Source of the DNA: Escherichia phage vB_EcoS_ESCO3
Reading direction: 5' to 3' (one strand)
Sequence record: OM386652.1
Length of the DNA: 59,956 nt
Shown here: positions 1-59,956 of the stretch, in pieces
Layout of the letters: the number at the start of each line of letters is the position of its first letter
Position numbering within the stretch: position 1 is the stretch's first letter
Position numbers and translations under genes: made by a program
Notes under the pieces: model-generated
What the model was told of the DNA's origin: nothing
Database searches by the model: none
The model's input: only the letters and a program-made list of their open reading frames with translations

Positions 1-35
1 TGTGGGCCAGTACAAACGTATTGGCCCACTTTTTA

Positions 36-2009
36 TTAAGCGGCGTATGCGAGTTTTTCCAGCAATTTTTCCGCTTTAGCTATGTACACTTCGTGGTTGA
101 GATCTGGCGGTAACTGGTCAGTGAGTTCCATCATAGGTTTACCCCCTGCTGTCTTACCGACACGACCACCGCTCTTAACTATCAGTATTTCAGGTACTTC
201 CTCTTTTGTATAGTACCAGCGAACAACTTTACCTAATGGCTCACTATTCCATGCAGCGCCACCGTTAGCTGTCTTAATGCAAACAAACTTACGAATGTCC
301 TGACACTCTGTGATAGTTTTAGCAATTGGTGTACCGTCACGAAGCAGATTAACAACTGCGTCCATAATGATCTCACCTTCCGCGTTCTTAGCTAGACCTG
401 TCTCTGCGAACCAACCTTTACGCTTGGCTTTACCATCCGCTTTGATTGCGACGTAGTTGTTGACGTTTGCAGAGTTAAGACGCAGGTACTGGTTCAGTTC
501 CATTTCAAAGCCAGTTGTCTCTTCCCACCACTTAATGATATCTGTCATTAATTGCTTCTTAGCTTTGCAAGGTTTAATAACGATACCATCCGTGTTAGCA
601 CTAACAACTTGAATACCGTTAAGCTCCAGTGTTTCAATGAGCATAAGCAGAGCTAACTGTCCTGTCAGCGTAGTCTGGATGATAAGGTGCGGTGCATACA
701 GAATAGAGAACGGTGAACCGAACTTACCATAAGAACCGTTGATAACGATCTTAAGAGTTTGTGCAGTCTTATCGTCATGAGCCATCTTAGCTGCAATACG
801 TCGTTCTACGATCTTAACGAAGATATCGATAAAGCGTGGGCCCAGGTGCTCAGGATACAGTTGCTGGTTAATGATACATATTGGGTAATATGACGTCACG
901 TCAGCATCCCACATCTCTTCATCGTCAGATGGTACAATCTCCATTAACTCTTCGCACGAGTGCAGACCACCGATACCCATGTTGTAAGTTGTCTGGTTAA
1001 TCGTAAACTTCAGAGAGTTCATCGTCGATGGTTGCTTAATTTTACCATCTTCTGCAACTCGGAAGTAACTGTCAAGCACCACCTGAAATACGGACTTCAT
1101 TAGTGGCGTTTGGAAACCTAACCACACTGGAGGATTGTATCTGAAGGTTCTGCCGACTTCCACCATACCTTTTTGTGGAACGAAGCCTAGCATTTCCTTC
1201 ATCTCGTGACGGATTACAGCTTCTGCAATCTGTGCATCAGATTTAGAGCGAAGGTCTACTTTATACTCTTCACTCATAATCTCACGTAGATGGATCTGCT
1301 CTTCCAGTGAGTTAAACAGAGCCATTGTTGTATCAAGGTCGTTAATACAGTAGAAGCGCACAATAGCAATCTGTTCTATGGATAACGCCCAATGCGGTGG
1401 GAATGGTAAGTCCTGAAGCTTCTGCATGTGCATACGGCCACCGTACAGTTTCAATGAACCGAAGCCAGGAGCTACTTCTTGAACGTCAATGTGGTCAATC
1501 CAAAACTGTTTTACACCAAAGCTGTTAAGAATGTCCCACGGAGCCCACTCTTCCTGGATCATCCTGTCACTTGCTTCTTTCAGCTTGTCAACAGTCAGAC
1601 CCGCAATGGCAAGGAATGTCATCGTATTATCGTAGTTTCTTGAGTTGAAACCAACGGTACGAAAGTTCTTCATTATCCATTCATACTTTTCCGTGTCAAG
1701 TGTCTGACCGGCAGTCATTTCTAGATAATAAACCTTACCGAACTTAACCCCTTTAAACGCTACAAGAAAATAGTTCTTATAACATTCGATATCGTATACG
1801 AACGTTTCTTGTGCAAAATACATCTCCACTAATTCACCGTCTGTCATACGCGGATCATTAGCTGCAAAACGCATTGCTGCATCAAGACCTGGAAGGTAGT
1901 CTGGTCGCTCCCATACCCTTTCAACTGGTTGACGTTTTACTTTCTGTTTCTTCTCTTTCTTAGCGGGAGGCAAATCCTCCCAAAAGAAACCAATAGCATC
2001 TTTTCTCAT
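36..2009 (-). CDS. DNA polymerase, family-B-like with 3'-5' exonuclease domain
   Basis: 657 aa. Exo I YDIEC, Exo II NSRNYD, Exo III YCINDLD; pol motif A DVTSYYPICII, motif B KIVINGSYGKFG, motif C NTDGI, resembling phi29-type PolB motifs. 4-bp overlap with the downstream clamp-like gene. Confidence 0.6.
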   Translation of the reverse strand: MRKDAIGFFWEDLPPAKKEKKQKVKRQPVERVWERPDYLPGLDAAMRFAANDPRMTDGELVEMYFAQETFVYDIECYKNYFLVAFKGVKFGKVYYLEMTAGQTLDTEKYEWIMKNFRTVGFNSRNYDNTMTFLAIAGLTVDKLKEASDRMIQEEWAPWDILNSFGVKQFWIDHIDVQEVAPGFGSLKLYGGRMHMQKLQDLPFPPHWALSIEQIAIVRFYCINDLDTTMALFNSLEEQIHLREIMSEEYKVDLRSKSDAQIAEAVIRHEMKEMLGFVPQKGMVEVGRTFRYNPPVWLGFQTPLMKSVFQVVLDSYFRVAEDGKIKQPSTMNSLKFTINQTTYNMGIGGLHSCEELMEIVPSDDEEMWDADVTSYYPICIINQQLYPEHLGPRFIDIFVKIVERRIAAKMAHDDKTAQTLKIVINGSYGKFGSPFSILYAPHLIIQTTLTGQLALLMLIETLELNGIQVVSANTDGIVIKPCKAKKQLMTDIIKWWEETTGFEMELNQYLRLNSANVNNYVAIKADGKAKRKGWFAETGLAKNAEGEIIMDAVVNLLRDGTPIAKTITECQDIRKFVCIKTANGGAAWNSEPLGKVVRWYYTKEEVPEILIVKSGGRVGKTAGGKPMMELTDQLPPDLNHEVYIAKAEKLLEKLAYAA

Positions 2010-3007
2010 AGACGAAATCCTACAATTACCCCACGTAGATTTTCACCATAAAAAATAATAGGAGTTGAAAGACCCCTTTCGTCCTTTTCATTGAAACGAG
2101 AAGCATCCCAATTCGTTGCAAGTCCTTTCAACTGCATAATAAGATCTATATTATACACGCCAATTGACTTAGATTCCCGGAACATTGCACTAGCACCGTC
2201 CAGCTCGTTGTAATGGGTACGCACAACACCATTTTCCATGTAAATACGCCCATCCCGCTCACAGAACGGTTTTATCTTTTCTAGGCAATTAAAAAGCTCA
2301 GTATCAAGCGTATAAACGTTGGCCCCATTTTCTGTACGCTCAATTATCTTATCAATGTTAGGCCACTTTAATTCCAGCAATTGTGTACGCAACCAGCAAC
2401 CGTCTTCGTAGTGAAATGTCATACTGGTATCTGTACATTGAATTCTTACTGGTGGTTTTTTAATACGCAATAATTCTTTTATGGCCATGCGTGGCACAAC
2501 ACAATCGACAGGGAATACAGCACCGAACCAATACTGTATAATACTAGCGTTATTGGTCGCGTACATGCTGCCCTGTTTTACCAGCACGCCGCAAGACCAC
2601 GGGCGGGAAGCATCATCGCTTATAAACGGCGTTACACGGCTTAAACCGTTGAGAAAAAGCTGACCGTCTATTTCGTGAATTGTTCCTTCTGGCTCTACGT
2701 GTGCAGTTGGTTTCTGAAGAGTATCCACACTAACCTTAAAGCCACCAGACTTAATGCTCAACTTACCGTTCGCTAACATTGTCATCTGTACAGCTTCGTC
2801 ACATGCTGCAATAGCCTTGAGCATCGGTTCAGCTTTAGGAGTACAGTCAATATTCAGTGGTACTGGACTACACAATGAAATAGTTCCGTTGAACCCGCGA
2901 ACAGTGCCATCAACAATACGGAAGTGAGTTAAACCTTCCTGAAGTTCTTTCTTAGCTACAGAGCCTGATACGAATTTAAGCGCGTCTAATAATTCAATCA
3001 CAAGCAA
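2006..3007 (-). CDS. putative sliding clamp (DnaN/beta-clamp-like) polymerase accessory protein
   Basis: 333 aa. N-terminus (LLDALKFVSGSVAKKE...DGTV) and C-terminal ...VGFRL resemble the bacterial beta clamp (which ends MPMRL). Translationally coupled to the polymerase gene. Weak, by-eye similarity only. Confidence 0.4.
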   Translation of the reverse strand: MLVIELLDALKFVSGSVAKKELQEGLTHFRIVDGTVRGFNGTISLCSPVPLNIDCTPKAEPMLKAIAACDEAVQMTMLANGKLSIKSGGFKVSVDTLQKPTAHVEPEGTIHEIDGQLFLNGLSRVTPFISDDASRPWSCGVLVKQGSMYATNNASIIQYWFGAVFPVDCVVPRMAIKELLRIKKPPVRIQCTDTSMTFHYEDGCWLRTQLLELKWPNIDKIIERTENGANVYTLDTELFNCLEKIKPFCERDGRIYMENGVVRTHYNELDGASAMFRESKSIGVYNIDLIMQLKGLATNWDASRFNEKDERGLSTPIIFYGENLRGVIVGFRL

Positions 3008-3533
3008 ATTCCTTATGTAATTTTGACCTAGTGAATTTCACAAAATTGTATGCTTTTTGCAAACCTTCCCAACTATATGGAAAACGTCTTCTTATTGTTT
3101 TGCCTTTAAATGTGATTCTAGCATCCCAATATGTATATCCACTAACGTCCAACTTTGAAATACCCTTTAGACCCGACGACCTATTATTACTTTGTACACA
3201 CCTATTACAATTATTCTCGGAATAGTTTGCAGCTCGCAAATTAGAAGGTCTATTATCTGTTTTTACTCTATTTATATGTTCAACGTGGGCTGGGTAATAC
3301 CCATGTGACATACAGAAACAGAGTCTATGAACTCTATAATTTTTATAAAGCAAGCCAACTTGCAGATAACCGTCCGAAGCTATACTACCAGCCGGAGAAC
3401 CTGCTATACAATTAGGAGCCCTTGTTATCCTGTTTATTAATTGTCCTGTATTCCTATCATAAATAAAGAATTTATCAAGTATTTCTTTACAAGGTTCATC
3501 AGACTGTATTTCAAAAGGTCTTGAGAGATCCAT
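2994..3533 (-). CDS. HNH homing endonuclease
   Basis: 179 aa. His/Asn-rich HNH core (YRVHRLCFCMSHGYYPAHVEHINRVKTDNRPSNLR) and a C-terminal basic DNA-binding-like region. AT-rich relative to its neighbours. Confidence 0.65.
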   Translation of the reverse strand: MDLSRPFEIQSDEPCKEILDKFFIYDRNTGQLINRITRAPNCIAGSPAGSIASDGYLQVGLLYKNYRVHRLCFCMSHGYYPAHVEHINRVKTDNRPSNLRAANYSENNCNRCVQSNNRSSGLKGISKLDVSGYTYWDARITFKGKTIRRRFPYSWEGLQKAYNFVKFTRSKLHKEFACD

Positions 3534-3541
3534 AAGTAACC

Positions 3542-4495
3542 TTACTCGTCAAATAAATCCTGGAGACGTTCGTTGAACTTCCCATTGTGGTTAGCAAGAA
3601 TCATAGCGTTGACCACACCATACGCCCATAAATTGTATGCAGCGCGTGATTCGTATATCGTTGAAAGTCGTTCGTATGTGAAACCTGACTCCTCTAAGTA
3701 GCGTAGAACGTTATTCTGTTCTATTTCTGAAAGGTTACAGATATGCTGCCCTTGATAGTGACGTGACGGAGACTTTTCAGACACCTGCATTGGACCCCAC
3801 TTAGGCGTCTCAATAGCACCAAACGCCGCAGATTGGATCCAGGAGGATGAGTCACAGGAGTACCACGGGTAACGCTCCATAAGTGGACGGGACGTAATAC
3901 CAAATCCATGGACTTTAATCTTAGCGCGTCCGCTACCGTCCACAAGGTGTTTATCCCATACCCTGTCCAACCATACTTGAAGTTGCTGCGTACTTGCTCC
4001 AACAAGACCACCGAGCGTAATGTACTCGTAGTTCCGTACATAATGGTCAAGATACTCAAAAGGTTCACCCGCGTGGAAGCATGGTAAAGGTCTTACACCT
4101 CTGGCTTCCATCTCTTCCTGGTTACGCCATGTCTGAAGTGGGTCTCCGATACCATCAAGTACGGACGCCATAAGCGAACCATCCTCTACACGGATGATAT
4201 CTATGTTTCGTTGGATGTAATCACAGTATTCTTTAACTGATAACGTAACTCCCAAAGTGTAAGCTGAGAACGCTCCGGAGTCGAGGAATATCTTGGCCCC
4301 ATCGGCACGCATGGCATCGACATAGGATTGCTTTCCAACATAGTGCCAGGATTCAAGAATGTTTGGAATATTCTCGACAACACGTTTTTCTTGTTCGTTG
4401 AGTTTAACATAGCGGTTCATTCCTGGTTTATAGCTGTTCGTATATACGGCAGCCATATAAATCTGAAAGGTATAGTTGATATCTTGTCTGTGCAT
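3542..4495 (-). CDS. dpdA: DpdA-like DNA-guanine transglycosylase (TGT superfamily)
   Basis: 317 aa. TGT-like motif FLDSGAFS; sits next to folE/queD/queC/queE. ATG at 4495 with an upstream AGGTGA ribosome-binding site on the minus strand. Confidence 0.7.
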   Translation of the reverse strand: MHRQDINYTFQIYMAAVYTNSYKPGMNRYVKLNEQEKRVVENIPNILESWHYVGKQSYVDAMRADGAKIFLDSGAFSAYTLGVTLSVKEYCDYIQRNIDIIRVEDGSLMASVLDGIGDPLQTWRNQEEMEARGVRPLPCFHAGEPFEYLDHYVRNYEYITLGGLVGASTQQLQVWLDRVWDKHLVDGSGRAKIKVHGFGITSRPLMERYPWYSCDSSSWIQSAAFGAIETPKWGPMQVSEKSPSRHYQGQHICNLSEIEQNNVLRYLEESGFTYERLSTIYESRAAYNLWAYGVVNAMILANHNGKFNERLQDLFDE

Positions 4496-4564
4496 TGTTC
4501 ACCTAATAAATAAGCGCCCGTAGGCGCTTATTATATTAAAGATAATGTATGATTCGCAAATCAG

Positions 4565-5179
4565 TTACTTTTTACACGCTTCAAGAAATTCCCGACGCCA
4601 TGTGTCACCAGTCACGTCCGGTAATACATCATCACCCAATGCAGTACGTCCGCGGAATGCTTTAGTGATGGTTGAGCTGCCGCATACCTGTTTAACACCG
4701 CGCGACTCCATGCACATATGTTTTGCATCGATGTAAACACACACAGCTTTCGGGTCTAAGTGTTCCACGATAGCATCCGCAATCTGATTAGTCAGACGTT
4801 CTTGGACTTGCAAACGTCGAGCAAAAGCATCAACCACACGAGATAACTTACTAAGGCCAACAATTTTTCCATTCGGGACATACCCGACCACCGCATGACC
4901 AATAATAGGAGCCATATGATGCTCACAATGACTGTAGACAGGGATATCGCGGACGATGACCATTTCATTACAGTTTTCCCCACCATCTTCAAATGTCTTG
5001 AACAGGGATGCGATATCAACAGAATAACCTCCGAACCATGTAGCATAGGCCTTAGCTACACGATCTGGAGTTTCAACTAGACCTTCACGCAAGTCATCGC
5101 CACCTTCAATCAACTTTAAAATCTTTTCAATACTGTGCGAAATTTCTGCTCGGTTTGTCATCTTTGTAAATTCATTCAT
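4565..5179 (-). CDS. folE: GTP cyclohydrolase I
   Basis: 204 aa. FolE signature SHCEHHMAPIIG...GLSKLSRVVDAFARRLQVQERLTNQIA. AAGGAAA ribosome-binding site before the ATG. Confidence 0.88.
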   Translation of the reverse strand: MNEFTKMTNRAEISHSIEKILKLIEGGDDLREGLVETPDRVAKAYATWFGGYSVDIASLFKTFEDGGENCNEMVIVRDIPVYSHCEHHMAPIIGHAVVGYVPNGKIVGLSKLSRVVDAFARRLQVQERLTNQIADAIVEHLDPKAVCVYIDAKHMCMESRGVKQVCGSSTITKAFRGRTALGDDVLPDVTGDTWRREFLEACKK

Positions 5180-5205
5180 GGTTTACAGTTTCCTTGTGTG
5201 GTCAA

Positions 5206-5739
5206 TTATTTGCAATAGTTGACATGACATTTAGACGTTTCTTCAATGGTACATTCTACCAGTTCAACACCATATTGGTCAAGCAGTTGAGGACCAATCA
5301 CGTCAACCATATATGCAGCTAAGTTTTCCGCGGTCGGGTTGAATGGTAAAGCTACCAAAGAATCAAGGAACGGATCATAATCTTCATCCGTTACTAAATT
5401 GTTTTCACGTGCAAACTTAGTCGATGCAACAACAATGAGCGAATTAATCATGCTGTCTTGTTCCCAATGCAGGAACTTATGATCCCAGTTATCTTCCAAC
5501 CACTGGCAAAGCGTAGTTTTAACCACACTAAAGTCGATAACTCGGCCTACGTCATCCAGCGAACCTTCTAGAGCAAATCCACTTACAGACTTGACGTAAC
5601 CTTCCGACAATGTTTTCTTCGGGGCAACTTTAAAATGGAACTTATAGTTGTGACCGTGAAGGTGACGACACTTACTTTCATGACCTACAACACGGTGGCC
5701 AGCGCAAATCTCATGTGAACGAATAACAGTGTAACCCAT
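5206..5739 (-). CDS. queD: 6-carboxy-5,6,7,8-tetrahydropterin synthase (QueD)
   Basis: 177 aa. Zn-binding motif CAGHRVVGHESKCRHLHGHNYKF (Cx3HGH type) typical of QueD/PTPS. Confidence 0.85.
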   Translation of the reverse strand: MGYTVIRSHEICAGHRVVGHESKCRHLHGHNYKFHFKVAPKKTLSEGYVKSVSGFALEGSLDDVGRVIDFSVVKTTLCQWLEDNWDHKFLHWEQDSMINSLIVVASTKFARENNLVTDEDYDPFLDSLVALPFNPTAENLAAYMVDVIGPQLLDQYGVELVECTIEETSKCHVNYCK

Positions 5740-5741
5740 TT

Positions 5742-7157
5742 TTATTCCTCGTTTTCGTATTTAATAACTTCTTGTGCGTTATTAATATTAAACGCAGTCC
5801 GACGCATCATGCAAGGGCCACAAGTACCGCAATGCAGATCCCCGTTACGGTAACAGCTCCAGGTGTGCTCCAACGGGGCCCCTAAACGTAGGCCTGTAGC
5901 GACAATTTCGTGCTTCATTAAGTTACCTACTGGCATGAGCACTTCAACTCGCTTACCGTCCCCTACAGCGAACGGTAACACCTGATTAAAGCGGTTAATA
6001 AACTCAGGCTCGTTGTCCGGATAGGCTCCAGCTTCTTCTAAATTGTTACCAAGAACAATATAGTCGAAACCGTTAGCTTCTGCGTATGCAGTAGCAACAG
6101 AAAGCATCACAAGGTTACGAGCTGGAACCCATTCATGTGCGAACTCAGCACCTTCTTCACCGCCAGCAATTGCAGCATCTTGATCAAATAACGGGCTATC
6201 TTTCTTATCGTAAATTGGGATTGGGAATTCAACTAATGGAACTTCCATCACTTCCGCAATTTTACGAATAGCCTTCAACTCGTTAGTTTCAGCACGACAA
6301 CCATACTGGAAGTTAATCAAAGTAACATCCAAACCGTTGGACTTACACATCTGAGCTGCCACTGTGCTGTCCATACCACCACTGGCGACAACTAACGCCC
6401 GTTGAGTCTGCTTATTTGGAATAAGATCAACCTCACTGCATACACCAGTCGATGTGACCACATTACAGGTGTAAGGTTTCAACATTTGCTTAATAGCGCG
6501 GGTTGGTAGCATATCTTCCTGGCTGGCAAAATACATACCCGTGTGAGTCTTACCGATCCAAATTGGACGGTAATTACATGCTGCAAACACATACCCAGGA
6601 ATTGAATCATGCGTTGCAAGGATTGCGTAACTCCCTTTCAACTTGCGAATAACTTCGTGAAATACGTTATAAAGGTAATTTAAATCGGACAGACACATTT
6701 CATCTGTCGAAAGTGTGCATTCTGCTAGCTGTTCTACAATCGCAGCACTATCGATCTTAGTCTGTAGTGCATAGGTACGAAGGTCTTTATCGTTCGCAAT
6801 AGTACCGTTATGAACAATAGTCCAACCATCGAGATGATACGGTTGTTGATCCCATTCGTTCTTGTCAACGACCCACTCTGTAGTCGGTTCAGCGCGAGCG
6901 TTACCAATCATTGTGAAGCTACCAATAGCTCCAGCGTGAGATGCAATGCGCCCGACTTTAACAAGACGTTCCAGCGATGTTTCCTTACCGACGCTGACGA
7001 TACGTTGCGGGTGCATACTGTGGTCACCATGCGTGAAGCGTACACCAAGACCATCACGACCACGGTTAATACTAGCTTTAATAAGATCGTCAATGTCGTT
7101 ACGGATGATAAGACTTTCAGGTTGACCGTTAGTAATGACACCAAAGATAGAGCACAT
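5742..7157 (-). CDS. Gat-QueC fusion: class-II glutamine amidotransferase fused to a QueC-like PP-loop ATPase
   Basis: Start placed at the internal ATG at 7157 (MCSIFGV, N-terminal Cys nucleophile), which abuts the stop of the upstream gene at 7159. C-terminal half has PP-loop SGGMDS and a Zn-binding CGTCGPC like QueC. The track ORF extends to 7256. Confidence 0.8.
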   Translation of the reverse strand: MCSIFGVITNGQPESLIIRNDIDDLIKASINRGRDGLGVRFTHGDHSMHPQRIVSVGKETSLERLVKVGRIASHAGAIGSFTMIGNARAEPTTEWVVDKNEWDQQPYHLDGWTIVHNGTIANDKDLRTYALQTKIDSAAIVEQLAECTLSTDEMCLSDLNYLYNVFHEVIRKLKGSYAILATHDSIPGYVFAACNYRPIWIGKTHTGMYFASQEDMLPTRAIKQMLKPYTCNVVTSTGVCSEVDLIPNKQTQRALVVASGGMDSTVAAQMCKSNGLDVTLINFQYGCRAETNELKAIRKIAEVMEVPLVEFPIPIYDKKDSPLFDQDAAIAGGEEGAEFAHEWVPARNLVMLSVATAYAEANGFDYIVLGNNLEEAGAYPDNEPEFINRFNQVLPFAVGDGKRVEVLMPVGNLMKHEIVATGLRLGAPLEHTWSCYRNGDLHCGTCGPCMMRRTAFNINNAQEVIKYENEE

Positions 7158-7158
7158 A

Positions 7159-7917
7159 TTATTTACCTTCCTTAACCATTTCAATTTCACGCTCAACGGA
7201 TACAATGATATCGTTGAGGTCTTCCAGTAAGTCTTTATGTCCACGTTCACCAGCACACAGCACTTTCTTCAGTGCATGTTGCATGGGCCCACTGGTTACA
7301 TTAAATGCTTTAATTACATCGTACACGTCAACCCATACATCAATTTCAATTGGGCTACCGTTAATATCATGCGATTCAAAAGTCTTGATTTTGCGCATAT
7401 ATTTATTTGGACGTGGAGCTTTAATATCCTGGATACAATCCTTGTCGATAAACGCTTCATTAATGAATACTTCCGGATCACCTTCTTTGTTACGATCAAC
7501 TTTAAAGACGCTCGTAAGTACATCTTCCATGATACCAGCTAATTTCTGAGTAGATGTTGTGTACTTCTTCACATTTTCTGCTTCTTCTGCTGCTTTCTGA
7601 CTTCTGCTGACAGAAGTATTAATACGCCATTTATAAAGTGCATTACGTGGAGGCGTCACATGCGTGTTGTAAACTGTCTTTAAACCCATGAGATCTTGTC
7701 CATCCATACCTTCAATAAAGACAGTAAGTGTAGGACTGCTATCATTCAAGACATCTACTACATATCCTTCTCGAATTACAGATGCAAGAGCTGCATGGGA
7801 CGCAGCCTGCGAAGCTGTGGTCACATAATGTTTTACAAATCCGTCTTCATCGAACAGACACTGGTTTAACACATTTTCTGGAACGATTTTACCGAGTAAT
7901 TGAACATGCTTATTCAT
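7159..7917 (-). CDS. hypothetical protein embedded in the deazaguanine cluster
   Basis: 252 aa, tightly packed between queE and gat-queC. C-terminal segment HALKKVLCAGERGHKDLLEDL is reminiscent of a DUF3310-like motif. Function unknown. Confidence 0.5.
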   Translation of the reverse strand: MNKHVQLLGKIVPENVLNQCLFDEDGFVKHYVTTASQAASHAALASVIREGYVVDVLNDSSPTLTVFIEGMDGQDLMGLKTVYNTHVTPPRNALYKWRINTSVSRSQKAAEEAENVKKYTTSTQKLAGIMEDVLTSVFKVDRNKEGDPEVFINEAFIDKDCIQDIKAPRPNKYMRKIKTFESHDINGSPIEIDVWVDVYDVIKAFNVTSGPMQHALKKVLCAGERGHKDLLEDLNDIIVSVEREIEMVKEGK

Positions 7918-8028
7918 AACGACCTACCTTATTAGTTGAACACATTGTATCTTTTAGCACGCTTACCGTTGCCGCATAATAATCATTAGCGGCAGGAACC
8001 ATTCACGCGTTTTTGAATATGTATAACT

Positions 8029-8793
8029 TCATTCTACACCTAAATATTTGTGAACCTGCAATTGCACGATGTAATTGTGCTTCATTGCATATTTAACGAC
8101 AGCTTGAGCGTTTGCTTTATTAGCATCGTCGTCCTGTTCATCCATAGGTTGAAGATAAATCTTACCTTTAAAGTGTACAGGTGGACGTGCGATAAATGGT
8201 GTCGCACGGTGATCCAGTGCCTGCAACGGTAATCCATCTTCCTCGTTGACGTTTCCGCTTTTCATTACATATTTGAAAGCATCCGCTCGAGCGGAAACGC
8301 TAGGGTGAATCTTTGCTGCCTTAGGACTACATACTACCACACAATTATAGTTGAGTTCACGCGGGATAGGCATAGTTCCGTTAGTCTCAACCTGTACATG
8401 ATATCCTTTCATATCGATAAGGTAGTTGATAAAATTAACAACTTCAGGTTGACGGAAAGGTTCGCCACCAGTAATAACAACTAATTTAGTCTTGGCTTCA
8501 CCAGTGACACGAACAATCTCCTGCCAAATATCACCGTGACTCATCTTCTTACGATTAGACGTATAGTTTGTATCGCAACCTGGGCATTGCAAGTTGCAAC
8601 CAGCTAATCGGACAAATACGGCAGGTTGACCACAAAATGGGCCTTCGCCTTGAATGGTATGAAAAATGGAATGTACGTCAAGAATACCACGTTCACGAAC
8701 TAACTTCTCAGGATCCTGAGTATTAATAATTTTCATATGATTTCCAAATTTGGCTTGAGCCCAGTGGTGGGCGATAATGGCTTGTGCAAACAT
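8029..8793 (-). CDS. queE: 7-carboxy-7-deazaguanine synthase (QueE, radical SAM)
   Basis: Radical-SAM cluster motif FVRLAGCNLQCPGCDT and upstream IQGEGPF. Start placed at the ATG at 8793 (GAGG ribosome-binding site, 5-nt spacer); the track ORF begins at TTG 8817. Confidence 0.8.
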   Translation of the reverse strand: MFAQAIIAHHWAQAKFGNHMKIINTQDPEKLVRERGILDVHSIFHTIQGEGPFCGQPAVFVRLAGCNLQCPGCDTNYTSNRKKMSHGDIWQEIVRVTGEAKTKLVVITGGEPFRQPEVVNFINYLIDMKGYHVQVETNGTMPIPRELNYNCVVVCSPKAAKIHPSVSARADAFKYVMKSGNVNEEDGLPLQALDHRATPFIARPPVHFKGKIYLQPMDEQDDDANKANAQAVVKYAMKHNYIVQLQVHKYLGVE

Positions 8794-8861
8794 TTGAACC
8801 TCGGGGTAAGATAACAAAGGGGCAGTAAATGCCCCTTCTGAGTTTCCGAAGTGTCTACAGA

Positions 8862-9686
8862 TTACTCTGCAGATTTCTGAGACGGAATTTCTACGTTAGC
8901 GGCCGCCTGTGCAATATTAGCAGGTACTGGAACTGATACGCGACCAGTAATGCCCATGTATTTCTTCCAGCGAGCGTATTCCGCTTTGACGTTCGCTTCG
9001 TTCAGGCCTTTGTCCAGTGCAACCGGAAGAACGTAGCTGATCGGTGCAGTCTGGCCCAGCTCCAGTGTGACAGCGTCAAAGATATCCCATGCAGCACGGC
9101 ACAGAGTGCCAACACCAGGCTTACGAATACCATTCTGTTCCGGCTCTTTCTTAGCTTCACGTTCTGCCGCTTTACGAGCGCGCTCTTCGTCTTGCAGACG
9201 TTTCTTCTCAGCGCGTTCTGCGTCACGTTGCGCTTTTTCAGCGGCTTTAGTGGCTTCGCGGGCAGCGGATACACGACCTTTAACATCTTTCAAAGTGGAT
9301 TCAATACCAGAAACCAGATCTTCAGATGCTGTAACGGCAGTTTTCAGTTGATCGTTGTCTTTAACTTTACGTGCTGCCGCTTTAACAGCTTTCAGACCTT
9401 CTTTAGCGGTCTTCAGTTGAGCGGTAACTACACCTTCAACTGCTTTAACTTCGTCCAGCAACGAACCTTCGTTCAGGGTCGCGAACTGTTCTTTAACAGC
9501 GGACACAGCACCTTCGATTACATTGTAACCGGCAGTAGCTTCGTTCATTGCCGCGTCAACTTTAGCCTGCAATTCACGTGCTGCTTTTTCTTCAGCTTCA
9601 CGTTTTTTCTTTGCTTCAGCTTCTTTTGCTGCTTTCTTTGCTGCTTCTTCTGCTTCCAGTTGCTCTGGAGTTTTCTCTTTAGCCAT
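8862..9686 (-). CDS. hypothetical protein, Lys/Ala/Glu-rich coiled-coil
   Basis: 274 aa. Highly charged alpha-helical N-terminal two thirds, globular C-terminus. No catalytic motif recognised. Confidence 0.5.
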   Translation of the reverse strand: MAKEKTPEQLEAEEAAKKAAKEAEAKKKREAEEKAARELQAKVDAAMNEATAGYNVIEGAVSAVKEQFATLNEGSLLDEVKAVEGVVTAQLKTAKEGLKAVKAAARKVKDNDQLKTAVTASEDLVSGIESTLKDVKGRVSAAREATKAAEKAQRDAERAEKKRLQDEERARKAAEREAKKEPEQNGIRKPGVGTLCRAAWDIFDAVTLELGQTAPISYVLPVALDKGLNEANVKAEYARWKKYMGITGRVSVPVPANIAQAAANVEIPSQKSAE

Positions 9687-9781
9687 GATTAAATCCTCAC
9701 AGTGTGGTTATTGGTTGTGAACTACGTTCTAAGTGGTTGCACTATAACCCCTCTAAAAGAACTATGCAATATTTTAGTTAA

Positions 9782-10504
9782 TTAATTTAAGCCACGTTCT
9801 TTTACCCAGACCCCTAATGTATTACTTGATGTATTGCGCTTCACACCTTGTGCCTCTAAACGATCCATCATTTGTTTTCTAAGCTGAAGGATTTCCTTCT
9901 TGTCACGAGGTTCACCAGCTTCTTTCCACATTTCGTCAGCAACAGCGAAAATAATATCGCGAGTGCCGGCTGTACGCGACGTTGCGGCACGTTTTTCGTT
10001 TGCCGGTGTGCTAGCACCTTGCCGCTCTTTTGTCGGTGTCCATGCCCCTTGTATGCCCATATTTGTTTGTATGGTTGGGCCGCCAATGATGGTGGGTTCC
10101 AATGAACTATCATTCCGTACTTGAATATTAGGCTCCTCCCCCAAATCTGGAACAGAGCTGCCTTCGCGGTACATGAACTCACCCTCTTTATTACTAGCAA
10201 TTGCCCAGTCCGCTTGTTCAGCCACATCCGCATCTATTACTGTCTCCGGTATTTCATTTAAAAAGTAATGAATGATCTTACTGATCATTTTCTTTGGATA
10301 TAAAGCACCTTGCTTATTACCCGTTAAGTGGATGTACAAAAGTTGCATTTGCACATCATCAAACTCTTTATACAGTTCTTCAACTTCTAACGGAAGAACT
10401 ACAGAACTTTCACTACAGCATAGAATTCCATACTCATGAAGACGCTGGAAGTTTGGATGCTTGGCTAATACCTGCATCCGATCGTAATCAATTAAGACGT
10501 ACAT
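9782..10504 (-). CDS. hypothetical protein
   Basis: Start placed at the internal ATG at 10504 (MYVLIDYDRM), which abuts the upstream gene stop at 10506. The track ORF extends to 10582. Confidence 0.45.
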   Translation of the reverse strand: MYVLIDYDRMQVLAKHPNFQRLHEYGILCCSESSVVLPLEVEELYKEFDDVQMQLLYIHLTGNKQGALYPKKMISKIIHYFLNEIPETVIDADVAEQADWAIASNKEGEFMYREGSSVPDLGEEPNIQVRNDSSLEPTIIGGPTIQTNMGIQGAWTPTKERQGASTPANEKRAATSRTAGTRDIIFAVADEMWKEAGEPRDKKEILQLRKQMMDRLEAQGVKRNTSSNTLGVWVKERGLN

Positions 10505-10505
10505 G

Positions 10506-10775
10506 TTAATCCTTCCACCATTCAGGCCCACAATACATTCCACGTAGTTCTTCACGCATGTAATTTTCAAACTCATCTTCAATATTGATTACTTGACTTT
10601 CGTGAAAAACCGCTACACCGTGAATAAATCGTTTAGCTCTTTCCCCTTTAATTACACCGTAACCTAACTCCTCCCACTCCTTAAAAGTCTTCCATTCACC
10701 TTCTTCCGGTGAATGGTCGTCACTTCTAAATGTCATCTTTGCCATATAAGCCTCAAAATGGAATGTCGTCATCAA
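10506..10775 (-). CDS. hypothetical protein
   Basis: 89-aa ORF co-oriented in the leftward block. Confidence 0.4.
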   Translation of the reverse strand: MMTTFHFEAYMAKMTFRSDDHSPEEGEWKTFKEWEELGYGVIKGERAKRFIHGVAVFHESQVINIEDEFENYMREELRGMYCGPEWWKD

Positions 10776-10798
10776 AATCTGGTGGTAGTTCTTTACCG

Positions 10799-12757
10799 TT
10801 ACCAGTAAGAATAGGTTGATNAGNNGNANAANNGNAATACTGTCGTACGGGAATCAGTCTGCTCATCTTCATCAAACTTATTCGTATAACTGCCACCAAA
10901 CTGGGACAGACCATTCATTGCTGCAATTTGTACAACCGGACGTTCGTTTGTTGCTTCTTTCTTACCGAACTCACTACCGTCATAACAACTATTCAACACT
11001 TCGGGGAACTTACCCTTCAAGTTGACATAAATGTGCGTCGGTACACGAAGCTGGCTGACCACATTGAGGGCTTCGTCAATGTTAGCTGGGATTGCCAAGC
11101 TGCAATGCTCGCGCCACCAGTTACGCGCTTTCTTACCTGCAAAGCCAGTATGGAACAGGCAGATGTATTGTTGAATAGTTTGTGAGCCACAAAGATAATC
11201 AACACGAAGTGTCGGTGGCTTAGAACGGTCACCCCTGTTCTCGTGACGATAGTAACTCACCATATCAACTTTCAACACTTCAGTAACTGGTAAATCATTC
11301 TTGATAATAGCTTTCGTACTTGCACTCGCCATCAGTTTCTTCTCAAAAGTAAACTCATGACCGCAATAACCAGCACGACACGCTTTATTATTTGTAATGG
11401 TATAACCTAATCCTTGTAGATAGAGTATTTCTTCATGAGACATGCTGCTTGTGTCGAATGGTTTTAACCCACCACAGTAGCGAACTGACGCATGGTTCCA
11501 TGTCTTACATACCGGGCATTCTTTGACAGGTGCAGCGGATTTTCCTTTCTGTCCTGGACGCTTAGGAATTACAGGGTCGTTAATAGGCCCAAGACGTCTC
11601 GTATTGCCTGCGTAATCCAATACAAGACAGTTCTGTTTGTGCGAAGCCGAGATAGCTTGCAAACGACCTTCCGTTGTGGTCAGATCAAAACCATCAGCAT
11701 AATCAGGTCGAGTACCACGTCCAAGCATTTGAACCCATAGGCGGGAAGATTGAGACGGTCGCATACCAATTATTAAGTCAAGACCCGGATGGTCAAAACC
11801 TGTCGTTAATACGTTGTTGTTCGCTATTGCCTGCAAACGACCAGCTTTAAAGTCAATAAGGTACTGGTCACGCAAGGCTTTCGGTGTATCACCAGTTACA
11901 ACTTCACAACTAATACCGCGCTCATTGAGATAGTCTTTGACATCTTTTGCATGGTCTACACCAGCGCAAAAGATAAGCCAACTCATTCTATTCTCTTCTT
12001 CCGCAATACTAATTGCATCATCTAATAAATGGCGCGTTACATCAGGGTCATTTACAACCTTCTGAAGTTCACTTTCAATGAACTCACCGCCTCGAGTATG
12101 AACACCACTTACATCATACTCTTTCTTTGTTTTACGTGGTACTAACGGAACCAGATAACCTTCATCAATGAACCAGTTGAAGCACTCTACGGTACACGCG
12201 TTAAATACAATTTCATCAAATAGAGCGTTAGGTGCATAATCATCCTTGATAATAGAACCAAAACCAAGACGCCAACTTGTAGCAGTGAGACCGATAATCT
12301 TTAGATATGGATTCTTTTCACGAATCTGCGCAAAGAACTTCTGATAACTTGTTTGCTGATTTGGACTAATAAGGTCACATTCGTCAACTATAATAATATC
12401 AACGTCCTCAAAGTATTTAGCTTGTTTTGCAACAGACTGAATACCTGCGAACGTTATCATTGCGTTCTTATCTTTGCGACCCATACCAGCACTATAAATA
12501 CCAGTCGGTGCTTCAGGCCACAACTTCTTGAATTTATCGTGGTTCTGGTCTATCAATTCTTTTACGTGAGTAATTACCATCATGCGGGTACTACCCCAAT
12601 TATCATGAATTGTCTTTAATAGACCAGCAATTACAAGGGACTTACCAGTCCCTGTAGGCAACAAGATAACAGGATTTCCTGACTTTTCACCATGCTTGAT
12701 GAAATAGCGCAATGTACTATTTACAGCTTCTTGCTGATAATCACGTAGTTTGAACAT
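10799..12757 (-). CDS. SF2 DNA helicase (DEAD/DEAH-box type) with C-terminal Cys-rich region
   Basis: 652 aa. Walker A LLPTGTGKS, DExD box IIVDECDL, arginine finger QMLGRGTRP. The 3' end of the gene spans ambiguous bases (N at 10821-10835), so the C-terminus is uncertain. Confidence 0.7.
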   Translation of the reverse strand: MFKLRDYQQEAVNSTLRYFIKHGEKSGNPVILLPTGTGKSLVIAGLLKTIHDNWGSTRMMVITHVKELIDQNHDKFKKLWPEAPTGIYSAGMGRKDKNAMITFAGIQSVAKQAKYFEDVDIIIVDECDLISPNQQTSYQKFFAQIREKNPYLKIIGLTATSWRLGFGSIIKDDYAPNALFDEIVFNACTVECFNWFIDEGYLVPLVPRKTKKEYDVSGVHTRGGEFIESELQKVVNDPDVTRHLLDDAISIAEEENRMSWLIFCAGVDHAKDVKDYLNERGISCEVVTGDTPKALRDQYLIDFKAGRLQAIANNNVLTTGFDHPGLDLIIGMRPSQSSRLWVQMLGRGTRPDYADGFDLTTTEGRLQAISASHKQNCLVLDYAGNTRRLGPINDPVIPKRPGQKGKSAAPVKECPVCKTWNHASVRYCGGLKPFDTSSMSHEEILYLQGLGYTITNNKACRAGYCGHEFTFEKKLMASASTKAIIKNDLPVTEVLKVDMVSYYRHENRGDRSKPPTLRVDYLCGSQTIQQYICLFHTGFAGKKARNWWREHCSLAIPANIDEALNVVSQLRVPTHIYVNLKGKFPEVLNSCYDGSEFGKKEATNERPVVQIAAMNGLSQFGGSYTNKFDEDEQTDSRTTVXXXXXXSTYSYW

Positions 12758-13708
12758 TTACTCACCGTAATAATCTGCTGCTTCGTATTGACCACATGCT
12801 GCCATCTGATCTTCCTTCGTTAATACACCTTCTGTTCCATCGGTAATGTATGCAGTAGCAGAAGCCACTTTGATTGCACATCTCCACGTTCCGTCTTCAA
12901 GCGGGTATGAGTGCTTACAGGTGCGGCAGTTAACTTCAGGCATTTTGTTGTTGTGGCATACCGCTTTGTGGTCACACCATTTGCATTTATAGTAAGATTT
13001 ACTTTCATTGAGTTTAGGTGGTGGGCATTCTGCCAGTGCAATCACAAATCCACGGTCTTTGTAGCGTTCTGCGGTTTCTTTATCAAACGGCACAAGCTCT
13101 GCCCAGATCTCGTCCGTGTTCTTATTAACTGCAATATAAAGAGCGGCTGGGAGCCCATAGTACAACATGTATTCCTGCATCTGAACATAGTGCTCCCATT
13201 TGGATTCCATCACACCATTAACGACAAGTTTCTTGAACGAATCATTATTGTGCGTTTTCATCTCCGTTAAGATTGGTGTAGAAGGTTGTGGCATGTCAGG
13301 GCAACCAATGACAATACCATCTATCGCGGAGCCAAAGTGCCCGTTGAGATAGCTAACTCGATACTGGCTGCCATTTTCGTCTTGTTGGATGACTTGCATA
13401 CCGGCAGTAAGTAATAAGGCCACGAAGCGACCTTCTTCAAGATGCCCGCGATTGAATAGACGTAAGGTCTTACCGTTAAAGCGTGGTTTTGTTGCCCATC
13501 GCCATCCGTAGAAAATTGCTCTGCTACACTCTTGCCCGATAAGACTAATCCCAAGATGCGAACGGAATCCACCATCTCCCTCTCGATATGCGTCTTCAAT
13601 ATGCGGTAATACTTTTCCGAGCCATACTCTGTAAGCGGATCCTTGATCTCGTTCAATACACTCATTGAATAACTCCATTGTCTTAGTAGCAGGATAAAAA
13701 TGTGGCAT
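12758..13708 (-). CDS. PD-(D/E)xK exonuclease, Cas4/RecB-like with 4-Cys cluster
   Basis: 316 aa. Nuclease core AIDGIVIG...ILTEMKT (D...E.K) plus Cys at GQECS and C-terminal CKWCDHKAVC, compatible with an Fe-S Cas4/RecB-family exonuclease. Confidence 0.5.
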   Translation of the reverse strand: MPHFYPATKTMELFNECIERDQGSAYRVWLGKVLPHIEDAYREGDGGFRSHLGISLIGQECSRAIFYGWRWATKPRFNGKTLRLFNRGHLEEGRFVALLLTAGMQVIQQDENGSQYRVSYLNGHFGSAIDGIVIGCPDMPQPSTPILTEMKTHNNDSFKKLVVNGVMESKWEHYVQMQEYMLYYGLPAALYIAVNKNTDEIWAELVPFDKETAERYKDRGFVIALAECPPPKLNESKSYYKCKWCDHKAVCHNNKMPEVNCRTCKHSYPLEDGTWRCAIKVASATAYITDGTEGVLTKEDQMAACGQYEAADYYGE

Positions 13709-13770
13709 ATCATAATCCTATATAGAAAAATAAAGCTCCCGGAGGAGCTTTATTATAACATGATTTTTAA

Positions 13771-14685
13771 TTACTGTGCAGCGTCATCGCCTTCAGTGGA
13801 ACGTTTCCACGGTGGAGTCTTGGTCTGAGCTGCTTTAGCGATATCGTCCTGGACTTCAGGTTCTGCATGGTTAGCAGTACCAGTGTTTTGAGCTTGAGTT
13901 TGCGGTTGCTCTGCTCCAGGCTGTACCTGCTGAGTTGCCCAGTTAGGTTGCTGCGTCTGCTGCGGCTGCTGCGCACCAGTAGCCCACGGTTGGGATTGTG
14001 CCGCGCTGTTAAAATCAACTGTTCCAGACTGCTGCTGTTGCTGTACCGGCTGCTGCGGCTGTTGTTGCTGCTGCGGTTGCTGGAACCCCTGAGTCTGAGG
14101 TTGTTGCTGCGGCTGCTGCGGCTGCTGCCCAAATGCGCCCGGGAAACCCTGCTGCGGCTGCTGCTGTTGCTGCTGAGCACCACCGAACGCACCGCCACCA
14201 AATGCTGGAGATTGTGCTGCCGCTGCCGGAGTTGATTTAGGCAGGTTAGCCATATCCGCCTTAGTTGCGTATACAACACCTTCCATGTTATCAATTGCTT
14301 GATAAATCTGAGGTTCGTTGTTTGGCTCATAGCCAGGTTGCTGACGAACTTTCACTTTCAGGTTAAACGGAATACCGTGCAGTTGTTCAGTATCGTTCCA
14401 AACTGGAACTTTAACAGCACGGGACAGCTCTGCCAGTTCTTCCATTGCAATCTGTACAGCGACAGGGTTCGCGTTCTTGACGTTGTAACCGCCAAACATC
14501 ACACGACCAGCAAAATCACCCTGCATGATCTTAAACTGAAGATTCAGACGCGCACCGCCTGGAGTTTTAGTCGGTTTGATTTCAGAGTTTACAATCTGAA
14601 CAACATACCAACCAGCGGGCATCAAGCTGTTGTGTTGACGCTCTGCGTGCTGTCCAGCGTTAAATTGCATTCCTAAACCGGCCAT
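13771..14685 (-). CDS. putative ssDNA-binding/annealing partner protein with Gln-rich low-complexity C-terminus
   Basis: 304 aa. Globular N-terminal domain, then a long Q/P/G-rich tract. Lies immediately downstream of the Sak4-like ATPase, a position often held by an SSB-like partner. Confidence 0.4.
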   Translation of the reverse strand: MAGLGMQFNAGQHAERQHNSLMPAGWYVVQIVNSEIKPTKTPGGARLNLQFKIMQGDFAGRVMFGGYNVKNANPVAVQIAMEELAELSRAVKVPVWNDTEQLHGIPFNLKVKVRQQPGYEPNNEPQIYQAIDNMEGVVYATKADMANLPKSTPAAAAQSPAFGGGAFGGAQQQQQQPQQGFPGAFGQQPQQPQQQPQTQGFQQPQQQQQPQQPVQQQQQSGTVDFNSAAQSQPWATGAQQPQQTQQPNWATQQVQPGAEQPQTQAQNTGTANHAEPEVQDDIAKAAQTKTPPWKRSTEGDDAAQ

Positions 14686-15431
14686 TATTGTACCCCTTTG
14701 ATTTTGTTAATGATTGCACCGAGATGTGGATATTCCATCTGTTCTAACGAACCAGAACGATCTTTACATACATTTGACAGATCTGGTCTGGTCAGCAGAT
14801 AACGAAAATCTGCTTGAGTATTTTGGTCTTTACCAACACTAATTTTGAACACTTCGTCAAAAAAGTATGGTAATTCTGGACCTAATTTTGCACCAGGCAT
14901 AGAAGGACCATAAGACGTAATACCTGTCAGCTCATCCTTGTTACGGGACATTTTAGCTGCCATATACACGTTAAGTCCAGGAATATCTCGAAAAGCACGA
15001 ACCAAAGTTTGCATCTTCTCAATGAGATCCCCATAAGCCTGACGCGGATCTTTCACAGTACGCTTCGCATTGTTAAGGCACTTTTCAGCAATCTCAGTAA
15101 GTGAATCCAGTGCAAGAGACTGAAAGCGCGGTAAACCGTCTTCACCTACAGGATTGTTTGCAGGGTTAGTCGCCCAAACATAAGCCTGCTCCACATCCTG
15201 GATATTTTCAACCGTGATGGTTGGAATATCGTAACAGATATCTTGTCTGTTTTCACCAAACACACGAGCAATGTTATTCGGTGTTAAAGACAGAAGCCCA
15301 GACTCTGCAGAAATCAGCAACGGTCTTGGAAGAGTTGCCGTAAGCATGGTCTTACCCATACCGGATTCACCATACACAAGCATCTTGACACCAGTGTCTA
15401 GAACTGCTTGAGCGGTAGTTGTAAATTGCAT
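14685..15431 (-). CDS. Sak4-like RecA-family recombination ATPase
   Basis: 248 aa. Walker A VYGESGMGKT; compact single-domain RecA-like ATPase next to the exonuclease and SSB-like gene. Confidence 0.55.
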   Translation of the reverse strand: MQFTTTAQAVLDTGVKMLVYGESGMGKTMLTATLPRPLLISAESGLLSLTPNNIARVFGENRQDICYDIPTITVENIQDVEQAYVWATNPANNPVGEDGLPRFQSLALDSLTEIAEKCLNNAKRTVKDPRQAYGDLIEKMQTLVRAFRDIPGLNVYMAAKMSRNKDELTGITSYGPSMPGAKLGPELPYFFDEVFKISVGKDQNTQADFRYLLTRPDLSNVCKDRSGSLEQMEYPHLGAIINKIKGVQ

Positions 15432-15495
15432 AAGTTATTCCTTGTGTGGTTACGGTTGCAATACTAAGACCTAATTAACTTGAATGCAAACGTGA

Positions 15496-16440
15496 TTATT
15501 CACTAATATCTGTTGGATCACGGAAACTTTGATGCGTAGGAATACGCAATTTGTCTTTCATACCGTGAGCAAAGAATTTCCATTTAGAAATCTTCCCAAT
15601 GAATTCATCAGGATGCTCAAAATAATATTTACGTTCTTCGTGCGTAAGACGACCAGCACCTACACGCATCTCTTGCCCGACTTCAATAAGATCTTCGAGT
15701 CCTTCTGGTACTGTAAGCACACGTACATCAAATGAGCCAACCATACCATTTGGAATCATATTTTCCTGATGGGATGAACGGAACGTCTGTCCTAATTCGT
15801 TAATCTGAGCCTCATTTGCGTTGGTGCAACCTTCGATGATACGAATGATCTCACCTTCACCATCAGTGAAACGTTTAATGCGGAGATAACCGCCTTCACG
15901 CTGCGTACTACGACCCCATTTATATTTCGCTTCAAGGTCACGAATAATAACACCTTCGTATCCCATATCGAGCCAAATATTTTCCCACTCCAGGAGTTCT
16001 TGTTCGTTGTTGACCACATACAACGGCACAAGTTTCACGTCCATCAACTCGCCGTTAGCGTGGCATTCGTCCACGTACTTCTTGAGCATATCATAACGCT
16101 CTTTGTACGGTAGATGTGCAACATTCGGTTCGCACAAATCGAACACATGCCACGTCCAAACGTATTCACCTTCAATTTTAGATGTTGCACTACTTGTTTT
16201 GCGACATAAGTCAAAGTCCGTTTCGTCCCCAACGGCAAGCTCACCGTCCATACCATCATAGATGGGGGATCCAAATACCTTTGCCACCTGCTTATTTGCA
16301 AAAGATTTAAGACTTCGTCCAACAAGCTCCCCAAACGGTTTCATCCCACGAACGCCGTCAATTTTAGGCATGATACCTACAGGGTATTTCTGTTTAGCTG
16401 AATCCCAATCTGTTGCTAGATAAGGTTTAAATCGAGCCAT
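15496..16440 (-). CDS. ATP-dependent DNA ligase
   Basis: 314 aa. Nucleotidyltransferase motif I KIDGVRG (KxDGxR), motif IV EGVIIRD, motif V YLRIKRF. Confidence 0.65.
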   Translation of the reverse strand: MARFKPYLATDWDSAKQKYPVGIMPKIDGVRGMKPFGELVGRSLKSFANKQVAKVFGSPIYDGMDGELAVGDETDFDLCRKTSSATSKIEGEYVWTWHVFDLCEPNVAHLPYKERYDMLKKYVDECHANGELMDVKLVPLYVVNNEQELLEWENIWLDMGYEGVIIRDLEAKYKWGRSTQREGGYLRIKRFTDGEGEIIRIIEGCTNANEAQINELGQTFRSSHQENMIPNGMVGSFDVRVLTVPEGLEDLIEVGQEMRVGAGRLTHEERKYYFEHPDEFIGKISKWKFFAHGMKDKLRIPTHQSFRDPTDISE

Positions 16441-17017
16441 TGAAATTTACCTTTGTGTGTTCCCGAACAAGAAGTTTTAACTTCCTAACCCAAGATTGCT
16501 GTTTCTCAATGTTAACTTTCTTCGGTTTAGGAATAACAGATTTTGCTGTATCTACTTTTAACTTATCGTAGTCCATGCGTCGTCTACCTTTTCGCATGTG
16601 CATACCCGCAATCTCATCACACTTGTCTTGTGCAAGACTACGGGAATCCATCCTACCCGAATGACCTTTAACATGACGGAATTGAAAACTAAGTCTATTC
16701 TCGACAATAGTATCCATGAACCATTTATATATTTGCTGCTCTTCTCCTCTCGGTGGACGTTTACCTTCGAACATATGGATAGCTGCTTTGCAATCCGTCT
16801 GGAACAATATAACGTCGTTTGTGTAGATAAGTCCAGCCTCTATACCGTGATATAAACCGTTAGCTACTGCAATACATTCAACTACGGTATTATCCGTGTG
16901 ACCATGCGCAGGACCACCAAAAGCCTTCTTACCCCGCTTGGAGGCTACCCAAATCCCATAGCCTCCACATTTAGTACGGTGACAAAACGACGCATCCGAT
17001 ATTATCGTGATGAGCAT
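16427..17017 (-). CDS. ribonuclease H-like protein
   Basis: 196 aa. RNase H-type acidic residues in IISDASF, VECIAVANGL, FQTDCKAAI and HVKGHSG...DKCDE. Confidence 0.5.
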   Translation of the reverse strand: MLITIISDASFCHRTKCGGYGIWVASKRGKKAFGGPAHGHTDNTVVECIAVANGLYHGIEAGLIYTNDVILFQTDCKAAIHMFEGKRPPRGEEQQIYKWFMDTIVENRLSFQFRHVKGHSGRMDSRSLAQDKCDEIAGMHMRKGRRRMDYDKLKVDTAKSVIPKPKKVNIEKQQSWVRKLKLLVREHTKVNFNGSI

Positions 17018-17443
17018 TTAACCCTTCTTAACAGCGATCTTAACCTGCGGAGAACCTGGAGTTGTGGTCACACATTCGTCAAAGATGGCCAACTGTTCAG
17101 CTGTGAGCTTACGATATGCAGCCACACGGAGTTCTACTTTAGTTTCAGTAACTTCGTTGACATCCACACCAGCTTCAATAAGGTCTGGCAGGATCTGACT
17201 AAAGATCGCCTTATCAACTTTACGCGTATAAGGTTGAGTAACAACAAGATCATCACCTGTATCAAGTTTAATCTTGTTAGTATTTTCGTTAAGACCATCT
17301 GGAAAGAAGACGCTAACCACACTTTGGCGCAGTGCGCGTTCTTGTGCTTGAACTTTGGCTAATTCTTCTTTCTTAGAATACCAGTTGTAAAGGAGTTCGT
17401 ACTTCTGCTCTTCCGTTAAGTTCATTTCTGGTAACTGGACCAT
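17018..17443 (-). CDS. hypothetical protein
   Basis: 141-aa ORF in the leftward block. Confidence 0.45.
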   Translation of the reverse strand: MVQLPEMNLTEEQKYELLYNWYSKKEELAKVQAQERALRQSVVSVFFPDGLNENTNKIKLDTGDDLVVTQPYTRKVDKAIFSQILPDLIEAGVDVNEVTETKVELRVAAYRKLTAEQLAIFDECVTTTPGSPQVKIAVKKG

Positions 17444-17452
17444 GTTATCACC

Positions 17453-17770
17453 TTATTGCAAAGATAAAGATACAGTAATAAAGTTTCTTACCTGAATATC
17501 ACTACTTACATTCCTGTCAACCATTGTGGATTCTACGAACTGCATTACCTCCTTCGTAGACATACCTGATTCTAAAGATGTTCTTGCAGCTTTACACAGA
17601 CCGATGCTAGTCTTAATAACGTTATCGATATACTTCTTATCAATATTGTAACGCTCATTCTTAATAAGAATGTCTTTATTTACAATACTTGAAACAGTTT
17701 CACAATTGAACGTATATGCGTTCGCGTTGAAAGATACAACCAATCCTAACAAAACAAGTAGCTTTTTCAT
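17453..17770 (-). CDS. hypothetical secreted protein (signal peptide)
   Basis: Start placed at the ATG at 17770 with an AAGGAG ribosome-binding site. N-terminus MKKLLVLLGLVVSFNANA resembles a Sec signal peptide. AT-rich gene. Confidence 0.45.
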   Translation of the reverse strand: MKKLLVLLGLVVSFNANAYTFNCETVSSIVNKDILIKNERYNIDKKYIDNVIKTSIGLCKAARTSLESGMSTKEVMQFVESTMVDRNVSSDIQVRNFITVSLSLQ

Positions 17771-17842
17771 TTCTAGCTCCTTTTTTCTTAATGAGGGTAT
17801 GTTACCCAACTAAAACGTTGATGTAAATACCCTCGGAGCTTA

Positions 17843-18361
17843 TTACAACTTACCAGTAGAACCAAAACCCCCGCGACCTGTTTCTTCTACAATACCAGAA
17901 ACAATGCGCATACGAACCAGCTCCACAAGACGAGCTTGTGCAATACGTTCGCCAACCTGAACCGTGTAAGGTGCATAAGAGTCGTTATGCAGACGTATTT
18001 TCAGTTCATCGCGGTAATCGTGATCAATGATACCTGTGCAGTTACCTAAACGAATCCCGTGTTTAAACCCGTGACCGCTACGTGAATAGACTTCCATACC
18101 GTAACCATGAGGGATCTGCAGCTTAATACCTGTGTTGAACGTATAAGCACGACCGGCATAAATAGTTACAGGCTCTGGTTCATCCGCATAGATATCAAAG
18201 CACATAGAACCTGGAGTGGCAAATCGTGGCATTTGAGCAGTGTCCGTAAGGAGTTCCACAATTAGCTGTTCCACAGCGCCATCTTGAACCGCAATAGTAC
18301 CTTTGACACTTACATCTTTGATAATATCAGACATATTGTCTTTCTTAGTCATGTTTTTCAC
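17843..18361 (-). CDS. dut: dUTP diphosphatase (dUTPase)
   Basis: 172 aa. dUTPase motifs RSGHGFKHG, GIIDHDYRDE and C-terminal RGGFGSTG. Confidence 0.85.
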   Translation of the reverse strand: MKNMTKKDNMSDIIKDVSVKGTIAVQDGAVEQLIVELLTDTAQMPRFATPGSMCFDIYADEPEPVTIYAGRAYTFNTGIKLQIPHGYGMEVYSRSGHGFKHGIRLGNCTGIIDHDYRDELKIRLHNDSYAPYTVQVGERIAQARLVELVRMRIVSGIVEETGRGGFGSTGKL

Positions 18362-18500
18362 TCTCTTTATTAGACAGACGTTGTTCCCATTGTTTCTTTA
18401 ACTGATAATAACGATAAGCATCCTCACCAGTTTCAGCTTCCCGTTGCATACGTTCACACCATTGAACGGGACTTTCCTCACAACTCACTTCTTACACCTC

Positions 18501-19037
18501 CTAAGCGTGGCCGTTTCTCTTAATGTATTCGTAAGCATGTGATTTAAAGATTATCCGAAAATCTTCCAGGGATATTTCACATCTCGGAGGATCTTCTTTA
18601 TGATGTTTCGCTTCATCAGCGAAAAGCATGATAGGGTTCATATATAGGACTACGCGCCAGGGCTTTTTATTCTGACGGTACATAAGAACTGGAAACTTGT
18701 CTGCTTCCAATGCACTCTTAACACACTGCGCCCACCATGTGTTAATTGATAGCTGCTCCTGTCGTTTAACTTCCACCGCATAGAAACAGGTATTTGTGAT
18801 GTCACAACCACCTACAGCACTCTGATTTTGGTTACGTTGTGCTATGGGCTTTTCTGGATAAGTCATTCCAAGAGCGGCGTAAACTTCTTCATAAATGTCA
18901 TTAAAGAATTTACAGATCTCACGCTCACCTGTCTGACCTTTAGTACGAGGATTAGCTCCCATGTTATAAATCTCCATCCAAAAAATAGGGGGTACACAAG
19001 TACCCCCGAAAGCGAAGCATATAATAGATAATAACAT
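18501..19037 (-). CDS. hypothetical protein (possible PD-(D/E)xK nuclease fold)
   Basis: 178 aa. Weak D...E.K-like pattern (CDIT...AVEVKRQ). Start codon uncertain. Confidence 0.35.
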   Translation of the reverse strand: MLLSIICFAFGGTCVPPIFWMEIYNMGANPRTKGQTGEREICKFFNDIYEEVYAALGMTYPEKPIAQRNQNQSAVGGCDITNTCFYAVEVKRQEQLSINTWWAQCVKSALEADKFPVLMYRQNKKPWRVVLYMNPIMLFADEAKHHKEDPPRCEISLEDFRIIFKSHAYEYIKRNGHA

Positions 19038-19148
19038 GTCAGCGAGAGGCAGCCTTCGAAAAGGGGTAATCTACCAACCACTCTCGCAAATAATGTTAAC
19101 CTGTTTACGTGTTTGATTACAATACACGAATTCGTCAGAATTCACAGG

Positions 19149-19424
19149 TCATACCGTACATTTTTGCCAATGGCCCATAGAAAATGACAGCGAAGTGCAG
19201 ACAACTTCCAACCCGTTATCATCACGCACCACGGGCAAAGCTAGGCCGCTGCGGGCGTTATGTACAGTGCGGTGTACTCTATACACAGAGTTATGCGTAA
19301 AGCGCCGCGTATTCGCGTTTGTGCAGCGTAATAACGCTCCGATATGTACAAGTGGAGCAGGCATAGTGAAGCCAATCATTAGATCCTTCTCTTTCTTATT
19401 AGGCTGGCGTACAGTTACATTCAT
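19149..19424 (-). CDS. hypothetical protein
   Basis: 91-aa ORF whose start overlaps the stop of the small HTH ORF. Confidence 0.4.
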   Translation of the reverse strand: MNVTVRQPNKKEKDLMIGFTMPAPLVHIGALLRCTNANTRRFTHNSVYRVHRTVHNARSGLALPVVRDDNGLEVVCTSLSFSMGHWQKCTV

Positions 19425-19600
19425 TGTGTCGTCCCCTCATTTAAAGATTCCAGGCGCTCACCTAACAAAATGAGCGATTTAATTTGATGCGGTTTCTTAC
19501 CAAGATGTTCAGCAATGTGGTTATAAGTAAAACCTTTCTCCCGCATACGATAAGCAGTAATAGCGGCATTGCGATTGCGGATATCGGTTTTCTTACTCAT
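19421..19600 (-). CDS. small helix-turn-helix DNA-binding protein (59 aa, below the ORF-track cutoff)
   Basis: Hand-translated as MSKKTDIRNRNAAITAYRMREKGFTYNHIAEHLGKKPHQIKSLILLGERLESLNEGTTQ. AAGGAGAG ribosome-binding site about 10 nt upstream. Stop overlaps the start of the next gene. Confidence 0.35.
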   Translation of the reverse strand: MSKKTDIRNRNAAITAYRMREKGFTYNHIAEHLGKKPHQIKSLILLGERLESLNEGTTQ

Positions 19601-19905
19601 GGTAAACTAGCTCTCCTTAATTTAGCTTCAATACGATTAATTAGCATCGACATACTACGATCTGCAACCATATGATGCGGTTCGTAGTAACCATATGCCC
19701 AATAGTTTACCTCTTGCCCACAATGATTACAATTAATCTTTGACTCGCATACAGGCGAATAGTAGCCATCAACTTGATCTACGACAGTCTCTGTAAACTC
19801 AGTGTGACCACACTTTGGGCATCGTATGCACTTCATTTCCTTGTCGTAGTTTGAGCGAAAAGTATAAGGCTTCCATCCTAACACCTTGTATATTTTGCTA
19901 GGCAT
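19597..19905 (-). CDS. zinc-finger protein (two CxxC pairs)
   Basis: 102 aa with CIRCPKCGH and CNHCGQE motifs. Confidence 0.45.
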   Translation of the reverse strand: MPSKIYKVLGWKPYTFRSNYDKEMKCIRCPKCGHTEFTETVVDQVDGYYSPVCESKINCNHCGQEVNYWAYGYYEPHHMVADRSMSMLINRIEAKLRRASLP

Positions 19906-20147
19906 TAGTGTAGATTCTCTTTAGGTTGTTCTTCGCTCGTCATAAGATGAGCTAATACGCTGCATGTGTTTGATTTCTGCCAGGCTTTCTCAATTTCATC
20001 TAACGAGGATTCTGGTTTACATAAGCGATAGGCTTCCATGAAGGAATTCTGGGCTGCTTCAATGATTGCCAGAGACACTAACACTCTTTCGTCTATCATC
20101 GTCATCATTTCTTCACATTTATCACACATATTATTTCTCCAACTCAA
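19905..20147 (-). CDS. hypothetical protein (Cys-containing, small)
   Basis: 80-aa ORF; start/stop overlap with neighbours. Confidence 0.4.
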   Translation of the reverse strand: MSWRNNMCDKCEEMMTMIDERVLVSLAIIEAAQNSFMEAYRLCKPESSLDEIEKAWQKSNTCSVLAHLMTSEEQPKENLH

Positions 20148-20352
20148 TAATGTTTAGAATAATAACAACATCAAAGGAATTTGATTCTTTAAGGTGTTGA
20201 ACAATACCTTCAATCGTGTCCCTGCTAATATCCGGAGCCTTTACAAATACATGCCCAAATCCTGGGGATATCATGTGACCTTTGTGATAACTATAAGATA
20301 CGAAGAACTCCCTCGTCTTTTGTTCACAAACTACTAATTCTTTATCTGTCAT
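20131..20352 (-). CDS. hypothetical protein
   Basis: 73-aa ORF in the leftward block. Confidence 0.4.
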   Translation of the reverse strand: MTDKELVVCEQKTREFFVSYSYHKGHMISPGFGHVFVKAPDISRDTIEGIVQHLKESNSFDVVIILNIIELEK

Positions 20353-20367
20353 TTAAACACCTCAAAT

Positions 20368-20565
20368 TCAGAAGAATGTACCAGTAAGCACATACAGGAC
20401 AGCGTCACGTAGTGTTGGTAACAAAGGCGAGCAGTTAGGAACACTGTAGAATTTACGTGATCCAACTTTAACACTGACGATTGTAATAGAACGTCTATTG
20501 CGCTCTACTGCGTAGAGACCACCACCGAGACGACGGACTTTATATAGAGGTTGATGCTTTTGCAT
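20368..20565 (-). CDS. hypothetical protein
   Basis: 65-aa basic ORF. Confidence 0.35.
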   Translation of the reverse strand: MQKHQPLYKVRRLGGGLYAVERNRRSITIVSVKVGSRKFYSVPNCSPLLPTLRDAVLYVLTGTFF

Positions 20566-20582
20566 GTTTTAACTCCTTTCTT

Positions 20583-20861
20583 TTATTTGCTGACACGTAT
20601 GGTTCTACCTGTTAAGAAGGTGTATCCACAGTACCGCATTAAGTCACGTTCTTCTATTACACTTCGTAACTGGCGTGACAGCGTTTCATAGTAAGGACGG
20701 ACTTCGTTCTTACTTATAGCTAAAGCATAGGCGAACAGTTGTTCCGAGTCAATACGATTAGACTTGATTCTTTTGATCGCCTGCTCAATTCCTGGGAACT
20801 CCTCATCCTGGTATAGAGCACCGTACACAATTTTAATAGCTGCTAGATTGTAACTGGACAT
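20583..20861 (-). CDS. hypothetical protein
   Basis: 92-aa ORF. Confidence 0.4.
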   Translation of the reverse strand: MSSYNLAAIKIVYGALYQDEEFPGIEQAIKRIKSNRIDSEQLFAYALAISKNEVRPYYETLSRQLRSVIEERDLMRYCGYTFLTGRTIRVSK

Positions 20862-20959
20862 TTGACCCTCGGACGTAAAATAATTCTTGATACCTATTGC
20901 ATTCCTAAGGAAATGCTCTATAGTATGTATTATACAGTTTGTAAGCGGAGGAACACAAA

Positions 20960-21190
20960 ATGACTCACCAAGATCTTATAAAAAGAAACATCAGAACTGC
21001 AATGAACAAATCAGAGGAATTCTCACATAACTGTACCGATGGTACTCATAAAATTAGATATGAATATATGGGATCCTCAACTGTGGTCACATTTGAGAAA
21101 GATGAGTATCACGTTGGAGATTTTTCAACACCAGATTACGACGAGATGTTTGAATACGTTGTATGTGGGTTCTTAGAGTTGCACGAATAA
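20960..21190 (+). CDS. hypothetical protein (lone plus-strand gene inside the leftward block)
   Basis: 76 aa. GGAGGAA ribosome-binding site before the ATG; followed directly by a strong intrinsic terminator. Confidence 0.45.
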   Translation: MTHQDLIKRNIRTAMNKSEEFSHNCTDGTHKIRYEYMGSSTVVTFEKDEYHVGDFSTPDYDEMFEYVVCGFLELHE

Positions 21191-21194
21191 TATA

Positions 21195-21222
21195 ATGGGC
21201 GCATATAGCGCCCATTTTTTTT
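21195..21222 (+). terminator. rho-independent terminator
   Basis: 8-bp stem ATGGGCGC / GCGCCCAT with loop ATATA, followed by a T8 run. Confidence 0.65.
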
Positions 21223-23770
21223 ATAGCTTAATAATCTTCTCCATGCGTTCGATATCCACTAAATAACACTTCATCCTCGGTGGTACAAAATCAGGACCGA
21301 ATAAACTTGAGAAGTCCATAGGCCTCATTTCAGCAAGAACTTCCATAGACATCAGACCATAAATTGTATTGTCTATGACCTGCAATATGTTGTCGTTTCT
21401 TGTCTGCTTGAACGCTTTAAATTGCCTACAATAAGTACATAAATCACTCCGTGTAACTATAAACGAGTCCTTAAACATTGGGAATTTATCATACACATAA
21501 GCCTTCACTTCCCCGTCCAAGAACCTTTTTATAGTCGCGAGCATTATCTTCTCACGGCTTGTACTGTCTGTAGACCCAATTTGCCCACTATTACGCTTCT
21601 CTAGGAAACGCTCGTTACCCTGATCGATAAATGACTCAGCCCAACGATAATGTTCCATAGTAACAACGGGTCGTTCACTGTTATCCGCAACAGCAAGAAG
21701 AGAAGCTATACGCAATACCTTCAACGCCTTCCTTGTGTACATCTGACGAATTACTTCGTCTTGCACCTGCTCACCATCATTGCCGCTGTTCAGGAACTTC
21801 GCAACAACATTATCAAGATTATCAAACGCTTCGTGTACCTCTGCTTCCATTTCAACATAACACGGAGCAGTCCCTGACATAATGCGCACAGCTTGTTTAT
21901 AGATAGCTCCAATAGTGCGCAGAATTGCTTCTGGATATTCCAGGAGCATACTCTTATTCATCAACGGGCGGTTAGCTGTACATTCCCATGCGATAATACG
22001 GGACATGAAGCCACTAGACATCATACGGTCATCCACGTTCCCGTAAAATTCATCTGGTGTCGTTTCACCTGCAAAACTATACGCCTTGACCTTACCGCCA
22101 GCAGTCGTATTATCTTTACTAGAGTGCTTTGAACCGCCAGAGAAAGCATAGAAATGCCCCTTGTCATAAAGGGAAAGCATTTCATCCATAATGTCTTTAG
22201 CTTTACCGACTTCCATCTTACCGTTACGGAAAAACGCACCGACTTCAGTCTTATAGTTAATGGATGAGCCACAAGACATAACGGATGTATCCATTATGAC
22301 GTCCTTGCGCAATGCAGCATCGGACGCATAGGTACTTGTATCTAAGACACGTTCAATACCAAATATCTGCTGGCCATCTTGACCGCCATAATTGGATACT
22401 TGAGAAAGAATAGTTTCAATGTTAGAGCGAAACGCTTCTTTACCAATACCAGAACGCGCAATTAATACAAAGTAGTTATTCAGACCACTTCGTGTGACTG
22501 TGTTCCACGCCTTACCGCACATACCACTAAATAAAGCAAGAGCAGACAGAATACTAATGTCTTTAATAGGCAACAAGCTCGCTTTATACATGTTACGCGC
22601 AACCTCACCCATAAAGCCCGGAGGCCAAGCCAAACCGTCTGCCTGCTCTTCAGTGTAATTGCCATCTGTGGTCAACACTTCTTCAGGTGGGCGTTCTGGT
22701 GTAGTTGCTTGACGTAGTTTTTCCGTGCGCTCTATAGCTGCATTAACGTTATTCTGAACTATCTGCATAAGTCCCATAGATTTAACATGGGCATCATAGC
22801 GATAGTTGCGAATCATTCTATCCAGGTGATACGGACGTTTGATTTTTTCACCAGGCAGACGACGGGAATCATCGTAACGACTACTCATTGGTGAATACAT
22901 GAACAGACGTCTTACCTGGAAATTGTACTTACTCTTAAAGCAAAGAAAGTCAATTAATGCAAACTCTGCTTCAGACTGAGAAGGGAAACAACGTTCGCCA
23001 ATAGAAGTATCAACTTCTTCAGCTCTCCAACGACCTTCCCATAGCTGCTTAAACAATGTTCCGTTTTCTTGTTCGCACAACTGAATATAGACATCCTGGT
23101 CTTCCATTGCATATGGGTCGTTACTAAAATCTTCTTCAGTAAGTTCCAGCATTTGGAAGCCGTCTGACTCATTAATCTCACTCATCTCAGACATAAGTTG
23201 ATGAATGAGATTAGCGATATACCCTTCGCTTTCACTGCCTGGAGCACCAGACACAGTGCGCGGAGTAATATCCCAGTGATCGCCTGTACAGATAATAAAA
23301 CGATACTGTGAATACACTTCCACACCATCACGGCGCTTACCAGCCTGAGGGATGGAATAAATCCATGTGTGCAACCCATCACCGCTTCTGGAAATTTCCG
23401 TATAGCTATGGAACGATTCAACAATCTTCTTATATCGCTCACCAGCAACTTTCTTTTCCATTTCAGACATGGTATCTTTAATGTCCATGTCGATACAACA
23501 GAACGGGTCACTTGGAAGTAGATAGAAACCTAAACGCAAGTTATGGCCAATCTCGTTATAATAACGAACGCAGCGTTCAGCATCTTCAAAAGACATAAGT
23601 AAATGCAGGTTAGACGGTTTCTTATCGTTACCGTCTTTACGAAGTGGGACCATATCCCCTAAATCATCGTCCCATACATAAGGTTGTTTTTCTGATGATG
23701 TACCCGGATGGAAACCGCAGACAGCCCACTGTTCGTATTGTTTAATTTCTTGAGGAAAAAGTTCCAGCAT
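21221..23770 (-). CDS. putative DNA primase (AEP primase-polymerase domain) with C-terminal NTPase-like region
   Basis: 849 aa. N-terminal AEP-like motifs CCIDMDIKD (DxD) and SRSGDGLHTW (SGxGxH); later a P-loop-like ARSGIGKEA. Domain assignment is by eye. Confidence 0.5.
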   Translation of the reverse strand: MLELFPQEIKQYEQWAVCGFHPGTSSEKQPYVWDDDLGDMVPLRKDGNDKKPSNLHLLMSFEDAERCVRYYNEIGHNLRLGFYLLPSDPFCCIDMDIKDTMSEMEKKVAGERYKKIVESFHSYTEISRSGDGLHTWIYSIPQAGKRRDGVEVYSQYRFIICTGDHWDITPRTVSGAPGSESEGYIANLIHQLMSEMSEINESDGFQMLELTEEDFSNDPYAMEDQDVYIQLCEQENGTLFKQLWEGRWRAEEVDTSIGERCFPSQSEAEFALIDFLCFKSKYNFQVRRLFMYSPMSSRYDDSRRLPGEKIKRPYHLDRMIRNYRYDAHVKSMGLMQIVQNNVNAAIERTEKLRQATTPERPPEEVLTTDGNYTEEQADGLAWPPGFMGEVARNMYKASLLPIKDISILSALALFSGMCGKAWNTVTRSGLNNYFVLIARSGIGKEAFRSNIETILSQVSNYGGQDGQQIFGIERVLDTSTYASDAALRKDVIMDTSVMSCGSSINYKTEVGAFFRNGKMEVGKAKDIMDEMLSLYDKGHFYAFSGGSKHSSKDNTTAGGKVKAYSFAGETTPDEFYGNVDDRMMSSGFMSRIIAWECTANRPLMNKSMLLEYPEAILRTIGAIYKQAVRIMSGTAPCYVEMEAEVHEAFDNLDNVVAKFLNSGNDGEQVQDEVIRQMYTRKALKVLRIASLLAVADNSERPVVTMEHYRWAESFIDQGNERFLEKRNSGQIGSTDSTSREKIMLATIKRFLDGEVKAYVYDKFPMFKDSFIVTRSDLCTYCRQFKAFKQTRNDNILQVIDNTIYGLMSMEVLAEMRPMDFSSLFGPDFVPPRMKCYLVDIERMEKIIKL

Positions 23771-23779
23771 GTTATTACC

Positions 23780-24016
23780 TTAAAACGTAGCGGGATTAAT
23801 TTCAAATAACGAACGTGATGGTACAACATCAAAGTTGACATCTACCAGCTTAAAAGAATTCGTGTAAACACACCATGTACCGACTTTTTCATTAAAGACG
23901 GGCTTGTCATTATTAAATGCGTACACGCAACCATCAGAATCTGTTGCAATATATCTTGTGTCTTTTGGTACTTCTACATCTGAACCATAATAGTGAACGG
24001 TAATTAAATCTGACAT
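23780..24016 (-). CDS. hypothetical protein
   Basis: 78-aa ORF. Confidence 0.35.
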   Translation of the reverse strand: MSDLITVHYYGSDVEVPKDTRYIATDSDGCVYAFNNDKPVFNEKVGTWCVYTNSFKLVDVNFDVVPSRSLFEINPATF

Positions 24017-24090
24017 GTTATTCTCCTACGATCCATTAGGACACACATAGTATATACTGATGGATCGGCAGGGGGCTAACCCCCTGCAAA

Positions 24091-24504
24091 TTATGGTACT
24101 AAGACCCAACGACAGGCGATAGGTTTACACATTATCTCTTCTTTAGAGATGTTTATACGATCCTTAAAAATAATTCTTGGATAAAAATATTTCATATAGT
24201 TATCAGAAGCTGCCTTATATTCGGTCTTTAATATACGTGCGCTAACAACAAATTTTAAATCTTCCCAATCTTTCATAGAGTCAGCAAAAGACAAGATACG
24301 CCCATTTCCACGGACTTTTGCTGAAGACTGAGAAGGCAACTTGTGGTTAATATCACATGGTAGATCTAAGGATTTATCTTTAAAGAATTTACTTCCACCA
24401 TTAAAAAATTTACTCACATCAAAAGAGCCAATTTCTAAAGTATGGATATTTTGACCTTTAATTGGTTCTTCAAACTTAACATCAACAACAAGTTTAACTA
24501 GCAT
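24091..24504 (-). CDS. hypothetical protein (AT-rich, likely acquired gene)
   Basis: 137 aa. Visibly lower GC than the flanking genes; GC-rich hairpin (24069-24089) just downstream. Confidence 0.45.
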   Translation of the reverse strand: MLVKLVVDVKFEEPIKGQNIHTLEIGSFDVSKFFNGGSKFFKDKSLDLPCDINHKLPSQSSAKVRGNGRILSFADSMKDWEDLKFVVSARILKTEYKAASDNYMKYFYPRIIFKDRINISKEEIMCKPIACRWVLVP

Positions 24505-24518
24505 AACTTACCCTATAA

Positions 24519-24788
24519 TCACCATAAAATTTCTACACTTTCAGTATCCATCTGACTCAATGGTTGCGTATATGAGATTGTATATCCAAATGATACCAGT
24601 TGTTCAGTCACCTTTCTCATTACAGGACGTGCATTAGGACTACCAATTTCACTATATGGCTTTTTAAATAATTTAATATGATCCCTGCCATCTAGAGACG
24701 CTTTAGTAATCCATTTATCCAAATCATCAAGATATGCACCGGTATCCAAGTTTTCACTATTTGTACGGGCTTCTTGTGCTGTAATCAT
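24519..24788 (-). CDS. hypothetical protein
   Basis: 89-aa ORF, AT-rich. Confidence 0.4.
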   Translation of the reverse strand: MITAQEARTNSENLDTGAYLDDLDKWITKASLDGRDHIKLFKKPYSEIGSPNARPVMRKVTEQLVSFGYTISYTQPLSQMDTESVEILW

Positions 24789-24790
24789 GA

Positions 24791-25015
24791 TTATTGCTCC
24801 ATAGCTTGTTTGATCAATGCGTCATGGATAAGTTTCGCAGTAGACGCGTTCCACAGTTGTTCGTCTGTCTGAACTTCCTGGTTCCATTGCTTATCAAATA
24901 GTCCTTCTTCATACGCATCTTTGATACGCTTGCATAAAGTAAGGATGTCGGTCTGAAGAATATCAATTTCTTCTTGAGTTAACGTAGTTTGGAGTTCTTT
25001 ACTCATCTTTGCCAC
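24791..25015 (-). CDS. hypothetical protein
   Basis: 74-aa ORF. Confidence 0.4.
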   Translation of the reverse strand: MAKMSKELQTTLTQEEIDILQTDILTLCKRIKDAYEEGLFDKQWNQEVQTDEQLWNASTAKLIHDALIKQAMEQ

Positions 25016-25391
25016 CTTCTTTATTCAGTTGACCACATGCTGGTGTCCATTGGCCGTTCAATGTGCGCTTAAGATCATCTTTGCGCATACGCTCGAACCA
25101 TTCAGTGTGGTCATGTGGATTGTCGCTTACTTTATAGTCAATATTAACACACGTTTCTTTGAAATCCATACCTTCCAGGTCCACGTCATAACAGATGTCG
25201 ATTTCAATACCCGGCTCAGTTAATACCCAAAAACCATCGCCGTCAATACATTCACACCACTGAGGTTCATTCTCAAACGCGGTTAAAGTACCGTCCTCGT
25301 CGACAGCAAGGTATTTCGCCCACACTGGAACAAACAACACTTCACCGAAGTATCGCACAGCCTTCTGAGTAAGATTAATTTGCATCTTCAC
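24999..25391 (-). CDS. hypothetical protein
   Basis: 130-aa acidic ORF. Confidence 0.45.
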   Translation of the reverse strand: MKMQINLTQKAVRYFGEVLFVPVWAKYLAVDEDGTLTAFENEPQWCECIDGDGFWVLTEPGIEIDICYDVDLEGMDFKETCVNIDYKVSDNPHDHTEWFERMRKDDLKRTLNGQWTPACGQLNKEGGKDE

Positions 25392-25728
25392 CTCCCGATA
25401 CTAGTTCCAAAGTCTCACGAAGCAGACGCTCGAGCTTCGATTTATTTTTGATAAGCTGATATTGACGATCCACCACAAGCGCCTTCTGACGGTTACGCAT
25501 AAGGTATTCGAACGCACCTTGAAAATCTTCGACTTTACCTTCATAACCTAGAGCCTTGGCAACGTGCGACACACGATGGAACAGAAAGTCCGCCGCGTCC
25601 ATAATTTCCATCGCATTGACAATAGCGTCAAGTAAATCAGGATTTGTATTCGGGTCAACCTTTTTAGCTTGTTCAAGAAGTCGCACCTTTGCTTTATATA
25701 AAGGTGAATTGCTTACTGTTTGCATCAC
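25375..25728 (-). CDS. hypothetical protein
   Basis: 117-aa ORF. Confidence 0.45.
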   Translation of the reverse strand: MMQTVSNSPLYKAKVRLLEQAKKVDPNTNPDLLDAIVNAMEIMDAADFLFHRVSHVAKALGYEGKVEDFQGAFEYLMRNRQKALVVDRQYQLIKNKSKLERLLRETLELVSGGEDAN

Positions 25729-25994
25729 TTCCTCCAGATATCACGCGATTCTTCAATACGGATGTTGTACCGTATAAGTTGTTGCATAACTTTATGCAGG
25801 TTATCGAGATGCTTCCTTAAACGAAGACGTTTCTTAATGGCCCACAGGTTCTTCATATCCGTTTTTTGGAGCTCCTCCCTTAAATACAATGAAAAGTCAG
25901 TCTGGTGATCCAAGATAAATTGAATACGCATCAAAGTATTCGACTTACGATAATCCGGATACCACTTAGGAAGAAGATCTTGTTCGTAAACCAT
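25725..25994 (-). CDS. hypothetical protein
   Basis: Start placed at the internal ATG at 25994 (MVYEQDLL), which abuts the upstream gene stop at 25996. The track ORF extends to 26192 in overlap. Confidence 0.4.
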   Translation of the reverse strand: MVYEQDLLPKWYPDYRKSNTLMRIQFILDHQTDFSLYLREELQKTDMKNLWAIKKRLRLRKHLDNLHKVMQQLIRYNIRIEESRDIWRK

Positions 25995-25995
25995 C

Positions 25996-26613
25996 TTACG
26001 CTCCAAACTGATCAATGTATTCAATGAGTTCTTGCAATTCTTGCTGTAACTGCACATTACCACTATTATTCGTCTGAAGTCTAACGAGGCGTTCTTTGAT
26101 ATGTGTAATGTGGTTAGCACCCATCCGACGCTTCTGTACATCACACCAATGAACAACACCATCTTCAATATATGCACGACGCGCTTTACCACGCGGGTAT
26201 CGCAACGGCCTAATCTCGCACTTATCGTCCACCCACTTAAAGCCCAGGATCATAACACCGTTGCCTTCCGTATCAGGGCACACGTCAAAGCAACTGTTGA
26301 ACCCTTTACTGCGCATGTACTCGTCGAGCGGAATTACCTTATCGGGCGACAACCATTGATACCCGAAGTAAATGTCAACAGTGAACATCATCCCCAACAT
26401 CGGAGCCGACCAGCACATATACACTCGCCCGTCATCCAACTTCTTGACCGCATTCGGCCGCAGCACGAGGCCAGCCGCCTTCCACGCTTTGACCACATTA
26501 ATTGTGTTGTCCTGCTCTTGGAATATTGCGTCTGCTTGCATATATGTAGGCGCGTCCCAGCCAAACATTTCCTTTACATGAGCATTAGTGATTTCAACCC
26601 TTTGATTGCGCAT
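25996..26613 (-). CDS. hypothetical protein (first gene downstream of the large non-coding region)
   Basis: Start placed at the internal ATG at 26613 (MRNQRVEIT). The track ORF's N-terminal extension runs into AT-rich repeat DNA and is unlikely to be coding. Confidence 0.45.
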   Translation of the reverse strand: MRNQRVEITNAHVKEMFGWDAPTYMQADAIFQEQDNTINVVKAWKAAGLVLRPNAVKKLDDGRVYMCWSAPMLGMMFTVDIYFGYQWLSPDKVIPLDEYMRSKGFNSCFDVCPDTEGNGVMILGFKWVDDKCEIRPLRYPRGKARRAYIEDGVVHWCDVQKRRMGANHITHIKERLVRLQTNNSGNVQLQQELQELIEYIDQFGA

Positions 26614-27589
26614 AACCTCACCCTTGATAATAATAAATCGACTGATTTTGAAATTCAGTTGCCGGTTTATGTTTATTTTTACGCAGTGTGTTTTGCAATG
26701 CAATATTGATATATTTTGTCTTTGTATTGCAATGTTTTTGTATTGCAAAAATTACAACAGTCTGAAGGTGAGAAATTGTACATTTATAAAGATCGGTGAA
26801 AAAATGCACAATTTATAAAGATGCCGCAACATACGAAACGGCGAAGCGAAGTGTATGAAAAATAAGGGAAAATTTTGAGGATTGGGAGGTTTGTATGGGT
26901 TTATATTATTTATAAAGGGGTCCCGTAGGGGTCGTCAGTAGACAACTCAAAAACAAAAAATCTTTATAAAATTTATATAAATACACACATACACACACTT
27001 TTACCTTATTTTTCATGCACTTACCCCCTTTCATTTCGTACATTAAGCGACTATATATGAGCAATATGACATATATTTGTTGCGCAACGACTGTGTGTTT
27101 TCTAACCAATCGAAAGATTGCTTTATATACGTCCGCGCGTCTAACACAAAAGAAAAGTGGATTGCAAGCGATTTTTGCTGAGGTAACTCTCGAAGTGAAA
27201 GCGATTTGCGAGTTTGAAATTTTGTAGCCCGAAAACGATTCTATTTTATGGTATAAATGTCGGATTTTTCGGTGAAAGCGAGCTTTTTGGTGAGGTTGGG
27301 TGGCTGGGAACGGTGTAACTGGTAGCCCATAAAGCGAAAATAGCCGCGAAAACGGGGCACGCAGCGCGATTAAATGGTTGGATCAGTGTAAGGGTGGCGG
27401 TGAGGGGCGAAAATGCCGCAAAATCGCTTACAGGGATGCAGGGAGTGGATCGCTGTAAGGGCGTATAAGGCGATTAAATTGGAGTCTATGGTAATGTATG
27501 GAAGAAGGATTCAGGTTCTTAGAGCGCGAATGGTGGAGCTATGGGTGAGGAATATGTGGTCAGCAGGGTAGCGCGGGAGGTGGTGCGGG
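26614..27589. promoter_or_regulatory. large non-coding control region with multiple short direct repeats
   Basis: About 1 kb with no ORF of 60 aa or more in the track. Direct repeats TTTGTATTGCAA (26721-26732, 26737-26748), ATTTATAAAGAT (26782-26793, 26811-26822; further TTTATAAA copies near 26907 and 26961), GCGATTAAAT (about 27365 and 27470) and TGTAAGGG (twice). Plus strand is strongly purine-rich from about 27280 to 27600. Confidence 0.5.
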
Positions 27590-27629
27590 TACAAAAACGA
27601 AAGCGCCCCGTTGGACTTCAACAGGGCGC
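27590..27629 (-). terminator. rho-independent terminator for the leftward early operon
   Basis: Inverted repeat GCGCCCCGTTG / CAACAGGGCGC (one mismatch), which on the minus-strand transcript is followed by UUUCGUUUUUGU. Lies just downstream of the stop of gene 27653..27901. Confidence 0.65.
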
Positions 27630-27652
27630 GGACTGTATAATGCAGTTAGAAG

Positions 27653-27901
27653 TTATTTACTAGTTAATAATACCGCCCAGGTATTATCTGGAAGCGTACC
27701 AACTCCAAGTATCTTAAACTGAAGTGACTTGTTTTGTATGTTGTAGTTGTCGAGTAACTCCTGGGCAGCGGCAGCGGCGTTCGCTTCACCGCTCAGGTTG
27801 TAGTCGTTTGCAGTTATTGCACACATACCGAGGCCGACTGCTTTGAAGCGCATACCTTTGGATTGAGTCGGTGCCAGTGCTTTGACATGGATAGCGTTCA
27901 T
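27653..27901 (-). CDS. hypothetical small early protein (family B, copy 1)
   Basis: 82 aa. Paralogous to 28431..28676: both share a central AAA.EL segment and a C-terminal G..LPD motif. Confidence 0.45.
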   Translation of the reverse strand: MNAIHVKALAPTQSKGMRFKAVGLGMCAITANDYNLSGEANAAAAAQELLDNYNIQNKSLQFKILGVGTLPDNTWAVLLTSK

Positions 27902-27930
27902 ATTATTTATCTCCGTTACAATTTGAAAGG

Positions 27931-28188
27931 TTAGCAGTTTTTTAACATGTTAATGAAGCCCGCCAGCGTGGACGCTGTTGCAACCAGGCGACCCATAGTA
28001 TGCAGTTCGGCGTGAACTTTACCGTCGTCGAATACAGTTAAATAAACGTTAAGACCATTGCAACGGACGCGATATTTGCGCGAGTTATTATCGAAAGTTT
28101 CTAGCTCTGCGGTGATAGTCGCAAGATTAGCTATACGTTTGCCGATAATGCGGCGAGTGATAGTGGACTGGTTTAATACTGTAGACAT
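27931..28188 (-). CDS. hypothetical small early protein (family A, copy 1)
   Basis: 85 aa. N-terminal motif STITRRIIGKRIANL is shared with 29502..29807 (SQITKRIIGKRLHQL). Confidence 0.45.
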   Translation of the reverse strand: MSTVLNQSTITRRIIGKRIANLATITAELETFDNNSRKYRVRCNGLNVYLTVFDDGKVHAELHTMGRLVATASTLAGFINMLKNC

Positions 28189-28430
28189 AATAATTTCCTC
28201 TGTTAACTATGCGAAGTGCATATTATTGCCCACTGTTACTATGGGCAATGTATATGTCACTCAGCGGACACATATTCTAACGCTTCTGATAGTGTAGCGA
28301 AGTGACCATCACTCATCAGATTAATAGCGTACTCAAGTTGATCTCGGGTCAGGTTGCGAAACTTGTTGCGGATGTGATAGCAACGACCGCGATAAATAAC
28401 CTGGAAATAATTGCGTTCCATAATTATCCC

Positions 28431-28676
28431 TTAAGCAACGATGAACGCATAACCGCTTTGATCCGGGAGCTCACCGCCGGCAACAATCTCAAATTCAACG
28501 CCCGCTTTATCGTTGAACTTTTTGATAAGCTCTTCCGCTGCGGCGCGGTGGTTGCCGTAAACACCCAAATCGTCACGCCATGTGATAGTCAAGGAGCCGT
28601 TCCAGCCTGTTGCTTTTACGCGCGGGGCGCGAGCGGCAGTCGGGTTCATGAATTTTGTGATGATAGCTTGAGCCAT
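28431..28676 (-). CDS. hypothetical small early protein (family B, copy 2)
   Basis: 81 aa; paralog of 27653..27901. Confidence 0.45.
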   Translation of the reverse strand: MAQAIITKFMNPTAARAPRVKATGWNGSLTITWRDDLGVYGNHRAAAEELIKKFNDKAGVEFEIVAGGELPDQSGYAFIVA

Positions 28677-28681
28677 GATAA

Positions 28682-28900
28682 TTACTCCGGTAAAATTACA
28701 GTGACGTTAATATTTGCAATGCGAGCGCACTCGCGGAAACCTTTTACATAAGCATCCATTTCATCATAGGATGCGAAAGTTGCGTCCGGGACTGGTCCGT
28801 TGTTAATATTCACACAATATTCGTGTTCGTCCAGGTCTACCCAACAATTCAGAACTATAGTTCCCATATTATTTGCCCTCCGTATAGTACAGACCCGCAA
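28682..28900 (-). CDS. hypothetical protein
   Basis: 72-aa ORF. Confidence 0.4.
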   Translation of the reverse strand: MRVCTIRRANNMGTIVLNCWVDLDEHEYCVNINNGPVPDATFASYDEMDAYVKGFRECARIANINVTVILPE

Positions 28901-28945
28901 CTATTGGAGCTCCGAATACCAAGAACGCTAATAAGTAGAACATAA

Positions 28946-29425
28946 TTAGTTGCCCCCTTTATTGTTGAGCCCGTTGAATTTACGCCATGCGTAGAATTCA
29001 ATCGTTGCATTATTAATATTCCAACCATTAGCTTTCGCAAGGTCACGGACGTTACCAATAGTTGGCACACCATCAGGCAACATATTATCCAGAGCGTTCC
29101 AAACGTCTGCGCATTTACCTTTAATCGGACGACGAACCCCGTTGCGCGTTTCGCTGCGCGCCTTGCTCTTGGCGGGAGCGACCGGAGCTTGTTGTGTGGT
29201 CACTTCCACGACAGTCGCTTTATCAGCTTCGACCAGATCGTTGGCTGCCTTATTAACCGCGCCTTCGCTGAACCAGTAGCGGCCACCGTCTTCCATCGGC
29301 TCCTGGTGAATAAAGCTATTTGCTGTCGCTGTGTCTACGTCCAGAACCTTTTTCAAGGCACGGCGAGCGTTAGACATGTTGGTGAAAAAGCGAGCATCTT
29401 TCGCTACGCGAGTGATAGTTGCCAT
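28946..29425 (-). CDS. hypothetical early protein
   Basis: Start placed at the internal ATG at 29425 (MATITRVAK); the track ORF starts at 29440. Confidence 0.45.
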   Translation of the reverse strand: MATITRVAKDARFFTNMSNARRALKKVLDVDTATANSFIHQEPMEDGGRYWFSEGAVNKAANDLVEADKATVVEVTTQQAPVAPAKSKARSETRNGVRRPIKGKCADVWNALDNMLPDGVPTIGNVRDLAKANGWNINNATIEFYAWRKFNGLNNKGGN

Positions 29426-29501
29426 TGTAAATATCTCCATGTTGTTCTAGCGGATTGCTAGTGGGAGCCCACTGTGACAATGGGCAACCATTAGCACGCT
29501 A

Positions 29502-29807
29502 TTATTGTTGAATAGCTTTAGCTATCATTGTGATGAAGCAGAACACAGACCAAANGCTATTCGCTTGGCATACTGGGCGACCATACATTACGCTATAAGA
29601 GCTGACAGTGCCGTCTTCGTTAATGCGAACGTATAACGCGGTGCTGGAATATTTTTCGTTGCCCGGGAGCATTACCAGATACTCATCGAAATCCCAATCC
29701 CCGTCAACCTTTTCCGCTGTAAGGCCCAGCTGATGCAGGCGCTTGCCGATAATGCGCTTAGTAATCTGAGATTGGGACATGGAACGCGGTAAGTAGATAA
29801 TGGACAT
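29502..29807 (-). CDS. hypothetical small early protein (family A, copy 2)
   Basis: Start placed at the ATG at 29807 (MSIIYLPRS) with a GGGAG ribosome-binding site; the track ORF extends to 29861. Contains one ambiguous base (N at 29565). Confidence 0.45.
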   Translation of the reverse strand: MSIIYLPRSMSQSQITKRIIGKRLHQLGLTAEKVDGDWDFDEYLVMLPGNEKYSSTALYVRINEDGTVSSYSVMYGRPVCQANSXWSVFCFITMIAKAIQQ

Positions 29808-29882
29808 AATGCAATCTCCCTTCGGGTGAGGCGGGCGCGGAACCCGTGTCCCGCTTAACAACCCCCTTTACCCTACGCATTT

Positions 29883-29911
29883 ATAGTATGACAACAGGGT
29901 ATCAGATGCAA
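29883..29911 (-). promoter_or_regulatory. candidate sigma70-type early promoter (leftward)
   Basis: On the minus strand: -35 TTGCAT (29906-29911), 17-nt spacer, -10 TACTAT (29883-29888). Sits about 70 bp upstream of the first leftward gene. Confidence 0.4.
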
Positions 29912-29996
29912 CTATTATCTGCATTATTTTAGAACTTTTTTAGTTGTATTTCATAATAATAACATCCGGGACTATGTGGTAGATGGTGTGCCGGAA

Positions 29997-30059
29997 ATAC
30001 CAGGTAGCGCGAGCGTGCTGAAAATACCAGGTAACAGCACGCGCCGAACATACCAGGTA
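29997..30059. repeat. three direct repeats ATACCAGGTA (iteron-like)
   Basis: Copies at 29997-30006, 30024-30033 and 30050-30059, spaced 26-27 bp. The middle copy sits in the loop of the inverted repeat GCGTGCTG / CAGCACGC. Confidence 0.5.
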
Positions 30060-30177
30060 GCACATACATAAACAGCACATAGTGGGCAGGTCGATAGTAA
30101 CAGATGCAATTATACTGGACGGTACAGTATAGTCATGTAATAGATAGCATACTAATCAAATAAAAAATAATAACGCG

Positions 30178-30199
30178 TGTAACAATAAACAACGTTACA
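30178..30199. promoter_or_regulatory. palindromic operator-like site TGTAAC-N10-GTTACA
   Basis: Perfect 6-bp inverted-repeat half-sites; additional GTAACA half-sites nearby (30030-30240). A second TGTAAC-N6-GTTACA palindrome occurs at 57904-57921. Confidence 0.35.
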
Positions 30200-30362
30200 G
30201 TAGAGTACGCAACAGTCACATGACGTAACAATCACCTCACTGACGATCACTGGACGTTATAGTAACGCCGCGGGGCGGCTCTTAGATCTCTGCCAAGGAT
30301 TCATCGTTTGTAGATTATCTCGTCACTAGACACTTTATATCCTCACCTCACCTGCCCTATAT

Positions 30363-30391
30363 TGTTCGTATAGAATTAATTCCGTATATAA
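30363..30391 (+). promoter_or_regulatory. candidate sigma70-type promoter (rightward)
   Basis: -35 TTGTTC, 17-nt spacer, -10 TATATA; about 170 bp upstream of the first rightward gene. Confidence 0.3.
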
Positions 30392-30563
30392 ATACTCGAG
30401 ATCAGATTTACAAGATTCGGTTTCCTGTATGTGTAACTGATTTGCCGCACAAGATTTAAAGCACACGAGACAGCTAACTGTGGTTATTAATTGTTGCGGC
30501 CGGCTATGTTAATCAACTTGCGTATCCTGTTATAGTTATTCCGTTAACGTTAAAGGGGTTTAT

Positions 30564-30929
30564 ATGAACGAGAATATAGTTAAAGCCTGGTCTATCTTAC
30601 GACCACAGCTGAAAGACGATCGTGTCGCTTTTGTTTTATGTCCTGTTAACGAATATCGCCGGAAGCTCGAAGAAGTGTTGCGCGAGGATCCTGAGTTCGT
30701 TCGCTGTGTACAACTGTCGCGCGAGTCATCCGTGGTACAGTTTGATCGTTTCCACCTTCGTTTGGTTTCTCATCACAGAGCCTCGTATGAAGACACTGTT
30801 ACTCGTACGAGTGGCTTCCATTGTGATATTGCAATCCTTGACTGCAAACTGGACATTGGGCAGAAACAAAATTTATATAATCTCGCTCGTGAACGTCACG
30901 GTGAATTGTTAATTGTGGAAGTGCAATAA
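30564..30929 (+). CDS. hypothetical protein
   Basis: 121 aa; first gene of the rightward arm; GGGG ribosome-binding site before the ATG. Confidence 0.5.
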   Translation: MNENIVKAWSILRPQLKDDRVAFVLCPVNEYRRKLEEVLREDPEFVRCVQLSRESSVVQFDRFHLRLVSHHRASYEDTVTRTSGFHCDIAILDCKLDIGQKQNLYNLARERHGELLIVEVQ

Positions 30930-31267
30930 TGGCCAAAGATATCGTTATTCCGAAAATGTATTGCCAACTTCGTGATACTTTATTACAAAGTGGTTGGATT
31001 ATCAGTCACAGCGATGTAAATGACACTTATATCGTTCTTATACCACCTGAAGGAACCATATCCTGCATTTTGCACTACATGCCCGAAGCGAAAACGGTTT
31101 ATCCGAACGGGTCGTTCCTGCTTCGTTTGCGCTCCGATACATGGAAGATCCAGACGGATACTTGTGCAATTGACGAGAATACCAGTAAAGAGTTTATTCG
31201 CAAGCTAACTCAGCTGAATAAAATCTACCAGCATGTTAAATTTGATTTGTTTAAGGAAGTCTTCTAA
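30929..31267 (+). CDS. hypothetical protein
   Basis: 112 aa; start overlaps the upstream stop. Confidence 0.5.
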   Translation: MAKDIVIPKMYCQLRDTLLQSGWIISHSDVNDTYIVLIPPEGTISCILHYMPEAKTVYPNGSFLLRLRSDTWKIQTDTCAIDENTSKEFIRKLTQLNKIYQHVKFDLFKEVF

Positions 31268-31707
31268 TGATTACTATGAAAGATCGTATCGCCCATAAAA
31301 CTCAACCGACAATGATGTCTTGCATAGCTACTTGCTTGGCTATGCTTATTGATAAAGACCCGAAAGATGTGGACCAAGAATTTAGCGGTAAATATATCCG
31401 TGGACATATTGATGTTGCTAGTTATCTATATCGATACGGTATCTTTGCACAACCACATGTCACCGCTGGTATGCACCAAATCCGACCTGGGCGCTTGTAT
31501 CTTGCGACTGTACCTTCTTTGCAGTTGCCTGGGCTTTTCCATCAGATCATTATTGACGCTCGTTTTGACGGTGTGACCGTATACGACCCAGCGAAAGGTC
31601 TGGAAGGGAAACAATACTATTCCTATGACCACATTGCAGAAGAAAACGAGCTGGCGTATCCTTTGCGGTCTTTCTTGATTGATTACGAAATTATATTACC
31701 GGAGTGA
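31267..31707 (+). CDS. putative papain-fold cysteine peptidase (C39-like)
   Basis: 146 aa. KTQPTMMSCIATCLAML resembles the Q...C(G)xxCLAM active-site region of C39 peptidases; downstream HQIIIDARFDG supplies candidate His/Asp residues. Confidence 0.45.
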   Translation: MITMKDRIAHKTQPTMMSCIATCLAMLIDKDPKDVDQEFSGKYIRGHIDVASYLYRYGIFAQPHVTAGMHQIRPGRLYLATVPSLQLPGLFHQIIIDARFDGVTVYDPAKGLEGKQYYSYDHIAEENELAYPLRSFLIDYEIILPE

Positions 31708-31710
31708 TTC

Positions 31711-32064
31711 ATGAGCTTGCAACGTTTTGACAATGCAGAACTCGCGTGTGAATTTGCAAAGCGCAAGTTTGCTAAAACAGGTACGCCGCGATGCGTGCAC
31801 GCGGCTATTGGGCAAAATGGGGCAAAGTATTGGTACGTTGGTACAGTAGCTCAGATCAAGCGAAGATTCGCGACTACGCTCGAAATGCGCCGGCTTGGGT
31901 CCCCTACACTTGTACGAAACAGGCACTTGGATAAAGAGGAAATTTATCAATTTCTTAGGAATTACACTGGTAAAGAGAATAGATTTCAGGTTGCAGCGAA
32001 AGAATTTAATATCGGTCTTTCTACTGCTTATAAAATTTATCACATATATGGGCGTTTAATATGA
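31711..32064 (+). CDS. hypothetical protein with C-terminal HTH-like segment
   Basis: 117 aa; segment FQVAAKEFNIGLSTAYKIYH looks like a helix-turn-helix. Confidence 0.4.
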   Translation: MSLQRFDNAELACEFAKRKFAKTGTPRCVHAAIGQNGAKYWYVGTVAQIKRRFATTLEMRRLGSPTLVRNRHLDKEEIYQFLRNYTGKENRFQVAAKEFNIGLSTAYKIYHIYGRLI

Positions 32065-32555
32065 CCGCAATTGCTTATCGTAATGGTGTATTGGCTGTAG
32101 ATCGTCAGGTTACATGGGGTAATGTTGCAACAACTACGAATAAAGTTCATACTATCAGTATTCCGGGGATTGGTCTGTGTCTTGTTGCCATGTCTGGTAA
32201 ACTACGTGCTGTAGATGACATTGTAGAGCATCTACAAACTACGTCACGTGGACGCAAAGAACCTTTCTCAGATTTAAATCCAGATTCGCGTTATGGTATT
32301 GCTGTGACGCAGGAACTTGTCGTATATCCTATCTACGGGGATGGTAAATTAGGTCTACCGGACACTAACGAATTTATTGCGGAAGGTAGCGCGTTTGAGT
32401 TCTTGATGGGTACAATGGCGGCAGGTTGCAGTGCGGAAGAGGCTGTGAGATTGGCCTGCGAATACTGCGATAGCTGTGGTCAGGGTGTCAACTTCTATGA
32501 CGTAGCTTATACTCTGAAAATGGCGCAGTGTAAACCCGAGGAGAAACCATTTTGA
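32061..32555 (+). CDS. HslV-like Ntn-hydrolase (proteasome beta-type threonine peptidase fold)
   Basis: 164 aa. N-terminus MTAIAYRNGVLAVDRQVTWGNVATTTNK parallels the HslV N-terminus (Thr nucleophile straight after Met); internal IAEGSAFEF...AEEAVRLA parallels the HslV GSGG region. By-eye alignment only. Confidence 0.45.
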   Translation: MTAIAYRNGVLAVDRQVTWGNVATTTNKVHTISIPGIGLCLVAMSGKLRAVDDIVEHLQTTSRGRKEPFSDLNPDSRYGIAVTQELVVYPIYGDGKLGLPDTNEFIAEGSAFEFLMGTMAAGCSAEEAVRLACEYCDSCGQGVNFYDVAYTLKMAQCKPEEKPF

Positions 32556-32743
32556 AGAAACCTAAGACTGGTCTGTTCCTTTGTGTTGGTGGACCTTTTG
32601 ACGGTAAGCGTATACGCTTAACAACATCAGATTTGCATCCAAGTTCCTCCGTTTTCTCTGTTCCATCCTATAAAAATGGTGAGAAGGGGAAATACGTCTG
32701 CAATGATGAAATTCGAAATAGTGTAATCTGGAGAACATCATGA
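32552..32743 (+). CDS. hypothetical protein
   Basis: 63-aa ORF, translationally coupled. Confidence 0.35.
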   Translation: MKKPKTGLFLCVGGPFDGKRIRLTTSDLHPSSSVFSVPSYKNGEKGKYVCNDEIRNSVIWRTS

Positions 32744-32967
32744 GTGATCCTACAAATGCGCAATTATCGGCTGCAAGAGTGTATATGCGCGGAGCTGCCG
32801 CTGAGATTGAGGCTTTGCCGCAATTTGAAAAGCATGTACAGCAACTTGAACATAAATTTAAGGCTCTTAAAGATCTAGGAGATAAGAAGGACGCTATAGC
32901 ATTTCTTTTTGCTCTTCAATACTTTGTCATGGGGTCTGATGAGAAACTATGTTCCTTAGAAGAATAA
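32740..32967 (+). CDS. hypothetical protein
   Basis: 75-aa ORF. Confidence 0.35.
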   Translation: MSDPTNAQLSAARVYMRGAAAEIEALPQFEKHVQQLEHKFKALKDLGDKKDAIAFLFALQYFVMGSDEKLCSLEE

Positions 32968-33449
32968 TTGGTATGGTTGCACCTTGGATACCACTTGTCA
33001 TAATTGTTATTCTAGCCAACTGGGCTTATGACAATGCCATAGAATCAGCTAGAAAGGAGGGTTTCGATGCCGGTGTGTCGTACCAAAAAGAAACTCAGAA
33101 AGCGGTTGATTTCGAGGAGGAGAAACGAAGAGCATATGAGAAAGACACTATCGAACGTCAGTACCAATCTCGCATTGAGTCTTTGGTTGCCGATCTTAAT
33201 AATTATCGCGTTACTAATGACAGGTTGCACAACGAAATCGCAACCGTCCGTAAGTACCTCGGTGACGCTACCGGCCCTCAGCCCGACAGCAAGACAACCG
33301 CCCAGATCGCCCGTGTGCTCACCGAGCTGTATTCAGAAAGCGTCACAGAATACAGACAAGTGGCAGAAGAGGCTGAAAAGTATCGTATTGCCGGCGAGCA
33401 GTGCGAACTACAGTATGATTCAATGCGAAATCCGCGTAAAGAAAAGTGA
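32949..33449 (+). CDS. i-spanin (Rz-like)
   Basis: 166 aa. N-terminal transmembrane helix (IIGMVAPWIPLVIIVILANWAY), then a charged coiled-coil periplasmic domain; an o-spanin-like ORF is embedded in the +1 frame. Confidence 0.55.
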   Translation: MFLRRIIGMVAPWIPLVIIVILANWAYDNAIESARKEGFDAGVSYQKETQKAVDFEEEKRRAYEKDTIERQYQSRIESLVADLNNYRVTNDRLHNEIATVRKYLGDATGPQPDSKTTAQIARVLTELYSESVTEYRQVAEEAEKYRIAGEQCELQYDSMRNPRKEK

Positions 33450-33480
33450 TAAACTGCAAAGTCCTTGCTGGGTTGCGTAA
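33136..33480 (+). CDS. o-spanin (Rz1-like lipoprotein), overlapping the i-spanin gene
   Basis: Start placed at the ATG at 33136 (MRKTLSNV...). Signal sequence ending LLMTGC (lipobox-like) followed by a Pro-rich mature region. Out-of-frame overlap with Rz is the classic architecture. Confidence 0.5.
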   Translation: MRKTLSNVSTNLALSLWLPILIIIALLMTGCTTKSQPSVSTSVTLPALSPTARQPPRSPVCSPSCIQKASQNTDKWQKRLKSIVLPASSANYSMIQCEIRVKKSDKLQSPCWVA

Positions 33481-33571
33481 TTAAACGTTCAATCTTAATT
33501 GCACATAATTGATTGTGCGCATGTGATAATTCAACTATGCTCTATTCGGTTTAACTGAATGGAGCTTTTTT

Positions 33572-34006
33572 ATGACTGTGCAACCACGAGGCATCCGGAA
33601 TAACAATCCAGGAAATATTCGTTGGGGTGATAACTGGAAAGGTCTTGTTCCAGAAAACAAACGAACTGACCGTTCTTTCTGTCAGTTTATCGATGTAAAA
33701 TACGGTATTCGCGCCATTGCGCGTATTCTACTAAACTACCGCAACCGCGAAGGGATGAAGCGTGTCGGCAATAAAGGGATTGACACTGTACGGGAAATTA
33801 TTTCGCGCTGGGCTCCGCCGAATGAAAATAATACTGAAGCCTATATTCAATCCGTGTCTAAGGCTTGTGGTGTTGGTGCAGAACAGCCGATTTCAGTGAC
33901 CGATGATAAAATCATGCTCGCGATCGTGAAAGCGATTATCAGACATGAGAACGGTGTGCAACCTTATTCCGATGAAGATTTGCTCGCGGGTATCCACATG
34001 GCATAG
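33572..34006 (+). CDS. hypothetical protein, possible peptidoglycan hydrolase (endolysin candidate)
   Basis: 144 aa with conserved-looking GIRNNNPGNIRWG motif. Assignment rests on position in the lysis region and vague motif recall. Confidence 0.3.
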   Translation: MTVQPRGIRNNNPGNIRWGDNWKGLVPENKRTDRSFCQFIDVKYGIRAIARILLNYRNREGMKRVGNKGIDTVREIISRWAPPNENNTEAYIQSVSKACGVGAEQPISVTDDKIMLAIVKAIIRHENGVQPYSDEDLLAGIHMA

Positions 34007-34019
34007 TAAGAGGTTATAA

Positions 34020-34328
34020 GTGTCGCCGAACTGGGATTGGAATATAGTCTTTATTCTCACTGCCATTGCGATGGTAGGGGGTTCCCTTGGCTACGCTGCA
34101 AGAACCCATGATGCTAAAGAAAGGTTCAGACTCAGTGTCTTCATTCAAGAGGGTGCTTTTTCTGCATTCTTTGGTTTCTTGATAGGTGTAATTAACGTGG
34201 AACATGGTGTCTCACTGGGGCTCAGTGGGGCGTTCATAGGCGTGTTATCTTGGTCAGGTTCAAGAACCATGCTAAAGTTTCTACGGAGAAAAACGGAAGC
34301 ATGTGACCGAGAAAAGGAAAGAGGTTGA
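34020..34328 (+). CDS. small membrane protein (holin-like)
   Basis: About 100 aa with two or three hydrophobic helices (IVFILTAIAMVGGSLGYAA; AFSAFFGFLIGVINV; GLSGAFIGVLSW) and a charged C-terminus. The track start is non-ATG (GTG). Confidence 0.4.
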   Translation: MSPNWDWNIVFILTAIAMVGGSLGYAARTHDAKERFRLSVFIQEGAFSAFFGFLIGVINVEHGVSLGLSGAFIGVLSWSGSRTMLKFLRRKTEACDREKERG

Positions 34329-34567
34329 TTATGCGTCACTTCATCAATGATCTTCTTATATTGTGTAAGAAACCGCGATTGCTTTTCATCTATATGATGA
34401 TTGGACTTGCACAAATTGGAGTCAGTGCTATCGCCATTGATCAGATGCACAAGAGACATAGGGTAAACCTGCAACCTTCAACACCACCTGTTTATGTGGT
34501 CAACAAGGTTGAACAAATCAAACAAGACATCCGGGAGATAATGTACATTCCTAAAGCTGAAATGTAG
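34325..34567 (+). CDS. small membrane protein (holin/antiholin-like)
   Basis: 80 aa with one strong transmembrane helix (LLFIYMMIGLAQIGVSAIAI). Confidence 0.4.
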   Translation: MIMRHFINDLLILCKKPRLLFIYMMIGLAQIGVSAIAIDQMHKRHRVNLQPSTPPVYVVNKVEQIKQDIREIMYIPKAEM

Positions 34568-34581
34568 ATTGGTTTATAAGT

Positions 34582-34619
34582 AAAGCCCGCTCCTTGAATT
34601 TATATCGAGCGGGCTTTTT
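34582..34619 (+). terminator. rho-independent terminator
   Basis: 11-bp stem AAAGCCCGCTC / GAGCGGGCTTT followed by a T run; separates the lysis/early-right genes from the packaging genes. Confidence 0.7.
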
Positions 34620-34639
34620 ATTGACATTTACTATAACCC

Positions 34640-34668
34640 TTGCAATTACTTAATCCACCGCTTATATT
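34640..34668 (+). promoter_or_regulatory. candidate sigma70-type promoter for the packaging/morphogenesis operon
   Basis: -35 TTGCAA (34640-34645), 17-nt spacer, -10 TATATT (34663-34668); a TTGACA also sits at 34621-34626. Confidence 0.4.
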
Positions 34669-34696
34669 CGTGTCAAGAATCGACAGGAGTAACGTT

Positions 34697-35248
34697 ATGG
34701 TAAAGCCTATTCTACCTTGGACACGTAGCATTGAATACGAAGCCGATCTCACTAAAGAAGAGATGGCTATACGTGACTCTGTCGTTGAAGAATATCTGTT
34801 CGATTATGATTGGGTTAATGCGTGTAAACGTGTTGGCATGAGCTCCGCAATGGCGTTTGATTATGCCAAACGTTTTCAGGATGATAGCTATTGCCAAAGA
34901 CGAATCAAAGAACTTCAACAGCAGAAAGCAAGAAGTGCTGAACGTGACCGCAAATATGAAATAGAACAAGAGCGCCAGCGCATCATTGAAGGTCTTAGAT
35001 TTGAATCCACTTATCGTGGTCCTGGATCTTCTCAAGCTGCTCGTGTTGCTGCATATAAACAATTATGTAGCATCTTTGGATTTGAAGCTCCTAAGCAACA
35101 GAAGATGGATGTTGGTGTATCTACTGGTGTTATGTTGGTTCCTATGGTTGGTTCTATGGATGATTGGGAAAAAGTTGCTGGGGAGTCTCAGACTAAGCTG
35201 CAAGAGGATACTTTAAATGGACTCAATGATTCAGACACCGTCCACTAA
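34697..35248 (+). CDS. terminase small subunit (putative)
   Basis: Start placed at the ATG at 34697 after an AGGAG ribosome-binding site. Immediately upstream of and overlapping the large terminase gene. Assigned by position. Confidence 0.5.
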   Translation: MVKPILPWTRSIEYEADLTKEEMAIRDSVVEEYLFDYDWVNACKRVGMSSAMAFDYAKRFQDDSYCQRRIKELQQQKARSAERDRKYEIEQERQRIIEGLRFESTYRGPGSSQAARVAAYKQLCSIFGFEAPKQQKMDVGVSTGVMLVPMVGSMDDWEKVAGESQTKLQEDTLNGLNDSDTVH

Positions 35249-36815
35249 GGTAGTATGGAAACCACATCCAGGATCTCAGGTACTGGCACTAAGTTGTCCA
35301 GCAGATGAGATTTTATATCATGGTACTCGCGGCCCTGGAAAGACCGATGCTCAGTTGATGCGTTTTCGTCGTTATGTTGGCATGGGGTATGGTAAACACT
35401 GGCGCGGTATCATTTTTGACCGAGAATACAAAAACTTAGATGACTTAGTTGCAAAGTCACAGCGTTGGTTTCCTGAATTTAATGATGGTTGTAAATTCTT
35501 ATCTTCCAAGTCAGATTATAAATGGGTATGGCCTAGCGGCGAAGAACTAATGTTCCGTGTTGCTAAAAAGCCTAAGGATTACTGGCTGTACCACGGTCAG
35601 GAATTTCCATTTATTGGGTGGAACGAATTAACTAAATATCCTGATAGTGGACTTTATGAAGCAATGAAGTCCTGTAACCGTACATCCTTTGTTGCAGAAG
35701 AAAACCCGATAATTATTGACGGTGACGTGTATCAGAGAACTGGACGTCTTGTTCTTGTTCAGCCAGATCACGAATACGCAATGCAGTTCATATTGCCACC
35801 TTTACCGTTGCAGATCTTTTCTACGACTAACCCATTTGGGGTTGGACATAACTGGGTCAAGAAATATTTTATTAACTCTTGCCCTCTTGGGTCTATGAAG
35901 AAGGAAGTAACAAACGTCTTCAACCCTCGTACACAGAAACGGGAAGACGTAGTTCGAACTCGCTGCCATATATTTGGTTCGTATCGGGAGAACCGCAACT
36001 TGACACCCGAGTATGTTGCGCAGCTTGTAAACATTGACGATCCTAACCTCCGTATGGCATGGCTCGGTGGTAGCTGGGATATTACGTCAGGTGGAATGTT
36101 TGACGACCTGTGGCGCCAGAATATACATGTGGTCAAACCATTTCCAATACCTCACTCCTGGAGAATTGATAGATCGTTTGACTGGGGCTCAAGTAAACCG
36201 TTTTCTGTTGGTTGGTGGGCAAGAAGTGATGGTAGCGATATCGTGTATCCAAATGGGCGTCGTGTACGAACAGTACGAGGTGACTTATTTAGGATCATGG
36301 AGTGGTATGGTACTAACGGAAAACCGAACGAAGGTTTAAGATTATTGGATTCTGAAATTGCTCGTGGTATCATCGTCAGGGAAATTGAAGCTGGTTTATA
36401 CGGTCGCGTAGTTCCAGGCCCTGCTGATAACAGCATTTGGGACGTTAAGGACGGTAACAGTACCGCAGCAACAATGTCTAAACCAATAACTATCAATGGT
36501 CGGTCTTATCCCGGTGTACAGTGGATTCGAAGTGATAAATCCCCTGGATCTCGTAAAGCAGGTTGGAAACGAATGCGGGAATATTTAGCTGCTTCAATTC
36601 CGGATCCTAAGGTTGCCGCTTTACGTGAAAGACCTTCTATGTTTATTTTTGACAACTGTCATCACTTTATAGATCTTGTTCCAACTCTTGCCAGAGACGA
36701 AGATGATCTTGATGATGTCGATACTGATTCTGAAGACCACATTGCTGACGAAGCACGTTATCGCGTAGCCAACGAAGCACGTGGCGGTAGTATCGGTAAG
36801 ACTGTGGGGACATAA
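35217..36815 (+). CDS. terminase large subunit
   Basis: 532 aa. N-terminal ATPase Walker A YHGTRGPGKTD, C-terminal nuclease-like acidic residues; canonical position before the portal gene. Confidence 0.8.
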   Translation: MDSMIQTPSTKVVWKPHPGSQVLALSCPADEILYHGTRGPGKTDAQLMRFRRYVGMGYGKHWRGIIFDREYKNLDDLVAKSQRWFPEFNDGCKFLSSKSDYKWVWPSGEELMFRVAKKPKDYWLYHGQEFPFIGWNELTKYPDSGLYEAMKSCNRTSFVAEENPIIIDGDVYQRTGRLVLVQPDHEYAMQFILPPLPLQIFSTTNPFGVGHNWVKKYFINSCPLGSMKKEVTNVFNPRTQKREDVVRTRCHIFGSYRENRNLTPEYVAQLVNIDDPNLRMAWLGGSWDITSGGMFDDLWRQNIHVVKPFPIPHSWRIDRSFDWGSSKPFSVGWWARSDGSDIVYPNGRRVRTVRGDLFRIMEWYGTNGKPNEGLRLLDSEIARGIIVREIEAGLYGRVVPGPADNSIWDVKDGNSTAATMSKPITINGRSYPGVQWIRSDKSPGSRKAGWKRMREYLAASIPDPKVAALRERPSMFIFDNCHHFIDLVPTLARDEDDLDDVDTDSEDHIADEARYRVANEARGGSIGKTVGT

Positions 36816-36827
36816 GGAGTTCAACAG

Positions 36828-38354
36828 ATGGCCATTTCTTCGGTTCATCCTAAATATTTACAGTTTAGTGCATTATGGTTGAAGATGCGGGACTGTTTCC
36901 TTGGAGCTGACCACATTAAGGCTCAAGGTACTTTGTATCTTCCACCGACACCTGCTATGCGTTATGACGGTATGAAACCAGGTGAAGATGGCTATATCCG
37001 TTACAACGATTATAAAGAACGTGCAGTGTTCCCGGAGTATGTTGCCGATGCAGTAGTCAATCATGGTGGTATGCTCCATAGTAAGGCAGCTATCATCCAG
37101 TTGCCTGCTGCAATGGAACCCCTTCGTCAATCTGCTACCAGCAAGCGCGAAGGTTTAGATCAGCTACTACGCCGCATAAACGAGCTACAGCTACGCGATG
37201 GTCGTCTTGGCCTTCTGTTGGAGCTGCCAGCGGGAAGTACCCGTGACACGCTGCCGTACATTGCGGTATACGAGGCGTTAAGTATACGAAACTGGGACGA
37301 CGGTGAGGATGATCTTGGTTCACTTAACCTTAACCTAGTTGTTCTAGATGAGTCCAAAGAAGTAATGGACAAGACTTCATTTGATTGGACTTATAAAGTT
37401 CAATATCGAGTTCTTGTTCTTGGAAGCGCCAATGTAGACGAACCGACAGATAGCGGTTACGTGTATGGGCAGTACATGACAGAACTGCTTCCTGGTGAAG
37501 ATGACGAACCAGAAGAGGTGAGCTCTGACGTTGTAGTCCCTCAGTATAAAGGTACTCCGCTTGAGCAGATACCTTTCGTATTTTGTAACGCTATGGACTT
37601 AGTCCCAGAGCCAGATAAACCACCGCTACTTGCATTAGCAAACAGATGTATTTCCATTTATCAGGGTGAAGCTGATTATCGACAGGCTTTGTTTATGCAG
37701 AGCCAGGATACGCTGGTTGTTCGCGGTGGTATTACGAACAGTGACGCAATTGATGATAAAGCTCCTGTTCGTGTTGGTGCTGGTGCTCGTATTGATGTAT
37801 CTCCGGACGGTGACGCCAAATACATTGGTACTAATTCACAAGGTTTACCGGAGCAACGTAAAGCACTTGAAGCTGACCATAAAGACGCTCAGACCCGTTC
37901 CGGGCATTTAACCAGTGCAGAAAGTGCTTCTCAAGAATCTGGCGATGCGCTGGAAACACGTCTTATCACTAAGACTGCTTCATTAGTTGGTATTGCTAAG
38001 ACTGGTGCTGCTGCGTTAGAAAAAATCCTTCGTATTTGTGCTATATGGATGGGATTAAATCCAGACGAAGTTAAAGTTACACCTAACCTTGACTTCAGCA
38101 AAGCTAATATTGAAGGCCAGGAATTGGTGCAGGTGCAGACTGCCAAGAATCTTGGTGCTCCGTTATGTTCTGAGTCTATGCACAACTGGTTGCAGGATAA
38201 GGGAATGACCTCTTTGACGTTTGAAGAGGAGATGAAACGGCTTGAGAAAGAGCGCGAAGAATACCCGTTCCTTTTACCTCAAGTTAAAAACGATCAGAAC
38301 CAAATCCAGCAAACAACTGGAGAACAGACGGGGAATGAAAATGCCGCTAAGTAA
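36828..38354 (+). CDS. portal protein
   Basis: 508 aa, immediately downstream of the large terminase; size and acidic composition typical of portal proteins. Confidence 0.6.
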   Translation: MAISSVHPKYLQFSALWLKMRDCFLGADHIKAQGTLYLPPTPAMRYDGMKPGEDGYIRYNDYKERAVFPEYVADAVVNHGGMLHSKAAIIQLPAAMEPLRQSATSKREGLDQLLRRINELQLRDGRLGLLLELPAGSTRDTLPYIAVYEALSIRNWDDGEDDLGSLNLNLVVLDESKEVMDKTSFDWTYKVQYRVLVLGSANVDEPTDSGYVYGQYMTELLPGEDDEPEEVSSDVVVPQYKGTPLEQIPFVFCNAMDLVPEPDKPPLLALANRCISIYQGEADYRQALFMQSQDTLVVRGGITNSDAIDDKAPVRVGAGARIDVSPDGDAKYIGTNSQGLPEQRKALEADHKDAQTRSGHLTSAESASQESGDALETRLITKTASLVGIAKTGAAALEKILRICAIWMGLNPDEVKVTPNLDFSKANIEGQELVQVQTAKNLGAPLCSESMHNWLQDKGMTSLTFEEEMKRLEKEREEYPFLLPQVKNDQNQIQQTTGEQTGNENAAK

Positions 38355-38427
38355 AGGCGTGCAACGTAAAGTAAAAGCCAAGAGTAAAAAATAGTTGCTT
38401 CATTCTTAATGATGTATTAGTCTTTAT

Positions 38428-38457
38428 AGCGCGGTAGAACGGTCTATCGCGCTTTTT
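38428..38457 (+). terminator. rho-independent terminator (partial/attenuating)
   Basis: Stem AGCGCG / CGCGCT with a 14-nt loop, followed by TTTTT, between the portal and scaffold genes. Confidence 0.5.
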
Positions 38458-38485
38458 AGTGGAACGGTCCACAATGGAGAATTTT

Positions 38486-39364
38486 ATGAACAAATATCAC
38501 ATTCATCTAGCGGTAGCTTATTCCGCTGGCTTCTTCCAATCCATGCCTCGTTTCGGTGCATTGGAACTTGAATATAATTCTGAAGATGAAATTCCGGAAA
38601 ACGCGCGTGAGTATTATTCCCAAGAAGGTGATAAGTGGATCCTCACTGGTGTAAAGGGTGGTGGCAAACAGAATATCGACAGGTTGCAATCTGCACTTGA
38701 AAAAGAACGCAACGATCATAAAGCGGTCAAGAGTAAGCTAAGCAAGCTGAACGGACGTGATATTGAAGAGCTCTTACAGCGCGACGCTGAATATGAAGAG
38801 CTTAAACTGCGTGCGGATAAAGTTGATGATGAAAAGTTGGAGCAAATCATTAACGTACGAATCCGTAACAAGTTAACTCCGCTTGAGCGTGAACGTGACG
38901 AGCTGAAAAACAAACTCTCTACATATGAGAAGCAAGTAGAAGAGTTGACCACAAAAGAGAAGAACCGCATCGTTAAGACCGCTCTGAGCAAGGCTGCAAT
39001 GTCTGCTAAAGTGATCACGGAAGCTATTGACGACGTGGAACTGATTGGTTCTCGTTTGTTTGAGCTCACCGAAGACGGTCAGGTTGTGACACGCGACGGT
39101 GTGGGTGTAACTCCTGGCATTACTCCAGAAATGTGGTTACAGGACATTCAGGATAAGAAACCTCACTGGTTCCCTGGAAACGTTGGCGGTGGTGCTGGTG
39201 GCTCACGTACTCCTGGCGCTGCTGGTAAGAACCCGTGGAGTGCCGACGGTTGGAACCTTACTGAGCAGGGTAAAATTCTTCGTGAAAATCCTGAAAAAGC
39301 AGGCCGTCTGGCAGCCATGGCCGGCGTGGACTTGAAGCGTCCAGTACGTCCAGTTAAAAAATAA
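38486..39364 (+). CDS. scaffolding protein (putative)
   Basis: Start placed at the ATG at 38486 (GGAG ribosome-binding site, 6-nt spacer); the track ORF begins at GTG 38459 inside the terminator. Long charged coiled-coil region; between portal and capsid genes. Confidence 0.45.
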   Translation: MNKYHIHLAVAYSAGFFQSMPRFGALELEYNSEDEIPENAREYYSQEGDKWILTGVKGGGKQNIDRLQSALEKERNDHKAVKSKLSKLNGRDIEELLQRDAEYEELKLRADKVDDEKLEQIINVRIRNKLTPLERERDELKNKLSTYEKQVEELTTKEKNRIVKTALSKAAMSAKVITEAIDDVELIGSRLFELTEDGQVVTRDGVGVTPGITPEMWLQDIQDKKPHWFPGNVGGGAGGSRTPGAAGKNPWSADGWNLTEQGKILRENPEKAGRLAAMAGVDLKRPVRPVKK

Positions 39365-39502
39365 TAAAATTTGTTGACACTCCCTCCGGTTGGTGTTAGT
39401 TTTACATCAACCGGAGCACGGGCTCCGATCAATCAAGGATTATTGGAGCCTCCCACGGCGGTAGAGTTCCAAAGTAAATCGATTAACTTTGCGGAGACTA
39501 CC

Positions 39503-40606
39503 ATGTCTAAAATTCTGTCAGCTCCGATGCTTAATTTGCGAGCTACCAATTCAATTCTTCTGTCTGCTGTTCGTCGTGGTGCGATCACTGAACTTGCAGA
39601 TGTTATCGTTCCAGAGATCTTCGTACCGTATGTGCAGAACCGCACAACTGAAAAGTCCCGACTGATTCAGTCTGGTGCTATTGAGATTTCTGAGCGTCTT
39701 AACGCTGCATTGATGGGTGAAGGTACTACCTTTAACCAGCGTTTCTTCAAAGACCTGGATCGTGACGAAGAAAACGTTTCAAGCGCAAGCGATTCAACCG
39801 ATTCTACTCCTGGTGGTATCAAATCTGGGCGTGAAATTCAGATCCGTCTGTCCCGTAACCATTCATGGGGTTCTGCGGACCTGCTGGACAGCTTGATCTC
39901 CCCTGACCCGCTGGATGCTATCATTAACTTAGTGGCAAGCTACCGTCAGAGCCGTCTGCAACGTGCATTCGTTGCAACTGTCGGCGGTGTGTTTGCTATG
40001 AATGCCGCTGCTCCAACTGGTTCCGGTGATAAAAAGTCTACTCACGTTCAGAACGATATGACTCACGACATTTCTGGTTCATCTTTCGTTGATGGTGTGA
40101 CTAACTTCAACCCGGCAGGTGTTATCCTGGCTGCTGGTACTATGGGCGACTCCCTGAACGACCTGTCCATGATGATGGTACACAGTGTGGTTTACCAGCG
40201 TATGCAGCTCATGAACCTGATCGACTTTATCCCGGATGCTCGTGCTGAAGTAATGATCCCGACTTACATGGGCCGTGAAGTTATCGTTGATGATATGATG
40301 CCTCACGATAGCGGTAAGTACGAAACCTGGCTGGTCGGTCGTGGTGCATTCCAGTTAGGTGTTGGTTCACCGAAAGTTCCTGTTGAAACTGAACGTAAAC
40401 CTGCGTCCTACAAAGGTGGCGGTTCTGAAATCCTGTTCCACCGCTGGGAAAATATCATTCACCCTGTCGGTCACGCATGGGTTGGTACTGCTGCTGAAGG
40501 TGGCCCGGATAACGCCGCTCTGAAGACTGCTACTAACTGGGCTCGTGTATTCCCTGAGCGTAAACAGATTAAGATTGCTCGCCTGATCACTCGCGAACAC
40601 GCTTAA
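39503..40606 (+). CDS. major capsid protein
   Basis: Start placed at the ATG at 39503 with a GGAG ribosome-binding site (MSKILSAPML...); the track ORF begins at 39371. Position after the scaffold, about 368 aa, followed by a terminator. Confidence 0.55.
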   Translation: MSKILSAPMLNLRATNSILLSAVRRGAITELADVIVPEIFVPYVQNRTTEKSRLIQSGAIEISERLNAALMGEGTTFNQRFFKDLDRDEENVSSASDSTDSTPGGIKSGREIQIRLSRNHSWGSADLLDSLISPDPLDAIINLVASYRQSRLQRAFVATVGGVFAMNAAAPTGSGDKKSTHVQNDMTHDISGSSFVDGVTNFNPAGVILAAGTMGDSLNDLSMMMVHSVVYQRMQLMNLIDFIPDARAEVMIPTYMGREVIVDDMMPHDSGKYETWLVGRGAFQLGVGSPKVPVETERKPASYKGGGSEILFHRWENIIHPVGHAWVGTAAEGGPDNAALKTATNWARVFPERKQIKIARLITREHA

Positions 40607-40624
40607 TGCTTTAGCCATGTAATT

Positions 40625-40650
40625 AAAGGGGCCTATATGGTCCCTTTTTT
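40625..40650 (+). terminator. rho-independent terminator
   Basis: Stem AGGGGCC / GGTCCCT (one G-U pair) with loop TATAT, followed by a T6 run; directly after the capsid gene stop. Confidence 0.6.
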
Positions 40651-40663
40651 GTTAGGAGGAAAC

Positions 40664-41098
40664 ATGCGTTATCAACGTCATTCAAGACATCGTCGTTATG
40701 TACGTCATGAACGTCACGGTTCAGACGCAACACCTAAAGCGAAGATTAAGACTGTAGGTAAAGTTCAGTATTCAGCTGATGGTGAAAGTGGTTGGCAAGA
40801 TACAATCCCTGAAGGTCTTATGAAAGTAAGTACACCACTGACTTTCTACATTCGTGCTAAAGAAGTAGATCCAAAGGATGATGGTTCTTATATCTACAAG
40901 TTCAAAATTGCTGATGGAACTGGTGATGCGTTGTCCCTTCAAAATACGGCCGTCAACAAAGCAAAAATCTCTGGTACGGCTCCAGAAGGTATGCTGAGTA
41001 AAACGTTCAGTGTGAACTGTACTGTTGAAGACAGTTATGGGACAGAAGTTACGGGAACTGCATTAACGCAAGCCTGGTCTGCAGCTTCCGTAGTATAA
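40664..41098 (+). CDS. putative head decoration / Ig-like structural protein with Arg/His-rich N-terminus
   Basis: Start placed at the ATG at 40664 after an AGGAGG ribosome-binding site. N-terminus MRYQRHSRHRRYVRHERHG, then a beta-rich Ig-like region. Flanked by terminators on both sides. Confidence 0.4.
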   Translation: MRYQRHSRHRRYVRHERHGSDATPKAKIKTVGKVQYSADGESGWQDTIPEGLMKVSTPLTFYIRAKEVDPKDDGSYIYKFKIADGTGDALSLQNTAVNKAKISGTAPEGMLSKTFSVNCTVEDSYGTEVTGTALTQAWSAASVV

Positions 41099-41124
41099 AC
41101 GTTAAATTGCTAGATGTTTTAAAG

Positions 41125-41158
41125 GGTGTTACACTTCGCTTGTAACACCTTTTATTTT
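41125..41158 (+). terminator. rho-independent terminator
   Basis: 9-bp stem GGTGTTACA / TGTAACACC with a 7-nt loop, followed by TTTTATTTT. Confidence 0.7.
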
Positions 41159-41167
41159 GAGGAATGA

Positions 41168-41839
41168 ATGATGAAAGACAAGATCATTGAAGGGCTTCGT
41201 AAACTCAACGTTGAGAATGACAATCATTGGACTGCCGATGGCCTGCCTAAAATTGAAGCACTAAAGTTTACAGTCGGCCCGTCTGTCACGCGAGAAGATG
41301 TCAATTCTGTTGCGCCTGGGTTCACTCGTTCAAATCCTGTAATTGAGGACGTCGAACATGAAGAAAAGCATGACACTTCCTCCATGCAGGAAACCGAACA
41401 GACGGAAGTTGTTGCAGATACCGACAATGCACAATATGAATCCTTATCTAAGGCTGAAGCAGACAAGGAAACTGTTAACGGTAAATCAATTGTCACTACG
41501 CGAATAGCTTTAGACATTAACGTCAGCGACGCAGTTAAGGCAATGCTGGAAGATATTCCGGTTATTGACTTTGAAACTGTTTCTGTTGAAGAACTGAAAC
41601 AACACGAGAAAGCTCTTTTAGAACAAGTTAATGCAGACAACCAAATGTTATCCGCAATGAACGAACTTGTTGAAGCTCGTGCTAAACTGTACGCAAAAGT
41701 CAACACTGAAATTGAACGTCGTAAGCCTAAGACCGAGCTGGCTCACACGTTAGCATCTTTCCGCGATCAGATGGCGCAAGTCCCACATGTGGTCAATCAA
41801 CCTCGTATGGTTGTTCGTAATGGTATTCGCACTCGCTAA
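41168..41839 (+). CDS. hypothetical structural-module protein
   Basis: 223-aa acidic ORF with a coiled-coil C-terminus. Confidence 0.45.
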   Translation: MMKDKIIEGLRKLNVENDNHWTADGLPKIEALKFTVGPSVTREDVNSVAPGFTRSNPVIEDVEHEEKHDTSSMQETEQTEVVADTDNAQYESLSKAEADKETVNGKSIVTTRIALDINVSDAVKAMLEDIPVIDFETVSVEELKQHEKALLEQVNADNQMLSAMNELVEARAKLYAKVNTEIERRKPKTELAHTLASFRDQMAQVPHVVNQPRMVVRNGIRTR

Positions 41840-41847
41840 GGTGACAT

Positions 41848-42177
41848 ATGGCATTTCGAACAGACAAAAAGTTCTTGTTTCATATGCTGCAACGTAACAG
41901 ACGTCGTCGAGATGCCACGTTGAATCCTGTAAGCGGTGTCCTGGGGTGGGTAACACCGCCCCCATCGACAGGTGTCGTAGATGCTGATTACGTTATGACG
42001 TGGCAAAATGGCCAAACGCCTTACGTTGTACAGGTCTTTAAAGATAAAGAATTGGTTTCACAGAATCAGTTTGATTTGCAGACCTTCACAATTAACAAAT
42101 CATCTGCTGCAAGATATGATATTAAAATTATAAGCGCAGACGGTCAAATTCTTAATGCTACAATAGATATTGCCTGA
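41848..42177 (+). CDS. hypothetical protein
   Basis: 109-aa ORF. Confidence 0.4.
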   Translation: MAFRTDKKFLFHMLQRNRRRRDATLNPVSGVLGWVTPPPSTGVVDADYVMTWQNGQTPYVVQVFKDKELVSQNQFDLQTFTINKSSAARYDIKIISADGQILNATIDIA

Positions 42178-42688
42178 GGTGCATATGACTGTAACTATCA
42201 TTGTTGAAGATGGGTCTTGTGTACCTAATGCAAATAGCTATATTGATGTCGAATATGCTACGCAGTATTTAGAAGACCGTGGGGTTACTGTCCCGGCGGA
42301 AGATAAGCTGAAACCTATGCTTATCAATGCGATGGATTTTATGGAGAGTCTTAACCGCTATAAGGGTAAGCGCACCAACCAAGATCAGGAGCTACAGTTC
42401 CCGCGCAGCGGCTTATACAGCGACGGTGTAGAGATTCCAGGTAACACCATACCTGTAGCAATTAAGCGAGCACAGGCCCAACTGGTCGCGGATACGGTGC
42501 AGAGCGGTAAGCCGTTATTAAGTAACAGTACCAGTTATGCACTGAAAAAGCGTGTTCTTGGACCGCTGACGCTTGAATATGCAGTCGGTCAGAGTGCTGT
42601 ATTAGAAAGTGCAACACCACACCCGCGTTTCTGGGCTTTGATTAATGACTACCTGCGAAGCTCTAGCTCACAAGGAGTAATGAGATGA
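42170..42688 (+). CDS. putative head-tail connector/adaptor protein
   Basis: 172 aa; assigned by position and overlapping-gene organisation between capsid and tail genes. Confidence 0.4.
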   Translation: MPEVHMTVTIIVEDGSCVPNANSYIDVEYATQYLEDRGVTVPAEDKLKPMLINAMDFMESLNRYKGKRTNQDQELQFPRSGLYSDGVEIPGNTIPVAIKRAQAQLVADTVQSGKPLLSNSTSYALKKRVLGPLTLEYAVGQSAVLESATPHPRFWALINDYLRSSSSQGVMR

Positions 42689-43059
42689 CAATTGCTTCAG
42701 AATTTATTGCAATGGTACATGAGATGCTGAACGACCAAGAAATTGGTTTTGATGGAACACTCATTGTTAAAGTAAAAGAAGATGGAAGTGAATCAAAGCC
42801 TTGGGCTCCGACTTTTAAAGAACAAGAAATACCACTGCGTTTGTTCTATGACGAGCAGTCAAAGACTAACGTAAACGGTAGTATAGTTCTTCAAGGTGAA
42901 AAGGTCTTTATCGCTTACGAACCGGACGGTATTAGTCTGGAAGATTGCATTGGTTTTAAATTTATTGACCACAAAGGGCGCTCGTTCGTTGTTAATGCAG
43001 TTGAGCCTATCGGTGCGGGTGGAACTACAATCATTAGTTACGTTAAAGTTGGTTCCTAA
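42685..43059 (+). CDS. putative head-tail joining protein
   Basis: 124 aa; assigned by position. Confidence 0.4.
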   Translation: MTIASEFIAMVHEMLNDQEIGFDGTLIVKVKEDGSESKPWAPTFKEQEIPLRLFYDEQSKTNVNGSIVLQGEKVFIAYEPDGISLEDCIGFKFIDHKGRSFVVNAVEPIGAGGTTIISYVKVGS

Positions 43060-43478
43060 TGGCTAAGAAGAGCTTCCGTGATCAGTTTACCAGTGCTCAA
43101 TTAAGAGCTATGCAAAAAGCCGCAGGTGAGGTAAAACAAAGACTTTATGGCTTCGTTAGTGCTGTTGTTGATGACACTCCTGTTAAGGACGGTGGATTAC
43201 GCGGAAGTTGGCAGATACAGAAATCACCCAACCTTATTGAGGACAATCTGCCGGAAGACCCGTCCGGAGCTGCTACGAAACAAAGATTGTTTACTAAAAT
43301 AAGATATCTCCCAATCCATCAAGATTGGGATATTTATTTTGGTAACGGTAAGCCTTATGCTCAGAAGATTGAATATGAAGGTTACAGTAAGCAAGCGCCT
43401 AATGGGATGCTGCGTAAGAACATCGCAAGAGGTGGACAGGCATTCAGTGGATTTAAACTTGGGAGCTTTGATAAATGA
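43059..43478 (+). CDS. putative tail completion/neck protein
   Basis: 139 aa; assigned by position. Confidence 0.4.
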   Translation: MAKKSFRDQFTSAQLRAMQKAAGEVKQRLYGFVSAVVDDTPVKDGGLRGSWQIQKSPNLIEDNLPEDPSGAATKQRLFTKIRYLPIHQDWDIYFGNGKPYAQKIEYEGYSKQAPNGMLRKNIARGGQAFSGFKLGSFDK

Positions 43479-43942
43479 TCCCGTATCCGTTTCAATGGGT
43501 CGAAGATACCCTGAAATCACATTTAGTGAATAACTATGCTGAAATGTCACACGCTATGGCGTGGAAGAACTTGACATTTGATGCCAGCGGCTTTAAAGTG
43601 TGGTTAAAGATCATCAATACCCCATCCAGTGAAGACCCTGTAACGTTGGGGCCTTATGGCGACAATGAAATGCGTGGGTTCTTACAGATTGGTGTATATT
43701 CACAGTTGAATACTGGTATTGAAGAATCTAACGCTGTTCTTGGACATGTGAGTAAAATCTTTAGTGTACCAAGACAGCTCCAGGCACCGGACGGCTGCAT
43801 GTTAAGACTGACAAGAAAGACGTTTTCCCAGGGCGGGCAGACGTCAATTGCAGACTTCACTCGCGGTGGTGTTGAGGGTGTTTGGGATGCTCAATATGTA
43901 ACAATCTACTGGCTCGCACGTGAGCCTAAACAGAGGATATAA
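43475..43942 (+). CDS. putative tail terminator protein
   Basis: 155 aa; immediately upstream of the major tail protein gene. Confidence 0.4.
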   Translation: MIPYPFQWVEDTLKSHLVNNYAEMSHAMAWKNLTFDASGFKVWLKIINTPSSEDPVTLGPYGDNEMRGFLQIGVYSQLNTGIEESNAVLGHVSKIFSVPRQLQAPDGCMLRLTRKTFSQGGQTSIADFTRGGVEGVWDAQYVTIYWLAREPKQRI

Positions 43943-43944
43943 CG

Positions 43945-45126
43945 ATGGCTGAAGGTTCACGTTATAGTAGCTATTACATCAAAGAACAAACCTCCGGTGT
44001 CACTCCGTCTAGCGGAACTCTGAAGGTCTTTCGTGCTACTAAATCGGGTCTGGATATTAAAATCGCTACTCTGCAATCTGAAGAAATTCGAGATGATGCA
44101 GAAGTGGCGGATTTCCGTCTTGGTGCTCGTCACGTAGAAGGTACAGCAACGGGTGAATTGTCTTATGAGACATTTGACGACCTGTTGGGTGGTGCATTAC
44201 GTGGTACGTTTGCGGGAGAAGCGTTGACCGCAAGTATCGAGCGCCAATCTTTTACCTTTATTGACTATAACGCAGATATTCCAGACTTCCCGTATACCAT
44301 CTATCGTGGTTGTGAAGTTAACAGTCTTGCAATTACTGTAAGTGCTGAAGCTATCACCAGCGTGGAATTCGGTATCGTTGGTCGTACAATGGAACAGGCT
44401 GCTACCCTGCCGTCTGGTCTAAGTAAAGGTACTCGTACGACTACGTCACCCATGGATGGCTTCTCTGGTAAGTTAACTATGGGCGATGTGTCTGTTGATG
44501 TTATCACTGAGATGGCTATTAACATTGAGAACGGCATCGAGCCTCGCTTCGTTGTTGGTTCCAAGTTCTCTATTAAGCCAAGCTCTAAACGTCGTCAGAT
44601 CAGTGGTACACTGACCGCCTACTACGAAGATAACAAACTGCGTAGTAAGTTCCTGAACGAACAGGAAAGTGACCTGACTATCGATATCCTGGACGGAACT
44701 ACTGGTGCTGGTTATCGTTTCAGTATGCCTCGTATCAAGATTACGGAAGCTCCGCGTCCGATCGATGGTGAAGGCGATATCATGCTGAACATGAGTTATA
44801 CTGGTCTGTTGGATCAGGAAGAAGGTTACAGCATTCGTATTACCAAACTTCCTCCGATGTCTTTCACTACGGATCTTATCGCCAATAAGACAATCACTAA
44901 AGGCCAGGCGCTAACACTTTCAGTTGTGGTTAAAGGTGGTGCAGAACCTTATACCTACGTGTGGAAGAAAGGTGGTGTCGTTATTGGAGGTGCTAATCAG
45001 GCGACATACACTAAGTCTAACGCACAAGAAGCGGATGCTGGTCAGTACGTGTGTGAAGTAACAGATTCACATGGTCGTACTATACCGAGCACACCTTGTC
45101 TTGTTGCTGTTAATCCTGGTGAGTAA
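43945..45126 (+). CDS. major tail protein with C-terminal Ig-like domain
   Basis: 393 aa. C-terminal Ig-like segment (ALTLSVVVKGGAEPYTYVWKKGG...AGQYVCEVTD); followed by a terminator and then chaperone and tape-measure genes. Confidence 0.6.
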   Translation: MAEGSRYSSYYIKEQTSGVTPSSGTLKVFRATKSGLDIKIATLQSEEIRDDAEVADFRLGARHVEGTATGELSYETFDDLLGGALRGTFAGEALTASIERQSFTFIDYNADIPDFPYTIYRGCEVNSLAITVSAEAITSVEFGIVGRTMEQAATLPSGLSKGTRTTTSPMDGFSGKLTMGDVSVDVITEMAINIENGIEPRFVVGSKFSIKPSSKRRQISGTLTAYYEDNKLRSKFLNEQESDLTIDILDGTTGAGYRFSMPRIKITEAPRPIDGEGDIMLNMSYTGLLDQEEGYSIRITKLPPMSFTTDLIANKTITKGQALTLSVVVKGGAEPYTYVWKKGGVVIGGANQATYTKSNAQEADAGQYVCEVTDSHGRTIPSTPCLVAVNPGE

Positions 45127-45130
45127 TTGG

Positions 45131-45156
45131 AACGGGGTGCAAACCCCGTTTTATTA
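45131..45156 (+). terminator. rho-independent terminator
   Basis: 7-bp stem AACGGGG / CCCCGTT with loop TGCAAA, followed by TTTTATT. Confidence 0.7.
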
Positions 45157-45166
45157 AGGAACGATT

Positions 45167-45595
45167 ATGTCTTCAGAAAATAAACAAGTATCTACTGAAG
45201 TTGCAAAGAAAGCTGTTGGTGCATCTTTCCGTGACTTTAACTTGAAAAAGAAATTAGAAAACGCTCCGCTGCTGCATTATCCGCTTGTTTTTCCAGGACA
45301 GGGCGATACAGGTCACTGGTTGAAAATTCGCAACCGCCATAGCGAAGAATTCCGTCAAGCAGATCTAAAAGCACAACGTCAGATTAGTGCGCTTGTCGTT
45401 GCTAATGGATCTTTTGAAAAGATTGATAAAGACATGCTTGATGATATCAATATGCGAGCGTTCTGTAAACTGGTTGCTTCGTGGAGCTTCGAAGAAGAAT
45501 GCAACGAAGACAATCTTATTGAATTCTTTAATAATAACCCGTTTGCATATGACGACATTAATCGTCTGGCAGCGCAAGATTCCCTTTTTTTCTAA
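45167..45595 (+). CDS. tail assembly chaperone (lambda gpG analogue)
   Basis: 142 aa, directly upstream of the tape measure gene; ends at a TTTTTTC slippery heptamer. Confidence 0.6.
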   Translation: MSSENKQVSTEVAKKAVGASFRDFNLKKKLENAPLLHYPLVFPGQGDTGHWLKIRNRHSEEFRQADLKAQRQISALVVANGSFEKIDKDMLDDINMRAFCKLVASWSFEEECNEDNLIEFFNNNPFAYDDINRLAAQDSLFF

Positions 45596-45978
45596 GATCC
45601 CGCGAAAAACTAATTGATCACTTACTGCTCGAATGGCAATTGCACAGTTGCCCGCCGGGCAGTAAGACTCCAACAATTAAACATCTCCAGCACGTTAAAA
45701 AAGTCACTGGTAAGACTCCCTCCTTACTAGCAAAGTACGAATCCAGCTCCGTACCGCACGAACTCAGATACATTTACAAGTTATTTCTTGACTTTTATAA
45801 TGGTGATAAATTCAGTTACAGCGAATTTAATGCCTGGCAAGATTATATAGGTGTAGAACTTGATTTTAGAGAGCGTGAACTAATTCGGCAGATTTGTCTT
45901 GAACGGCAAGCATTTGATATTAGGCGTCAACAAGAACTTATGCAACACGCTCAGACCAATAATAAAGGAGGTAAATAA
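45167..45978 (+). CDS. tail assembly chaperone frameshift product (gpGT analogue, -1 frameshift)
   Basis: Slippery heptamer T_TTT_TTC at 45586-45592 in the zero frame. The -1 frame is open from 45562 to the stop at 45976-45978 and ends at the tape-measure start. Confidence 0.5.
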
Positions 45979-48900
45979 TGGCTGATGCAGCTGACATCGT
46001 CATTAGAGTCCGTGCTGAAGGTATTCAGAATGCTGAAACGGCACTGCGACGCTTGCAAGCGGCAGGTGTAAGAGTTGAGACTGTCAGCTCGCGTATGGAG
46101 AATGGTTTTCAACGTGCGGCTACAAGTGCTGACGCATTCCATCATGCCATTAGTGCAATCTATACGGTAATGACTGTAACCACACTGACATCCTACGTCG
46201 GTGGGCTTGCTAAGTTATCGGATGCGTGGCTGGACGTTACTAACAAACTGGCTAACGCCAACTCTGCAAACGAGCAGATGGTTGATATTCAAGAGCGAGT
46301 ATTTGGTATCGCTCAAAGAACTCGTACGAGTCTGGAAGCTACGTCAACTCTTTATGCTCGTATGGAACGTTCACTGAACCAGTACGGCGTAACTGGTAAA
46401 CAGGTCGCTCAGATCACTGAAACAATTAACAAGGCAATGATTGTTTCTGGTGCGACCACTGCGGAATCCACTGCTGCTATTATCCAGTTCTCACAGGGTC
46501 TACAATCTGGTGTGTTACGTGGGGACGAATTCCGTTCTGTAATGGAACAGGCTCCGCGTCTCGGTAAGATGATCGCAGATGGTCTTGGTGTTGGTACTGC
46601 TGGTCTTCGCCAGATGGCTAATACTGGACAGTTGACCGCTGACGTAGTCATTAACTCCATTTCTAAAGCTGCATCCACCATTGACGATGAGTTTGGTCGT
46701 ACGATACCAACGTTCTCGCAGCGTATGGAGATCGCGAACAACAACTTAATTAAATTCGCGGGAACGTCAACCTCAGTACAAACTGTGGTCAATTCTATGG
46801 GTGCTGTGATCGAAACTGCTACAGAGCACCTTACCTTGTTGTCAAATACGGCAATCGGTGTTGCTGCTATTGTTGGCGGTCGAATGATTACTGCTTTAGG
46901 TGCGCAGATTGCAGCATTCATAAAGCTCAATGCAATACAAGCAAGTAGCTCAGCTATAAACATTAAGACTATTGATGGTATCACACGATCCGCAGTAGCT
47001 CGCTATAACGAAGCACAAGCAACGTTAGCACAAGTTGCAGCCGAGCGCACCAAAATTCAGGCGGCATTGCAAGCCAACCAAACATATTATAAAGGTATAG
47101 CGACACTCAACGCATACATGCAGAATACGCGGCAGGTGCGCGAAGCTACGGAAGCGGTTGCTATTGCCCAGACTACCATGCAGGCGCGTATGGCTGCCGC
47201 GACTGTAGCGTCCCGTGTGCTCACTGTCACCATGACAGGTCTGCGGACGGTAATGGGCTTGATGGGTGGGCCTGTAGGTGTGGTCACATTGGCCGCTGCT
47301 GCATGGTTCATGTGGAGTCAAAACAGTAAACAAGCTGTTCAAGACGCACAGAACCTTGCATCTTCTCAGGAAGATTTAAAGAATAAGTTAAAAGAAACAA
47401 CTCTTGAACAGCAACGAGCTCTTAGTGTTCAGTTGCAACGTGCCGCTATCACGTTGGATGAACAGATTGCTGCTGAAAATACAGAGCTGGCTGAATTAAA
47501 GAACCGTCTTAGCACTGTAACGCGCTATCAAGCTGAAGCAACTGAAGGTACTAGTGAGTATAACCGTCTCACTAAAGACCGTAAGGAGTTAGAAGGTGAT
47601 ATTGCAATCAAGATTGGTGAAATATCCGCCCTTGAGCAGAAAGCACAGCAAATTAAATCTAACTTAACGACCGTACTGAACAATTTAACTGCTGCTGTAA
47701 TGGGTCATACTGATGCACTCAAAGCGGAAAACGAGCAGTTATCTATTAATATTAGTTCTGCTGCCGGTCGTTCGCAGGAGCTAGTTAGTGCAATTCAAGC
47801 TCAGAATAATGAGTTCGATGTTGCTCAATTGAAGATGTCGGGTCACGCACGACAAGCAAGCATCCTAAGAGATGCTCAGACAGCTCTTGGTAAGAAGTAT
47901 AAAGAAAACGAATCGTTTATCAAGAATTATATTAGCGGTCATGCTGATGCAACTGCTGTATTAACCGATGAGCAGAGAGGACTAGTAGAGTTTATCAACT
48001 TGTCTGGAAAGAACTATGACGTTCAGAAGAAGATCCATGAACAGCAAGAAAAAGAACGTCAGAGTAAGAAAGACAATAAAGCTGCCATACGCTATGCTGA
48101 ACAATGGGATAAAGCATATGAACGCGTAGAAGCGCGTGGTGCTACTGGTTTACAGCGTCTTAACTTACAGCAAGAAGCTGAAGTTCGTGCTATTCGTGAT
48201 AAAGCTGAACGAGCTAAAGCATCTGAAGAAGAATTACAGAATGCGTTACTGGCTATTCAACGTAAGTACGATCTGAAACGTGCAGAACTGGCAGAGCAGT
48301 ACAAGCCGGGCGTTGCAATGGTGCGTGCGTACAAAGAAGCCCAGCAAGAAATAAATCAGTTGCTTGAAGCTGGTTTATTGACAGAGCAACAGGCATATAC
48401 GGCTAGATTGAATTTGCAGGCTGATTATTATACAAAACGTGCGCAGATGCAATCTGAATTGAACCCTGCTGGACAAGCTGCTGATCAAGAAGCTGCTGAA
48501 CTTGCAACACTTAAATCCCAGTATGAAACAGCGATTGAATTAGCTGCTGGCAAAGAAGAGCAACTAACCGCTATCAAAGAGAACTATGAGCGCATACGAC
48601 ACGACATTCAGTTGAAGTACGCTCAGAAGCAGATGCTCGCTCAGAACCAGACGGCAATGGCTTACATTGAAAGTCTGAGCTCTATGGCTGGGTCAATGGC
48701 CACAATTATGGCTGCTGCTGGCGATGATGCTAGTGGTGCTTACAGGGTTATGTTCGCACTGTCTAAATCGTTCAGTATTGCTCAGTCGATGTTAAGTATT
48801 ACCACCGCACTGTCGCAGGTGTTAGCAGATCCGACAGCATTGACACCGATGCAAAAGATGGCCAACTACGCAACTATTGCGGCCGCTGGTGCTAACATTA

Positions 48901-49238
48901 TTTCGACATTATCCAGTGTCGCTCTTACTGGTATGGCTCACGATGGTATAGCCAACGTTCCAGAAGAGGGTACGTGGCTTCTGAATAAAGGTGAACGAGT
49001 TCTTAGTCCCCAACAGAACGCGGACTTTACTAACTTTATGAAGGGTCAATCAAATACTGGCAATAATTCGGGTGGGGGTGTTATCATTAACCAGAACTTT
49101 AACATCCAGGGTAATGGTGATGCAGCTTTGAAAAGCGCAGTTCAACAAGCTGCGAGAGATGGCGCCCAGCAAGGTTATAACATGGTGCTCCAAGACTTTG
49201 CTAACCGTGGATCAATTAGAAAATTAGCGTTGGGGTAA
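45978..49238 (+). CDS. tail tape measure protein
   Basis: 1086 aa, alpha-helical and Ala/Gln-rich, located after the G/GT chaperones. GGAGG ribosome-binding site. Confidence 0.85.
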   Translation: MADAADIVIRVRAEGIQNAETALRRLQAAGVRVETVSSRMENGFQRAATSADAFHHAISAIYTVMTVTTLTSYVGGLAKLSDAWLDVTNKLANANSANEQMVDIQERVFGIAQRTRTSLEATSTLYARMERSLNQYGVTGKQVAQITETINKAMIVSGATTAESTAAIIQFSQGLQSGVLRGDEFRSVMEQAPRLGKMIADGLGVGTAGLRQMANTGQLTADVVINSISKAASTIDDEFGRTIPTFSQRMEIANNNLIKFAGTSTSVQTVVNSMGAVIETATEHLTLLSNTAIGVAAIVGGRMITALGAQIAAFIKLNAIQASSSAINIKTIDGITRSAVARYNEAQATLAQVAAERTKIQAALQANQTYYKGIATLNAYMQNTRQVREATEAVAIAQTTMQARMAAATVASRVLTVTMTGLRTVMGLMGGPVGVVTLAAAAWFMWSQNSKQAVQDAQNLASSQEDLKNKLKETTLEQQRALSVQLQRAAITLDEQIAAENTELAELKNRLSTVTRYQAEATEGTSEYNRLTKDRKELEGDIAIKIGEISALEQKAQQIKSNLTTVLNNLTAAVMGHTDALKAENEQLSINISSAAGRSQELVSAIQAQNNEFDVAQLKMSGHARQASILRDAQTALGKKYKENESFIKNYISGHADATAVLTDEQRGLVEFINLSGKNYDVQKKIHEQQEKERQSKKDNKAAIRYAEQWDKAYERVEARGATGLQRLNLQQEAEVRAIRDKAERAKASEEELQNALLAIQRKYDLKRAELAEQYKPGVAMVRAYKEAQQEINQLLEAGLLTEQQAYTARLNLQADYYTKRAQMQSELNPAGQAADQEAAELATLKSQYETAIELAAGKEEQLTAIKENYERIRHDIQLKYAQKQMLAQNQTAMAYIESLSSMAGSMATIMAAAGDDASGAYRVMFALSKSFSIAQSMLSITTALSQVLADPTALTPMQKMANYATIAAAGANIISTLSSVALTGMAHDGIANVPEEGTWLLNKGERVLSPQQNADFTNFMKGQSNTGNNSGGGVIINQNFNIQGNGDAALKSAVQQAARDGAQQGYNMVLQDFANRGSIRKLALG

Positions 49239-49240
49239 AG

Positions 49241-49831
49241 ATGGCGATATTAACCTGGCCTGAAGCCTTAAGACCTTCTACGATGGACTGGGATCTCGTA
49301 TCTAACTCTGTAAAATTTACAAGCCCCTTCAACGGGGCTTCACAGGTTGTAGGATATCCAGGATCACGTTGGAAGGCGAGTCTTAAATTTAATAACTTGG
49401 ACGATTGGGAATCCCGAAAGCTGGAAGTCCTTATTGCTAAGTTGGACGGCATGGTCGGCATGATAAAGTTACACGACTTTGGTAGATGGGGGCGCCCACC
49501 AGTTGGGACTCCTGTGGTCAAAGGAGCAAACAACACCGGGACACAGATACAGTCAAGGGGTTGGCTCGCTAAACGCCTTGTTCTACAAGAAGGTGATTAT
49601 ATTACTGTCAACAACGAACTCAAACTTGTTACGGAAGATGTATGGAGCGATGCCAGTGGTCTTGCTACGGTGTACTTTGCACCTATGTTAAGAAATGTCC
49701 CACCTGACGGAGCTAAGATAGAGACTGAAAACCCATTTGGATTGTTTCGTTTATCCGATAACACAAATGGTGTGTCCCGTCAACCTGCATTCAATAACTC
49801 GTTCACGTTAGAGTTTGAGGAGACTTTTTAA
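49241..49831 (+). CDS. minor tail protein (lambda gpM/distal tail analogue)
   Basis: 196 aa; assigned by position after the tape measure. Confidence 0.5.
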   Translation: MAILTWPEALRPSTMDWDLVSNSVKFTSPFNGASQVVGYPGSRWKASLKFNNLDDWESRKLEVLIAKLDGMVGMIKLHDFGRWGRPPVGTPVVKGANNTGTQIQSRGWLAKRLVLQEGDYITVNNELKLVTEDVWSDASGLATVYFAPMLRNVPPDGAKIETENPFGLFRLSDNTNGVSRQPAFNNSFTLEFEETF

Positions 49832-50416
49832 ATGATATTTAGTCCGTTCAGTGACTCTTTATTGGACTCTATGGAACAACCTAGCGTCACGATGATAATT
49901 GCAGTTGCAATTTATTTTGATTCAGGAACAACGAGAGTCCACTCTGGTACTGGCATATTATCTATTGATGGTCAGACATTCGTTGGTGTCGGTAATCTAG
50001 GTGATGTAGGTGGTGTCACGGAAGAGAATACTACCAGTGCAAGTACGATGTCTCTTACATTAAGTGGACTTGATATGACACTTGTTGGGCAGACACTCAA
50101 TGAAAACTGCGTAGGACGAGATGTGAAATGTTATATCGCTACTATGGATGAAAGAGGGCAGGTGACTAACGCCAACGTCCTCTTTGAAGGTTTTATTAGT
50201 GATACTGCAATGCAAGCAGGCACAACAAACGCTATCACTTATACGGTGTCCAATATATTTGAAAAATGGTCTTCCGGTATACCGGATCGTTATACGGATG
50301 AAAGCCAACAGCGACTACATCCTGGAGACCGATTCTTTAGATATGTTGCACAAATGGCAGAGCGTTCAATTTATTGGGGAAGTAAAAAAGATGCACCAGG
50401 ATTCAACTACAATTAA
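49832..50416 (+). CDS. minor tail protein (lambda gpL analogue)
   Basis: 194 aa; assigned by position. Confidence 0.5.
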   Translation: MIFSPFSDSLLDSMEQPSVTMIIAVAIYFDSGTTRVHSGTGILSIDGQTFVGVGNLGDVGGVTEENTTSASTMSLTLSGLDMTLVGQTLNENCVGRDVKCYIATMDERGQVTNANVLFEGFISDTAMQAGTTNAITYTVSNIFEKWSSGIPDRYTDESQQRLHPGDRFFRYVAQMAERSIYWGSKKDAPGFNYN

Positions 50417-50825
50417 GATTCCAGGTTGGCAGACACGCTTGCTGACCACAGTTAACTCCCTCAAAGAAGTTCCTTTCCAATGGGGTCAAAATGATTGCTG
50501 CATCTTTGCCGCTAAGTGTATTGATGCTCAATATGGTACAAAGATTGCGGATGAAGTTGTAGGTCAATATGACTCCGAGATTAGCTGTAAACGCTTTATG
50601 CTAAAACGAGTCAAAGACACATCCTTAGCAATGGTTCTGGACTCATTCTTACCAGTTCGTGTAGACAGAAAGTTTGCTCAACGCGGTGACGTAGTGACAT
50701 TTAACGGGGATCTTGGCTTAACTGCTGGGATACTGTGGACAGGTTGCATCTGGGCGATGGGCCCGAGTGGTGTTGTTACCTTTAAACTGACGGACGTCGA
50801 AATCACAGACGCGTGGAGGGTGTAA
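50391..50825 (+). CDS. tail tip assembly protein (lambda gpK-like, possible NlpC/P60-type Cys)
   Basis: Start placed at the ATG at 50391 (MHQDSTTIK); the track ORF begins at 50184 inside the preceding gene. Contains GQNDCCIFAAKC. Confidence 0.4.
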   Translation: MHQDSTTIKIPGWQTRLLTTVNSLKEVPFQWGQNDCCIFAAKCIDAQYGTKIADEVVGQYDSEISCKRFMLKRVKDTSLAMVLDSFLPVRVDRKFAQRGDVVTFNGDLGLTAGILWTGCIWAMGPSGVVTFKLTDVEITDAWRV

Positions 50826-53800
50826 ATGCCACCAGCAATAATTGGAGCTGTAGTTGCTATCGGGGCGGCGGCTGGGGCAGCGGCAGGTATTATCACAGCC
50901 ACTACCGCGCTTGTAATTGGTATTGCTGCCAGTGCTGCTGGAGCTCTACTTACAAAAACTCAGAGCTATAACTTTGACTCCTATACACCTCAGAGCGAGC
51001 GTAAACAGGTTATTCGTGCTGCTGCTGCATCCAGGACAGTTATTTATGGGACGACTGTGTCTAGTGGTGTTCTTGTATTTGCAGAAGAAGAACCGGGAGT
51101 ACAGGATCCAGATAAACACGGTGAGAACTACGAGAAGTTGACTCTTGTATTGGCATTAGCTGGACACGAACTGACTGAAGTAGGACAAGTGTGGTTAGGG
51201 GACGATCCAATAGGTACTTATGCGGGAAACGCGTCCTATAAGGTATACAACAATCCTACTACGGTCAGTCAAGACATGTTGAATCGCTGCCCATCATGGA
51301 AAAGGGACATGATTGGTAAAGGTATCTGCTGGATGCAGTTAAACCTAGTATATGATTCGCAGAAGTTTCCAGCTGGACTTCCTAATGTCAAATGTGTTAA
51401 GAAGGGGAGAAAAGTTCTAGACCCTAGAACTGGACAGATGGTGTTTAGCAATAATGCCGCCCTTGTGATTTTGGACTATCTTCGAGTGTATCTTAAACGC
51501 GGAGACGATTCAATTCTTTGGGAACAGTTCAAAGAGGCCGCTAACATATGTGATGAAAGAGTTAAGAACGCGGATGACACGTTTGAATCCCGGTATACTA
51601 TCAACGGGGAATTTGACATGGATGAAGCACCTTCTAAGATCCTGGAAGACATGCTTGACGCTTGCGGTGGGGAGTTGACTTATATCGGCGGTAAGCATGG
51701 TATCCTGGTAGGTGCATATTACGGGCCTCCGGAATTAACTCTGGATACAAGCTGCATTGCCGGTGACATTAAAATCACACCAGAGACAGCTTTTAAAGAT
51801 CGAACTAATACAATCACAGGTACTTACATCGATCCTCTGCAAAACTATCAAGAAGCAGACTTCCCGTCTGTAAGTGTTTCTGAATGGGTACAGCAAGACG
51901 GTCAAGAGATTACACAAGACGTCGATTATCGTTTTGTCACAAGCCCATATCAGGCTCAACGTCTAGCTAACTTGACGTTGAAACGCAAACGTATCGGTCG
52001 TTCCATCGAGATACCATGTAACATGCGTGGGTATCGTTTCCGTCCAGGTATGTATGTTTACGTTGACATTCCTAATATTGGAATGAACAAGGTAGAGATG
52101 CGTGTTATTAAGTGGCAGTTTGATCCGAAAGGTGGTGTCACTGTAACTGTACGCCAAGACTTCCCGGACTTATGGGACGATGCAATTGGCAAACCTGTAG
52201 AGCGACCAGATCTAGTGGATTTGCCTACTGGTGGCGCTATGCAACCTCAGAACCTACAATATGAAGTCTTACAAATTAGCGACGTTGTACAGGGTGTTCT
52301 GTCGTGGCAAAATATAATGGCTGTAGCCTACAACAACGTAGTAATTAAGAAAGATGGTACTACCGTATTGACGGTGCAAGTACCGGGCCAGAGCACGCGG
52401 ATTACGGGGCTTATTCGCGGCGCTTATACAGCACATGTGAAAGCTGTGGCGTATACCGGCGCGACAAGTCCAGAAGCGTATCTTGAATTCAATATTCAAG
52501 CACCTTCCGCCCCTACGTCTGTTGAAGTAACGCAAGGCTACTTCGCAGTGACATTGAAACCAAAATCTGCGGATCTGGCGAACGTTAGTACACAATATGA
52601 TTTCTGGACTTCCGGTGAAACAAGATTACCATCCGCCGCTGTAGACGTGGTAGAACGACAAGCCACCCGTGCTGGTATGGGTACAACGTGGACTTCAGAA
52701 GGGTTGCTTAATGACCGCACTTATTACTGGTACGTGCGAGCAATCAATGCTTTTGGTTCTTCTTCATTTGTAGAGGTGGCTGCAAGATGCTTTACAGATG
52801 CTGCTGGCCTCATTCCGCAGATTGACACAGAGTTCAAAGGTACTAACACCTATAAAGAACTTATGGCTGAGATTGGAAGCGTCAGCGATGGTGTCAAGAG
52901 TTATGTGGACGACCAAATTGAAACCTCTGAAGGGCGCTTAACTCAAACAATAGATACAGTGCAACAATCTGTAGTTCTTGTCGACGGTAAAGTGCAACAA
53001 CAAGGCGTCACAATCAATGAACAGGGGCAGTTAATAGATGCTCAAGGTAAGTTAATTGAGACAAACGGCCAACAGATCAATGTGGTCAAAGCTACCGTAC
53101 AGGAAGTCAGTAAGTCCGTTGTGGATCTTGAAGGTAACGTCAACGCTCAGTGGGGCGCGAAGATTCAGGTGGATAGTAAAGGTCAAAAATACGTTGCCGG
53201 TATTCAGTTAGGTATGGAAGGTTCCGGTGGAGCTATTCAATCCTACTTTATGGTCAATGCCAACAACTTTGCTATCTATAACCCAACTAACAGCACAGCG
53301 GATTTAGCATTTGCAGTTAAGAACGGTCAAGTGTTCATGAAGGCAACGTTCATTGAGAACGGGTCCATTGATAATGCTAAGATCGGTAACTATATTCAAT
53401 CTAACAACTATGTAGCTGGTTCTGCAGGCTGGAAGTTGAATAAAGCTGGGGATGCTGAACTGAATAATGTTGTCGTGAGGGGTACGGTATATGCCACAAA
53501 CGGTAGATTCACAGGCGAGATACAGGCAACTAGTGGGACATTTAAAGGTACAGTTGAAGCAAGCAGATTTATCGGGGATGTAGTCGCAATCTATACTTTC
53601 CCAGATATATTAGGTATAGGTGCGGATATTTCCGGTGAGCAATATAAAGTATACACTTATAATGATTCGTCATCATCCCCACAAGCAAGATCTGTTGTAT
53701 TTGATTGTGTAGTGAGAACTTCAGGAACTTCAGCTGGATATAAATTAAAACTAACATTAGCAGGTCAATATAGGGAATATATAATCAATCAAACTAATAT

Positions 53801-53954
53801 TATGATTCCTATAAAATTCGGAGTAAGTGGAGTTACAACACGTAGTATACAACTGATTCTGGATACAGATAGGGGTACTGGTACACACATAGATATTATA
53901 GCACCGACATTAACAATAGGGAGAGCTAGTGGTACTTTCACTGTAAGTGGATAA
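50826..53954 (+). CDS. central tail fiber / host specificity protein (lambda J-like)
   Basis: 1042 aa. Several segments align by eye to lambda gpJ (YYWYVRAINAFGSSSFVEV vs YYFYIRSVNTVGKSAFVEA; YVAGIQLGMEG vs YVAGIGLSMED; TQGYFAVTLKP vs TPGYFQITATP). Confidence 0.7.
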   Translation: MPPAIIGAVVAIGAAAGAAAGIITATTALVIGIAASAAGALLTKTQSYNFDSYTPQSERKQVIRAAAASRTVIYGTTVSSGVLVFAEEEPGVQDPDKHGENYEKLTLVLALAGHELTEVGQVWLGDDPIGTYAGNASYKVYNNPTTVSQDMLNRCPSWKRDMIGKGICWMQLNLVYDSQKFPAGLPNVKCVKKGRKVLDPRTGQMVFSNNAALVILDYLRVYLKRGDDSILWEQFKEAANICDERVKNADDTFESRYTINGEFDMDEAPSKILEDMLDACGGELTYIGGKHGILVGAYYGPPELTLDTSCIAGDIKITPETAFKDRTNTITGTYIDPLQNYQEADFPSVSVSEWVQQDGQEITQDVDYRFVTSPYQAQRLANLTLKRKRIGRSIEIPCNMRGYRFRPGMYVYVDIPNIGMNKVEMRVIKWQFDPKGGVTVTVRQDFPDLWDDAIGKPVERPDLVDLPTGGAMQPQNLQYEVLQISDVVQGVLSWQNIMAVAYNNVVIKKDGTTVLTVQVPGQSTRITGLIRGAYTAHVKAVAYTGATSPEAYLEFNIQAPSAPTSVEVTQGYFAVTLKPKSADLANVSTQYDFWTSGETRLPSAAVDVVERQATRAGMGTTWTSEGLLNDRTYYWYVRAINAFGSSSFVEVAARCFTDAAGLIPQIDTEFKGTNTYKELMAEIGSVSDGVKSYVDDQIETSEGRLTQTIDTVQQSVVLVDGKVQQQGVTINEQGQLIDAQGKLIETNGQQINVVKATVQEVSKSVVDLEGNVNAQWGAKIQVDSKGQKYVAGIQLGMEGSGGAIQSYFMVNANNFAIYNPTNSTADLAFAVKNGQVFMKATFIENGSIDNAKIGNYIQSNNYVAGSAGWKLNKAGDAELNNVVVRGTVYATNGRFTGEIQATSGTFKGTVEASRFIGDVVAIYTFPDILGIGADISGEQYKVYTYNDSSSSPQARSVVFDCVVRTSGTSAGYKLKLTLAGQYREYIINQTNIMIPIKFGVSGVTTRSIQLILDTDRGTGTHIDIIAPTLTIGRASGTFTVSG

Positions 53955-53992
53955 AAAAATAGGCGCTCTATCGAGCGCCTATAATTTATTTA
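53952..53992. terminator. bidirectional rho-independent terminator
   Basis: Stem AGGCGCTC / GAGCGCCT with loop TATC, flanked by an A run upstream and a T-rich stretch downstream. Sits between the convergent J-like gene and the antisense small gene. Confidence 0.65.
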
Positions 53993-54267
53993 CAACCTTC
54001 AGACCAACCAACACGGTTCATAGCCGGTGAGCAATCAGGTTTAACTTTTTTACCTTTCATCCACTCAGCTTTAGCTTTACCAGCGGTAGTGCCTTCGTAG
54101 ATGGAAGTCTGGTGCTCAATGTTGCTTACTCCACCAGTATGCCCGCCTAATGATGAACCACTACCAGGACCACCATTACCTGGGCCACCAGTACCACCGG
54201 AATGACCAGTTGCATAAGCAAAAGTAGCAGTCATAGAAAGAATAATGGCGCAGATTAAAGTCTTCAT
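53986..54267 (-). CDS. small secreted Gly-rich protein (candidate superinfection-exclusion/receptor-blocking factor)
   Basis: Start placed at the ATG at 54267. Signal peptide MKTLICAIILSMTATFAYA, Gly-rich mature region, C-terminal Cys pair. The only minus-strand gene in the rightward structural arm, directly after the host-specificity gene. Confidence 0.5.
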   Translation of the reverse strand: MKTLICAIILSMTATFAYATGHSGGTGGPGNGGPGSGSSLGGHTGGVSNIEHQTSIYEGTTAGKAKAEWMKGKKVKPDCSPAMNRVGWSEGCK

Positions 54268-54356
54268 TTCGAACTCCTTTATGTTTGTGTGTAACAACTA
54301 TATAGGGATATAATTTAAGATGTAAACCCCCCCGATCTTATATAAGGGCACAACTC

Positions 54357-56453
54357 ATGGCAATTCGTTTACAAGGTATTTTAGTTGATGGATTGAATAA
54401 TCCGTTAGTTAATACTACTGTCACACTAATTGCAAGAAGTAACACATTATTAGTGTTAGGTGGAAGTGAAGCTGTATTCCGCACAGATTCAACCGGACAT
54501 TATAATATACAGGTGAACTCCGGACATTATGTGGTTATCGTTGGCCCACAAGGTATCGAACCATATAAAGCTGGTGAGATTGTCCTTTATGCAGATAGTG
54601 CAGACGGGTCACTTAACGGTTATCTTGTTGATTGGGTAGAAGAAGAGCTTACACCGGATATCATCAAGCAGGTACAGGATTTAGTTGCAAGCTCCCAAGA
54701 GTACGCGTTACAAGCAGAACGTGCGGCGTCTTCGGCTAATGCAGATGCTACAGATGCTCGTAACAGCAAAGCGGCGGCCGCCTCATCGGCTTCATCTGCA
54801 TTGACTTATAAGAATGATGCAAAGAAGAGTGCGGATGCTGCTAAAACGTCACAGACTTCCGCTGCTGGTTCTGCAAATACTGCCACTCAAGCTGTGACCA
54901 CAATACAAGGTCTCAAGACTGATGTTGAGAAACTAAAGTCCGATACGCAGACCATTAAAAACAGTGCAGTCACTGAGACTACTAAATTAAAGGATGCTGC
55001 TGCCGCGTCTGCTACACAAGCGGCCAATAGCGCCACAGAAGCTGGTAAGCAGGCCACTAATGCTAGCACGAGCGCAACAAGCGCGAAAAACGACGCAGAC
55101 CGTGCAAAGACGGAAGCTGACCGTGCGGAAGCTGCTGCCAACAACGCACCAGAAATTCAGCCGTTACCAGATGTATGGGTTCCGTTAAATGATTCCCTCG
55201 ATATGATTACGGGATTCTCACCTAGCTATAAAAAGATTATAATCGGTGATGATGAAATAACGATGCCTGGCGATAAGGTTGTAAAGTTTAAACGCGCATC
55301 GAAAGCAACCTATATTAATAAATCTGGTGTGCTGACAGAGGCTGCCATTGACGAGCCACGATTTGAACGTGATGGCCTGCTTATTGAGGGGCAAAGAACA
55401 AACTACATGCTCAATTCGGAAAACCCTGCCAGTTGGGGGCGATCGTCAAATATGGATGTTCCCGAAACCGGGAAGGATAGTTTTGGTTTTACCTATGGAA
55501 AGTTTGTCTGTAACGATTCTCTGATTGGGCAAACCTCAGCCATTAATATGGCATCAATTGCTGCAACAAAGTCAGTTGATGTCTCAGGCGATAATAAATA
55601 CGTGACAACCTCATGTCGTTTTAAAACAGAACTGCAGGTAAGGTTGCGTATCCGGTTTGATAAATATGACGGTAGCGCAACAACTTTTCTTGGTGATGCG
55701 TATATTGATACACAAACGCTTGAAATTAATATGACAGGCGGCGCTGCCTCAAGGATTACAGCGAGAGTCAGAAAGGACGAAGCTACCGGATGGATTTTTG
55801 CAGAGGCAACAATTCAGGCAATTGATGGGGAGTTAAAAATAGGTTCTCAGATACAGTATTCTCCTAAGCAGGGCGGGGCAACCGTATCTGGTGACTATAT
55901 TTATCTGGCCACCCCACAAGTAGAAAATGGGCGTTGTGTATCATCTTTTATTATATCAGGAACGACGGCGGCGACCCGCGCAAGCGATATAGTTACAGTT
56001 CCCATTAAGAATAATCTTTATAATCTTCCTTTTACGGTTCTTTGTGAGGTACATAAGAACTGGTATAAAACGCCAAATGCAGCGCCGCGTGTTTTTGACA
56101 CCGGCGGTCATCAAACCGGAGCGGCAATTATTCTTGGATTCGGTTCTTCAGCAGATTACGACGGATTTCCTTATTGCGATATTGGAGGAGCTAACAGACG
56201 GGTAAACGAAAACGCATTGCTTGAAAAAATGGTTATGGGGATGCGTGTAAAGTCAGATCAGTCTACGTGCTCAGTAAGTAACGGGCGTATATCCAGCCAA
56301 ACAAAAACCACATGGTCCTGTATTCAGAACACCGCAATTATCCGTATTGGAGGCCAGACTACAGCCGGGTTACGTCATTTATTTGGTCATGTCAGGAATT
56401 TCAGAATATGGCACAAGGCATTGACTGATGCTCAGGTGGGGGAGTCAATCTAA
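54357..56453 (+). CDS. side tail fiber protein
   Basis: 698 aa. Conserved-looking tail-fiber N-terminus (MAIRLQGILVDGLNNP...), Ala/Ser/Thr-rich repeat region (...TDARNSKAAAASSASSALTYKNDAKKSADAAK...), divergent C-terminal domain. Confidence 0.6.
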   Translation: MAIRLQGILVDGLNNPLVNTTVTLIARSNTLLVLGGSEAVFRTDSTGHYNIQVNSGHYVVIVGPQGIEPYKAGEIVLYADSADGSLNGYLVDWVEEELTPDIIKQVQDLVASSQEYALQAERAASSANADATDARNSKAAAASSASSALTYKNDAKKSADAAKTSQTSAAGSANTATQAVTTIQGLKTDVEKLKSDTQTIKNSAVTETTKLKDAAAASATQAANSATEAGKQATNASTSATSAKNDADRAKTEADRAEAAANNAPEIQPLPDVWVPLNDSLDMITGFSPSYKKIIIGDDEITMPGDKVVKFKRASKATYINKSGVLTEAAIDEPRFERDGLLIEGQRTNYMLNSENPASWGRSSNMDVPETGKDSFGFTYGKFVCNDSLIGQTSAINMASIAATKSVDVSGDNKYVTTSCRFKTELQVRLRIRFDKYDGSATTFLGDAYIDTQTLEINMTGGAASRITARVRKDEATGWIFAEATIQAIDGELKIGSQIQYSPKQGGATVSGDYIYLATPQVENGRCVSSFIISGTTAATRASDIVTVPIKNNLYNLPFTVLCEVHKNWYKTPNAAPRVFDTGGHQTGAAIILGFGSSADYDGFPYCDIGGANRRVNENALLEKMVMGMRVKSDQSTCSVSNGRISSQTKTTWSCIQNTAIIRIGGQTTAGLRHLFGHVRNFRIWHKALTDAQVGESI

Positions 56454-56734
56454 TGAAAGATTTAACACTCAAATTTGCCGACAGGGCCGACTTTTCGGCC
56501 TTTATGGAGAGTACTGGCTATTATGATGACGAGTCGATGCAGGATGATATTCTTATTGACGTGATAGGTAACGTGTACAAAGAAACCGGAGAACTGAATG
56601 AAGATGGCGAACCGGTATGTGTTAAGGAAGACGGATATTTTGTAAACGTGCGCATCATTAATGATGTGAAAACACCGTCAATATTCGATGAATACGTGGT
56701 TGCTGTTGAGCATCAACTTCGTGGCTGGATGTGA
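56453..56734 (+). CDS. hypothetical protein (possible tail-fiber accessory)
   Basis: 93-aa acidic ORF coupled to the tail fiber genes. Confidence 0.4.
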   Translation: MKDLTLKFADRADFSAFMESTGYYDDESMQDDILIDVIGNVYKETGELNEDGEPVCVKEDGYFVNVRIINDVKTPSIFDEYVVAVEHQLRGWM

Positions 56735-56743
56735 GGAAGAATA

Positions 56744-57799
56744 ATGGCTACATCGACAGTAATTCCTGATGACATCAAAACGCTAAAATCCGATGTTAGT
56801 AAACTAAAAAACGATCAAGGAAGCTACGCAACAAAATCATATGTAGACAGCAAAGATGAAACCGTTGGTGACTGGTCTGCTTCATGGTATCAGCAGGTAT
56901 TGCCAACTAGCGGAGCTATATTTGGGAGAAAACTCCGCTCAACTCACAGGACGGCAGGTGTTGAGGATGCGTATTGCGAACTATACCTCAAAAAATGGAT
57001 AGACAGTCCAGGTAACGCAATGGCGCGCCTTAACCTGAACGATAACGGGACAAACATTTGCTGGGACTTTACCAACCTTTATGGCGGTACGATGATTTTT
57101 CCCGGTGACAGCGGATACCTCAAAATGGGTAACTGCCTTATGTCATACAGCAAGCGTGGAAGTAACGCGCTTATTAAATTTGATTACACCGACACATTAC
57201 AGATCAAATATGCTAATCATGGGTCAACCATGACATTAAACACACAGGGAACCGCTCACGCTGGCGTAACAACTAGACTATGGGGTAATTCTAGCCGTCC
57301 GGTTGTTTATGAAGTTGGCGTAGATGAGGCTCTGTATATGTTCTACGCACAGAAAACTACCAGCAATACCTACGAATTAACGGTTAACGGCGCGTGCAAT
57401 GCAAGTGCATTTAATCAAGGCTCTGACCGGGATCTGAAAGACAATATTCAGGTGATCGATAATGCAACCGACCGCATTCGTAAAATGAACGGCTATACAT
57501 ACACGCTTAAAGAAAACGGTATGCCTTACGCTGGTGTTATTGCACAAGAAACCCTGGAAGCCATCCCCGAAGCCGTAGGGGCTATGATGAAATATCAGGA
57601 CGGTGCAAGCGGATCGGAAGGTGGAGAAGGTGAACGTTATTACACAGTAGATTATTCTGGTATTACTGGCTTGCTTGTTCAGGTAGCCAGAGAGTCAGAT
57701 GACAGAATAACAAAACTAGAGTCCGAAGTCCAGGAACTCAAAGCTATTGTAAAAACTTTGTTAACAGATAGCGACACATCTTCAACTGACTTACCGTAA
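56744..57799 (+). CDS. tail fiber/tailspike protein with C-terminal intramolecular chaperone (S74-like) domain
   Basis: 351 aa. C-terminal SDRDLKDNIQVIDNATDRIRKMNGYTYTLKE...YSGITGLLVQVARE matches the auto-cleaving chaperone domain pattern of phage fibers. Confidence 0.55.
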   Translation: MATSTVIPDDIKTLKSDVSKLKNDQGSYATKSYVDSKDETVGDWSASWYQQVLPTSGAIFGRKLRSTHRTAGVEDAYCELYLKKWIDSPGNAMARLNLNDNGTNICWDFTNLYGGTMIFPGDSGYLKMGNCLMSYSKRGSNALIKFDYTDTLQIKYANHGSTMTLNTQGTAHAGVTTRLWGNSSRPVVYEVGVDEALYMFYAQKTTSNTYELTVNGACNASAFNQGSDRDLKDNIQVIDNATDRIRKMNGYTYTLKENGMPYAGVIAQETLEAIPEAVGAMMKYQDGASGSEGGEGERYYTVDYSGITGLLVQVARESDDRITKLESEVQELKAIVKTLLTDSDTSSTDLP

Positions 57800-57803
57800 G
57801 ATA

Positions 57804-57837
57804 AAAGCGCCTCTAGTATGGCGCTTTTATTTTTTAT
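57804..57837 (+). terminator. rho-independent terminator
   Basis: Stem AAAGCGCC / GGCGCTTT with an 8-nt loop, followed by a long T run. Confidence 0.7.
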
Positions 57838-57903
57838 AATCAATATTTACAAAACAATTTACGCTTTACCTTGCGATTCCCCACTTTTGCTATATGCTTG
57901 CTC

Positions 57904-57921
57904 TGTAACGTAAGAGTTACA
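57904..57921. promoter_or_regulatory. palindromic operator-like site TGTAAC-N6-GTTACA
   Basis: Perfect inverted repeat in the 150-bp intergenic region upstream of gene 57952..58662; same half-sites as the palindrome at 30178-30199. Confidence 0.35.
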
Positions 57922-57951
57922 TCAATTTAACAATCTAAATGGGGAATCCAT

Positions 57952-58662
57952 ATGTCTGACATGACTCTTATTCCGGGCGGTTTGGGTGGCGGTTTCGGTG
58001 GTGAAGCTGGCGCAGCGGCCGTTGGCGGTGGTATCGGTGGCTTAATCGGTTCGTGGATCGGAAATGGTTGGGGTGGCAATGTCGGTTGGGGTGGTCGCGG
58101 CGGTTGGGGTGGTGTCGGTGAAGTTCAGGCTTCCGTAGATACTAACGCAATTCTGCAAGCCATCAATAACGGCAACCTGCAAAACATCCAGGGTCAGAAC
58201 GGTACTAACCTGACTGTCGAACGTTCTTCGGCGTCCACCTTCAACGGCATTACTCAACAGAACACTCAGAACATGCTGGCTTCCGTTCAGGGCTTTGCTG
58301 GTCTGAACACTGAAATTCGCACTGGTACAGCGTCTGTCGTAGCTGCTGTCAATGCTGCGGATGTAAACGCGTTGAACCGTTCCTTCCAGGCTCAGTTAGC
58401 TGCTCAGGAATGTTGCTGCGAGACCAACCTGAACATCGAACGTCAAGCGAACGAAACCCGTGGCCTGATTCGTGATCAGTTTGCTCAGTCTCAAGCTGTT
58501 CTGATCTGTGATCTGAAATCTCAGTTGCAGGAAGCTCGCTTTGCGAACTCTCAGCTGCATCAGACCGCACAGCTTGATTGTAAGATCAATCAGGTTGCAC
58601 AGCTCGTTAACTTCAAGCTGCCAACTCCTCCGACTCCTCCGACCGGTTGCTGTGGTTGCTAA
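57952..58662 (+). CDS. Gly/Trp-rich N-terminal, Cys-rich C-terminal protein of unknown function
   Basis: 236 aa. N-terminus GGLGGGFGGEAGAAAVGGGIGG...GWGGNVGWGGRGGWGG, Q/N-rich middle, C-terminal ECCCE ... GCCGC. Own intergenic promoter region and a downstream hairpin. Confidence 0.5.
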   Translation: MSDMTLIPGGLGGGFGGEAGAAAVGGGIGGLIGSWIGNGWGGNVGWGGRGGWGGVGEVQASVDTNAILQAINNGNLQNIQGQNGTNLTVERSSASTFNGITQQNTQNMLASVQGFAGLNTEIRTGTASVVAAVNAADVNALNRSFQAQLAAQECCCETNLNIERQANETRGLIRDQFAQSQAVLICDLKSQLQEARFANSQLHQTAQLDCKINQVAQLVNFKLPTPPTPPTGCCGC

Positions 58663-58683
58663 GATCCTAAAGTGTGGTCAACT

Positions 58684-58707
58684 AAACGCCTCTCACGGGG
58701 CGTTTTT
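58684..58707 (+). terminator. candidate rho-independent terminator (weak)
   Basis: 7-bp stem AAACGCC / GGCGTTT with an 8-nt loop and a short T run. Confidence 0.4.
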
Positions 58708-58724
58708 AAAAAGAGGTCAGACAT

Positions 58725-59090
58725 ATGGGTCACATTAAATTAGCAACATTTGCGTTACCACATATCCGTCTTCCAATGATTGCTTTGCCGCATCTGGTTT
58801 ACAAGACGGGTGAGCACCATACAGAGGAGCATCACGAACATGATAAACTTCATGCTAGAGATCATGAATCTATGGCAGTTATGGCAGATGTGCATGAGCG
58901 GATGGAACAACCTCCGTCAACTTGGGCGGCGTACAGTAGCAAGTCCGGCGGCATGATGTCAATTGTCGAAATGGAGTATCGTGAACTGATGGAAAAGAAA
59001 GCTGAAGGTTCACATACTGGTGTAGAAAAAGAACTAACTGATCTTGCTGCCGCTTGTATTTGTGCGCTCAAGAAAATGAAAGCGAAGTAA
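58725..59090 (+). CDS. hypothetical His-rich protein, possible MazG-like NTP pyrophosphohydrolase
   Basis: 121 aa. N-terminal HHTEEHHEHDKLHARDHE; C-terminal EMEYRELMEK...EKELTDLAAACI resembles the EExxE...ExxD pattern of MazG-like proteins. Weak. Confidence 0.3.
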   Translation: MGHIKLATFALPHIRLPMIALPHLVYKTGEHHTEEHHEHDKLHARDHESMAVMADVHERMEQPPSTWAAYSSKSGGMMSIVEMEYRELMEKKAEGSHTGVEKELTDLAAACICALKKMKAK

Positions 59091-59106
59091 AAGATAGGAA
59101 GCCGAC

Positions 59107-59655
59107 ATGCAGAACATAAACAATGGTATGGGCGTTACTCAATTCAACGGTATGAAACCGAAAAGCTCCATCAGCGTTGGCGGCGTTGAATGGGCGTTAC
59201 GTCGGGACGCTACCGATTCAACGACTGCATTTCCGCACCAAAAGGTCAGCTGGCTAAATGCTGGTTGCGAACCTATGGCAGATGGTCGGGTTCATTATTG
59301 TTGGATAATGGGTGTGATACCACCAACGCCAGGTACTATCGAACGTCCAGTGAATGTGATGTATGTTGGCTTCCACCAGTTTAAGATCACAATAGCTCCG
59401 AACTCCATTAGCCAATCCGATCTTGATCGTATGCACGTATATGTGAGCGATAATTCTGACTTTGCAGGTGAATTCGTAAGTAAGTTCTTAGGTCTGGAAC
59501 CCGCGCAGCCTGTAGAATCCCGTGAGAGTATTAGCCCATGGCCACCAACGATAGATCAGAGCGTGTTACACGCGAATCCGCAAACTCCAGAACCTCAGGC
59601 ACAACCTCAACCGCAAACTGTGGTCAAGCCAGAGCAGAAAGGTGAAGCTAAATGA
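59107..59655 (+). CDS. hypothetical protein
   Basis: 182 aa with a Pro/Gln-rich C-terminus. Confidence 0.45.
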   Translation: MQNINNGMGVTQFNGMKPKSSISVGGVEWALRRDATDSTTAFPHQKVSWLNAGCEPMADGRVHYCWIMGVIPPTPGTIERPVNVMYVGFHQFKITIAPNSISQSDLDRMHVYVSDNSDFAGEFVSKFLGLEPAQPVESRESISPWPPTIDQSVLHANPQTPEPQAQPQPQTVVKPEQKGEAK

Positions 59656-59921
59656 CGAAGAACGAAGGTATTGATAAAGTAGTTCAGCAACTGGCAATAC
59701 GTGCCCATGTTGTAGTAGACGAAGGTCATTCCGAATTAGACATCCTAAAGTCCGCTTTCAATGACTTCAAATCCATGGGCTCTTTAACTGGTATTATGTC
59801 AGTAATGAGCTCAGGTAAATTAACTCAGCAACAAGTTGATGTTGCACAACGTATTGCTGTAAAGGTCTTGGCTGTGCTAGGCATCCAAGAATCAAATAAA
59901 AAACAAGAAAAAGAAGAATAA
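59652..59921 (+). CDS. hypothetical protein
   Basis: 89-aa ORF, translationally coupled to the previous gene. Confidence 0.45.
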   Translation: MTKNEGIDKVVQQLAIRAHVVVDEGHSELDILKSAFNDFKSMGSLTGIMSVMSSGKLTQQQVDVAQRIAVKVLAVLGIQESNKKQEKEE

Positions 59922-59956
59922 ACAGAGGCAACGTGTGGCATTTTGGGGCATTTTAT

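Follow-up and report, generated by a model that had tools for sequence, protein, structure and literature searches.

A probable early accessory operon with two families of small paralogous proteins in Escherichia phage vB_EcoS_ESCO3 and related Nonagvirus phages

Escherichia phage vB_EcoS_ESCO3 (OM386652.1, a stretch of 59,956 nucleotides analysed at its full length and hereafter called the window) carries a minus-strand operon of eight genes in which two families of small proteins, A and B, are each represented twice. These genes are real, conserved across relatives and already catalogued as hypothetical, and the copies within each family are old paralogues sitting in a mix-and-match accessory operon. 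As for their role, the most likely general picture, to which we assign a probability of about 0.5, is that of an accessory operon entering the cell first and supplying early binding proteins directed at the host; the same cannot be said of any specific target, each of which is much less probable.

The operon and its place in the genome

The 3.2-kb region around the A and B genes is 96.5% identical to coliphage JenP2, and most of its other matches lie at 90–95% identity, all of them within the genus Nonagvirus (9g-like phages of the subfamily Queuovirinae). The GC skew of the window changes sign near 26–30 kb, a switch that fits the two divergent transcription halves of phage 9g (PMC4276943). 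In that phage, the virion DNA has its physical left end at position 28,243 in the numbering of Kulikov et al., who described the half of the genome next to it as early (PMC4276943). Position 28,243 aligns to ~30281 of the window, on the promoter side of the operon running from A2 to B1, which would make this operon the first coding DNA to reach the cell. Its early timing is one that we infer from the genome architecture described for 9g in a single paper. An Rfam scan of the window returned zero matches.

The operon is bracketed by a sigma-70-like promoter and a strong terminator, and its genes follow each other in the order A2, X, a 24-aa micro-ORF, Y, B2, Z, A1 and B1. Its elements, from the promoter to the terminator, are:

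30109..30136, minus strand: sigma-70-like promoter, ATGACT-16-TATAAT, 10/12 matches, the best promoter-like site of the region
29987..30062, minus strand: three 23-nt direct repeats found by a repeat search, core TACCTGGTAT (coding strand), spaced by 26–27 nt
29502..29807, minus strand: A2, 101 aa, family A (phrog_13865), GGGAG ribosome-binding site before its ATG start; the base at 29555 is ambiguous
28946..29425, minus strand: X, 159 aa, phrog_17772, GGAG site before the start at 29425, a start that agrees with the annotation of its relatives
28869..28943, minus strand: hydrophobic micro-ORF of 24 aa, conserved peptide MFYLLAFLVFGAPIVAGLYYTEGK
28682..28867, minus strand: Y, 61 aa, acidic (pI 4.2), phrog_5461 by profile match; absent from 9g
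28431..28676, minus strand: B2, 81 aa, family B (phrog_3199) by profile match
28257..28421, minus strand: Z, 54 aa, phrog_18706 by profile match
27931..28188, minus strand: A1, 85 aa, basic (pI 9.8), family A (phrog_13865) by profile match
27653..27901, minus strand: B1, 82 aa, family B (phrog_3199), divergent lineage, final gene of the operon and kept in all relatives
27603..27629, minus strand: intrinsic terminator with an 11-bp stem (8 G-C pairs) and a T-run, closing the operon

The promoter, whose counterpart in the 9g annotation is a leftward BPROM promoter, lies ~150 nt inside the mapped left end. It is followed by a leader of ~300 nt holding the three direct repeats, which may serve as an operator or in packaging. 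Every ORF of the operon has a Shine-Dalgarno-like site 6–10 nt before its start, and a terminator is annotated at the equivalent place in phages HdK1 and SP8. Gene X is found in all the Queuovirinae operons examined, with homologues in Seuratvirus and in Klebsiella relatives. The micro-ORF is annotated in BASEL phages only; its peptide is unchanged in 10 of the 11 Nonagvirus loci, SP8 having one conservative change. Scans of the seven operon proteins with Pfam, NCBIfam and PADLOC gave zero matches.

Other virulent phages are known to possess early accessory operons that enter the cell first, such as the class I genes 0.3–0.7 of T7 and the pre-early region of T5. The operon studied here resembles them: a host-type promoter stands at the entering end, small non-essential ORFs follow one another up to a terminator, and the gene content varies between relatives. 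It differs from the T7 operon in that neither A nor B shows any sequence or fold kinship to Ocr, gp0.4, gp0.7 or any protein of known activity, and from the T5 region in that neither is related in sequence or fold to the T5 proteins that are also named A1 and A2.

Paralogy, alleles and the origin of the four genes

An earlier note on this DNA had proposed that the A and B genes form two pairs of paralogues, derived from the tandem duplication of a two-gene module behind an early promoter. All four ORFs were recovered on the minus strand exactly where the note had placed them, and its order of A2, B2 and A1-B1 behind the promoter agrees with the ORF map; the promoter site and the left-end mapping of 9g likewise bear out that these are genuine, promoter-proximal genes for small proteins, in what would be a first-entering early operon. 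With BLASTP, A1 and A2 align at 33% identity over 87 columns (E = 2e-9), and B1 and B2 at 37% over 73 columns (E = 4e-11), so that both pairs exceed 20% identity and do share conserved motifs, as the proposed paralogy would have it. The motif described for family A is present as IT[RK]RIIGKRxxxL, while among those described for family B, KA.G and AAA.EL were found as given and the third, G..LPD, is actually G.LPD (a trivial slip).

Profile searches agree with these alignments: phrog_13865 matches A1 (E = 6.7e-37) and A2 (E = 1.2e-59) over their full length, and phrog_3199 matches residues 1–80 of B1 (E = 6.7e-25) and B2 (E = 1.9e-29). A six-frame HMM scan of the 60-kb window with profiles of the two families detected exactly two A and two B copies. 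Between A and B, hhalign returned a probability of 0.3%, meaning that the families are unrelated. Both PHROG families are of “unknown function” and the proteins of the window are ordinary full-length members of them; their orthologues are annotated as hypothetical in JenP2, JenK1, 9g, BRET and the BASEL phages Bas19 and Bas20. The phrog_3199 profile has 181 positions, compared to the single-domain B proteins of the window, because its core is the tandem B-B fusion of the Chi type (see below).

The idea of a duplicated module survives only in part. What stands is the A-B cassette itself: in the Klebsiella Queuovirinae phages examined, K9PH25C2 and Kpn2-P2, the homologous operon ends in a single A gene and, directly behind it, a B1-type gene, with a stop/start overlap of 4 nt in both phages. 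Such a single pair argues for a genuine and probably ancestral cassette, and the ancestral place of A was probably directly upstream of a B1-type gene. In the 12 Nonagvirus genomes compared (window included), A1 occurs exactly where B1 belongs to its type-I allele, which is consistent with A1-B1 having been inherited as one unit; A1-B1 is a genuine and conserved cassette, and its two genes are possibly coupled in translation. What does not stand are the tandem layout and the co-inheritance of the four genes, and a sister relation of the two B copies finds no support.

Regarding the layout, X, the micro-ORF and Y separate A2 from B2, and Z separates B2 from A1, so that the genes are not collinear as A-B-A-B. 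Nor is X a later insertion, given that phages possessing just one A-B pair have it as well. At the DNA level, the paralogues share no similarity beyond 17 nt encoding RIIGKR. The region is mosaic and its gene content varies among relatives, here in agreement with the note, as shown by comparing gene presence across Nonagvirus loci: A1 is missing from 9g, SE1, SP8 and JenP1; ChristophMerian has A2 and lacks B2 and Z; in FritzHoffmann, B2 is present and A2 is replaced by an unrelated gene of 57 aa; BRET, PD328 and SP8 have an extra 88-aa gene. A1, A2 and B2 having been lost or replaced independently in these relatives, the inheritance of the four genes is not that of two modules.

The history of the B genes was further considered in a neighbour-joining tree of 150 family B sequences. 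It supports a B1 clade (0.99) and a B2 clade (0.96), while an exclusive group of B1 and B2 appears in 4% of 200 bootstraps; the alignment having 84 columns only, this is to be read as a lack of support for a sister relation and not as its refutation. B2 is 45–49% identical to homologues from Pseudomonas and rV5-like phages, against 37% to B1, and the nearest relatives of B1 beyond its own clade include, from rank 5, B2-type proteins. An old duplication followed by a rapid divergence of B1 would still be compatible with this tree. For family A, which is confined to Queuovirinae, a duplication within the subfamily is the simplest origin of A2, and this restricted occurrence is compatible with A1 and A2 being each other's nearest relatives.

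Selection was estimated with the Nei-Gojobori method on seven operon genes, comparing the window to 11 sequenced relatives. All seven are under purifying selection (dN/dS 0.085–0.23), with values of 0.085 for A2, 0.115 for X, 0.16 for A1, 0.19 for B2, 0.22 for B1 and 0.23 for Z. B1 and B2 are far more variable than the other genes of the operon, their neighbours being 89–98% identical between phages (A2 likewise, in 10 relatives). Each of the two B genes exists as two allele types, at 60–70% versus 83–98% amino-acid identity; for B1, the corresponding values are 60–65% and 83–98%, with a dS of about 1. The arms-race divergence that the note had seen in these genes has no counterpart in gene-wide positive selection, dN/dS being near 0.2 and dS about 1 between allele types. 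The variation of B1 and B2 is that of old alleles exchanged by recombination, to judge from these sequence comparisons, and not that of rapid positive selection in place.

Taken as a whole, the scenario of a tandem duplication of an ancestral A-B module, whose copies then diverged in an arms race with host defences and were separated by later insertions of X, the micro-ORF, Y and Z, appears unlikely. It does account for the ancestral adjacency of A and B in Queuovirinae, for the comparable divergence of the two pairs (33% and 37%), for the confinement of family A, which makes A2 most simply a duplicate, and for the B genes being the most variable of the operon. It is at odds, however, with a non-tandem layout in which X is shared even with carriers of a single pair, with the 4% bootstrap grouping of the B clades, with a B2 nearer to homologues of unrelated phages than to B1, with genes gained and lost independently, with the purifying regime just described and with copies devoid of DNA similarity. 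We rather regard A2 and B2 as probable separate additions, individually dispensable, and not as the second half of a tandem module; this view is part of the best explanation to which the probability given at the outset applies.

Distribution and predicted structure of families B and A

Family B is phage-only and ranks among the larger uncharacterised families, without a Pfam entry. Two single-sequence word-index searches retrieved close relatives only, whereas a profile search of 1.84 billion representatives yielded 2,867 family B clusters (50% identity) at E ≤ 0.001. Among the best matches listed, nearly all are stand-alone proteins of 75–110 aa, with two domains in a few cases. The 177–179-aa proteins of phage Chi (gp30) and its relatives are B-B tandem fusions. 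All source and cluster names read “hypothetical”, and ten longer family B proteins scanned with Pfam showed neither matches nor fused domains. In the phage database, the family occurs in Nonagvirus, Seuratvirus, Chi-like, rV5-like, Flaumdravirus, T7-like Klebsiella and Roseobacter phages. The B genes of the six loci inspected are surrounded by small genes of unknown function; the B gene precedes those for the kinase and the RNA polymerase in a T7-like Klebsiella phage and that for the primase in a Roseobacter phage, and it is adjacent to a recombination exonuclease gene in phage Chi. Across 80 diverse viral contigs (IMG/VR), B is single-copy in 78 of the loci and no recurrent neighbour family was detected. 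A search of 72,556 plasmids, made with a leading-region anti-defence context in mind, found no B homologue at all.

Conservation is strongest in the N-terminal half of the B proteins (QAI.TKyLgPTNtrGsRiKA ... NH.aAA). The near-invariant positions K8, T13, R19, N42 and A46 (B2 numbering) are all present in both B1 and B2, while B1 lacks H43 and W33, and B2 lacks N14/T15/G17. The N-terminal beta-hairpin of the family is basic (median charge +4), and NH..AA comes after it, where the helix begins. Being near-invariant, the polar motif might reflect a job intrinsic to the phage, such as the handling of its own DNA or RNA, rather than a host target. The model of B2 (pLDDT 90.9) has a beta3-alpha-beta2 topology, i.e., five strands and one helix, and superposes on BFVD models of other family members with TM scores of 0.8–0.96. 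PDB sequence searches with B, A and X returned nothing significant, and no close solved structure was matched for family B.

Family A was found in Queuovirinae only in our homologue searches. The AlphaFold2 model of A1 consists of a helix, a five-strand meander and a second helix; its confidence is moderate, with a pLDDT of 70 that falls below 50 in the conserved N-terminal motif. On this model, family A would be a basic alpha/beta protein specific to Queuovirinae, again as one element of the overall explanation retained above.

Known anti-defence, TetR and HicB families were compared to A and B, and none of them fits. Neither Bas19 nor Bas20, both of which possess orthologues of these genes, is listed in the AntiDefenseFinder table published for the BASEL phages. 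An acidic DNA mimic of the Ocr/ArdA type was rejected in view of the pI of the A and B proteins (6.6–9.8). Another lead came from Bas19, which is without B2 and Z and is reported to be somewhat sensitive to EcoKI; it was dropped because Bas19 and Bas20 hold only 0 and 1 EcoKI sites, respectively.

Proposed role and competing explanations

The operon is best viewed as a self-contained unit of eight small accessory genes, closed by a terminator, that would be the first to enter the cell. Its families A and B are unrelated in fold, and both are represented by two ancient paralogues; genes and alleles are swapped by recombination among related phages. In our proposal, the A and B proteins may be non-enzymatic binders, expressed early, of a conserved host component or of nucleic acid, and may act in host takeover or in counter-defence. 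The existence of tandem B-B fusions suggests that B works as a two-domain (dimeric) unit, in which case the two B lineages of the operon would probably supply different specificities or form a heterodimer. A more ambitious version, which we offer only tentatively and hold to be less likely than its converse, is that family B constitutes a new and widespread class of phage-specific early effectors, acting as a dimer or a tandem on a target conserved across Proteobacteria and paired with A in Queuovirinae. Our literature search on these PHROGs, on a Nonagvirus transcriptome or on these genes in accessory-gene screens retrieved nothing.

Three other roles have to be weighed against this proposal. 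TetR proteins are typically ~190 aa long and all-alpha. B (perhaps also A) might be a DNA-binding regulator of the early/late switch, acting on the repeats of the divergent promoter region: the 9g paper (PMC4276943) and a GenBank note call gp3, the B2 orthologue, TetR-like, three 23-nt repeats do occur in the operon leader, and both the N-terminal hairpin of B and the A1 protein are basic. The likeness of 9g gp3 to TetR regulators is in the published label only, since B2 has 81 aa, its beta3-alpha-beta2 model is mainly beta with a single helix and has no helix-turn-helix, and neither TetR_N nor any other Pfam family matches at E ≤ 1; a TetR identity of gp3 can be rejected on these grounds. Moreover, thousands of phages share the conserved B motif although their promoter regions are unrelated, a pattern better explained by a common ligand than by sequence-specific operators, and B is single-copy without a conserved regulatory neighbourhood. 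We thus consider a regulatory role very unlikely.

Even less credible, to the point of being nearly negligible, is that B mimics a HicB-like antitoxin and neutralises HicA-type toxins of the host, thereby countering abortive infection. The N-terminal domain of HicB, a partial RNase H fold (PDB 6g1c and 6g1n, as well as 2yzt, which we take to be HicB-like), does have the same strand-strand-strand-helix-strand order as B and a similar size. Yet the scores are at noise level for small domains, no HicB family of Pfam matches at E ≤ 1, no HicA-like gene lies nearby and the conserved polar motif of B is without a known counterpart in HicB. Finally, the function of B might concern nucleic acids and be intrinsic to the phage, with neither the host nor its defences as a target: B would, for instance, protect or handle the DNA end that enters, or act as an RNA/DNA chaperone. 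We judge this alternative improbable. An early, host-directed binding role remains the reading that we prefer.

In general terms, there is nothing unusual for a phage genome in an operon such as this one, where small early accessory genes, some of them paralogous, are shuffled among relatives. Family B appears to sit in the early regions of many groups of virulent phages, at least in those that we inspected, and one published annotation is corrected, 9g gp3 not being TetR-like. What gives the locus a lasting, if modest, interest is how large and how well conserved family B is, together with the natural knock-outs found among sequenced relatives. Indeed, the sequenced Nonagvirus phages provide natural variants without A1, A2 or B2 and Z, plus two divergent alleles each of B1 and B2, so that the function of B and A could be sought by comparing existing phages or through simple deletions. 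If B were truly a new class of effectors, then the Nonagvirus operon, with its two B and two A lineages and its natural knock-outs, would be a ready-made system for finding the target.

Leader and flanks of the operon

Two sets of repeated sequences lie in or next to the leader of the minus-strand operon:

29987-30062: a 23-nt direct repeat in three copies (plus-strand core ATACCAGGTA), at a spacing of 26-27 nt
30097-30113 and 29899-29915: two copies of a 17-nt element, 198 nt apart

Both copies of the 17-nt element overlap a hexamer resembling a -10 box, after which the minus strand reads TGCATCTG(T/A)TAC, and this recurrence of element and hexamer suggests that two tandem putative promoters drive the operon. 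The 23-nt repeats lie within the leader, with divergent promoters on either side and a mapped virion DNA end nearby, and could represent candidate operator, iteron or packaging sites.

Beyond the leader, the window lacks a plus-strand ORF of 288 nt (9g_00039 in phage 9g) that is carried by 9g, JenP2, JenK1 and SE1, among others. In these phages, it stands upstream of the homologue of the window gene 30564..30929 (annotated as “potential sigma factor” in 9g); here, 68 nt (30411-30478) replace approximately 290 nt. In HdK1, the same spot is occupied by an HNH endonuclease gene. At the other end, immediately past the operon terminator, about 0.9 kb (~26750-27600) are devoid of convincing ORFs and display scattered short repeats; searching Rfam with this stretch returned no match. 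In Klebsiella relatives, the matching location holds 1.2 kb of non-coding DNA with many spaced motifs of the TTAGC/TCAGC type. This part of the window may serve as an origin or have a regulatory role.

Protein X, the micro-ORF and A2

Among the genes of the operon, only X (28946-29425, minus strand) and B1 were found in every operon examined. X is conserved in Seuratvirus and in the Klebsiella Queuovirinae, and its C-terminal domain of about 70 aa (NGVRRPIKGK...ATIEFYAWRKF) also matches four other PHROG families. Pfam and PDB gave no match for the protein. Between X and Y lies a very short gene with its own ribosome-binding site:

28869-28943 (minus strand): micro-ORF encoding a hydrophobic peptide of 24 aa, MFYLLAFLVFGAPIVAGLYYTEGK

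The peptide is identical in 10 out of 11 Nonagvirus relatives, and thus more conserved than the products of the neighbouring genes. Its annotation is confined to the BASEL phages (Bas19 and Bas20); it may be a single-pass membrane peptide. Regarding A2, one ambiguous base (N at 29555) falls in codon 85, which specifies Leu in 9g.

Family B and the A1-B1 cassette

Two GenBank notes on the phage 9g locus, “TetR family transcription regulator” for the B2 orthologue (3243-3488) and “similar to bacterial oxidoreductases” for the 54-aa Z orthologue (3068-3232), were supported neither by any profile match nor by the predicted fold. Elsewhere, in Chi gp30 (2998-3537 of the phage Chi locus, 179 aa) and related proteins, two family-B domains are fused in tandem, which explains the 181 positions of the phrog_3199 profile. 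Two separate B-family genes less than 1 kb apart (1481-1780 and 2321-2623) were observed in a single one of the 80 environmental viral contigs (L040), a Nonagvirus aside.

The 68-nt Z-A1 spacer holds the following features:

28226-28248 (minus strand): hairpin with a 7-bp stem, TTGCCCA-N9-TGGGCAA
28178-28215 (minus strand): two weak promoter-like sites

The A1-B1 cassette has its upstream breakpoint at this spacer; in 9g, SE1, SP8 and JenP1, a lone type-II B1 (one of two allele types) takes the place of the cassette. The cassette may be a moron-like unit.

Follow-up and report, generated by a model that had tools for sequence, protein, structure and literature searches.

The interval 29808-30563 of the Escherichia phage vB_EcoS_ESCO3 genome (OM386652.1), whose 59,956 nucleotides were analysed as one window, is identified by homology as the already-described early/late control region of a 9g-like E. 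coli siphovirus (Nonagvirus), and the same comparison places one physical genome end in it. No concept is overturned by this analysis; a known locus is refined, and one undescribed, probably regulatory cis-element, the ATACCAGGTA array, is added within it. The combined explanation, an early/late control region that holds a genome end and an accessory cis-regulatory binding array, is put forward tentatively, with a confidence slightly short of even. Phages of the Queuovirinae (9g, CAjan, BASEL phages) attract study because of their 7-deazaguanine DNA, and phage therapy and engineering are among their possible uses; how they organise transcription, where replication starts and how they package DNA has hardly been charted.

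Table 1. Features of the control region, the genome end and related sites (positions in the window)
Feature	Position	Strand	Remarks
Divergent intergenic region	29808..30563		between leftward early arm and rightward arm
First gene of leftward early arm	29502-29807	minus	left flank of divergent region
First gene of rightward arm	30564-30929	plus	right flank of divergent region
AT-rich block, 21% GC	29905..29965		weak sigma-70-like hexamers, + 29928-29957 and - 29954-29926
Tandem array, 2.8 copies of 26-27 bp directional unit	29988..30062	+	consensus GTGCCGAAAATACCAGGTAGCAGCAC
Best sigma-70-like match of region	30109..30136	-	ATGACT-16-TATAAT, 10/12, consensus match only, points left
Block just left of cut	30172..30249	+	conserved to Klebsiella relative; includes left palindrome half and ATCACCTCACTGACGATCA
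TGTAAC-N10-GTTACA palindrome	30178..30199		present here, not conserved
Two 12-bp cores (SRYCRCGGGRCG)	30245..30277	+	GATCACTGGACG with one mismatch, CGCCGCGGGGCG exact
Terminase cut, right boundary of direct terminal repeat (by homology)	30281..30282		...GCGGGGCGGCTC / TTAGATC...; 9g nt 28243 maps here
CGTCACTAGACA box	30321..30332	+	39 bp outside right repeat boundary
Sigma-70-like match right of cut	30334..30363	+	TTTATA-18-TATATT, consensus match only
Predicted direct terminal repeat, 3373 bp	26909..30281		homology to HdSG1 and HdK1 repeats
CGTCAGTAGACA, only other box copy in genome	26933-26944		24 bp inside left repeat boundary
TGTAAC-N6-GTTACA palindrome	57904..57921		upstream of Gly-rich gene

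Divergent region and tandem array

The window was 90-96% identical to Nonagvirus genomes. A preliminary description of this DNA had named the interval an ORF-free, divergent control region that separates the two arms, and both parts of this statement held. No ORF of at least 50 aa was present between the flanking genes, and the region is homologous to the 9g intergenic region annotated with divergent promoters, where the opposed promoters are BPROM predictions only (PMC4276943). The locus is the same as the pac/PL-PR region of 9g (Kulikov et al. 2014, PMC4276943; Tsai et al. 2017, PMC5567051), with the same flanking genes and predicted promoter positions; 9g differs in a 95-aa gene between the cut and the first rightward gene, which the window does not carry. 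The ATACCAGGTA array is not mentioned in either paper. Phage 9g is lytic, and an integrase was not found in it (PMC4276943). Rfam and tRNA scans gave no match, and Pfam/PHROGs searches with ten neighbouring proteins and the ORF inserted in JenP1 returned only families of unknown function and sub-threshold HTH matches. Insertions and replacements accumulate in the divergent region across relatives: the 95-aa gene is inserted in 9g, JenP2 and HdSG1, HNH genes are inserted in HdK1 and JenP1, and the Seuratvirus versions of the region are mosaic.

The exact 10-mer ATACCAGGTA occurs at 29997-30006, 30024-30033 and 30050-30059, with copy-to-copy spacings of 27 and then 26 bp and no further exact copy elsewhere in the 59,956 bp, which confirms the three direct repeats noted earlier between 29997 and 30059. 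Tandem Repeats Finder independently called a repeat over the whole array (29988-30062, period 26, 2.8 copies, score 90). We infer that the three copies are the cores of a directional tandem unit of 26-27 bp (GTGYGCCGRAA..ACCAGGKRG, repeat of about 26 bp) that the preliminary description had overlooked. Each core in this genome is also a short dyad, TACC-N-GGTA. The spacing corresponds to 2.5 helical turns and sets adjacent sites on opposite faces of the helix, an arrangement unusual for cooperative operators. Control by Dcm methylation (CCWGG), considered by analogy with the Dam sites in P1 pac, was dropped because CCWGG is common in this genome (102 sites vs 66 expected). Resemblances to FadR, NanR and sigma-54 motifs were weighed as well; their spacing presumably does not fit.

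All promoters for these phages are consensus matches or BPROM predictions. The AT-rich block is almost invariant in Nonagvirus and coincides with the BPROM rightward promoter of the 9g record; Klebsiella phage Kpn2-P2 shares its left edge (29899-29920) in conserved form. The best sigma-70-like match overlaps the BPROM leftward promoter of 9g and, as a predicted promoter, would make the array part of the leftward operon's 5' leader. The match right of the cut is a candidate rightward promoter that would be present in a single copy per genome. With the two BPROM promoters of the 9g record on either side and the best leftward sigma-70 match upstream of it, the array has a position that would fit a regulatory role. 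Scans with DnaA, IHF, Fis and CRP consensus sequences found no sites in the region.

Predicted genome end and terminal repeat

Homology to mapped relatives places the terminase cut after C30281. The corresponding 9g nucleotide, 28243, was mapped by read-start pile-up and run-off sequencing (PMC4276943, PMC5567051). The HdSG1 and HdK1 records end on the base equivalent to 30281 of the window, and these ends had been placed where reads stop abruptly (PMC6563267). This predicted physical end falls inside the interval of the preliminary description, which did not remark on it. Of the 31 nt left of the cut, a single one deviates from 9g (T30251 here, G in 9g), and no difference occurs in the 20 nt to its right; the cut context of 9g, GGACGTTATAGTAACGCCGCGGGGCGGCTC followed by TTAGATC, and both 12-bp cores are the same as in the window. 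Only 2 of the 61 columns of the flank 30240-30300 were variable. Tsai et al. described two 21-bp repeats with a 12-bp core, SRYCRCGGGRCG, before the 9g cut and noted the same pac sequence in JenP1 (PMC5567051). In the window the core at 30266-30277 is exact and that at 30245-30256 has one mismatch, and no further match with at most one mismatch was found in the genome. The block just left of the cut aligned with the Klebsiella relative over 79 bp (71% identity, E 3e-9) and is a candidate for the true terminase recognition region.

The virion DNA most likely carries an exact direct terminal repeat of about 3.37 kb, placed at 26909-30281 by alignment with its relatives. HdSG1 has a direct terminal repeat of 3363 bp, identical in the stretches checked, HdK1 one of 3367 bp and ECP2304 one of 3695 bp with 100% identity; the left ends of HdSG1 and HdK1 are 3 nt apart. 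The window itself is a single-copy, permuted assembly, and its ends were placed via 9g, HdSG1 and HdK1. The predicted repeat reaches 474 bp into the control region, covering its left two-thirds and the array; it further holds seven small genes read leftward (27653-29807) and about 740 bp of non-coding sequence, and it includes a small early operon with leftward transcription. For 9g, Tsai et al. proposed headful packaging with a redundancy of about 3 kb (PMC5567051); unlike this model, the records of HdSG1, HdK1 and ECP2304 indicate an exact terminal repeat. In every Nonagvirus genome examined, each of the two boxes, CGTCACTAGACA and CGTCAGTAGACA, is conserved at its place. The genome end and the exact limits of the terminal repeat can now be placed on this genome, which is useful for annotation and engineering.

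Distribution of the array among relatives

The motif search in relatives that had been proposed together with the preliminary description recovered the repeats in 15 of 16 Nonagvirus genomes and, in the sister genus Seuratvirus, in CAjan and Greed. An exact 19-mer, GTGTGCCGGAAATACCAGG, is common to the window and these two phages, whose divergent regions contain three to four copies of the unit at 27-37 bp spacing, again between the left and right gene arms. Comparison of this region between Nonagvirus and Seuratvirus by blastn revealed no other similarity beyond the shared unit. The homologous Seuratvirus copies read ACCAGGGG or ACCAGGTG, with GGTA changed to GGGG or GGTG, and the TACC-N-GGTA dyad is lost. 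A degenerate variant with one ACCAGG copy and two CTGGTCC is present in the Seuratvirus ECP2304, about 1 kb from the repeat end, which lies further right. Altogether, copy number (0-4) and spacing (26-37 bp) vary among phages. The sharing of the unit between genera could reflect recent horizontal transfer instead of long-term selection. Within the genus, 2 of 30 core columns were variable vs 12 of the 33 spacer columns (Fisher p = 0.006); against the rest of the region (48 of 324) the difference was not significant (p = 0.28). The argument from conservation within the genus consequently rests on the contrast with the spacers, because the cores are not significantly above regional conservation.

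The exception among the Nonagvirus genomes is JenP1, in which TACCNGGTA was absent from the 47 kb examined. This phage lacks the AT-rich block as well as the array; it keeps the cut site, and its TerS (99.5% identity), primase-helicase (99.6%) and DNA polymerase (99.8%) are nearly the same. In yong3 (Seuratvirus) the cassette is cleanly deleted, and it was not found in Seurat or Kpn2-P2. Judged by these losses and absences, the array is dispensable, and its distribution appears to follow the divergent region and not the cut site. The conserved array is separable from the cut site, and the natural array-minus variants JenP1 and yong3 offer a ready-made test of its function; both points are likewise of practical use in annotation and engineering.

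No phage protein was found to co-occur with the array when a protein lost or diverged together with it in JenP1 was sought; this presence/absence comparison covered JenP1 and JenP2. The 81-aa protein (28431-28676) has diverged or is missing in array-bearing phages too, the 85-aa protein (27931-28188) is missing from 9g, and only a few array-bearing phages have the 73-aa protein (20131-20352); all three were rejected as partners, as were TerS and the primase-helicase, neither of which varies. Two weak HTH candidates, of 59 aa (19421-19600) and 117 aa (31711-32064), are both present in JenP1. When IMG/VR was scanned for pairs of spaced 10-mer copies, three more Nonagvirus contigs turned up; the remaining matches, in giant-virus or large contigs that are unrelated, were coding tandem repeats. 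Nothing relevant came from a literature search on the motif.

Possible functions and known counterparts

The array most likely represents accessory protein-binding sites, and not a packaging signal or an essential origin. As a packaging signal, the three repeats would be TerS sites that position the large terminase for a cut 222-284 bp rightward. The mapped cut indeed lies near the array, 222 bp right of the last repeat and within the interval for which a packaging site had been suggested, and repetition of a motif beside the cut is a typical mark of terminase recognition, as in lambda cosB, SPP1 pac and P1 pac. The suggestion was right about the interval and not about the repeats, which are not tied to the cut: array-less JenP1 has an identical cut-site region, including the published pac sequence, and an almost unchanged TerS; the degenerate ECP2304 cassette is about 1 kb off the repeat end and yong3 has none; the two genera have near-identical units and TerS proteins of only 47% identity; and the sequence conserved to Klebsiella is the cut-adjacent block, not the array. 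This function is quite improbable. An origin, primary or auxiliary, in which the repeats are iterons for a phage initiator such as the AEP-primase/helicase (21221-23770) and the AT-rich block is the unwinding element, is doubtful, though it deserves somewhat more weight. The direct repeats adjoin the 21%-GC block, which is the classic layout of an iteron origin and as such counts against the regulatory interpretation. The phage encodes a fused primase-helicase (AEP-TOTE and DUF3987 matches), and the comparable P4 alpha protein recognises origin iterons; loss in some phages would be tolerable if origins were redundant, as in T7 and T4. The earlier proposal of an origin is nevertheless weakened by JenP1, which dispenses with both array and AT-rich block at an almost identical primase-helicase, by the lack of DnaA, IHF or Fis-type sites in the region, by a cumulative GC-skew minimum and sign change at about 26.5 kb with flat skew over 28-31.5 kb, and by copy numbers and spacings atypical for phased iterons. 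It is also unlikely that the array has no sequence-specific function, being a neutral remnant of slippage, duplication or recombination carried by linkage in an indel-prone region. The insertions and replacements, the dispensability of the array and cores not above the regional mean of conservation agree with such a remnant; the far lower variability of the cores than of the spacers and the retention of several copies of the unit, ACCAGG core included, in two genera whose DNA otherwise shows no detectable similarity here speak against it.

The TGTAAC palindromes and the hairpin emphasised in the preliminary description are probably incidental. A dimeric regulator that binds both palindromes and co-regulates the two loci is highly improbable. 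Both perfect palindromes exist, in promoter-proximal non-coding DNA, but their spacers differ (10 vs 6 bp) and TGTAAC is not enriched (48 found vs 39.5 +/- 6.5 expected). The N10 form is expected 0.22 times per genome by chance and occurred at least once in 20 of 100 shuffles. Among 13 aligned Nonagvirus genomes only 2 have it in perfect form, its half-sites vary in 4 of 12 columns, which is above background variability, and the Klebsiella relative conserves its left half only. The palindrome as such stands, at chance level, and the shared operator was rejected, because the spacers differ and the first palindrome is not conserved. A structured RNA or DNA, in which self-complementary repeats form a long hairpin in a leader transcript (attenuator- or put-like) or in single-stranded DNA, is scarcely credible. 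The arms GCGTGCTG and CAGCACGC do flank repeat 2, and a 91-nt stretch folds well, with -31.2 kcal/mol and z = -4.0 for the plus strand and z = -2.7 for the minus strand. Across the 13 genomes, none of 25 pairs showed a compensatory change and several were broken in 3-8 genomes; Rfam gave no match, and in the Seuratvirus copies R1 and R3 would no longer pair because GGTA is replaced. Hairpin and larger fold, stable in the window, were rejected on these grounds.

Under the favoured explanation, an accessory regulatory array, the 26-27 bp units would act in cis as a series of sites to which a sequence-specific protein from the phage or the host binds, situated between, or just downstream of, the divergent promoters. 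It may tune early-leftward against rightward transcription in the manner of an operator or roadblock array, as an accessory module that could be swapped between genera and lost without killing the phage, and would be neither a terminase recognition site nor an indispensable origin. A wider reading, which we regard as speculative and doubtful, would make the ACCAGG unit a cis-regulatory cassette mobile between Nonagvirus and Seuratvirus inside an exact terminal repeat of about 3.4-3.7 kb that would serve as a T5-like, self-contained pre-early operon, present twice per virion; the array, bound by a conserved protein of phage or host, would set the early-to-late switch, perhaps also the reported 9g pseudolysogeny, and site-specific cuts at both boundaries, marked alike by a CGTCASTAGACA box, would produce the repeat. 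If true, it would contradict the published headful model for 9g.

Known systems resemble the locus in different respects. In lambda cosB (R1-R3), SPP1 pacL/pacR and the P1 pac hexamers, a repeated motif lies at most a few hundred bp from the cut, as here; unlike these repeats, the array does not accompany the terminase and its cut site from relative to relative. The lambda ori, P4 ori/crr and plasmid oriV share direct repeats of about 20-26 bp beside an AT-rich stretch; unlike iteron origins, the array is dispensable in JenP1 with the same replication proteins, has no host-factor boxes or GC-skew signal and is irregular in spacing and copy number. The lambda operators OR1-3 and OL1-3 likewise consist of three close sites between opposed early/late arms, spaced by 23-24 bp vs 26-27 bp here; unlike in lambda, the array has no repressor gene next to it and its units have a direction, and the Seuratvirus copies have lost the dyad. 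Finally, the predicted terminal repeat is comparable to those of the T5 type, in which the repeat carries the pre-early operon. No homology to T5 genes was seen; in both cases a multi-kb exact repeat, of 3.4 kb here vs 10 kb in T5, contains small genes of unknown function, which are read (here by prediction) in the direction of the genome end, starting at promoters close to the repeat's inner boundary.

Identity of the divergent region and its genome end

A Megablast search with window 29400-31400 matched 17 phage records at 90-96% identity, and 17/17 belong to Nonagvirus (9g, JenP1, JenP2, JenK1, BRET, HdSG1, HdK1, SE1 and others). The more sensitive blastn search with the intergenic region alone returned the identical 17 records and no further ones. 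Because only Nonagvirus records were matched, the interval can be identified by sequence as the divergent region already well known from 9g-like siphoviruses (subfamily Queuovirinae). The preliminary description had proposed an ORF-free, divergent control region between two gene arms. In agreement with this, 29808-30563 contains no ORF of at least 50 aa, and a locus with divergent promoters has already been described for 9g.

The physical end of 9g was located at nt 28243 by Kulikov et al. (PMC4276943), who inferred an end with a terminal repeat from 91 read starts and 23 read ends, and the cut was confirmed via run-off sequencing by Tsai et al. (PMC5567051). The latter authors estimated that 33-50% of the templates are cut and that the terminal redundancy is ~3.0-3.2 kb, noted two 21-bp repeats with the core SRYCRCGGGRCG preceding the cut, and interpreted their findings as headful packaging from a pac site (Tsai et al. 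2017, PMC5567051). In the alignment, 9g nt 28243 corresponds to window 30281. The deposited records of HdSG1 (63,595 bp) and HdK1 (64,059 bp) include direct terminal repeats, whose lengths, calculated from the offsets of the duplicated genes, are 3363 bp and 3367 bp, respectively. Their assemblies were linearised where most reads stop abruptly (PMC6563267), and both records end in ...GTAACGCCGCGGGGCGGCTC. The left end of HdSG1 (TTTATAAAGGGGTC...) corresponds to window 26909. By comparison, the virion DNA of ESCO3 should consist of 26909...30281, the unique part and again 26909...30281, with a predicted repeat of 3373 bp.

The record of ECP2304, from the sister genus Seuratvirus, contains an exact 3695-bp repeat (100% identity), which points to the same genome type as in HdSG1 and HdK1. 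An exact repeat predicts a cut fraction of 50%, since the junction is present twice, once internally and once at a terminus. From this cut fraction and the exact repeat of ECP2304 we infer that these genomes probably have an exact terminal repeat and not headful ends. The reported 33-50% cut and ~3 kb redundancy fit an exact repeat of ~3.37 kb equally well as or better than headful packaging. It is very likely that the interval is a 9g-type control region which contains the terminal-repeat/terminase boundary 30281|30282.

Most Nonagvirus records, including 9g, JenP1, JenP2, JenK1, BRET and the window, are single-copy, arbitrarily permuted assemblies that mask the repeat. The small genes of the terminal repeat (27653-29807) comprise two paralogue pairs, all of unknown function, and both the set of these genes and their alleles vary in a mosaic manner between Nonagvirus genomes. 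Indels are concentrated in the intergenic part right of the cut (window ~30403-30487; 3495-3782, 3536-4015 and 4632-4940 in the relatives' loci L002, L004 and L013, respectively), in which HdK1 carries an HNH endonuclease gene. The gene for a 95-aa membrane protein right of the cut is present in 9g, JenP2, JenK1, SE1, HdSG1 and others and absent from the window, BRET and PD328.

Several motifs were observed near the genome ends. The genome contains exactly two copies of the 12-mer CGTCASTAGACA, one lying 24 bp inward of the left terminal-repeat boundary and the other 39 bp beyond the right one, and both sites are conserved throughout the Nonagvirus loci examined. A third copy, again with TTTATAAA in front, is found ~155 bp further right in PD328, SP8 and SE1, and the divergent region of Kpn2-P2 contains a single copy. 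Possible roles of this 12-mer are that of a shared terminase element or of a -35-like promoter element (TAGACA). ATTTATAAAG is present in 4 copies (0.22 expected), three of them clustered. The left ends of HdSG1 and HdK1 lie 3 nt apart. In ECP2304 (locus L016), the left end begins within the palindrome GGAATAA-T-TTATTCC (1-20), and each of the two ends is followed by YYTGATAGWA. The motif GGTAAT-GGTAAT-GC-ATTACC (3417-3438) precedes the right end by ~260-280 bp.

Features of the window around the divergent region and related sites
Feature	Position	Strand	Remark
Early arm, replication and deazaguanine genes	left of divergent region	minus	
Lysis and morphogenesis arm	right of divergent region	plus	
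Paralogue pair	27653-27901, 28431-28676		both phrog_3199
Paralogue pair	27931-28188, 29502-29807		both phrog_13865; 29502-29807 is the first leftward gene
28-bp tandem repeat	26767-26822		2 copies
ATTTATAAAG cluster	26782, 26811, 26908-26917		copy at 26908 contains the inferred left genome end (TTTATAAAGG...)
CGTCASTAGACA	26933-26944, 30321-30332	one strand	
9g BPROM promoter equivalent	~29928-29959	plus	annotation in 9g
9g BPROM promoter equivalent	~30125-30159	minus	annotation in 9g
12-bp core SRYCRCGGGRCG	30245-30256		one mismatch
12-bp core SRYCRCGGGRCG	30266-30277		exact
59-aa protein	19421-19600		sub-threshold HTH match
117-aa protein	31711-32064		sub-threshold HTH match
Intrinsic-terminator-like hairpin	~57806-57832		
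Ambiguous bases	10821-10835, 29555		scattered Ns; single N, giving X in the first leftward gene

The repeat array in Nonagvirus and Seuratvirus

The three direct repeats claimed at 26-27 bp spacing were confirmed: ATACCAGGTA starts at 29997, 30024 and 30050 (spacing 27 and 26 bp), and no further exact copy was found in the 59,956 bp. Tandem Repeats Finder independently called an array at 29988-30062 (period 26, 2.8 copies, consensus GTGCCGAAAATACCAGGTAGCAGCAC). Therefore, the true unit is ~26 bp long and directional, and the 10-mer is merely its best-conserved core. In an alignment of 13 Nonagvirus genomes, which reached 15 when three IMG/VR contigs were added, the cores were kept by all aligned Nonagvirus save JenP1. 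The sole changes in the core array were a single G following repeat 1 of BRET and a C-to-G change within repeat 1 in one contig. The cores contained fewer variable columns than the two spacers (2/30 vs 12/33, Fisher p = 0.006) but did not exceed the remainder of 29895-30281 in conservation (2/30 vs 48/324, p = 0.28). In JenP1, an unrelated segment of ~700 bp that includes a 102-aa ORF takes the place of the equivalent of ~29895-30093, which comprises the AT-rich block and the array, and TACCNGGTA is absent from the 47 kb examined. Homology picks up again at GATAGTAAC..., with an intact cut-site region. The 102-aa ORF belongs to no known family.

In Seuratvirus, CAjan and Greed carry the unit in their divergent regions in a single orientation, with four copies in CAjan (spacing 27/37/35 bp) and three in Greed (35/35 bp). 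The Seuratvirus copy GTGTGCCGGAAATACCAGGGGCGCGCGAG and window repeat 1 (GTGTGCCGGAAATACCAGGTAGCGCGAG) share an identical 19-mer, and the invariant core across both genera is ACCAGG. The dyad half GGTA is changed to GGGG or GGTG in the Seuratvirus copies, so the dyad symmetry of the window repeats is no family feature. A variant cassette in ECP2304, SeppeHuegi and SA126VB contains GGACCAG/CTGGTCC elements in all three, and ECP2304 and SeppeHuegi retain one ACCAGG copy. In yong3 the cassette is cleanly deleted, and the divergent region of Seurat is unrelated. These copies, variants and losses show that the array is a discrete, dispensable module with a variable number of copies (0-4). Its position is always between the two gene arms, inside the terminal repeat.

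Hairpin and TGTAAC palindromes

The hairpin arms around the middle repeat and both palindromes are present as first described, and the predicted fold of 29985-30075 is stable in the window (z = -4.0). However, 0/25 pairs showed compensatory change across 13 genomes, and several pairs were broken in 3-8 genomes. The perfect palindrome TGTAAC-N10-GTTACA (30178-30199) is within chance (0.22 expected; at least one copy in 20/100 shuffles), TGTAAC is not enriched (48 vs 39.5 expected), and the palindrome is perfect in only 2/13 genomes, with 4/12 half-site columns varying. Because the pairs are uncompensated or broken and the palindrome is not conserved, both elements were rejected as functional and are regarded as incidental; a structured RNA and an operator at the palindrome are each very unlikely. 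The proposal of one regulator for both palindrome loci was dropped, since with spacers of 10 and 6 bp the two sites could not be bound alike by a single dimeric regulator.

The second palindrome, TGTAAC-N6-GTTACA (57904-57921), is flanked by an intrinsic-terminator-like hairpin on one side and the Gly-rich gene on the other. JenP1 and JenP2 carry it unchanged, but the whole surrounding region is 99-100% identical there. Its 6-bp spacing and half-sites resemble a TyrR box (TGTAAA-N6-TTTACA).

Candidate functions of the array

A packaging site had been proposed, and the cut does lie inside the interval, but a role of the array itself as the signal is improbable. JenP1 lacks the array, yet its cut-site region is intact and its small terminase (TerS) is 99.5% identical to that of the window. 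In ECP2304 the divergent region is located at 2392-2781 and the repeat ends at 3695, ~1 kb further right, past three plus-strand genes; the near-cut sequence ACAGTCACAGAC...CCCGAGGGCCC|TTATCC resembles ACAGTCACATGAC...GGGGCGGCTC|TTAGATC of the window. Klebsiella phage Kpn2-P2, with the same gene layout as the window and a 61% identical TerS, shares the cut-adjacent block 30172-30249 (79 bp aligned, E 3e-9) and two short islands (29899-29920 and 30376-30401) but has no array. This comparative evidence says no to the array as part of the packaging signal. A replication origin, primary or auxiliary, for which the three direct repeats adjoining a 61-bp block of 21% GC and the encoded AEP-primase/helicase fusion would speak, is unlikely: JenP1 lacks both array and AT-rich block, yet its primase-helicase and polymerase are 99.6% and 99.8% identical, scans of the region for the DnaA, IHF, Fis and CRP consensus gave no sites, and the GC-skew sign change and cumulative minimum lie at ~26.5 kb, with flat skew at 28-31.5 kb. 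That the array has no function at all is quite unlikely.

The genome-wide cumulative skew minimum coincides with the left edge of a ~1 kb non-coding stretch (26614-27652) at the left end of the terminal repeat, which contains the short G-rich repeats GGTGAGG, GTAAGGG and GCGAAAA; a very strong positive skew (+0.3) was observed at 27.0-27.9 kb. On the leftward transcript this stretch would be a long C-rich tract just past the annotated terminator (~27600-27630), and it could act in Rho loading or as an origin.

The reading that we tentatively prefer is a regulatory protein-binding array. The array falls between the two BPROM promoters annotated in 9g and downstream of the best leftward sigma-70 match (30136-30109, 10/12), which would place it in the 5' leader of the early operon borne by the terminal repeat. 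In Seuratvirus it is located directly upstream of a conserved AT-rich/GTAGACA block, which precedes the first rightward gene. So placed, and losable without lethality, it would behave like an accessory operator or roadblock array. All neighbouring proteins belong to families of unknown function, and the sole DNA-binding hints were the two sub-threshold HTH matches, in proteins also present in JenP1. The binder may come from the host or may be a conserved protein of the phage. Three candidates, chosen because they differ in JenP1, were rejected since their distribution over other phages does not follow that of the array.

Neither the tandem ACCAGG array nor its occurrence in Seuratvirus is mentioned in the papers examined, and a literature search for the motif returned nothing relevant. 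The locus, i.e., the divergent promoters and the terminase cut, is already known for 9g, and as a short array of direct repeats in the control region of a phage, the element is of an ordinary kind.

Follow-up and report, generated by a model that had tools for sequence, protein, structure and literature searches.

Two predicted accessory peptidases, one of the C39 type and one of the proteasome-like PPH type, are encoded ahead of the lysis genes of Escherichia phage vB_EcoS_ESCO3

Two genes located upstream of the lysis cassette of Escherichia phage vB_EcoS_ESCO3 were found to encode predicted peptidases of different families, namely a probable stand-alone C39-type Cys/His/Asp peptidase (gene A) and a proteasome-like Ntn hydrolase (gene C), with a third small gene (gene B) lying between them. 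The analysis was carried out on the window, that is the whole stretch of 59,956 nucleotides from sequence record OM386652.1. According to the sequence comparisons and the structural models both enzymes look catalytically intact, and we consider it probable that they are two catalytically competent cytoplasmic accessory peptidases of the late operon, that a small protein of DNA-binding type is encoded between them, and that C works independently of HslU. The peptidase activity of the predicted A and C proteins, as well as the roles of both, are what we infer from these data.

ESCO3 can be classified by sequence as a 9g/JenP2-like E. coli phage (Nonagvirus), the region of the window being 96% identical to Nonagvirus JenP2 with the same gene order. 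The first-pass annotation had reported two peptidase-like genes with a helix-turn-helix protein between them, upstream of the lysis genes. The three ORFs are indeed present on the + strand and contain the motifs quoted for A and C, and the spanin, endolysin and holin genes follow at 32949-34328 (Table 1). The genes are tightly packed: the ATG of gene A and the stop codon of the gene before it share bases (TAATG), a Shine-Dalgarno-like AAGGAAG lies ahead of this ATG, gene B starts 4 nt past the end of gene A with a GGAG ahead of it, and genes B and C overlap by ATGA. The locus is more than a chance arrangement of ORFs, as all three products belong to conserved PHROG families and the homologues (27 for A, 20-44 for C) show little or no variation at the candidate catalytic residues. 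No significant match was returned for A, B or C by Pfam, NCBIfam or PADLOC.

The two genes upstream of A (phrog_17838 and phrog_21152) appear to be co-transcribed with each other and with the locus, and open the rightward operon just past a divergent intergenic region. Divergent promoters were described at the matching junction of phage 9g (PMC4276943), and the operon layout given here follows that description. A promoter and terminator scan of the 28.8-35.3 kb region returned promoter-like sites in numbers not above the shuffled expectation, and the expression timing of A and C therefore rests on the inference made for 9g.

Table 1. Features of the A-B-C locus and of its surroundings in the window.
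Feature	Positions	Strand	Description
Two upstream genes, 121 aa (phrog_17838) and 112 aa (phrog_21152)	30564-31267	+	ORF list, PHROG
Gene A	31267-31707	+	146 aa ORF; phrog_4049, E 5e-55
Gene A Gln13	31303-31305	+	predicted catalytic
Gene A Cys19	31321-31323	+	predicted catalytic
Gene A His92	31540-31542	+	predicted catalytic
Gene A Asp107	31585-31587	+	predicted catalytic
Gene B	31711-32064	+	117 aa ORF; phrog_17085, E 2.5e-80
Gene C	32061-32555	+	164 aa ORF; phrog_1040 'peptidase HslV family', E 1.2e-36
Gene C Thr2	32064-32066	+	candidate nucleophile after Met removal
Gene C Asp14	32100-32102	+	key residue, conserved
Gene C Lys28	32142-32144	+	key residue, conserved
Gene C Gly46	32196-32198	+	key residue, conserved
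Gene C Gly109-Ser110	32385-32390	+	key residues, conserved
Two small ORFs (63 aa, 75 aa), then lysis cassette	32552-34328	+	ORF list, Pfam, PHROG
Rz-like i-spanin, nested o-spanin ORF inside	32949-33449	+	JenP2 RefSeq annotation agrees
Endolysin	33572-34006	+	phrog_873, E 3e-64; JenP2 RefSeq annotation agrees
Holin	34020-34328	+	JenP2 RefSeq annotation agrees

The A protein carries the motif Q13...S18-C19-IAT-C23-LAML, followed by H92 and D107. Residues Q13, C19, C23, H92 and D107 were all invariant in 27 closer homologues, and among 11 diverse homologues C23, H92 and D107 were again invariant, with Q13 and C19 conserved to at least 90%. The AlphaFold2 model (pLDDT 92.4) consisted of a papain-like domain only, extending over the whole 146 aa, and its fold was nearest to C39 domains, the DUB-like matches being weaker. 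Alignment of the A profile with CvaB by hhalign, using a sequence 100% identical to the annotated cvaB, returned a probability of 92.5% and placed Q13, C19, H92 and D107 on CvaB Q26, C32, H105 and D121, where Cys32 and His105 are the catalytic residues. In the Pfam search A itself had no detectable domain and did not reach the gathering score of Peptidase_C39 (PF03412), which was matched below threshold, at E 0.004, by 2 of the 27 relatives. Single-sequence and profile searches of A against PDB sequences gave nothing significant, and the C39 link came by way of the fold search and hhalign.

The papain-like fold and the order Gln-Cys-His-Asp are shared by A with the C39 domains of bacteriocin ABC exporters (CvaB, ComA, PCAT1, LahT), and the local motifs can be compared with those of CvaB both around the cysteine (Q-x5-C-x3-C-L-A-M in A, Q-x5-C-G-L-A-C-L-A-M in CvaB) and at the His-Asp site (H...DPAKG and H...DPARG, respectively). 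Unlike these exporters, A is a stand-alone protein, predicted to be cytoplasmic, lacking an ABC transporter and an evident Gly-Gly-leader substrate gene. The near-identical genome of JenP2 has no annotated transporter gene, and the ORFs of the window contained no convincing Gly-Gly leader substrate; the 63-aa ORF was considered and discarded, its VGG being followed by Pro and judged an unlikely cleavage site. The sequence profile ties A to C39 and not to the C71 or Josephin/UfSP deubiquitinase-like enzymes of papain fold. In contrast with the C71 pseudomurein endoisopeptidases PeiW, PeiP and PeiR, A has no wall-binding repeats, and its homologues across phages show no conservation in lysis cassettes, a difference that was also drawn with Josephin/UfSP. 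In Kuttervirus the A homologue is flanked by the topoisomerase II subunit genes, in Vibrio phage VP5 it precedes a helicase gene, and its neighbours in one Pseudomonas phage bear no annotation other than hypothetical.

Gene C encodes a protein that begins with MTAIAYRNGVLAVDRQ and has AEGS at residues 107-110. An alignment of 44 sequences (43 diverse relatives and E. coli HslV) showed Met1, Lys28, Gly46 and Gly109 in all 44, Asp14 in 42, and Thr2 in 42, the remaining 2 having Ser. The AlphaFold2 model (pLDDT 90.8) was submitted to Foldseek, which returned 201 matches at E <= 1e-3, those listed being all proteasome-like Ntn hydrolases; the best was HslV (1m4y, E 7.5e-7), followed by BPH, Anbu and proteasome beta. 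The fold and catalytic residues that the first-pass annotation had predicted for A and C thus stood up to scrutiny, the models being of high pLDDT and the residues conserved. As regards sequence models, C had no Pfam match at E <= 1 and none in NCBIfam, PF00227 was touched by one of 20 relatives (E 0.11), and the C profile reached only E 0.1-0.3 against the HslV sequences in the PDB.

HslV (ClpQ) has its fold in common with C and in both a Thr nucleophile comes right after Met; HslV Asp17, Lys33 and the Gly-Ser motif align with C, with AIGS of HslV on AEGS of C. However, the two are only about 25% identical in the multiple alignment, with no significant sequence-model match, and HslV has four flanking helices H1-H4, whereas the model of C has one helix (48-58) between strands 38-44 and 77-83, indicating that H2 is absent. 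Since the sequence models failed and H2 is missing, C is not an HslV orthologue.

The PPH phage family was described in 2021, with absence of H2 and retention of the catalytic triad and Gly47 as its criterion, the loss of H2 being a hallmark of PPH/RPC (PMC8665760). In C, H2 is missing from the model, the triad and the Gly are conserved, and the protein starts with Met-Thr, lacking a propeptide; on these published criteria C is assigned, by sequence and model, to the PPH-type proteasome-like threonine peptidases. Like PPH, C is a phage-encoded, compact proteasome-beta-like core with a Thr/Asp/Lys triad and an oxyanion-hole Gly, and for both the closest structural neighbours are the group I proteins (HslV, BPH). 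C differs in being somewhat longer (164 aa, against about 140 residues for PPH), with an extra C-terminal helix and tail: most of the best 150 family representatives have 137-160 aa and match from residue 1, and the relatives of C, mostly of 140-150 aa, begin MT.IAYRDG. The main text of the survey (PMC8665760) never uses the word 'cysteine', hence the C39-like neighbour of C, and its pairing with C, seem not to have been described there.

A phage-encoded HslV-like subunit had been regarded as rare at first pass, which did not hold. Besides the 2021 description, 'peptidase HslV family' is an existing label in RefSeq and PHROG, and PPH was found in 88 phage records (tailed phages and prophages) and in 3634 representative clusters at 50% identity. 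The A family (phrog_4049, 'unknown function') is present in 191 phage records and was found in phages alone in the searches made. Neither peptidase family is rare, and both show a patchy, accessory-like spread over unrelated phage groups.

The genomic surroundings of PPH were then compared. IMG/VR yielded 214 confirmed stretches carrying PPH, 80 of which were fetched. In 64 dereplicated viral loci, with Queuovirinae left out, the 102 immediate same-strand neighbours included about 15 large terminases, at least 11 portals and 5 Ad1 adaptors. PPH was located directly after the portal gene (L046, L037, L064, L084, L025), between terminase and portal (L049, L057, L060, L089, L101), between scaffold and capsid (L033, L042, L070) or before the adaptor Ad1 (L043, L048, L051, L094). 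In L046 and L037 the start of PPH overlaps the end of the portal gene and the portal PHROG is the same as in the window; L046 also has its scaffold and capsid families in common with the window. Other PPH genes lie outside head modules (L073, Machina gp1), and at one locus PPH is flanked by the genes for a DnaB helicase and for a DNA transfer protein. An A homologue occurred within 4 kb of PPH at only 3 of the 80 diverse loci, all Queuovirinae-like, and the idea of A and C as a general two-peptidase module was therefore rejected; on this gene-content evidence the A-C pairing appears confined to one phage lineage. In one further lineage (L107) PPH and an A homologue are 0.9 kb apart.

In the explanation that we favour, A, B and C would be translated from the promoter-proximal part of the rightward (late) operon. 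In A, Cys19 would lie at the start of a helix with Gln13 placed for the oxyanion hole and His92 and Asp107 completing the active site, and the enzyme, by analogy with C39 domains, would most likely cleave some phage or host protein of the cytoplasm at a specific site that follows a motif of small residues (Gly-Gly-like). In C, once Met1 had been removed by methionine aminopeptidase of the host, the exposed Thr would serve as nucleophile and also as base, with Asp14, Lys28, Gly46 and Gly109-Ser110 completing a proteasome-type active site and no propeptide involved, and the enzyme would most likely work without HslU. Our best guess for C is a role in proteolysis during late infection or head assembly, since PPH genes elsewhere adjoin terminase, portal and adaptor genes; in the window the lysis cassette and the terminase genes lie between C and the head genes. 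For A, the best guess is the processing or inactivation of one specific protein, independently of C, because in many other phages A stands alone among early or replication genes. The main text of the Vid5 study names virion proteins of that phage, and neither A nor C is one of them (PMC6266253). No biochemical or genetic data on either family were found in the 9g, Vid5 and EC151 papers or in the literature searches, and the 2021 family survey was the only publication found on the function of phage HslV, PPH or C39.

Other readings of the two genes were weighed against this explanation. C might replace HslV and dock on host HslU, giving a phage-controlled ATP-dependent protease, a cooperation already suggested at first pass. 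The best structural matches of C include HslV chains, its N-terminal MT...D.Q...K pattern parallels HslV, and the E. coli host encodes hslVU. However, the scores of BPH, Anbu and archaeal proteasome beta against C are close to those of HslV, with TM of only 0.55-0.62, and no hslU-like gene is annotated in JenP2. HslV Lys28, which we take to bind the HslU C-terminus in the HslUV structure, aligns with a position that is Ala in C and varies among its relatives. Since C fails the HslV and proteasome sequence models, has no H2 and does not conserve this contact position, cooperation with HslU is left without support and we judge it very unlikely; what stands of the 'HslV-like' label is the Ntn fold with its aligned Thr, Asp, Lys and Gly-Ser. 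An endolysin role for A was also proposed earlier; it would make A a second endolysin, a cell-wall peptidase cutting peptidoglycan cross-links, and the spanin, endolysin and holin genes do begin about 1.2 kb past A. Nevertheless, a dedicated endolysin is present (Table 1), the papain-like domain takes up the whole of A so that a wall-binding domain would not fit, it was the C39 domain of CvaB that the profile matched significantly, and the Kuttervirus, VP5 and Pseudomonas phage homologues lie outside lysis cassettes, some of them among replication or early genes, all of which makes this role highly improbable. Just as improbable appears a sequence-specific transpeptidase or ligase activity of C, with A perhaps preparing the substrate, as in connectase of the same superfamily: PPH also has a reduced helix set and C adjoins a site-specific type of peptidase in one lineage, but the top structural matches of C are HslV, BPH and proteasome-type proteases or assemblies, not connectase. 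Connectase is a family member and yet a ligase (PMC8665760), so a proteasome-like fold is no guarantee of protease activity.

With regard to head maturation, C might be a prohead or scaffold maturation protease encoded remotely, a threonine-Ntn analogue of the serine prohead proteases, possibly assisted by A. As noted at first pass, no recognisable prohead protease is present in the head module, nor in the rest of the window or in the close relative JenP2; PPH elsewhere occupies the head-gene positions listed above, and in L046 the portal, scaffold and capsid families of the window are found beside it. On the other hand, the window has a separate scaffolding protein, and the capsid protein, which begins only about 26 residues ahead of the family profile, has no delta domain, so that no protease is required, P22, SPP1 and T7 serving as the analogy; a delta domain in a long N-terminal ORF extension was discarded, as the start annotated in JenP2 falls on Met45 of the ORF. 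T7 itself needs no head protease, and T7-like contigs are among the PPH carriers. Furthermore, PPH has no extra domain for targeting into proheads, some PPH loci lie outside head modules, L084 also has a gene labelled 'protease' ahead of the capsid gene, gene C is about 4 kb from the portal gene, and neither A nor C had a PHROG or Pfam match to known prohead protease families (ClpP/S49-like, HK97 gp4/T4 gp21-like). We therefore regard this reading as unlikely. In a wider form of it, which seems to us distinctly improbable, PPH threonine peptidases would be an unrecognised class of head-assembly proteases trimming or clearing portal, scaffold or capsid, and the Queuovirinae-like gene would have shifted to a place ahead of the lysis/terminase block and been linked there to a C39-type peptidase; the interval between portal and capsid genes is the place of PPH in several other phages and not that of C in the window. 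It is possible, though doubtful, that one or both peptidases are directed at the host, destroying or deconjugating defence factors, stress regulators or ubiquitin-like Gly-Gly conjugates as part of takeover or anti-defence. The patchy distribution of both families, the early or replication regions in which A is found in VP5 and Kuttervirus, and the promoter-proximal position of the genes in the window, beside the genome end described for 9g, would agree with such a role, but there was no match to PADLOC defence models or to any known anti-defence family, no literature link was found, the DUB-like matches of A are weaker than the C39 ones, and the dominant context of PPH is the head and packaging module rather than early regions.

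For this window the outcome amounts largely to a corrected annotation and holds little surprise. The label of probable Cys/His/Asp peptidase can now be given to the family phrog_4049, and the aligned active site of A gives the exact residues for mutation. PPH comprises thousands of clusters; no other proteasome relative is as small or as clearly native to viruses. Its strong tendency to adjoin terminase and portal genes offers a testable lead towards a step of late infection or of head assembly that would depend on a threonine protease. Phage 9g, JenP2 and the relatives in the BASEL collection are easy to handle, and point mutants are therefore feasible.

Finally, we considered gene B. The first-pass annotation was right in placing a gene between A and C, while its helix-turn-helix label is weak, as it relies on sub-threshold Pfam matches (HTH_7, E 0.09; HTH_23, E 0.19) and on similarity to a diverged clade (L002), in whose positional counterpart the C-terminal 50 residues of B are conserved (BLASTP E 3e-5). 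A C-terminal helix-turn-helix at about residues 71-113 is nonetheless probable. Nonagvirus-like clades are the only ones with B between A and C; EC151 and PSTCR4 have no B, and there A and C abut.

The window genome belongs to the 9g/JenP2 group of E. coli siphoviruses (Nonagvirus, Queuovirinae), and its 30500-34400 segment showed 96% identity to phage JenP2 and 91-95% to 16 other records. The first-pass annotation had placed three genes upstream of the lysis cassette, here called A (candidate C39-like cysteine peptidase), B (candidate HTH protein) and C (proteasome-like peptidase), and the three ORFs were found on the plus strand in exact agreement with its coordinates. Since all three also fall in conserved phage protein families (PHROGs), the arrangement is real and not a chance pattern. 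Little or no sequence separates the genes, whose stop and start codons overlap or abut, and A and B are each preceded by a Shine-Dalgarno-like site. Two small genes opening the rightward operon lie on the 5' side, while two small ORFs on the 3' side lead to the lysis cassette (spanins, endolysin, holin), which is followed by the terminase, portal, scaffold and capsid genes.

Coordinates of the features discussed, in the window and in comparison loci
Feature	Coordinates	Strand	Length	Family
Gene A	31267-31707	+	146 aa	phrog_4049
Gene B	31711-32064	+	117 aa	phrog_17085
Gene C	32061-32555	+	164 aa	phrog_1040
ORF with ambiguous base	29502-29861	-		
First rightward-operon gene	30564-30929	+	121 aa	phrog_17838
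ORF nested in i-spanin gene	33067-33480	+		
Hairpin with T-run	33539-33565	+		
L046, viral contig	2607-4426			
L037, viral contig	1183-3014			
L089, viral contig	1979-6525			
L107, 51-kb Logan contig	5001-6819			
L007, Aeromonas phage 4L372D	3432-4885			
L106, phage CSP1C (PQ202980.1)	1834-4747			
L110, JenP2 gp57	36152-36430		92 aa	

Gene C is a member of PPH, the phage proteasome-like family described in 2021 (PMC8665760), and not an HslV orthologue. Its family is already named 'peptidase HslV family' in PHROGs (E 1.2e-36), a label also given to C in the RefSeq records of JenP2, JenK1, 9g and SE1. The AlphaFold2 model (pLDDT 90.8) returned 201 Foldseek matches at E <= 1e-3; those listed were all proteasome-like, with HslV 1m4y on top (E 7.5e-7) followed by BPH, Anbu and archaeal and yeast beta subunits, at modest TM scores of 0.55-0.62. 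Met1-Thr2, Asp14, Gln16, Lys28, Gly46 and Ala107-Glu108-Gly109 did not vary among 20 relatives with identities as low as 46%, and Ser110 was nearly invariant. A multiple alignment with E. coli HslV, bridged through distant phage homologues, showed invariant columns for Thr, Asp17, Lys33 and the Gly of Gly-Ser, and hhalign paired AEGS of C with AIGS of HslV. The earlier description of C as HslV-like held for the proteasome-type fold and the aligned Thr, Asp, Lys and Gly residues, but C matched neither Pfam Proteasome nor any NCBIfam model, and its model has one helix instead of two between strands 38-44 and 77-83. The claim that such phage subunits are rare proved wrong, as an exhaustive profile search at E <= 1e-3 gave 3634 representative clusters, most of 140-150 aa with the N-terminus MT.IAYRDG. 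When 43 representatives were compared together with HslV, Lys28, Gly46 and Gly109 were found in 44/44 sequences, and Thr2 (Ser in the rest) and Asp14 in 42/44 each.

Sequence searches with A returned nothing significant in Pfam, NCBIfam or PDB. Its family profile was aligned by hhalign with an N-terminal sequence of CvaB that is 100% identical to annotated cvaB genes, giving a probability of 92.5% and an E value of 4.8e-7. Gln13, Cys19, Cys23, His92 and Asp107 of A paired with Gln26, Cys32, Cys36, His105 and Asp121 of CvaB, and the motifs Q-x5-C-x3-C-L-A-M and H...DPAKG of A are strikingly like those of the CvaB C39 domain. None of the five residues varied among 27 close relatives, and in 11 diverse ones each was either invariant or conserved to at least 90%; in the model Cys19 opens a helix, as in papain-like enzymes. 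The Gln/Cys/His/Asp register and the position of Cys19 bore out the C39-like active site noticed at first pass; A is a C39-like peptidase that stands alone, its predicted catalytic set intact. A has no transporter, and no candidate Gly-Gly leader was found in the window. This is a new functional annotation, within a well-known clan, for a PHROG of formerly unassigned function.

An HTH protein had been proposed between the two peptidase genes; gene B is present there, but its HTH identity is weak (Pfam HTH_7 E 0.09, HTH_23 E 0.19). A C-terminal stretch of 50 residues that recurs in its positional counterpart in a clade with about 50% divergence (E 3e-5) also supports it. The A-C pair can do without B, since A and C directly abut or overlap in Enterobacter phage EC151 and Providencia phage PSTCR4, and a 61-aa ORF occupies the B position in Seuratvirus CSP1C. 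The GenBank record of CSP1C (2024-25) seems to give both peptidase labels too, but displaced by one gene: the 61-aa ORF beside the homologue of A is called 'cysteine protease', an 86-aa ORF that follows PPH bears the name 'ATP-dependent protease subunit HslV', and the 'endolysin', 'holin' and 'spanin' names are also one gene late.

By tblastn, C was found in 88 phage records (Queuovirinae, Vid5, Craquatrovirus, jumbo Erwinia phages, Aeromonas and Klebsiella myoviruses, PEi21) and A in 191 (Queuovirinae, Kuttervirus and other Ackermannviridae, VP5-type Vibrio phages, Pseudomonas phages and others). The two lie side by side, 5' of the lysis/terminase block, in Nonagvirus, Seuratvirus, EC151, Vid5 and Craquatrovirus. 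An A homologue occurred within 4 kb of PPH in 3/80 diverse IMG/VR loci, all three Queuovirinae-like. A occurs on its own between the topoisomerase II subunits of Kuttervirus, 5' of a helicase in VP5 and, in a Pseudomonas phage, amid genes whose only annotation is 'hypothetical'. The pairing is accordingly a trait of this lineage and not a general two-enzyme module. The neighbourhood does reach beyond named Queuovirinae, as in L107 a homologue of A is separated by 0.9 kb from a PPH-like gene (E 1.5e-12), and genes for a ligase, a small terminase and an amidase follow downstream. Aeromonas phage 4L372D has two neighbouring genes labelled 'peptidase HslV family', one encoding a divergent 183-aa protein and the other a 294-aa protein whose long C-terminal extension resembles the RPC group (Fuchs et al.).

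Outside the Queuovirinae-like lineage, PPH genes are located in the packaging and head module. Among 64 dereplicated loci of this kind, the immediate same-strand neighbours included large terminases (about 15/102), portals (at least 11/102) and Ad1 adaptors (5/102), together about 30%. Chance would give a few per cent, on our estimate, made without a control set, of about three such genes in some 75 per genome. In diverse viral contigs (IMG/VR L025-L104, e.g. L046, L037, L089, L033, L042 and L070), PPH falls in the gap between large terminase and portal, overlaps the portal stop, lies between scaffold and capsid (as in T7-like contigs) or precedes Ad1. In L046, terminase and portal are followed by PPH, whose start overlaps the stop of the portal gene, and then by a MuF-like protein, scaffold and capsid; its portal, scaffold and capsid share their PHROGs with the window's own. 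Not every locus fits: one has PPH in a DnaB/DNA-transfer setting, another carries an extra 'protease', and in jumbo phage Machina PPH lies at the genome end. The association gives a specific lead on what PPH may do.

The structural and family assignments of A and C are solid, whereas their functions are inferred. On our preferred reading the two would act separately, as accessory peptidases encoded at the promoter-proximal end of the late operon; C would probably serve proteolysis late in infection or during head assembly, without needing HslU, and A would probably process proteins at specific sites. The head-module setting of PPH also bears on C as a true prohead protease. As had been remarked at first pass, no recognisable prohead protease was found in the window or a close relative; in both a scaffolding protein is encoded and the capsid protein lacks a delta domain, so a head protease is not demanded, and we consider this role unlikely. 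Several of the 11 virion proteins of Vid5 are named in the main text of its paper (PMC6266253), and no A- or C-type protein is among those named there. Host-directed or anti-defence proteolysis by A or C is a possibility to keep in mind, though a doubtful one. A partnership of C with host HslU, for which the top structural match to HslV speaks and against which stand the missing helix and the lack of sequence-model matches, appears quite improbable; no recognisable AAA+ unfoldase is encoded in the window or the close relative. That A, lying near the lysis genes, has an endolysin role is extremely improbable, and ligase chemistry for C deserves almost no weight.

Finally, several features of the surrounding region were recorded. 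The hairpin (12-bp stem, then a T-run) between the spanin genes and the endolysin is the sole strong terminator-like site within 28.8-35.3 kb, and might divide an A-C-spanin block from an endolysin-holin-terminase block. The ORF lying out of frame inside the i-spanin gene has a lipobox-like LLMTGC and is consistent with an embedded o-spanin, which would complete a lysis module that could not be identified in the original 9g paper (PMC4276943). That paper also mentions an unexpected transcription regulator at this genome end, and the first rightward-operon gene gave a faint NCBIfam sigma-factor match (E 0.11). JenP2 gp57, an early-region protein labelled 'protease' in RefSeq, falls short of the size of a typical protease domain. 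The translation of the minus-strand ORF near the divergent intergenic region contains an X, reflecting an ambiguous base in the window.

Follow-up and report, generated by a model that had tools for sequence, protein, structure and literature searches.

Gene g1 of Escherichia phage vB_EcoS_ESCO3 encodes a conserved glycine-zipper and cysteine-cluster protein that may be a membrane-anchored accessory factor

The window analysed here, a stretch of 59,956 nucleotides from Escherichia phage vB_EcoS_ESCO3 (sequence record OM386652.1), is a near-complete Nonagvirus genome that is 99% identical to that of phage JenP2. Towards its end lies an open reading frame of 236 residues, g1 (57952–58662, plus strand), which stands first in a conserved cassette of four genes, g1-g2-g3-g4, that was absent from the initial annotation. 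The tail-fibre gene located 5' of g1 ends with a stop codon at 57799 and is followed by a hairpin with a GC stem and a T-run; the spacer between the fibre stop and the g1 ATG measures 152 bp. The locus contains the following features.

57804–57835, plus strand: putative intrinsic terminator that ends the tail-fibre gene 5' of the unit, a GCGCC/GGCGC stem followed by a T-run, read from the sequence; upstream edge of the unit
57871–57898, plus strand: predicted sigma-70-like promoter, TTGCGA (57871–57876), a 16-nt spacer and TATGCT (57893–57898), read from the sequence
57904–57921, plus strand: inverted repeat TGTAAC-N6-GTTACA (TGTAAC-GTAAGA-GTTACA), unique in the window
57941–57945, plus strand: Shine-Dalgarno-like GGGGA, 6 nt 5' of the ATG, read from the sequence
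57952–58662, plus strand: g1 coding sequence, 236 residues, phrog_9288 (PHROG match, homologs, alignment)
57952–58005, plus strand: acidic N-terminal tail, residues 1–18 (MSDMTLIP...), without Lys or Arg, conserved in alignments A1 and A2
58006–58092, plus strand: glycine-zipper, transmembrane (TM)-like segment, residues 19–47, from period-4 analysis; overlaps the first GWGG repeats, with Arg49 next
58186–58617, plus strand: predicted single long α-helix, residues 79–222, rich in Gln, Asn and Thr (AlphaFold2 model)
58411–58419, plus strand: CCC motif, residues 154–156 (TGT TGC TGC), invariant in alignment A1, with conservation of 90% or more in A2, the alignment of distant homologs
58621–58659, plus strand: C-terminal tail PTPPTPPTGCCGC, its Pro/Thr part widely kept and its Cys part found in close relatives only
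58684–58707, plus strand: putative intrinsic terminator or attenuator in the g1–g2 gap (CGCC/GGCG stem, TTTTT), read from the sequence
58725–59090, plus strand: g2, 121 residues, phrog_9157; a His-rich tract, then a conserved ExxE...ELxD helical domain
59107–59655, plus strand: g3, 182 residues, phrog_8329; a β-sheet domain and a disordered Pro/Gln tail, fold unmatched
59652–59921, plus strand: g4, 89 residues, phrog_7239; small, function unknown, last gene of the cassette

As judged from its match to the phrog_9288 profile (E=5e-129, g1 residues 1–235 against profile positions 1–234 of 234), its 165 homologous clusters and the key motifs that are invariant across the homolog alignment, g1 is a genuine gene and not a chance open reading frame. 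Its DNA is 99.2% identical to the JenP2 gene for the hypothetical protein AKA60979. We dismissed a Pro-rich, 50-residue reading frame on the minus strand (57927–58079) as the mirror image of the Gly codons of g1. PHROG gives the function of the family as unknown, and it was the only family that our profile and structure searches matched to g1: there was no Pfam match at E≤10, no informative match in NCBIfam or in a profile search of the PDB, no PADLOC family at E≤1 for any of g1–g4 and no match to g1 in the BFVD viral structure library. The initial annotation had held that g1 does not resemble a standard structural or lysis protein, and these searches bear this out. The idea that g1 acts as a decoy is unsupported, as neither the tape measure nor the tail-tip proteins of the phage itself resemble it in sequence. 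Comparison with known exclusion, holin, spanin and defence-related proteins likewise revealed no similarity, so its physiological role is argued here by analogy.

The g1 gene was initially credited with its own promoter region, and this agrees with a conserved promoter-like region and flanking terminators that, as predicted from sequence, would make it part of a separate transcription unit. The promoter fits the consensus at 8 of 12 positions, which is under the cut-off of a promoter scan that missed it. Its −10 hexamer (TATGCT, TATACT, CATACT or TATTCT) and the 6–7 nt between the −10 hexamer and the inverted repeat are both kept in SE1, CAjan, Sasha, JakobBernoulli and an eiAU-like locus. Terminators are annotated in phage HdK1 at the site equivalent to 57804–57835 and in Sasha at the position matching the g1–g2 site. 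A consensus terminator scan of the window missed the terminators that flank g1, the one at 57804–57835 failing the loop and tail rules of the scan, and Rfam returned only minus-strand, sub-threshold matches over the terminator. The conserved upstream sequence ATTTACAAAA does not recur as a promoter motif of the phage, having 9 matches where 10 are expected.

Between the predicted promoter and g1 lies the palindrome that had been described as operator-like. On its own it is weak evidence within the window, where TGTAAC-N6-GTTACA occurs once and at least one occurrence is found in 20 of 100 shuffled sequences. However, GTAAC-N6-GTTAC occurs once per locus in 8 of 98 loci, in each directly 5' of g1 and nowhere else in those loci, and this recurrence rescues the palindrome despite the weak statistics of the window. 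N6 is kept throughout, and the arms do not vary except for GTTGC in JakobBernoulli, which is G·U-compatible. The GTAAC/GTTAC core starts at the predicted +1 (G57905), and the repeat folds as a 5'-terminal hairpin in minimum-free-energy structures. A covariation test on the repeat was uninformative, given arms of such constancy. Thus, the palindrome is present and conserved upstream of g1 as had been noted, but it may be a 5' mRNA stem-loop instead of an operator. We take it to resemble the E. coli TyrR box, TGTAAA-N6-TTTACA, a presumed likeness that could serve as a lead only.

The g1 product was initially described as a Gly/Trp-rich protein with Cys clusters, and three GWGG repeats (residues 39, 45 and 51), ECCCE and GCCGC are indeed all found in the 236-residue frame. 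The description of its N-terminus as almost pure Gly/Ala was overstated: Gly and Ala make up 52% of residues 1–58 (Gly 45%), the rest being I, V, L, W and F in a period-4 stripe. In particular, a stripe of small residues runs through G9, G13, G17, A21, G25, G29, G33, G37, G41 and G45 (ten steps of period 4) and is adjoined by a hydrophobic stripe of V24, I28, I32, I36, W40 and V44, such that g1 carries the repeated (G/A/S)xxxGxxxG of a glycine zipper in a hydrophobic segment of helix length. None of the Pfam Gly-zipper families matches g1, even at E≤10. In distant homologs from a profile search, the aligned position is occupied by a classical hydrophobic TM segment (WWIWIILIAFLF, GLIGILLIAALF), with Kyte-Doolittle means over 19 residues of 1.6–1.8 compared to 1.25 for the g1 segment in the window. 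The N-terminal tails of 33 homologs hold 62 Asp/Glu versus 12 Lys/Arg, and the Arg that follows the zipper segment is conserved among homologs. The acidic tail and this Arg favour an N-out/C-in topology, an assignment made from charge bias alone. Taken together, the zipper, the TM segments of the homologs and the flanking charge bias make interaction with the envelope or membrane, one of the initial suggestions, the best reading of the Gly-rich segment. The suggested likeness to a translocation domain did not hold up, as the segment looks like a glycine-zipper TM-like helix and not like a disordered translocation domain of the colicin type.

The hydrophobicity of the g1 segment in the window is moderate, so it could be soluble or peripherally bound. 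We therefore weighed the view that g1 is an abundant soluble cytoplasmic protein that has no membrane role, in which a disordered Gly/Trp-rich region is joined to a coiled coil that either binds metal through its Cys clusters or provides a condensate or scaffold for g2–g4. This would suit the modest hydrophobicity, the absence of structure in residues 1–63 of the AlphaFold2 model, a Gln+Asn content of 19% and the Cys/His theme that runs across the cassette, to which g1 contributes CCC and (GC)n, g2 a His-rich tract and CxC, and g3 conserved Cys/His. However, the aligned segment is a classical TM in the distant homologs, the strict period-4 Gly stripe with its hydrophobic stripe is a helix-packing signature and not random low complexity, and the charge asymmetry around the segment is conserved; we consider a purely soluble g1 unlikely.

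C-terminal to the Gly-rich region, the AlphaFold2 model consists of a single helix at low confidence (pLDDT ~55–74 in residues 79–222 and 54.7 overall, pTM 0.20), which makes fold matching on the model meaningless. The predicted helix is probably a coiled-coil stalk; Fourier analysis of g1 hydrophobicity gave no clean heptad signal. The Cys residues of g1 are located at positions 154–156 (ECCCE), 186, 210, 233, 234 and 236 (GCCGC). Of the two clusters pointed out initially, CCC proved nearly invariant in the family and is duplicated in the gut-phage branch, while the C-terminal GCCGC is restricted to close relatives and is not a family-wide feature. Distant members have Cys-rich (GC)n clusters directly after the TM, a juxtamembrane placement that would fit a reducing compartment.

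The codon use of g1 is exceptional. Its Fop of 0.77 ranks second among 80 open reading frames (mean 0.51, sd 0.09) and exceeds that of the major capsid protein and SSB (0.70 each), and its GC content of 0.52 forms a local bump between flanks of 0.39–0.47. By this measure, g1 probably belongs with the most highly expressed genes of its carrier phages. Integral membrane proteins are seldom expressed so strongly, which counts against a membrane model.

MazG-like all-α NTP pyrophosphatases are marked by metal-binding ExxE...ExxD helices. In g2, Glu84 and Glu87 are invariant and ELxD is mostly kept; a profile search gave a weak match to PDB 2P06 (E=0.018) and Pfam gave none. The g2 protein looks weakly MazG-like, and its homolog in the BASEL collection is annotated as a "putative pyrophosphatase". 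None of g2, g3 and g4 has a signal peptide. The gene order is conserved: g2 and/or g3, usually with g4, follow g1 in JenP2, HdK1, KurtStettler, JakobBernoulli, Sasha, PY100 and eiAU, and the same synteny is seen in IMG/VR loci L011–L021 and in three alphaproteobacterial MAGs, down to ~30% identity. In the gut-phage branch the genes downstream of the g1 homolog are not detectably g2–g4.

Homologs of g1 and g3 are found in 190 and 139 phage records, respectively. The cassette ranges over Queuovirinae, Drexlerviridae, 9NA-like, eiAU-like and PY100-like phages, T5-like remnants, and gut and alphaproteobacterial phages, its carriers being siphoviruses, myoviruses and podovirus-like contigs, and it has moved horizontally among unrelated phages. 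Its location changes from group to group. In Queuovirinae, Drexlerviridae, eiAU-like phages and one myovirus, g1 lies directly 3' of lateral tail-fibre genes, and structural genes precede it in myovirus and podovirus-like contigs. In Sasha the cassette is located between terL and portal beside an HNH endonuclease, in PY100 it lies amid opposite-strand genes between terL and dam/ssb, and in gut phages the g1 homolog stands between head genes.

The neighbourhood of fibre genes in several phage groups, together with the database labels of the KurtStettler and PJ16 homologs, would make g1 a lateral tail-fibre chaperone. The KurtStettler label, however, sits on a 510-residue open reading frame produced by a deletion that fused g1 to sequence containing the Peptidase_S74 chaperone domain of the fibre, and so does not derive from g1. 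Upstream fibres come with chaperones of their own, namely an S74 domain in the window and Caudo_TAP in HdK1. In Sasha, PY100 and gut phages the cassette is not near fibre genes, and g1 is 99% identical to its JenP2 counterpart while the adjacent fibre proteins are merely 45–66% identical. Neither Caudo_TAP (PF02413) nor Peptidase_S74 (PF13884) was found in g1 at E≤10, the S74 domain being in the upstream fibre protein, and g1 shows no obligate linkage to or co-variation with the fibre gene. As JakobBernoulli also plates with an in-frame TAA in g1, we regard a chaperone role as scarcely credible.

The JakobBernoulli and KurtStettler alleles are natural loss-of-function alleles of the BASEL collection (Bas07, nonsense, and Bas22, fusion, respectively) that occur beside intact relatives, and their presence in viable phages shows that g1 is not needed under laboratory conditions. 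P0122 carries a chimera of g1 and g3, Seurat and WildeMaa retain only remnants of the g1 cassette, and the gene numbering of TLS leaves no space for it. These alleles bear on a further view, that g1 is a fibrous protein of the virion, for example a whisker, a fibre of the head or tail or a decoration protein, built as a coiled-coil oligomer. Inter-chain disulfides formed by CCC and by the C-terminal GCC would hold the oligomer together, much like the cystine knot of collagen, and the Gly-rich end would attach it to the particle. Codon use resembling that of major capsid and tail proteins, a position that closes late structural operons in phages of several types, the predicted long helix and a Pro-rich tail followed by Cys all suit such a fibre. 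Against it stand the nonsense, deletion and remnant alleles of viable phages, the varying position of a cassette with its own putative promoter and terminator, the strongly hydrophobic TM of distant homologs, the poor conservation of the C-terminal Cys and co-inheritance with g2–g4, which do not look structural. We found no virion proteome data for the g1 protein in the literature on 9g, eiAU and TLS, and judge a virion fibre to be decidedly unlikely.

The explanation that we favour, with moderate confidence, is that g1 is an abundant single-pass inner-membrane accessory (moron) protein, and neither a fibre chaperone nor a part of the virion. Its membrane insertion, topology, oligomerisation and physiological role, as we infer them, would be as follows. 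Transcription would begin in the conserved inverted repeat from a sigma-70-type promoter belonging to the unit, which has a putative terminator on each side. The acidic N-terminal tail would remain outside the membrane, and the glycine-zipper helix (approximately residues 19–47) would span it and probably drive self-association. The helical, probably coiled-coil stalk of ~140 residues with its CCC/Cys cluster would face the cytoplasm, where the partners g2, g3 and g4 are made. As part of a horizontally moved, moron-type cassette, g1 would act on the membrane of the infected cell in a conditional, competition-related role, for which exclusion of other phages, countering of a membrane-linked host defence and tuning of lysis are candidates. 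A more far-reaching proposal, which we consider possible but doubtful, is that g1–g4 form an undescribed, self-contained mobile system in which g1, a strongly expressed glycine-zipper scaffold in the membrane, would cooperate through its cytoplasmic, Cys-rich coiled coil with a His-rich MazG-like enzyme, g2, and with g3 and g4, whose folds are unmatched. Such a system would neutralise a host defence linked to the membrane or exclude competing phages, or else serve at the inner membrane in some process that depends on metal or thiols, under the control of GTAAC-N6-GTTAC at the start of the transcript.

None of the g1–g4 proteins has a known function or recognisable fold despite their wide spread, and the BASEL alleles beside intact relatives make the role of the cassette directly testable. 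If it is a module for exclusion, counter-defence or lysis timing, this would account for a conserved "dark" block that closes the late operon in many therapeutic-candidate coliphages and Salmonella phages, and g1 would add a new type of glycine-zipper membrane effector. If g1 is no more than a dispensable abundant protein, phage engineering could use its locus as a candidate site for inserting payloads.

Among known systems, colicins share with g1 a Gly-rich N-terminus followed by a long helical region. The arrangement recalls the T and R domains of colicins, and the hydrophobic stretches rich in Gly recall class II microcins. The g1 protein, whose expression appears high, might then be an envelope-active factor of this kind that is released at lysis onto neighbouring cells and uses its Gly-rich N-terminus for translocation or insertion. 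The Gly part of g1, however, is an ordered period-4 zipper with hydrophobic residues and not a polar disordered domain, and the hydrophobic TM of the homologs would trap the protein in the membrane of the producer. Searches of g1–g4 in Pfam and NCBIfam found no toxin or pore-forming domain and lend no support to the toxin-like character suggested initially; the locus has no immunity or lysis gene, and no Pfam match was obtained for g1. We recognised no TolB or TonB box in g1, and, judged by eye, the 11-residue N-terminus does not fit a double-glycine leader and there is no exporter. A bacteriocin-like g1 is very improbable.

Read as an inner-membrane accessory protein, g1 shares with the i-spanin Rz of lambda and with holin T/antiholin RI of the T4 type an N-terminal TM, a large helical C-terminal domain and conserved Cys, and its Pro-rich end recalls the Rz1 partner. 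The charge bias of g1, in contrast, predicts the topology opposite to the N-in TM and periplasmic coiled coil of the Rz type; g1 has no o-spanin partner, no lipobox reading frame is found near it among those of the window, and it does not lie in a lysis cassette. KurtStettler (Seuratvirus, Queuovirinae) has a full set of endolysin, holin, i-spanin and o-spanin elsewhere in its genome. Spanin homology was rejected on hhalign probabilities of 0.1–2% against the KurtStettler i-spanin and lambda Rz.

Glycine-zipper membrane helices with (G/A/S)xxxGxxxG occur in TMD2 of pinholin S21-68, VacA, CdzC/D and the T6SS effector Tse4. Such a zipper with a hydrophobic stripe marks TM helices that pack tightly, oligomerise and often line pores, and both stripes are present in g1. 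The g1 segment differs in being attached to a 140-residue helix with Cys clusters, and pore formation would be suggested by analogy. Proteins of the T4 rIIA/rIIB type are conditional and membrane-associated, with a role that comes to light only against certain host or prophage systems. By analogy, g1 would resemble them in being abundant, non-essential on ordinary laboratory hosts, easily lost in propagation and membrane-associated; there is no homology, and g1 is far smaller and of different architecture.

The closest parallel may be with morons, of which HK97 gp15, located in a late operon, is reportedly an example that confers superinfection exclusion. The g1 cassette, as known from its sequence, is self-contained, with a promoter and terminator of its own between adjacent modules that are predicted and conserved across families, and it lies at the boundary of the late structural region. 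Its presence is variable, as the remnants in Seurat and WildeMaa show, its composition is unlike that of its neighbours in GC and Fop, and it is dispensable, with a small product predicted to be membrane-anchored. The differences are that g1 lacks sequence similarity to known morons and that the cassette is carried by virulent phages and is not expressed from a prophage. Finally, g1 leads a cassette of four genes, and a part in exclusion would be suggested for it by analogy.

The window is an almost complete Nonagvirus (Queuovirinae) genome, in which the 926 bases spanning the region of g1, the gene under study, share 99.2% identity with Enterobacteria phage JenP2, whose corresponding product is labeled 'hypothetical protein'. 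g1 matches the phrog_9288 profile with an E-value of 5e-129, has 165 homologous clusters (52–97% identity) and was found by tblastn in 190 phage records; thus, on sequence grounds, the ORF is a genuine gene. At every locus compared it is the lead gene of a conserved cassette (g1–g4), which in the window is laid out as follows.

57804–57835: terminator (GC stem and T run) in the spacer 3′ of the fiber stop codon
57871–57898: predicted promoter, TTGCGA-16 nt-TATGCT, 5′ of g1
57904–57921: inverted repeat, TGTAAC-GTAAGA-GTTACA
57952–58662 (+): g1, 236 aa
58684–58707: second terminator, between g1 and g2–g4, also annotated in phage Sasha
58725–59090 (+): g2, 121 aa, phrog_9157, with a His-rich tract and an invariant ExxE plus ELxD
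59107–59655 (+): g3, phrog_8329
59652–59921 (+): g4, 89 aa, phrog_7239

The order of the cassette is conserved while g1 identity drops to about 30%. It is kept in the Queuovirinae phages JenP2, HdK1 and KurtStettler, in JakobBernoulli (Drexlerviridae), Sasha (9NA-like), PY100 (ORF29–32) and eiAU, in the IMG/VR loci L011–L021 and in three loci from alphaproteobacterial MAGs; only three bacterial species genomes contained a relative. The cassette often lies 3′ of tail-fiber genes, including in one myovirus and in eiAU-like phages, but proximity to fibers is not universal. In podovirus-like contigs it comes 3′ of large virion proteins, in PY100 it is surrounded by opposite-strand genes between terL and dam/ssb, and the g1 homolog of gut phages is flanked by the minor head protein and the scaffold. 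In Sasha it sits between terL and portal and adjoins an HNH homing endonuclease (gp06, L005:3584–5134, minus strand, a divergent neighbor matching phrog_559 at E=2e-123), which suggests one possible route of mobilization. Epseptimavirus records, including Salmonella phage vaffelhjerte (L006:5674–6330), carry only a partial, partly unannotated g1 homolog 3′ of the tail-fiber gene, about 41–52% identical over query residues 89–201 and without g2–g4, which is probably a decaying remnant.

The DNA 5′ of g1 encodes a 698-aa lateral tail fiber, a 93-aa ORF and a 351-aa fiber protein with a Peptidase_S74 intramolecular chaperone at its C-terminus. Compared with JenP2, the cassette DNA is 99% identical whereas these three proteins are only 66%, 43% and 45% identical, and a mosaic junction falls at the fiber terminator (window ~54357–57799 versus 57800–59956). 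Sub-threshold Rfam matches to type I antitoxins or small RNAs (OrzO-P, at 28 bits where the gathering score is 60, ohsC, STnc40 and sraL) fall at 57798–57873 (−), opposite the intergenic region, and the bidirectional terminator hairpin is their most likely cause.

Natural alleles lacking an intact g1 were found in several phages. In the BASEL phage JakobBernoulli (L004:5743–6447) an in-frame TAA replaces the Gln80 codon (…LQTL*GQNSTN…), and the gene is therefore annotated as two, bas07_0035/0034, one of them labeled 'putative sugar-binding protein'. In KurtStettler bas22_0024 (L003:4999–6531) an in-frame deletion takes out the terminator, promoter, inverted repeat and conserved g1 N-terminus, fusing the fiber Peptidase_S74 domain (…LLVQVCRE) to g1 at about residue 19 (AGAAGIGG…). 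The homologous protein P0122 (223 aa; 11 contigs, the longest 61 kb) is a g1/g3 chimera that covers g1 profile positions 42–165 and is 97% identical to g3 across 58% of g3; its makeup implies an origin by deletion of g2 together with the C-terminal end of g1 and the first part of g3. Seurat and WildeMaa retain g3 fragments only, and in TLS the ssb, lateral fiber and primase genes are numbered consecutively, leaving no room for the cassette. Since phages with a broken or missing g1 plate, g1 is an accessory gene.

The use of E. coli-optimal codons in g1 (Fop 0.77, or 0.73 without Gly codons) ranks second among 80 ORFs (mean 0.51, s.d. 0.09), above the major capsid protein (0.70), SSB (0.70), the phrog_290 tail protein (0.62) and the scaffold (0.60), and the gene is a local GC peak. 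The highest value in the genome, 0.80, belongs to a 274-aa ORF (8862–9686, minus strand) of the unknown-function family phrog_11298, probably another very abundant uncharacterized protein. Ranking sixth of 80 (0.67) is a 103-aa ORF of unknown function (53986–54297, minus strand, phrog_2243), which separates the J-like tail-tip gene from the lateral fiber and runs on the opposite strand; it has a signal-peptide-like N-terminal segment and a Gly-rich middle (GHSGGTGGPGNGGPGSGSSLGGHTGG) and possibly encodes an exported exclusion or receptor-masking factor.

The initial annotation had placed g1 after the fiber terminator, behind about 150 bp containing TGTAAC-N6-GTTACA, and this arrangement holds, the spacer being 152 bp. 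The −10 hexamer and its 6–7 nt gap to the repeat are conserved in six other lineages (four phage groups), and because of this conserved position transcription is predicted to start at G57905, where GTAAC-N6-GTTAC begins. The latter occurs in 8 of 98 loci, once per locus and exclusively 5′ of g1. In the predicted 5′ UTRs it folds as a 5′-terminal hairpin (z-scores −1 to −3). Two observations speak for a 5′ mRNA stem-loop, a reading to which we give about even weight: the GTTGC of JakobBernoulli is G·U-compatible, and more distant loci have unrelated hairpins at the equivalent position. Against this, the loop varies but neither the five core pairs nor the N6 spacing does, and the arms lack covariation, which points to sequence-specific recognition, whether of an RNA-binding site or of an operator, the latter being a more tentative reading. 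That the repeat is neither is improbable.

The three GWGG repeats (residues 39, 45 and 51) and the Cys clusters ECCCE (Cys154–156) and GCCGC (Cys233/234/236) described earlier are present, with further cysteines at 186 and 210. The N-terminus is Gly-rich as claimed but not "almost pure Gly/Ala": Gly makes up 45% of the first 58 residues and Gly+Ala 52%, with I/V/L/W/F as the remainder. From residue 9 to 45 every fourth position is small (G G G A G G G G G G), flanked by the register V24, I28, I32, I36, W40 and V44, a pattern that predicts an ordered glycine-zipper helix and not a random stretch. In the gut-phage branch and the homolog P0162 a classical hydrophobic TM segment (WWIWIILIAFLF; GLIGILLIAALF) with Kyte-Doolittle 19-residue means of 1.6–1.8 aligns with this region. 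The N-tails of 33 homologs contain 62 Asp/Glu versus 12 Lys/Arg, with an Arg located after the zipper, so the positive-inside rule would favor an N-out/C-in topology. Distant homologs (L014:6914–7720, L017:150–962, L095:5803–6462 and P0176) have (Gly-Cys)n runs, for example GCGCGCG or NCGCGCGCG, directly after the membrane anchor, and these runs fit a reducing compartment more readily.

A full-library profile search returned full-length relatives of 200–290 aa with identities down to about 25%. Family members begin with a short, acidic M-x-[DE]-M-x-L-x-P, followed by the zipper GAxxGSWFGNGxGGWG, the conserved Arg, a variable-length helical region with QGF[AS]GLN repeats, a nearly invariant CCC (duplicated in the gut-phage branch), EGxATRxLI, LCDAKxKIxxLE and a Thr/Pro/Ala tail; GCCGC is restricted to close relatives. 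The profile and structure searches proposed initially gave no match for g1 in Pfam, NCBIfam, PADLOC, PDB or BFVD. A low-confidence AlphaFold2 model (pLDDT 54.7) has residues 1–63 disordered and a single helix at 79–222, in which no clean heptad pattern was found. In g2, which weakly matches PDB entry 2P06 (E=0.018), the His-rich tract HHTEEHHEHDKLH (HHHHHYHHGHH in Sasha) precedes a conserved two-helix domain that has a CxC and in which E84 and E87 never vary. Together with the g1 Cys clusters and conserved Cys/His in g3, a metal-binding theme across the cassette is possible.

A fiber chaperone role for g1 is not supported; the label 'putative lateral tail fiber chaperone' stems from the 510-aa S74–g1 fusion ORF of KurtStettler. 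The natural knock-outs, and the hydrophobic TM that homologs carry, make a structural role in the virion less likely. Nor is a core lysis role likely, because KurtStettler, a related Seuratvirus, encodes a full endolysin, holin, i-spanin and o-spanin set elsewhere and comparison with spanins found no homology. The data fit a moron-type accessory unit whose first gene would encode an abundant bitopic inner-membrane protein. The glycine zipper would self-associate in the inner membrane as an anchor for a long Cys-bearing stalk, probably in the cytoplasm, where g2–g4, which lack signal peptides, are made. Taking HK97 gp15, T4 rII/rI and similar proteins as analogs, we infer that g1 may act conditionally at the membrane, in exclusion, counter-defense or lysis timing. 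We found no published characterization of g1 or its partners, database entries being hypothetical proteins only. The cassette is widespread, probably strongly expressed and open to direct testing with existing BASEL phages. Morons of late operons that encode a membrane protein are a known kind of element; the four-gene cassette with its glycine-zipper/CCC protein and conserved leader element is an undescribed variant of this kind.
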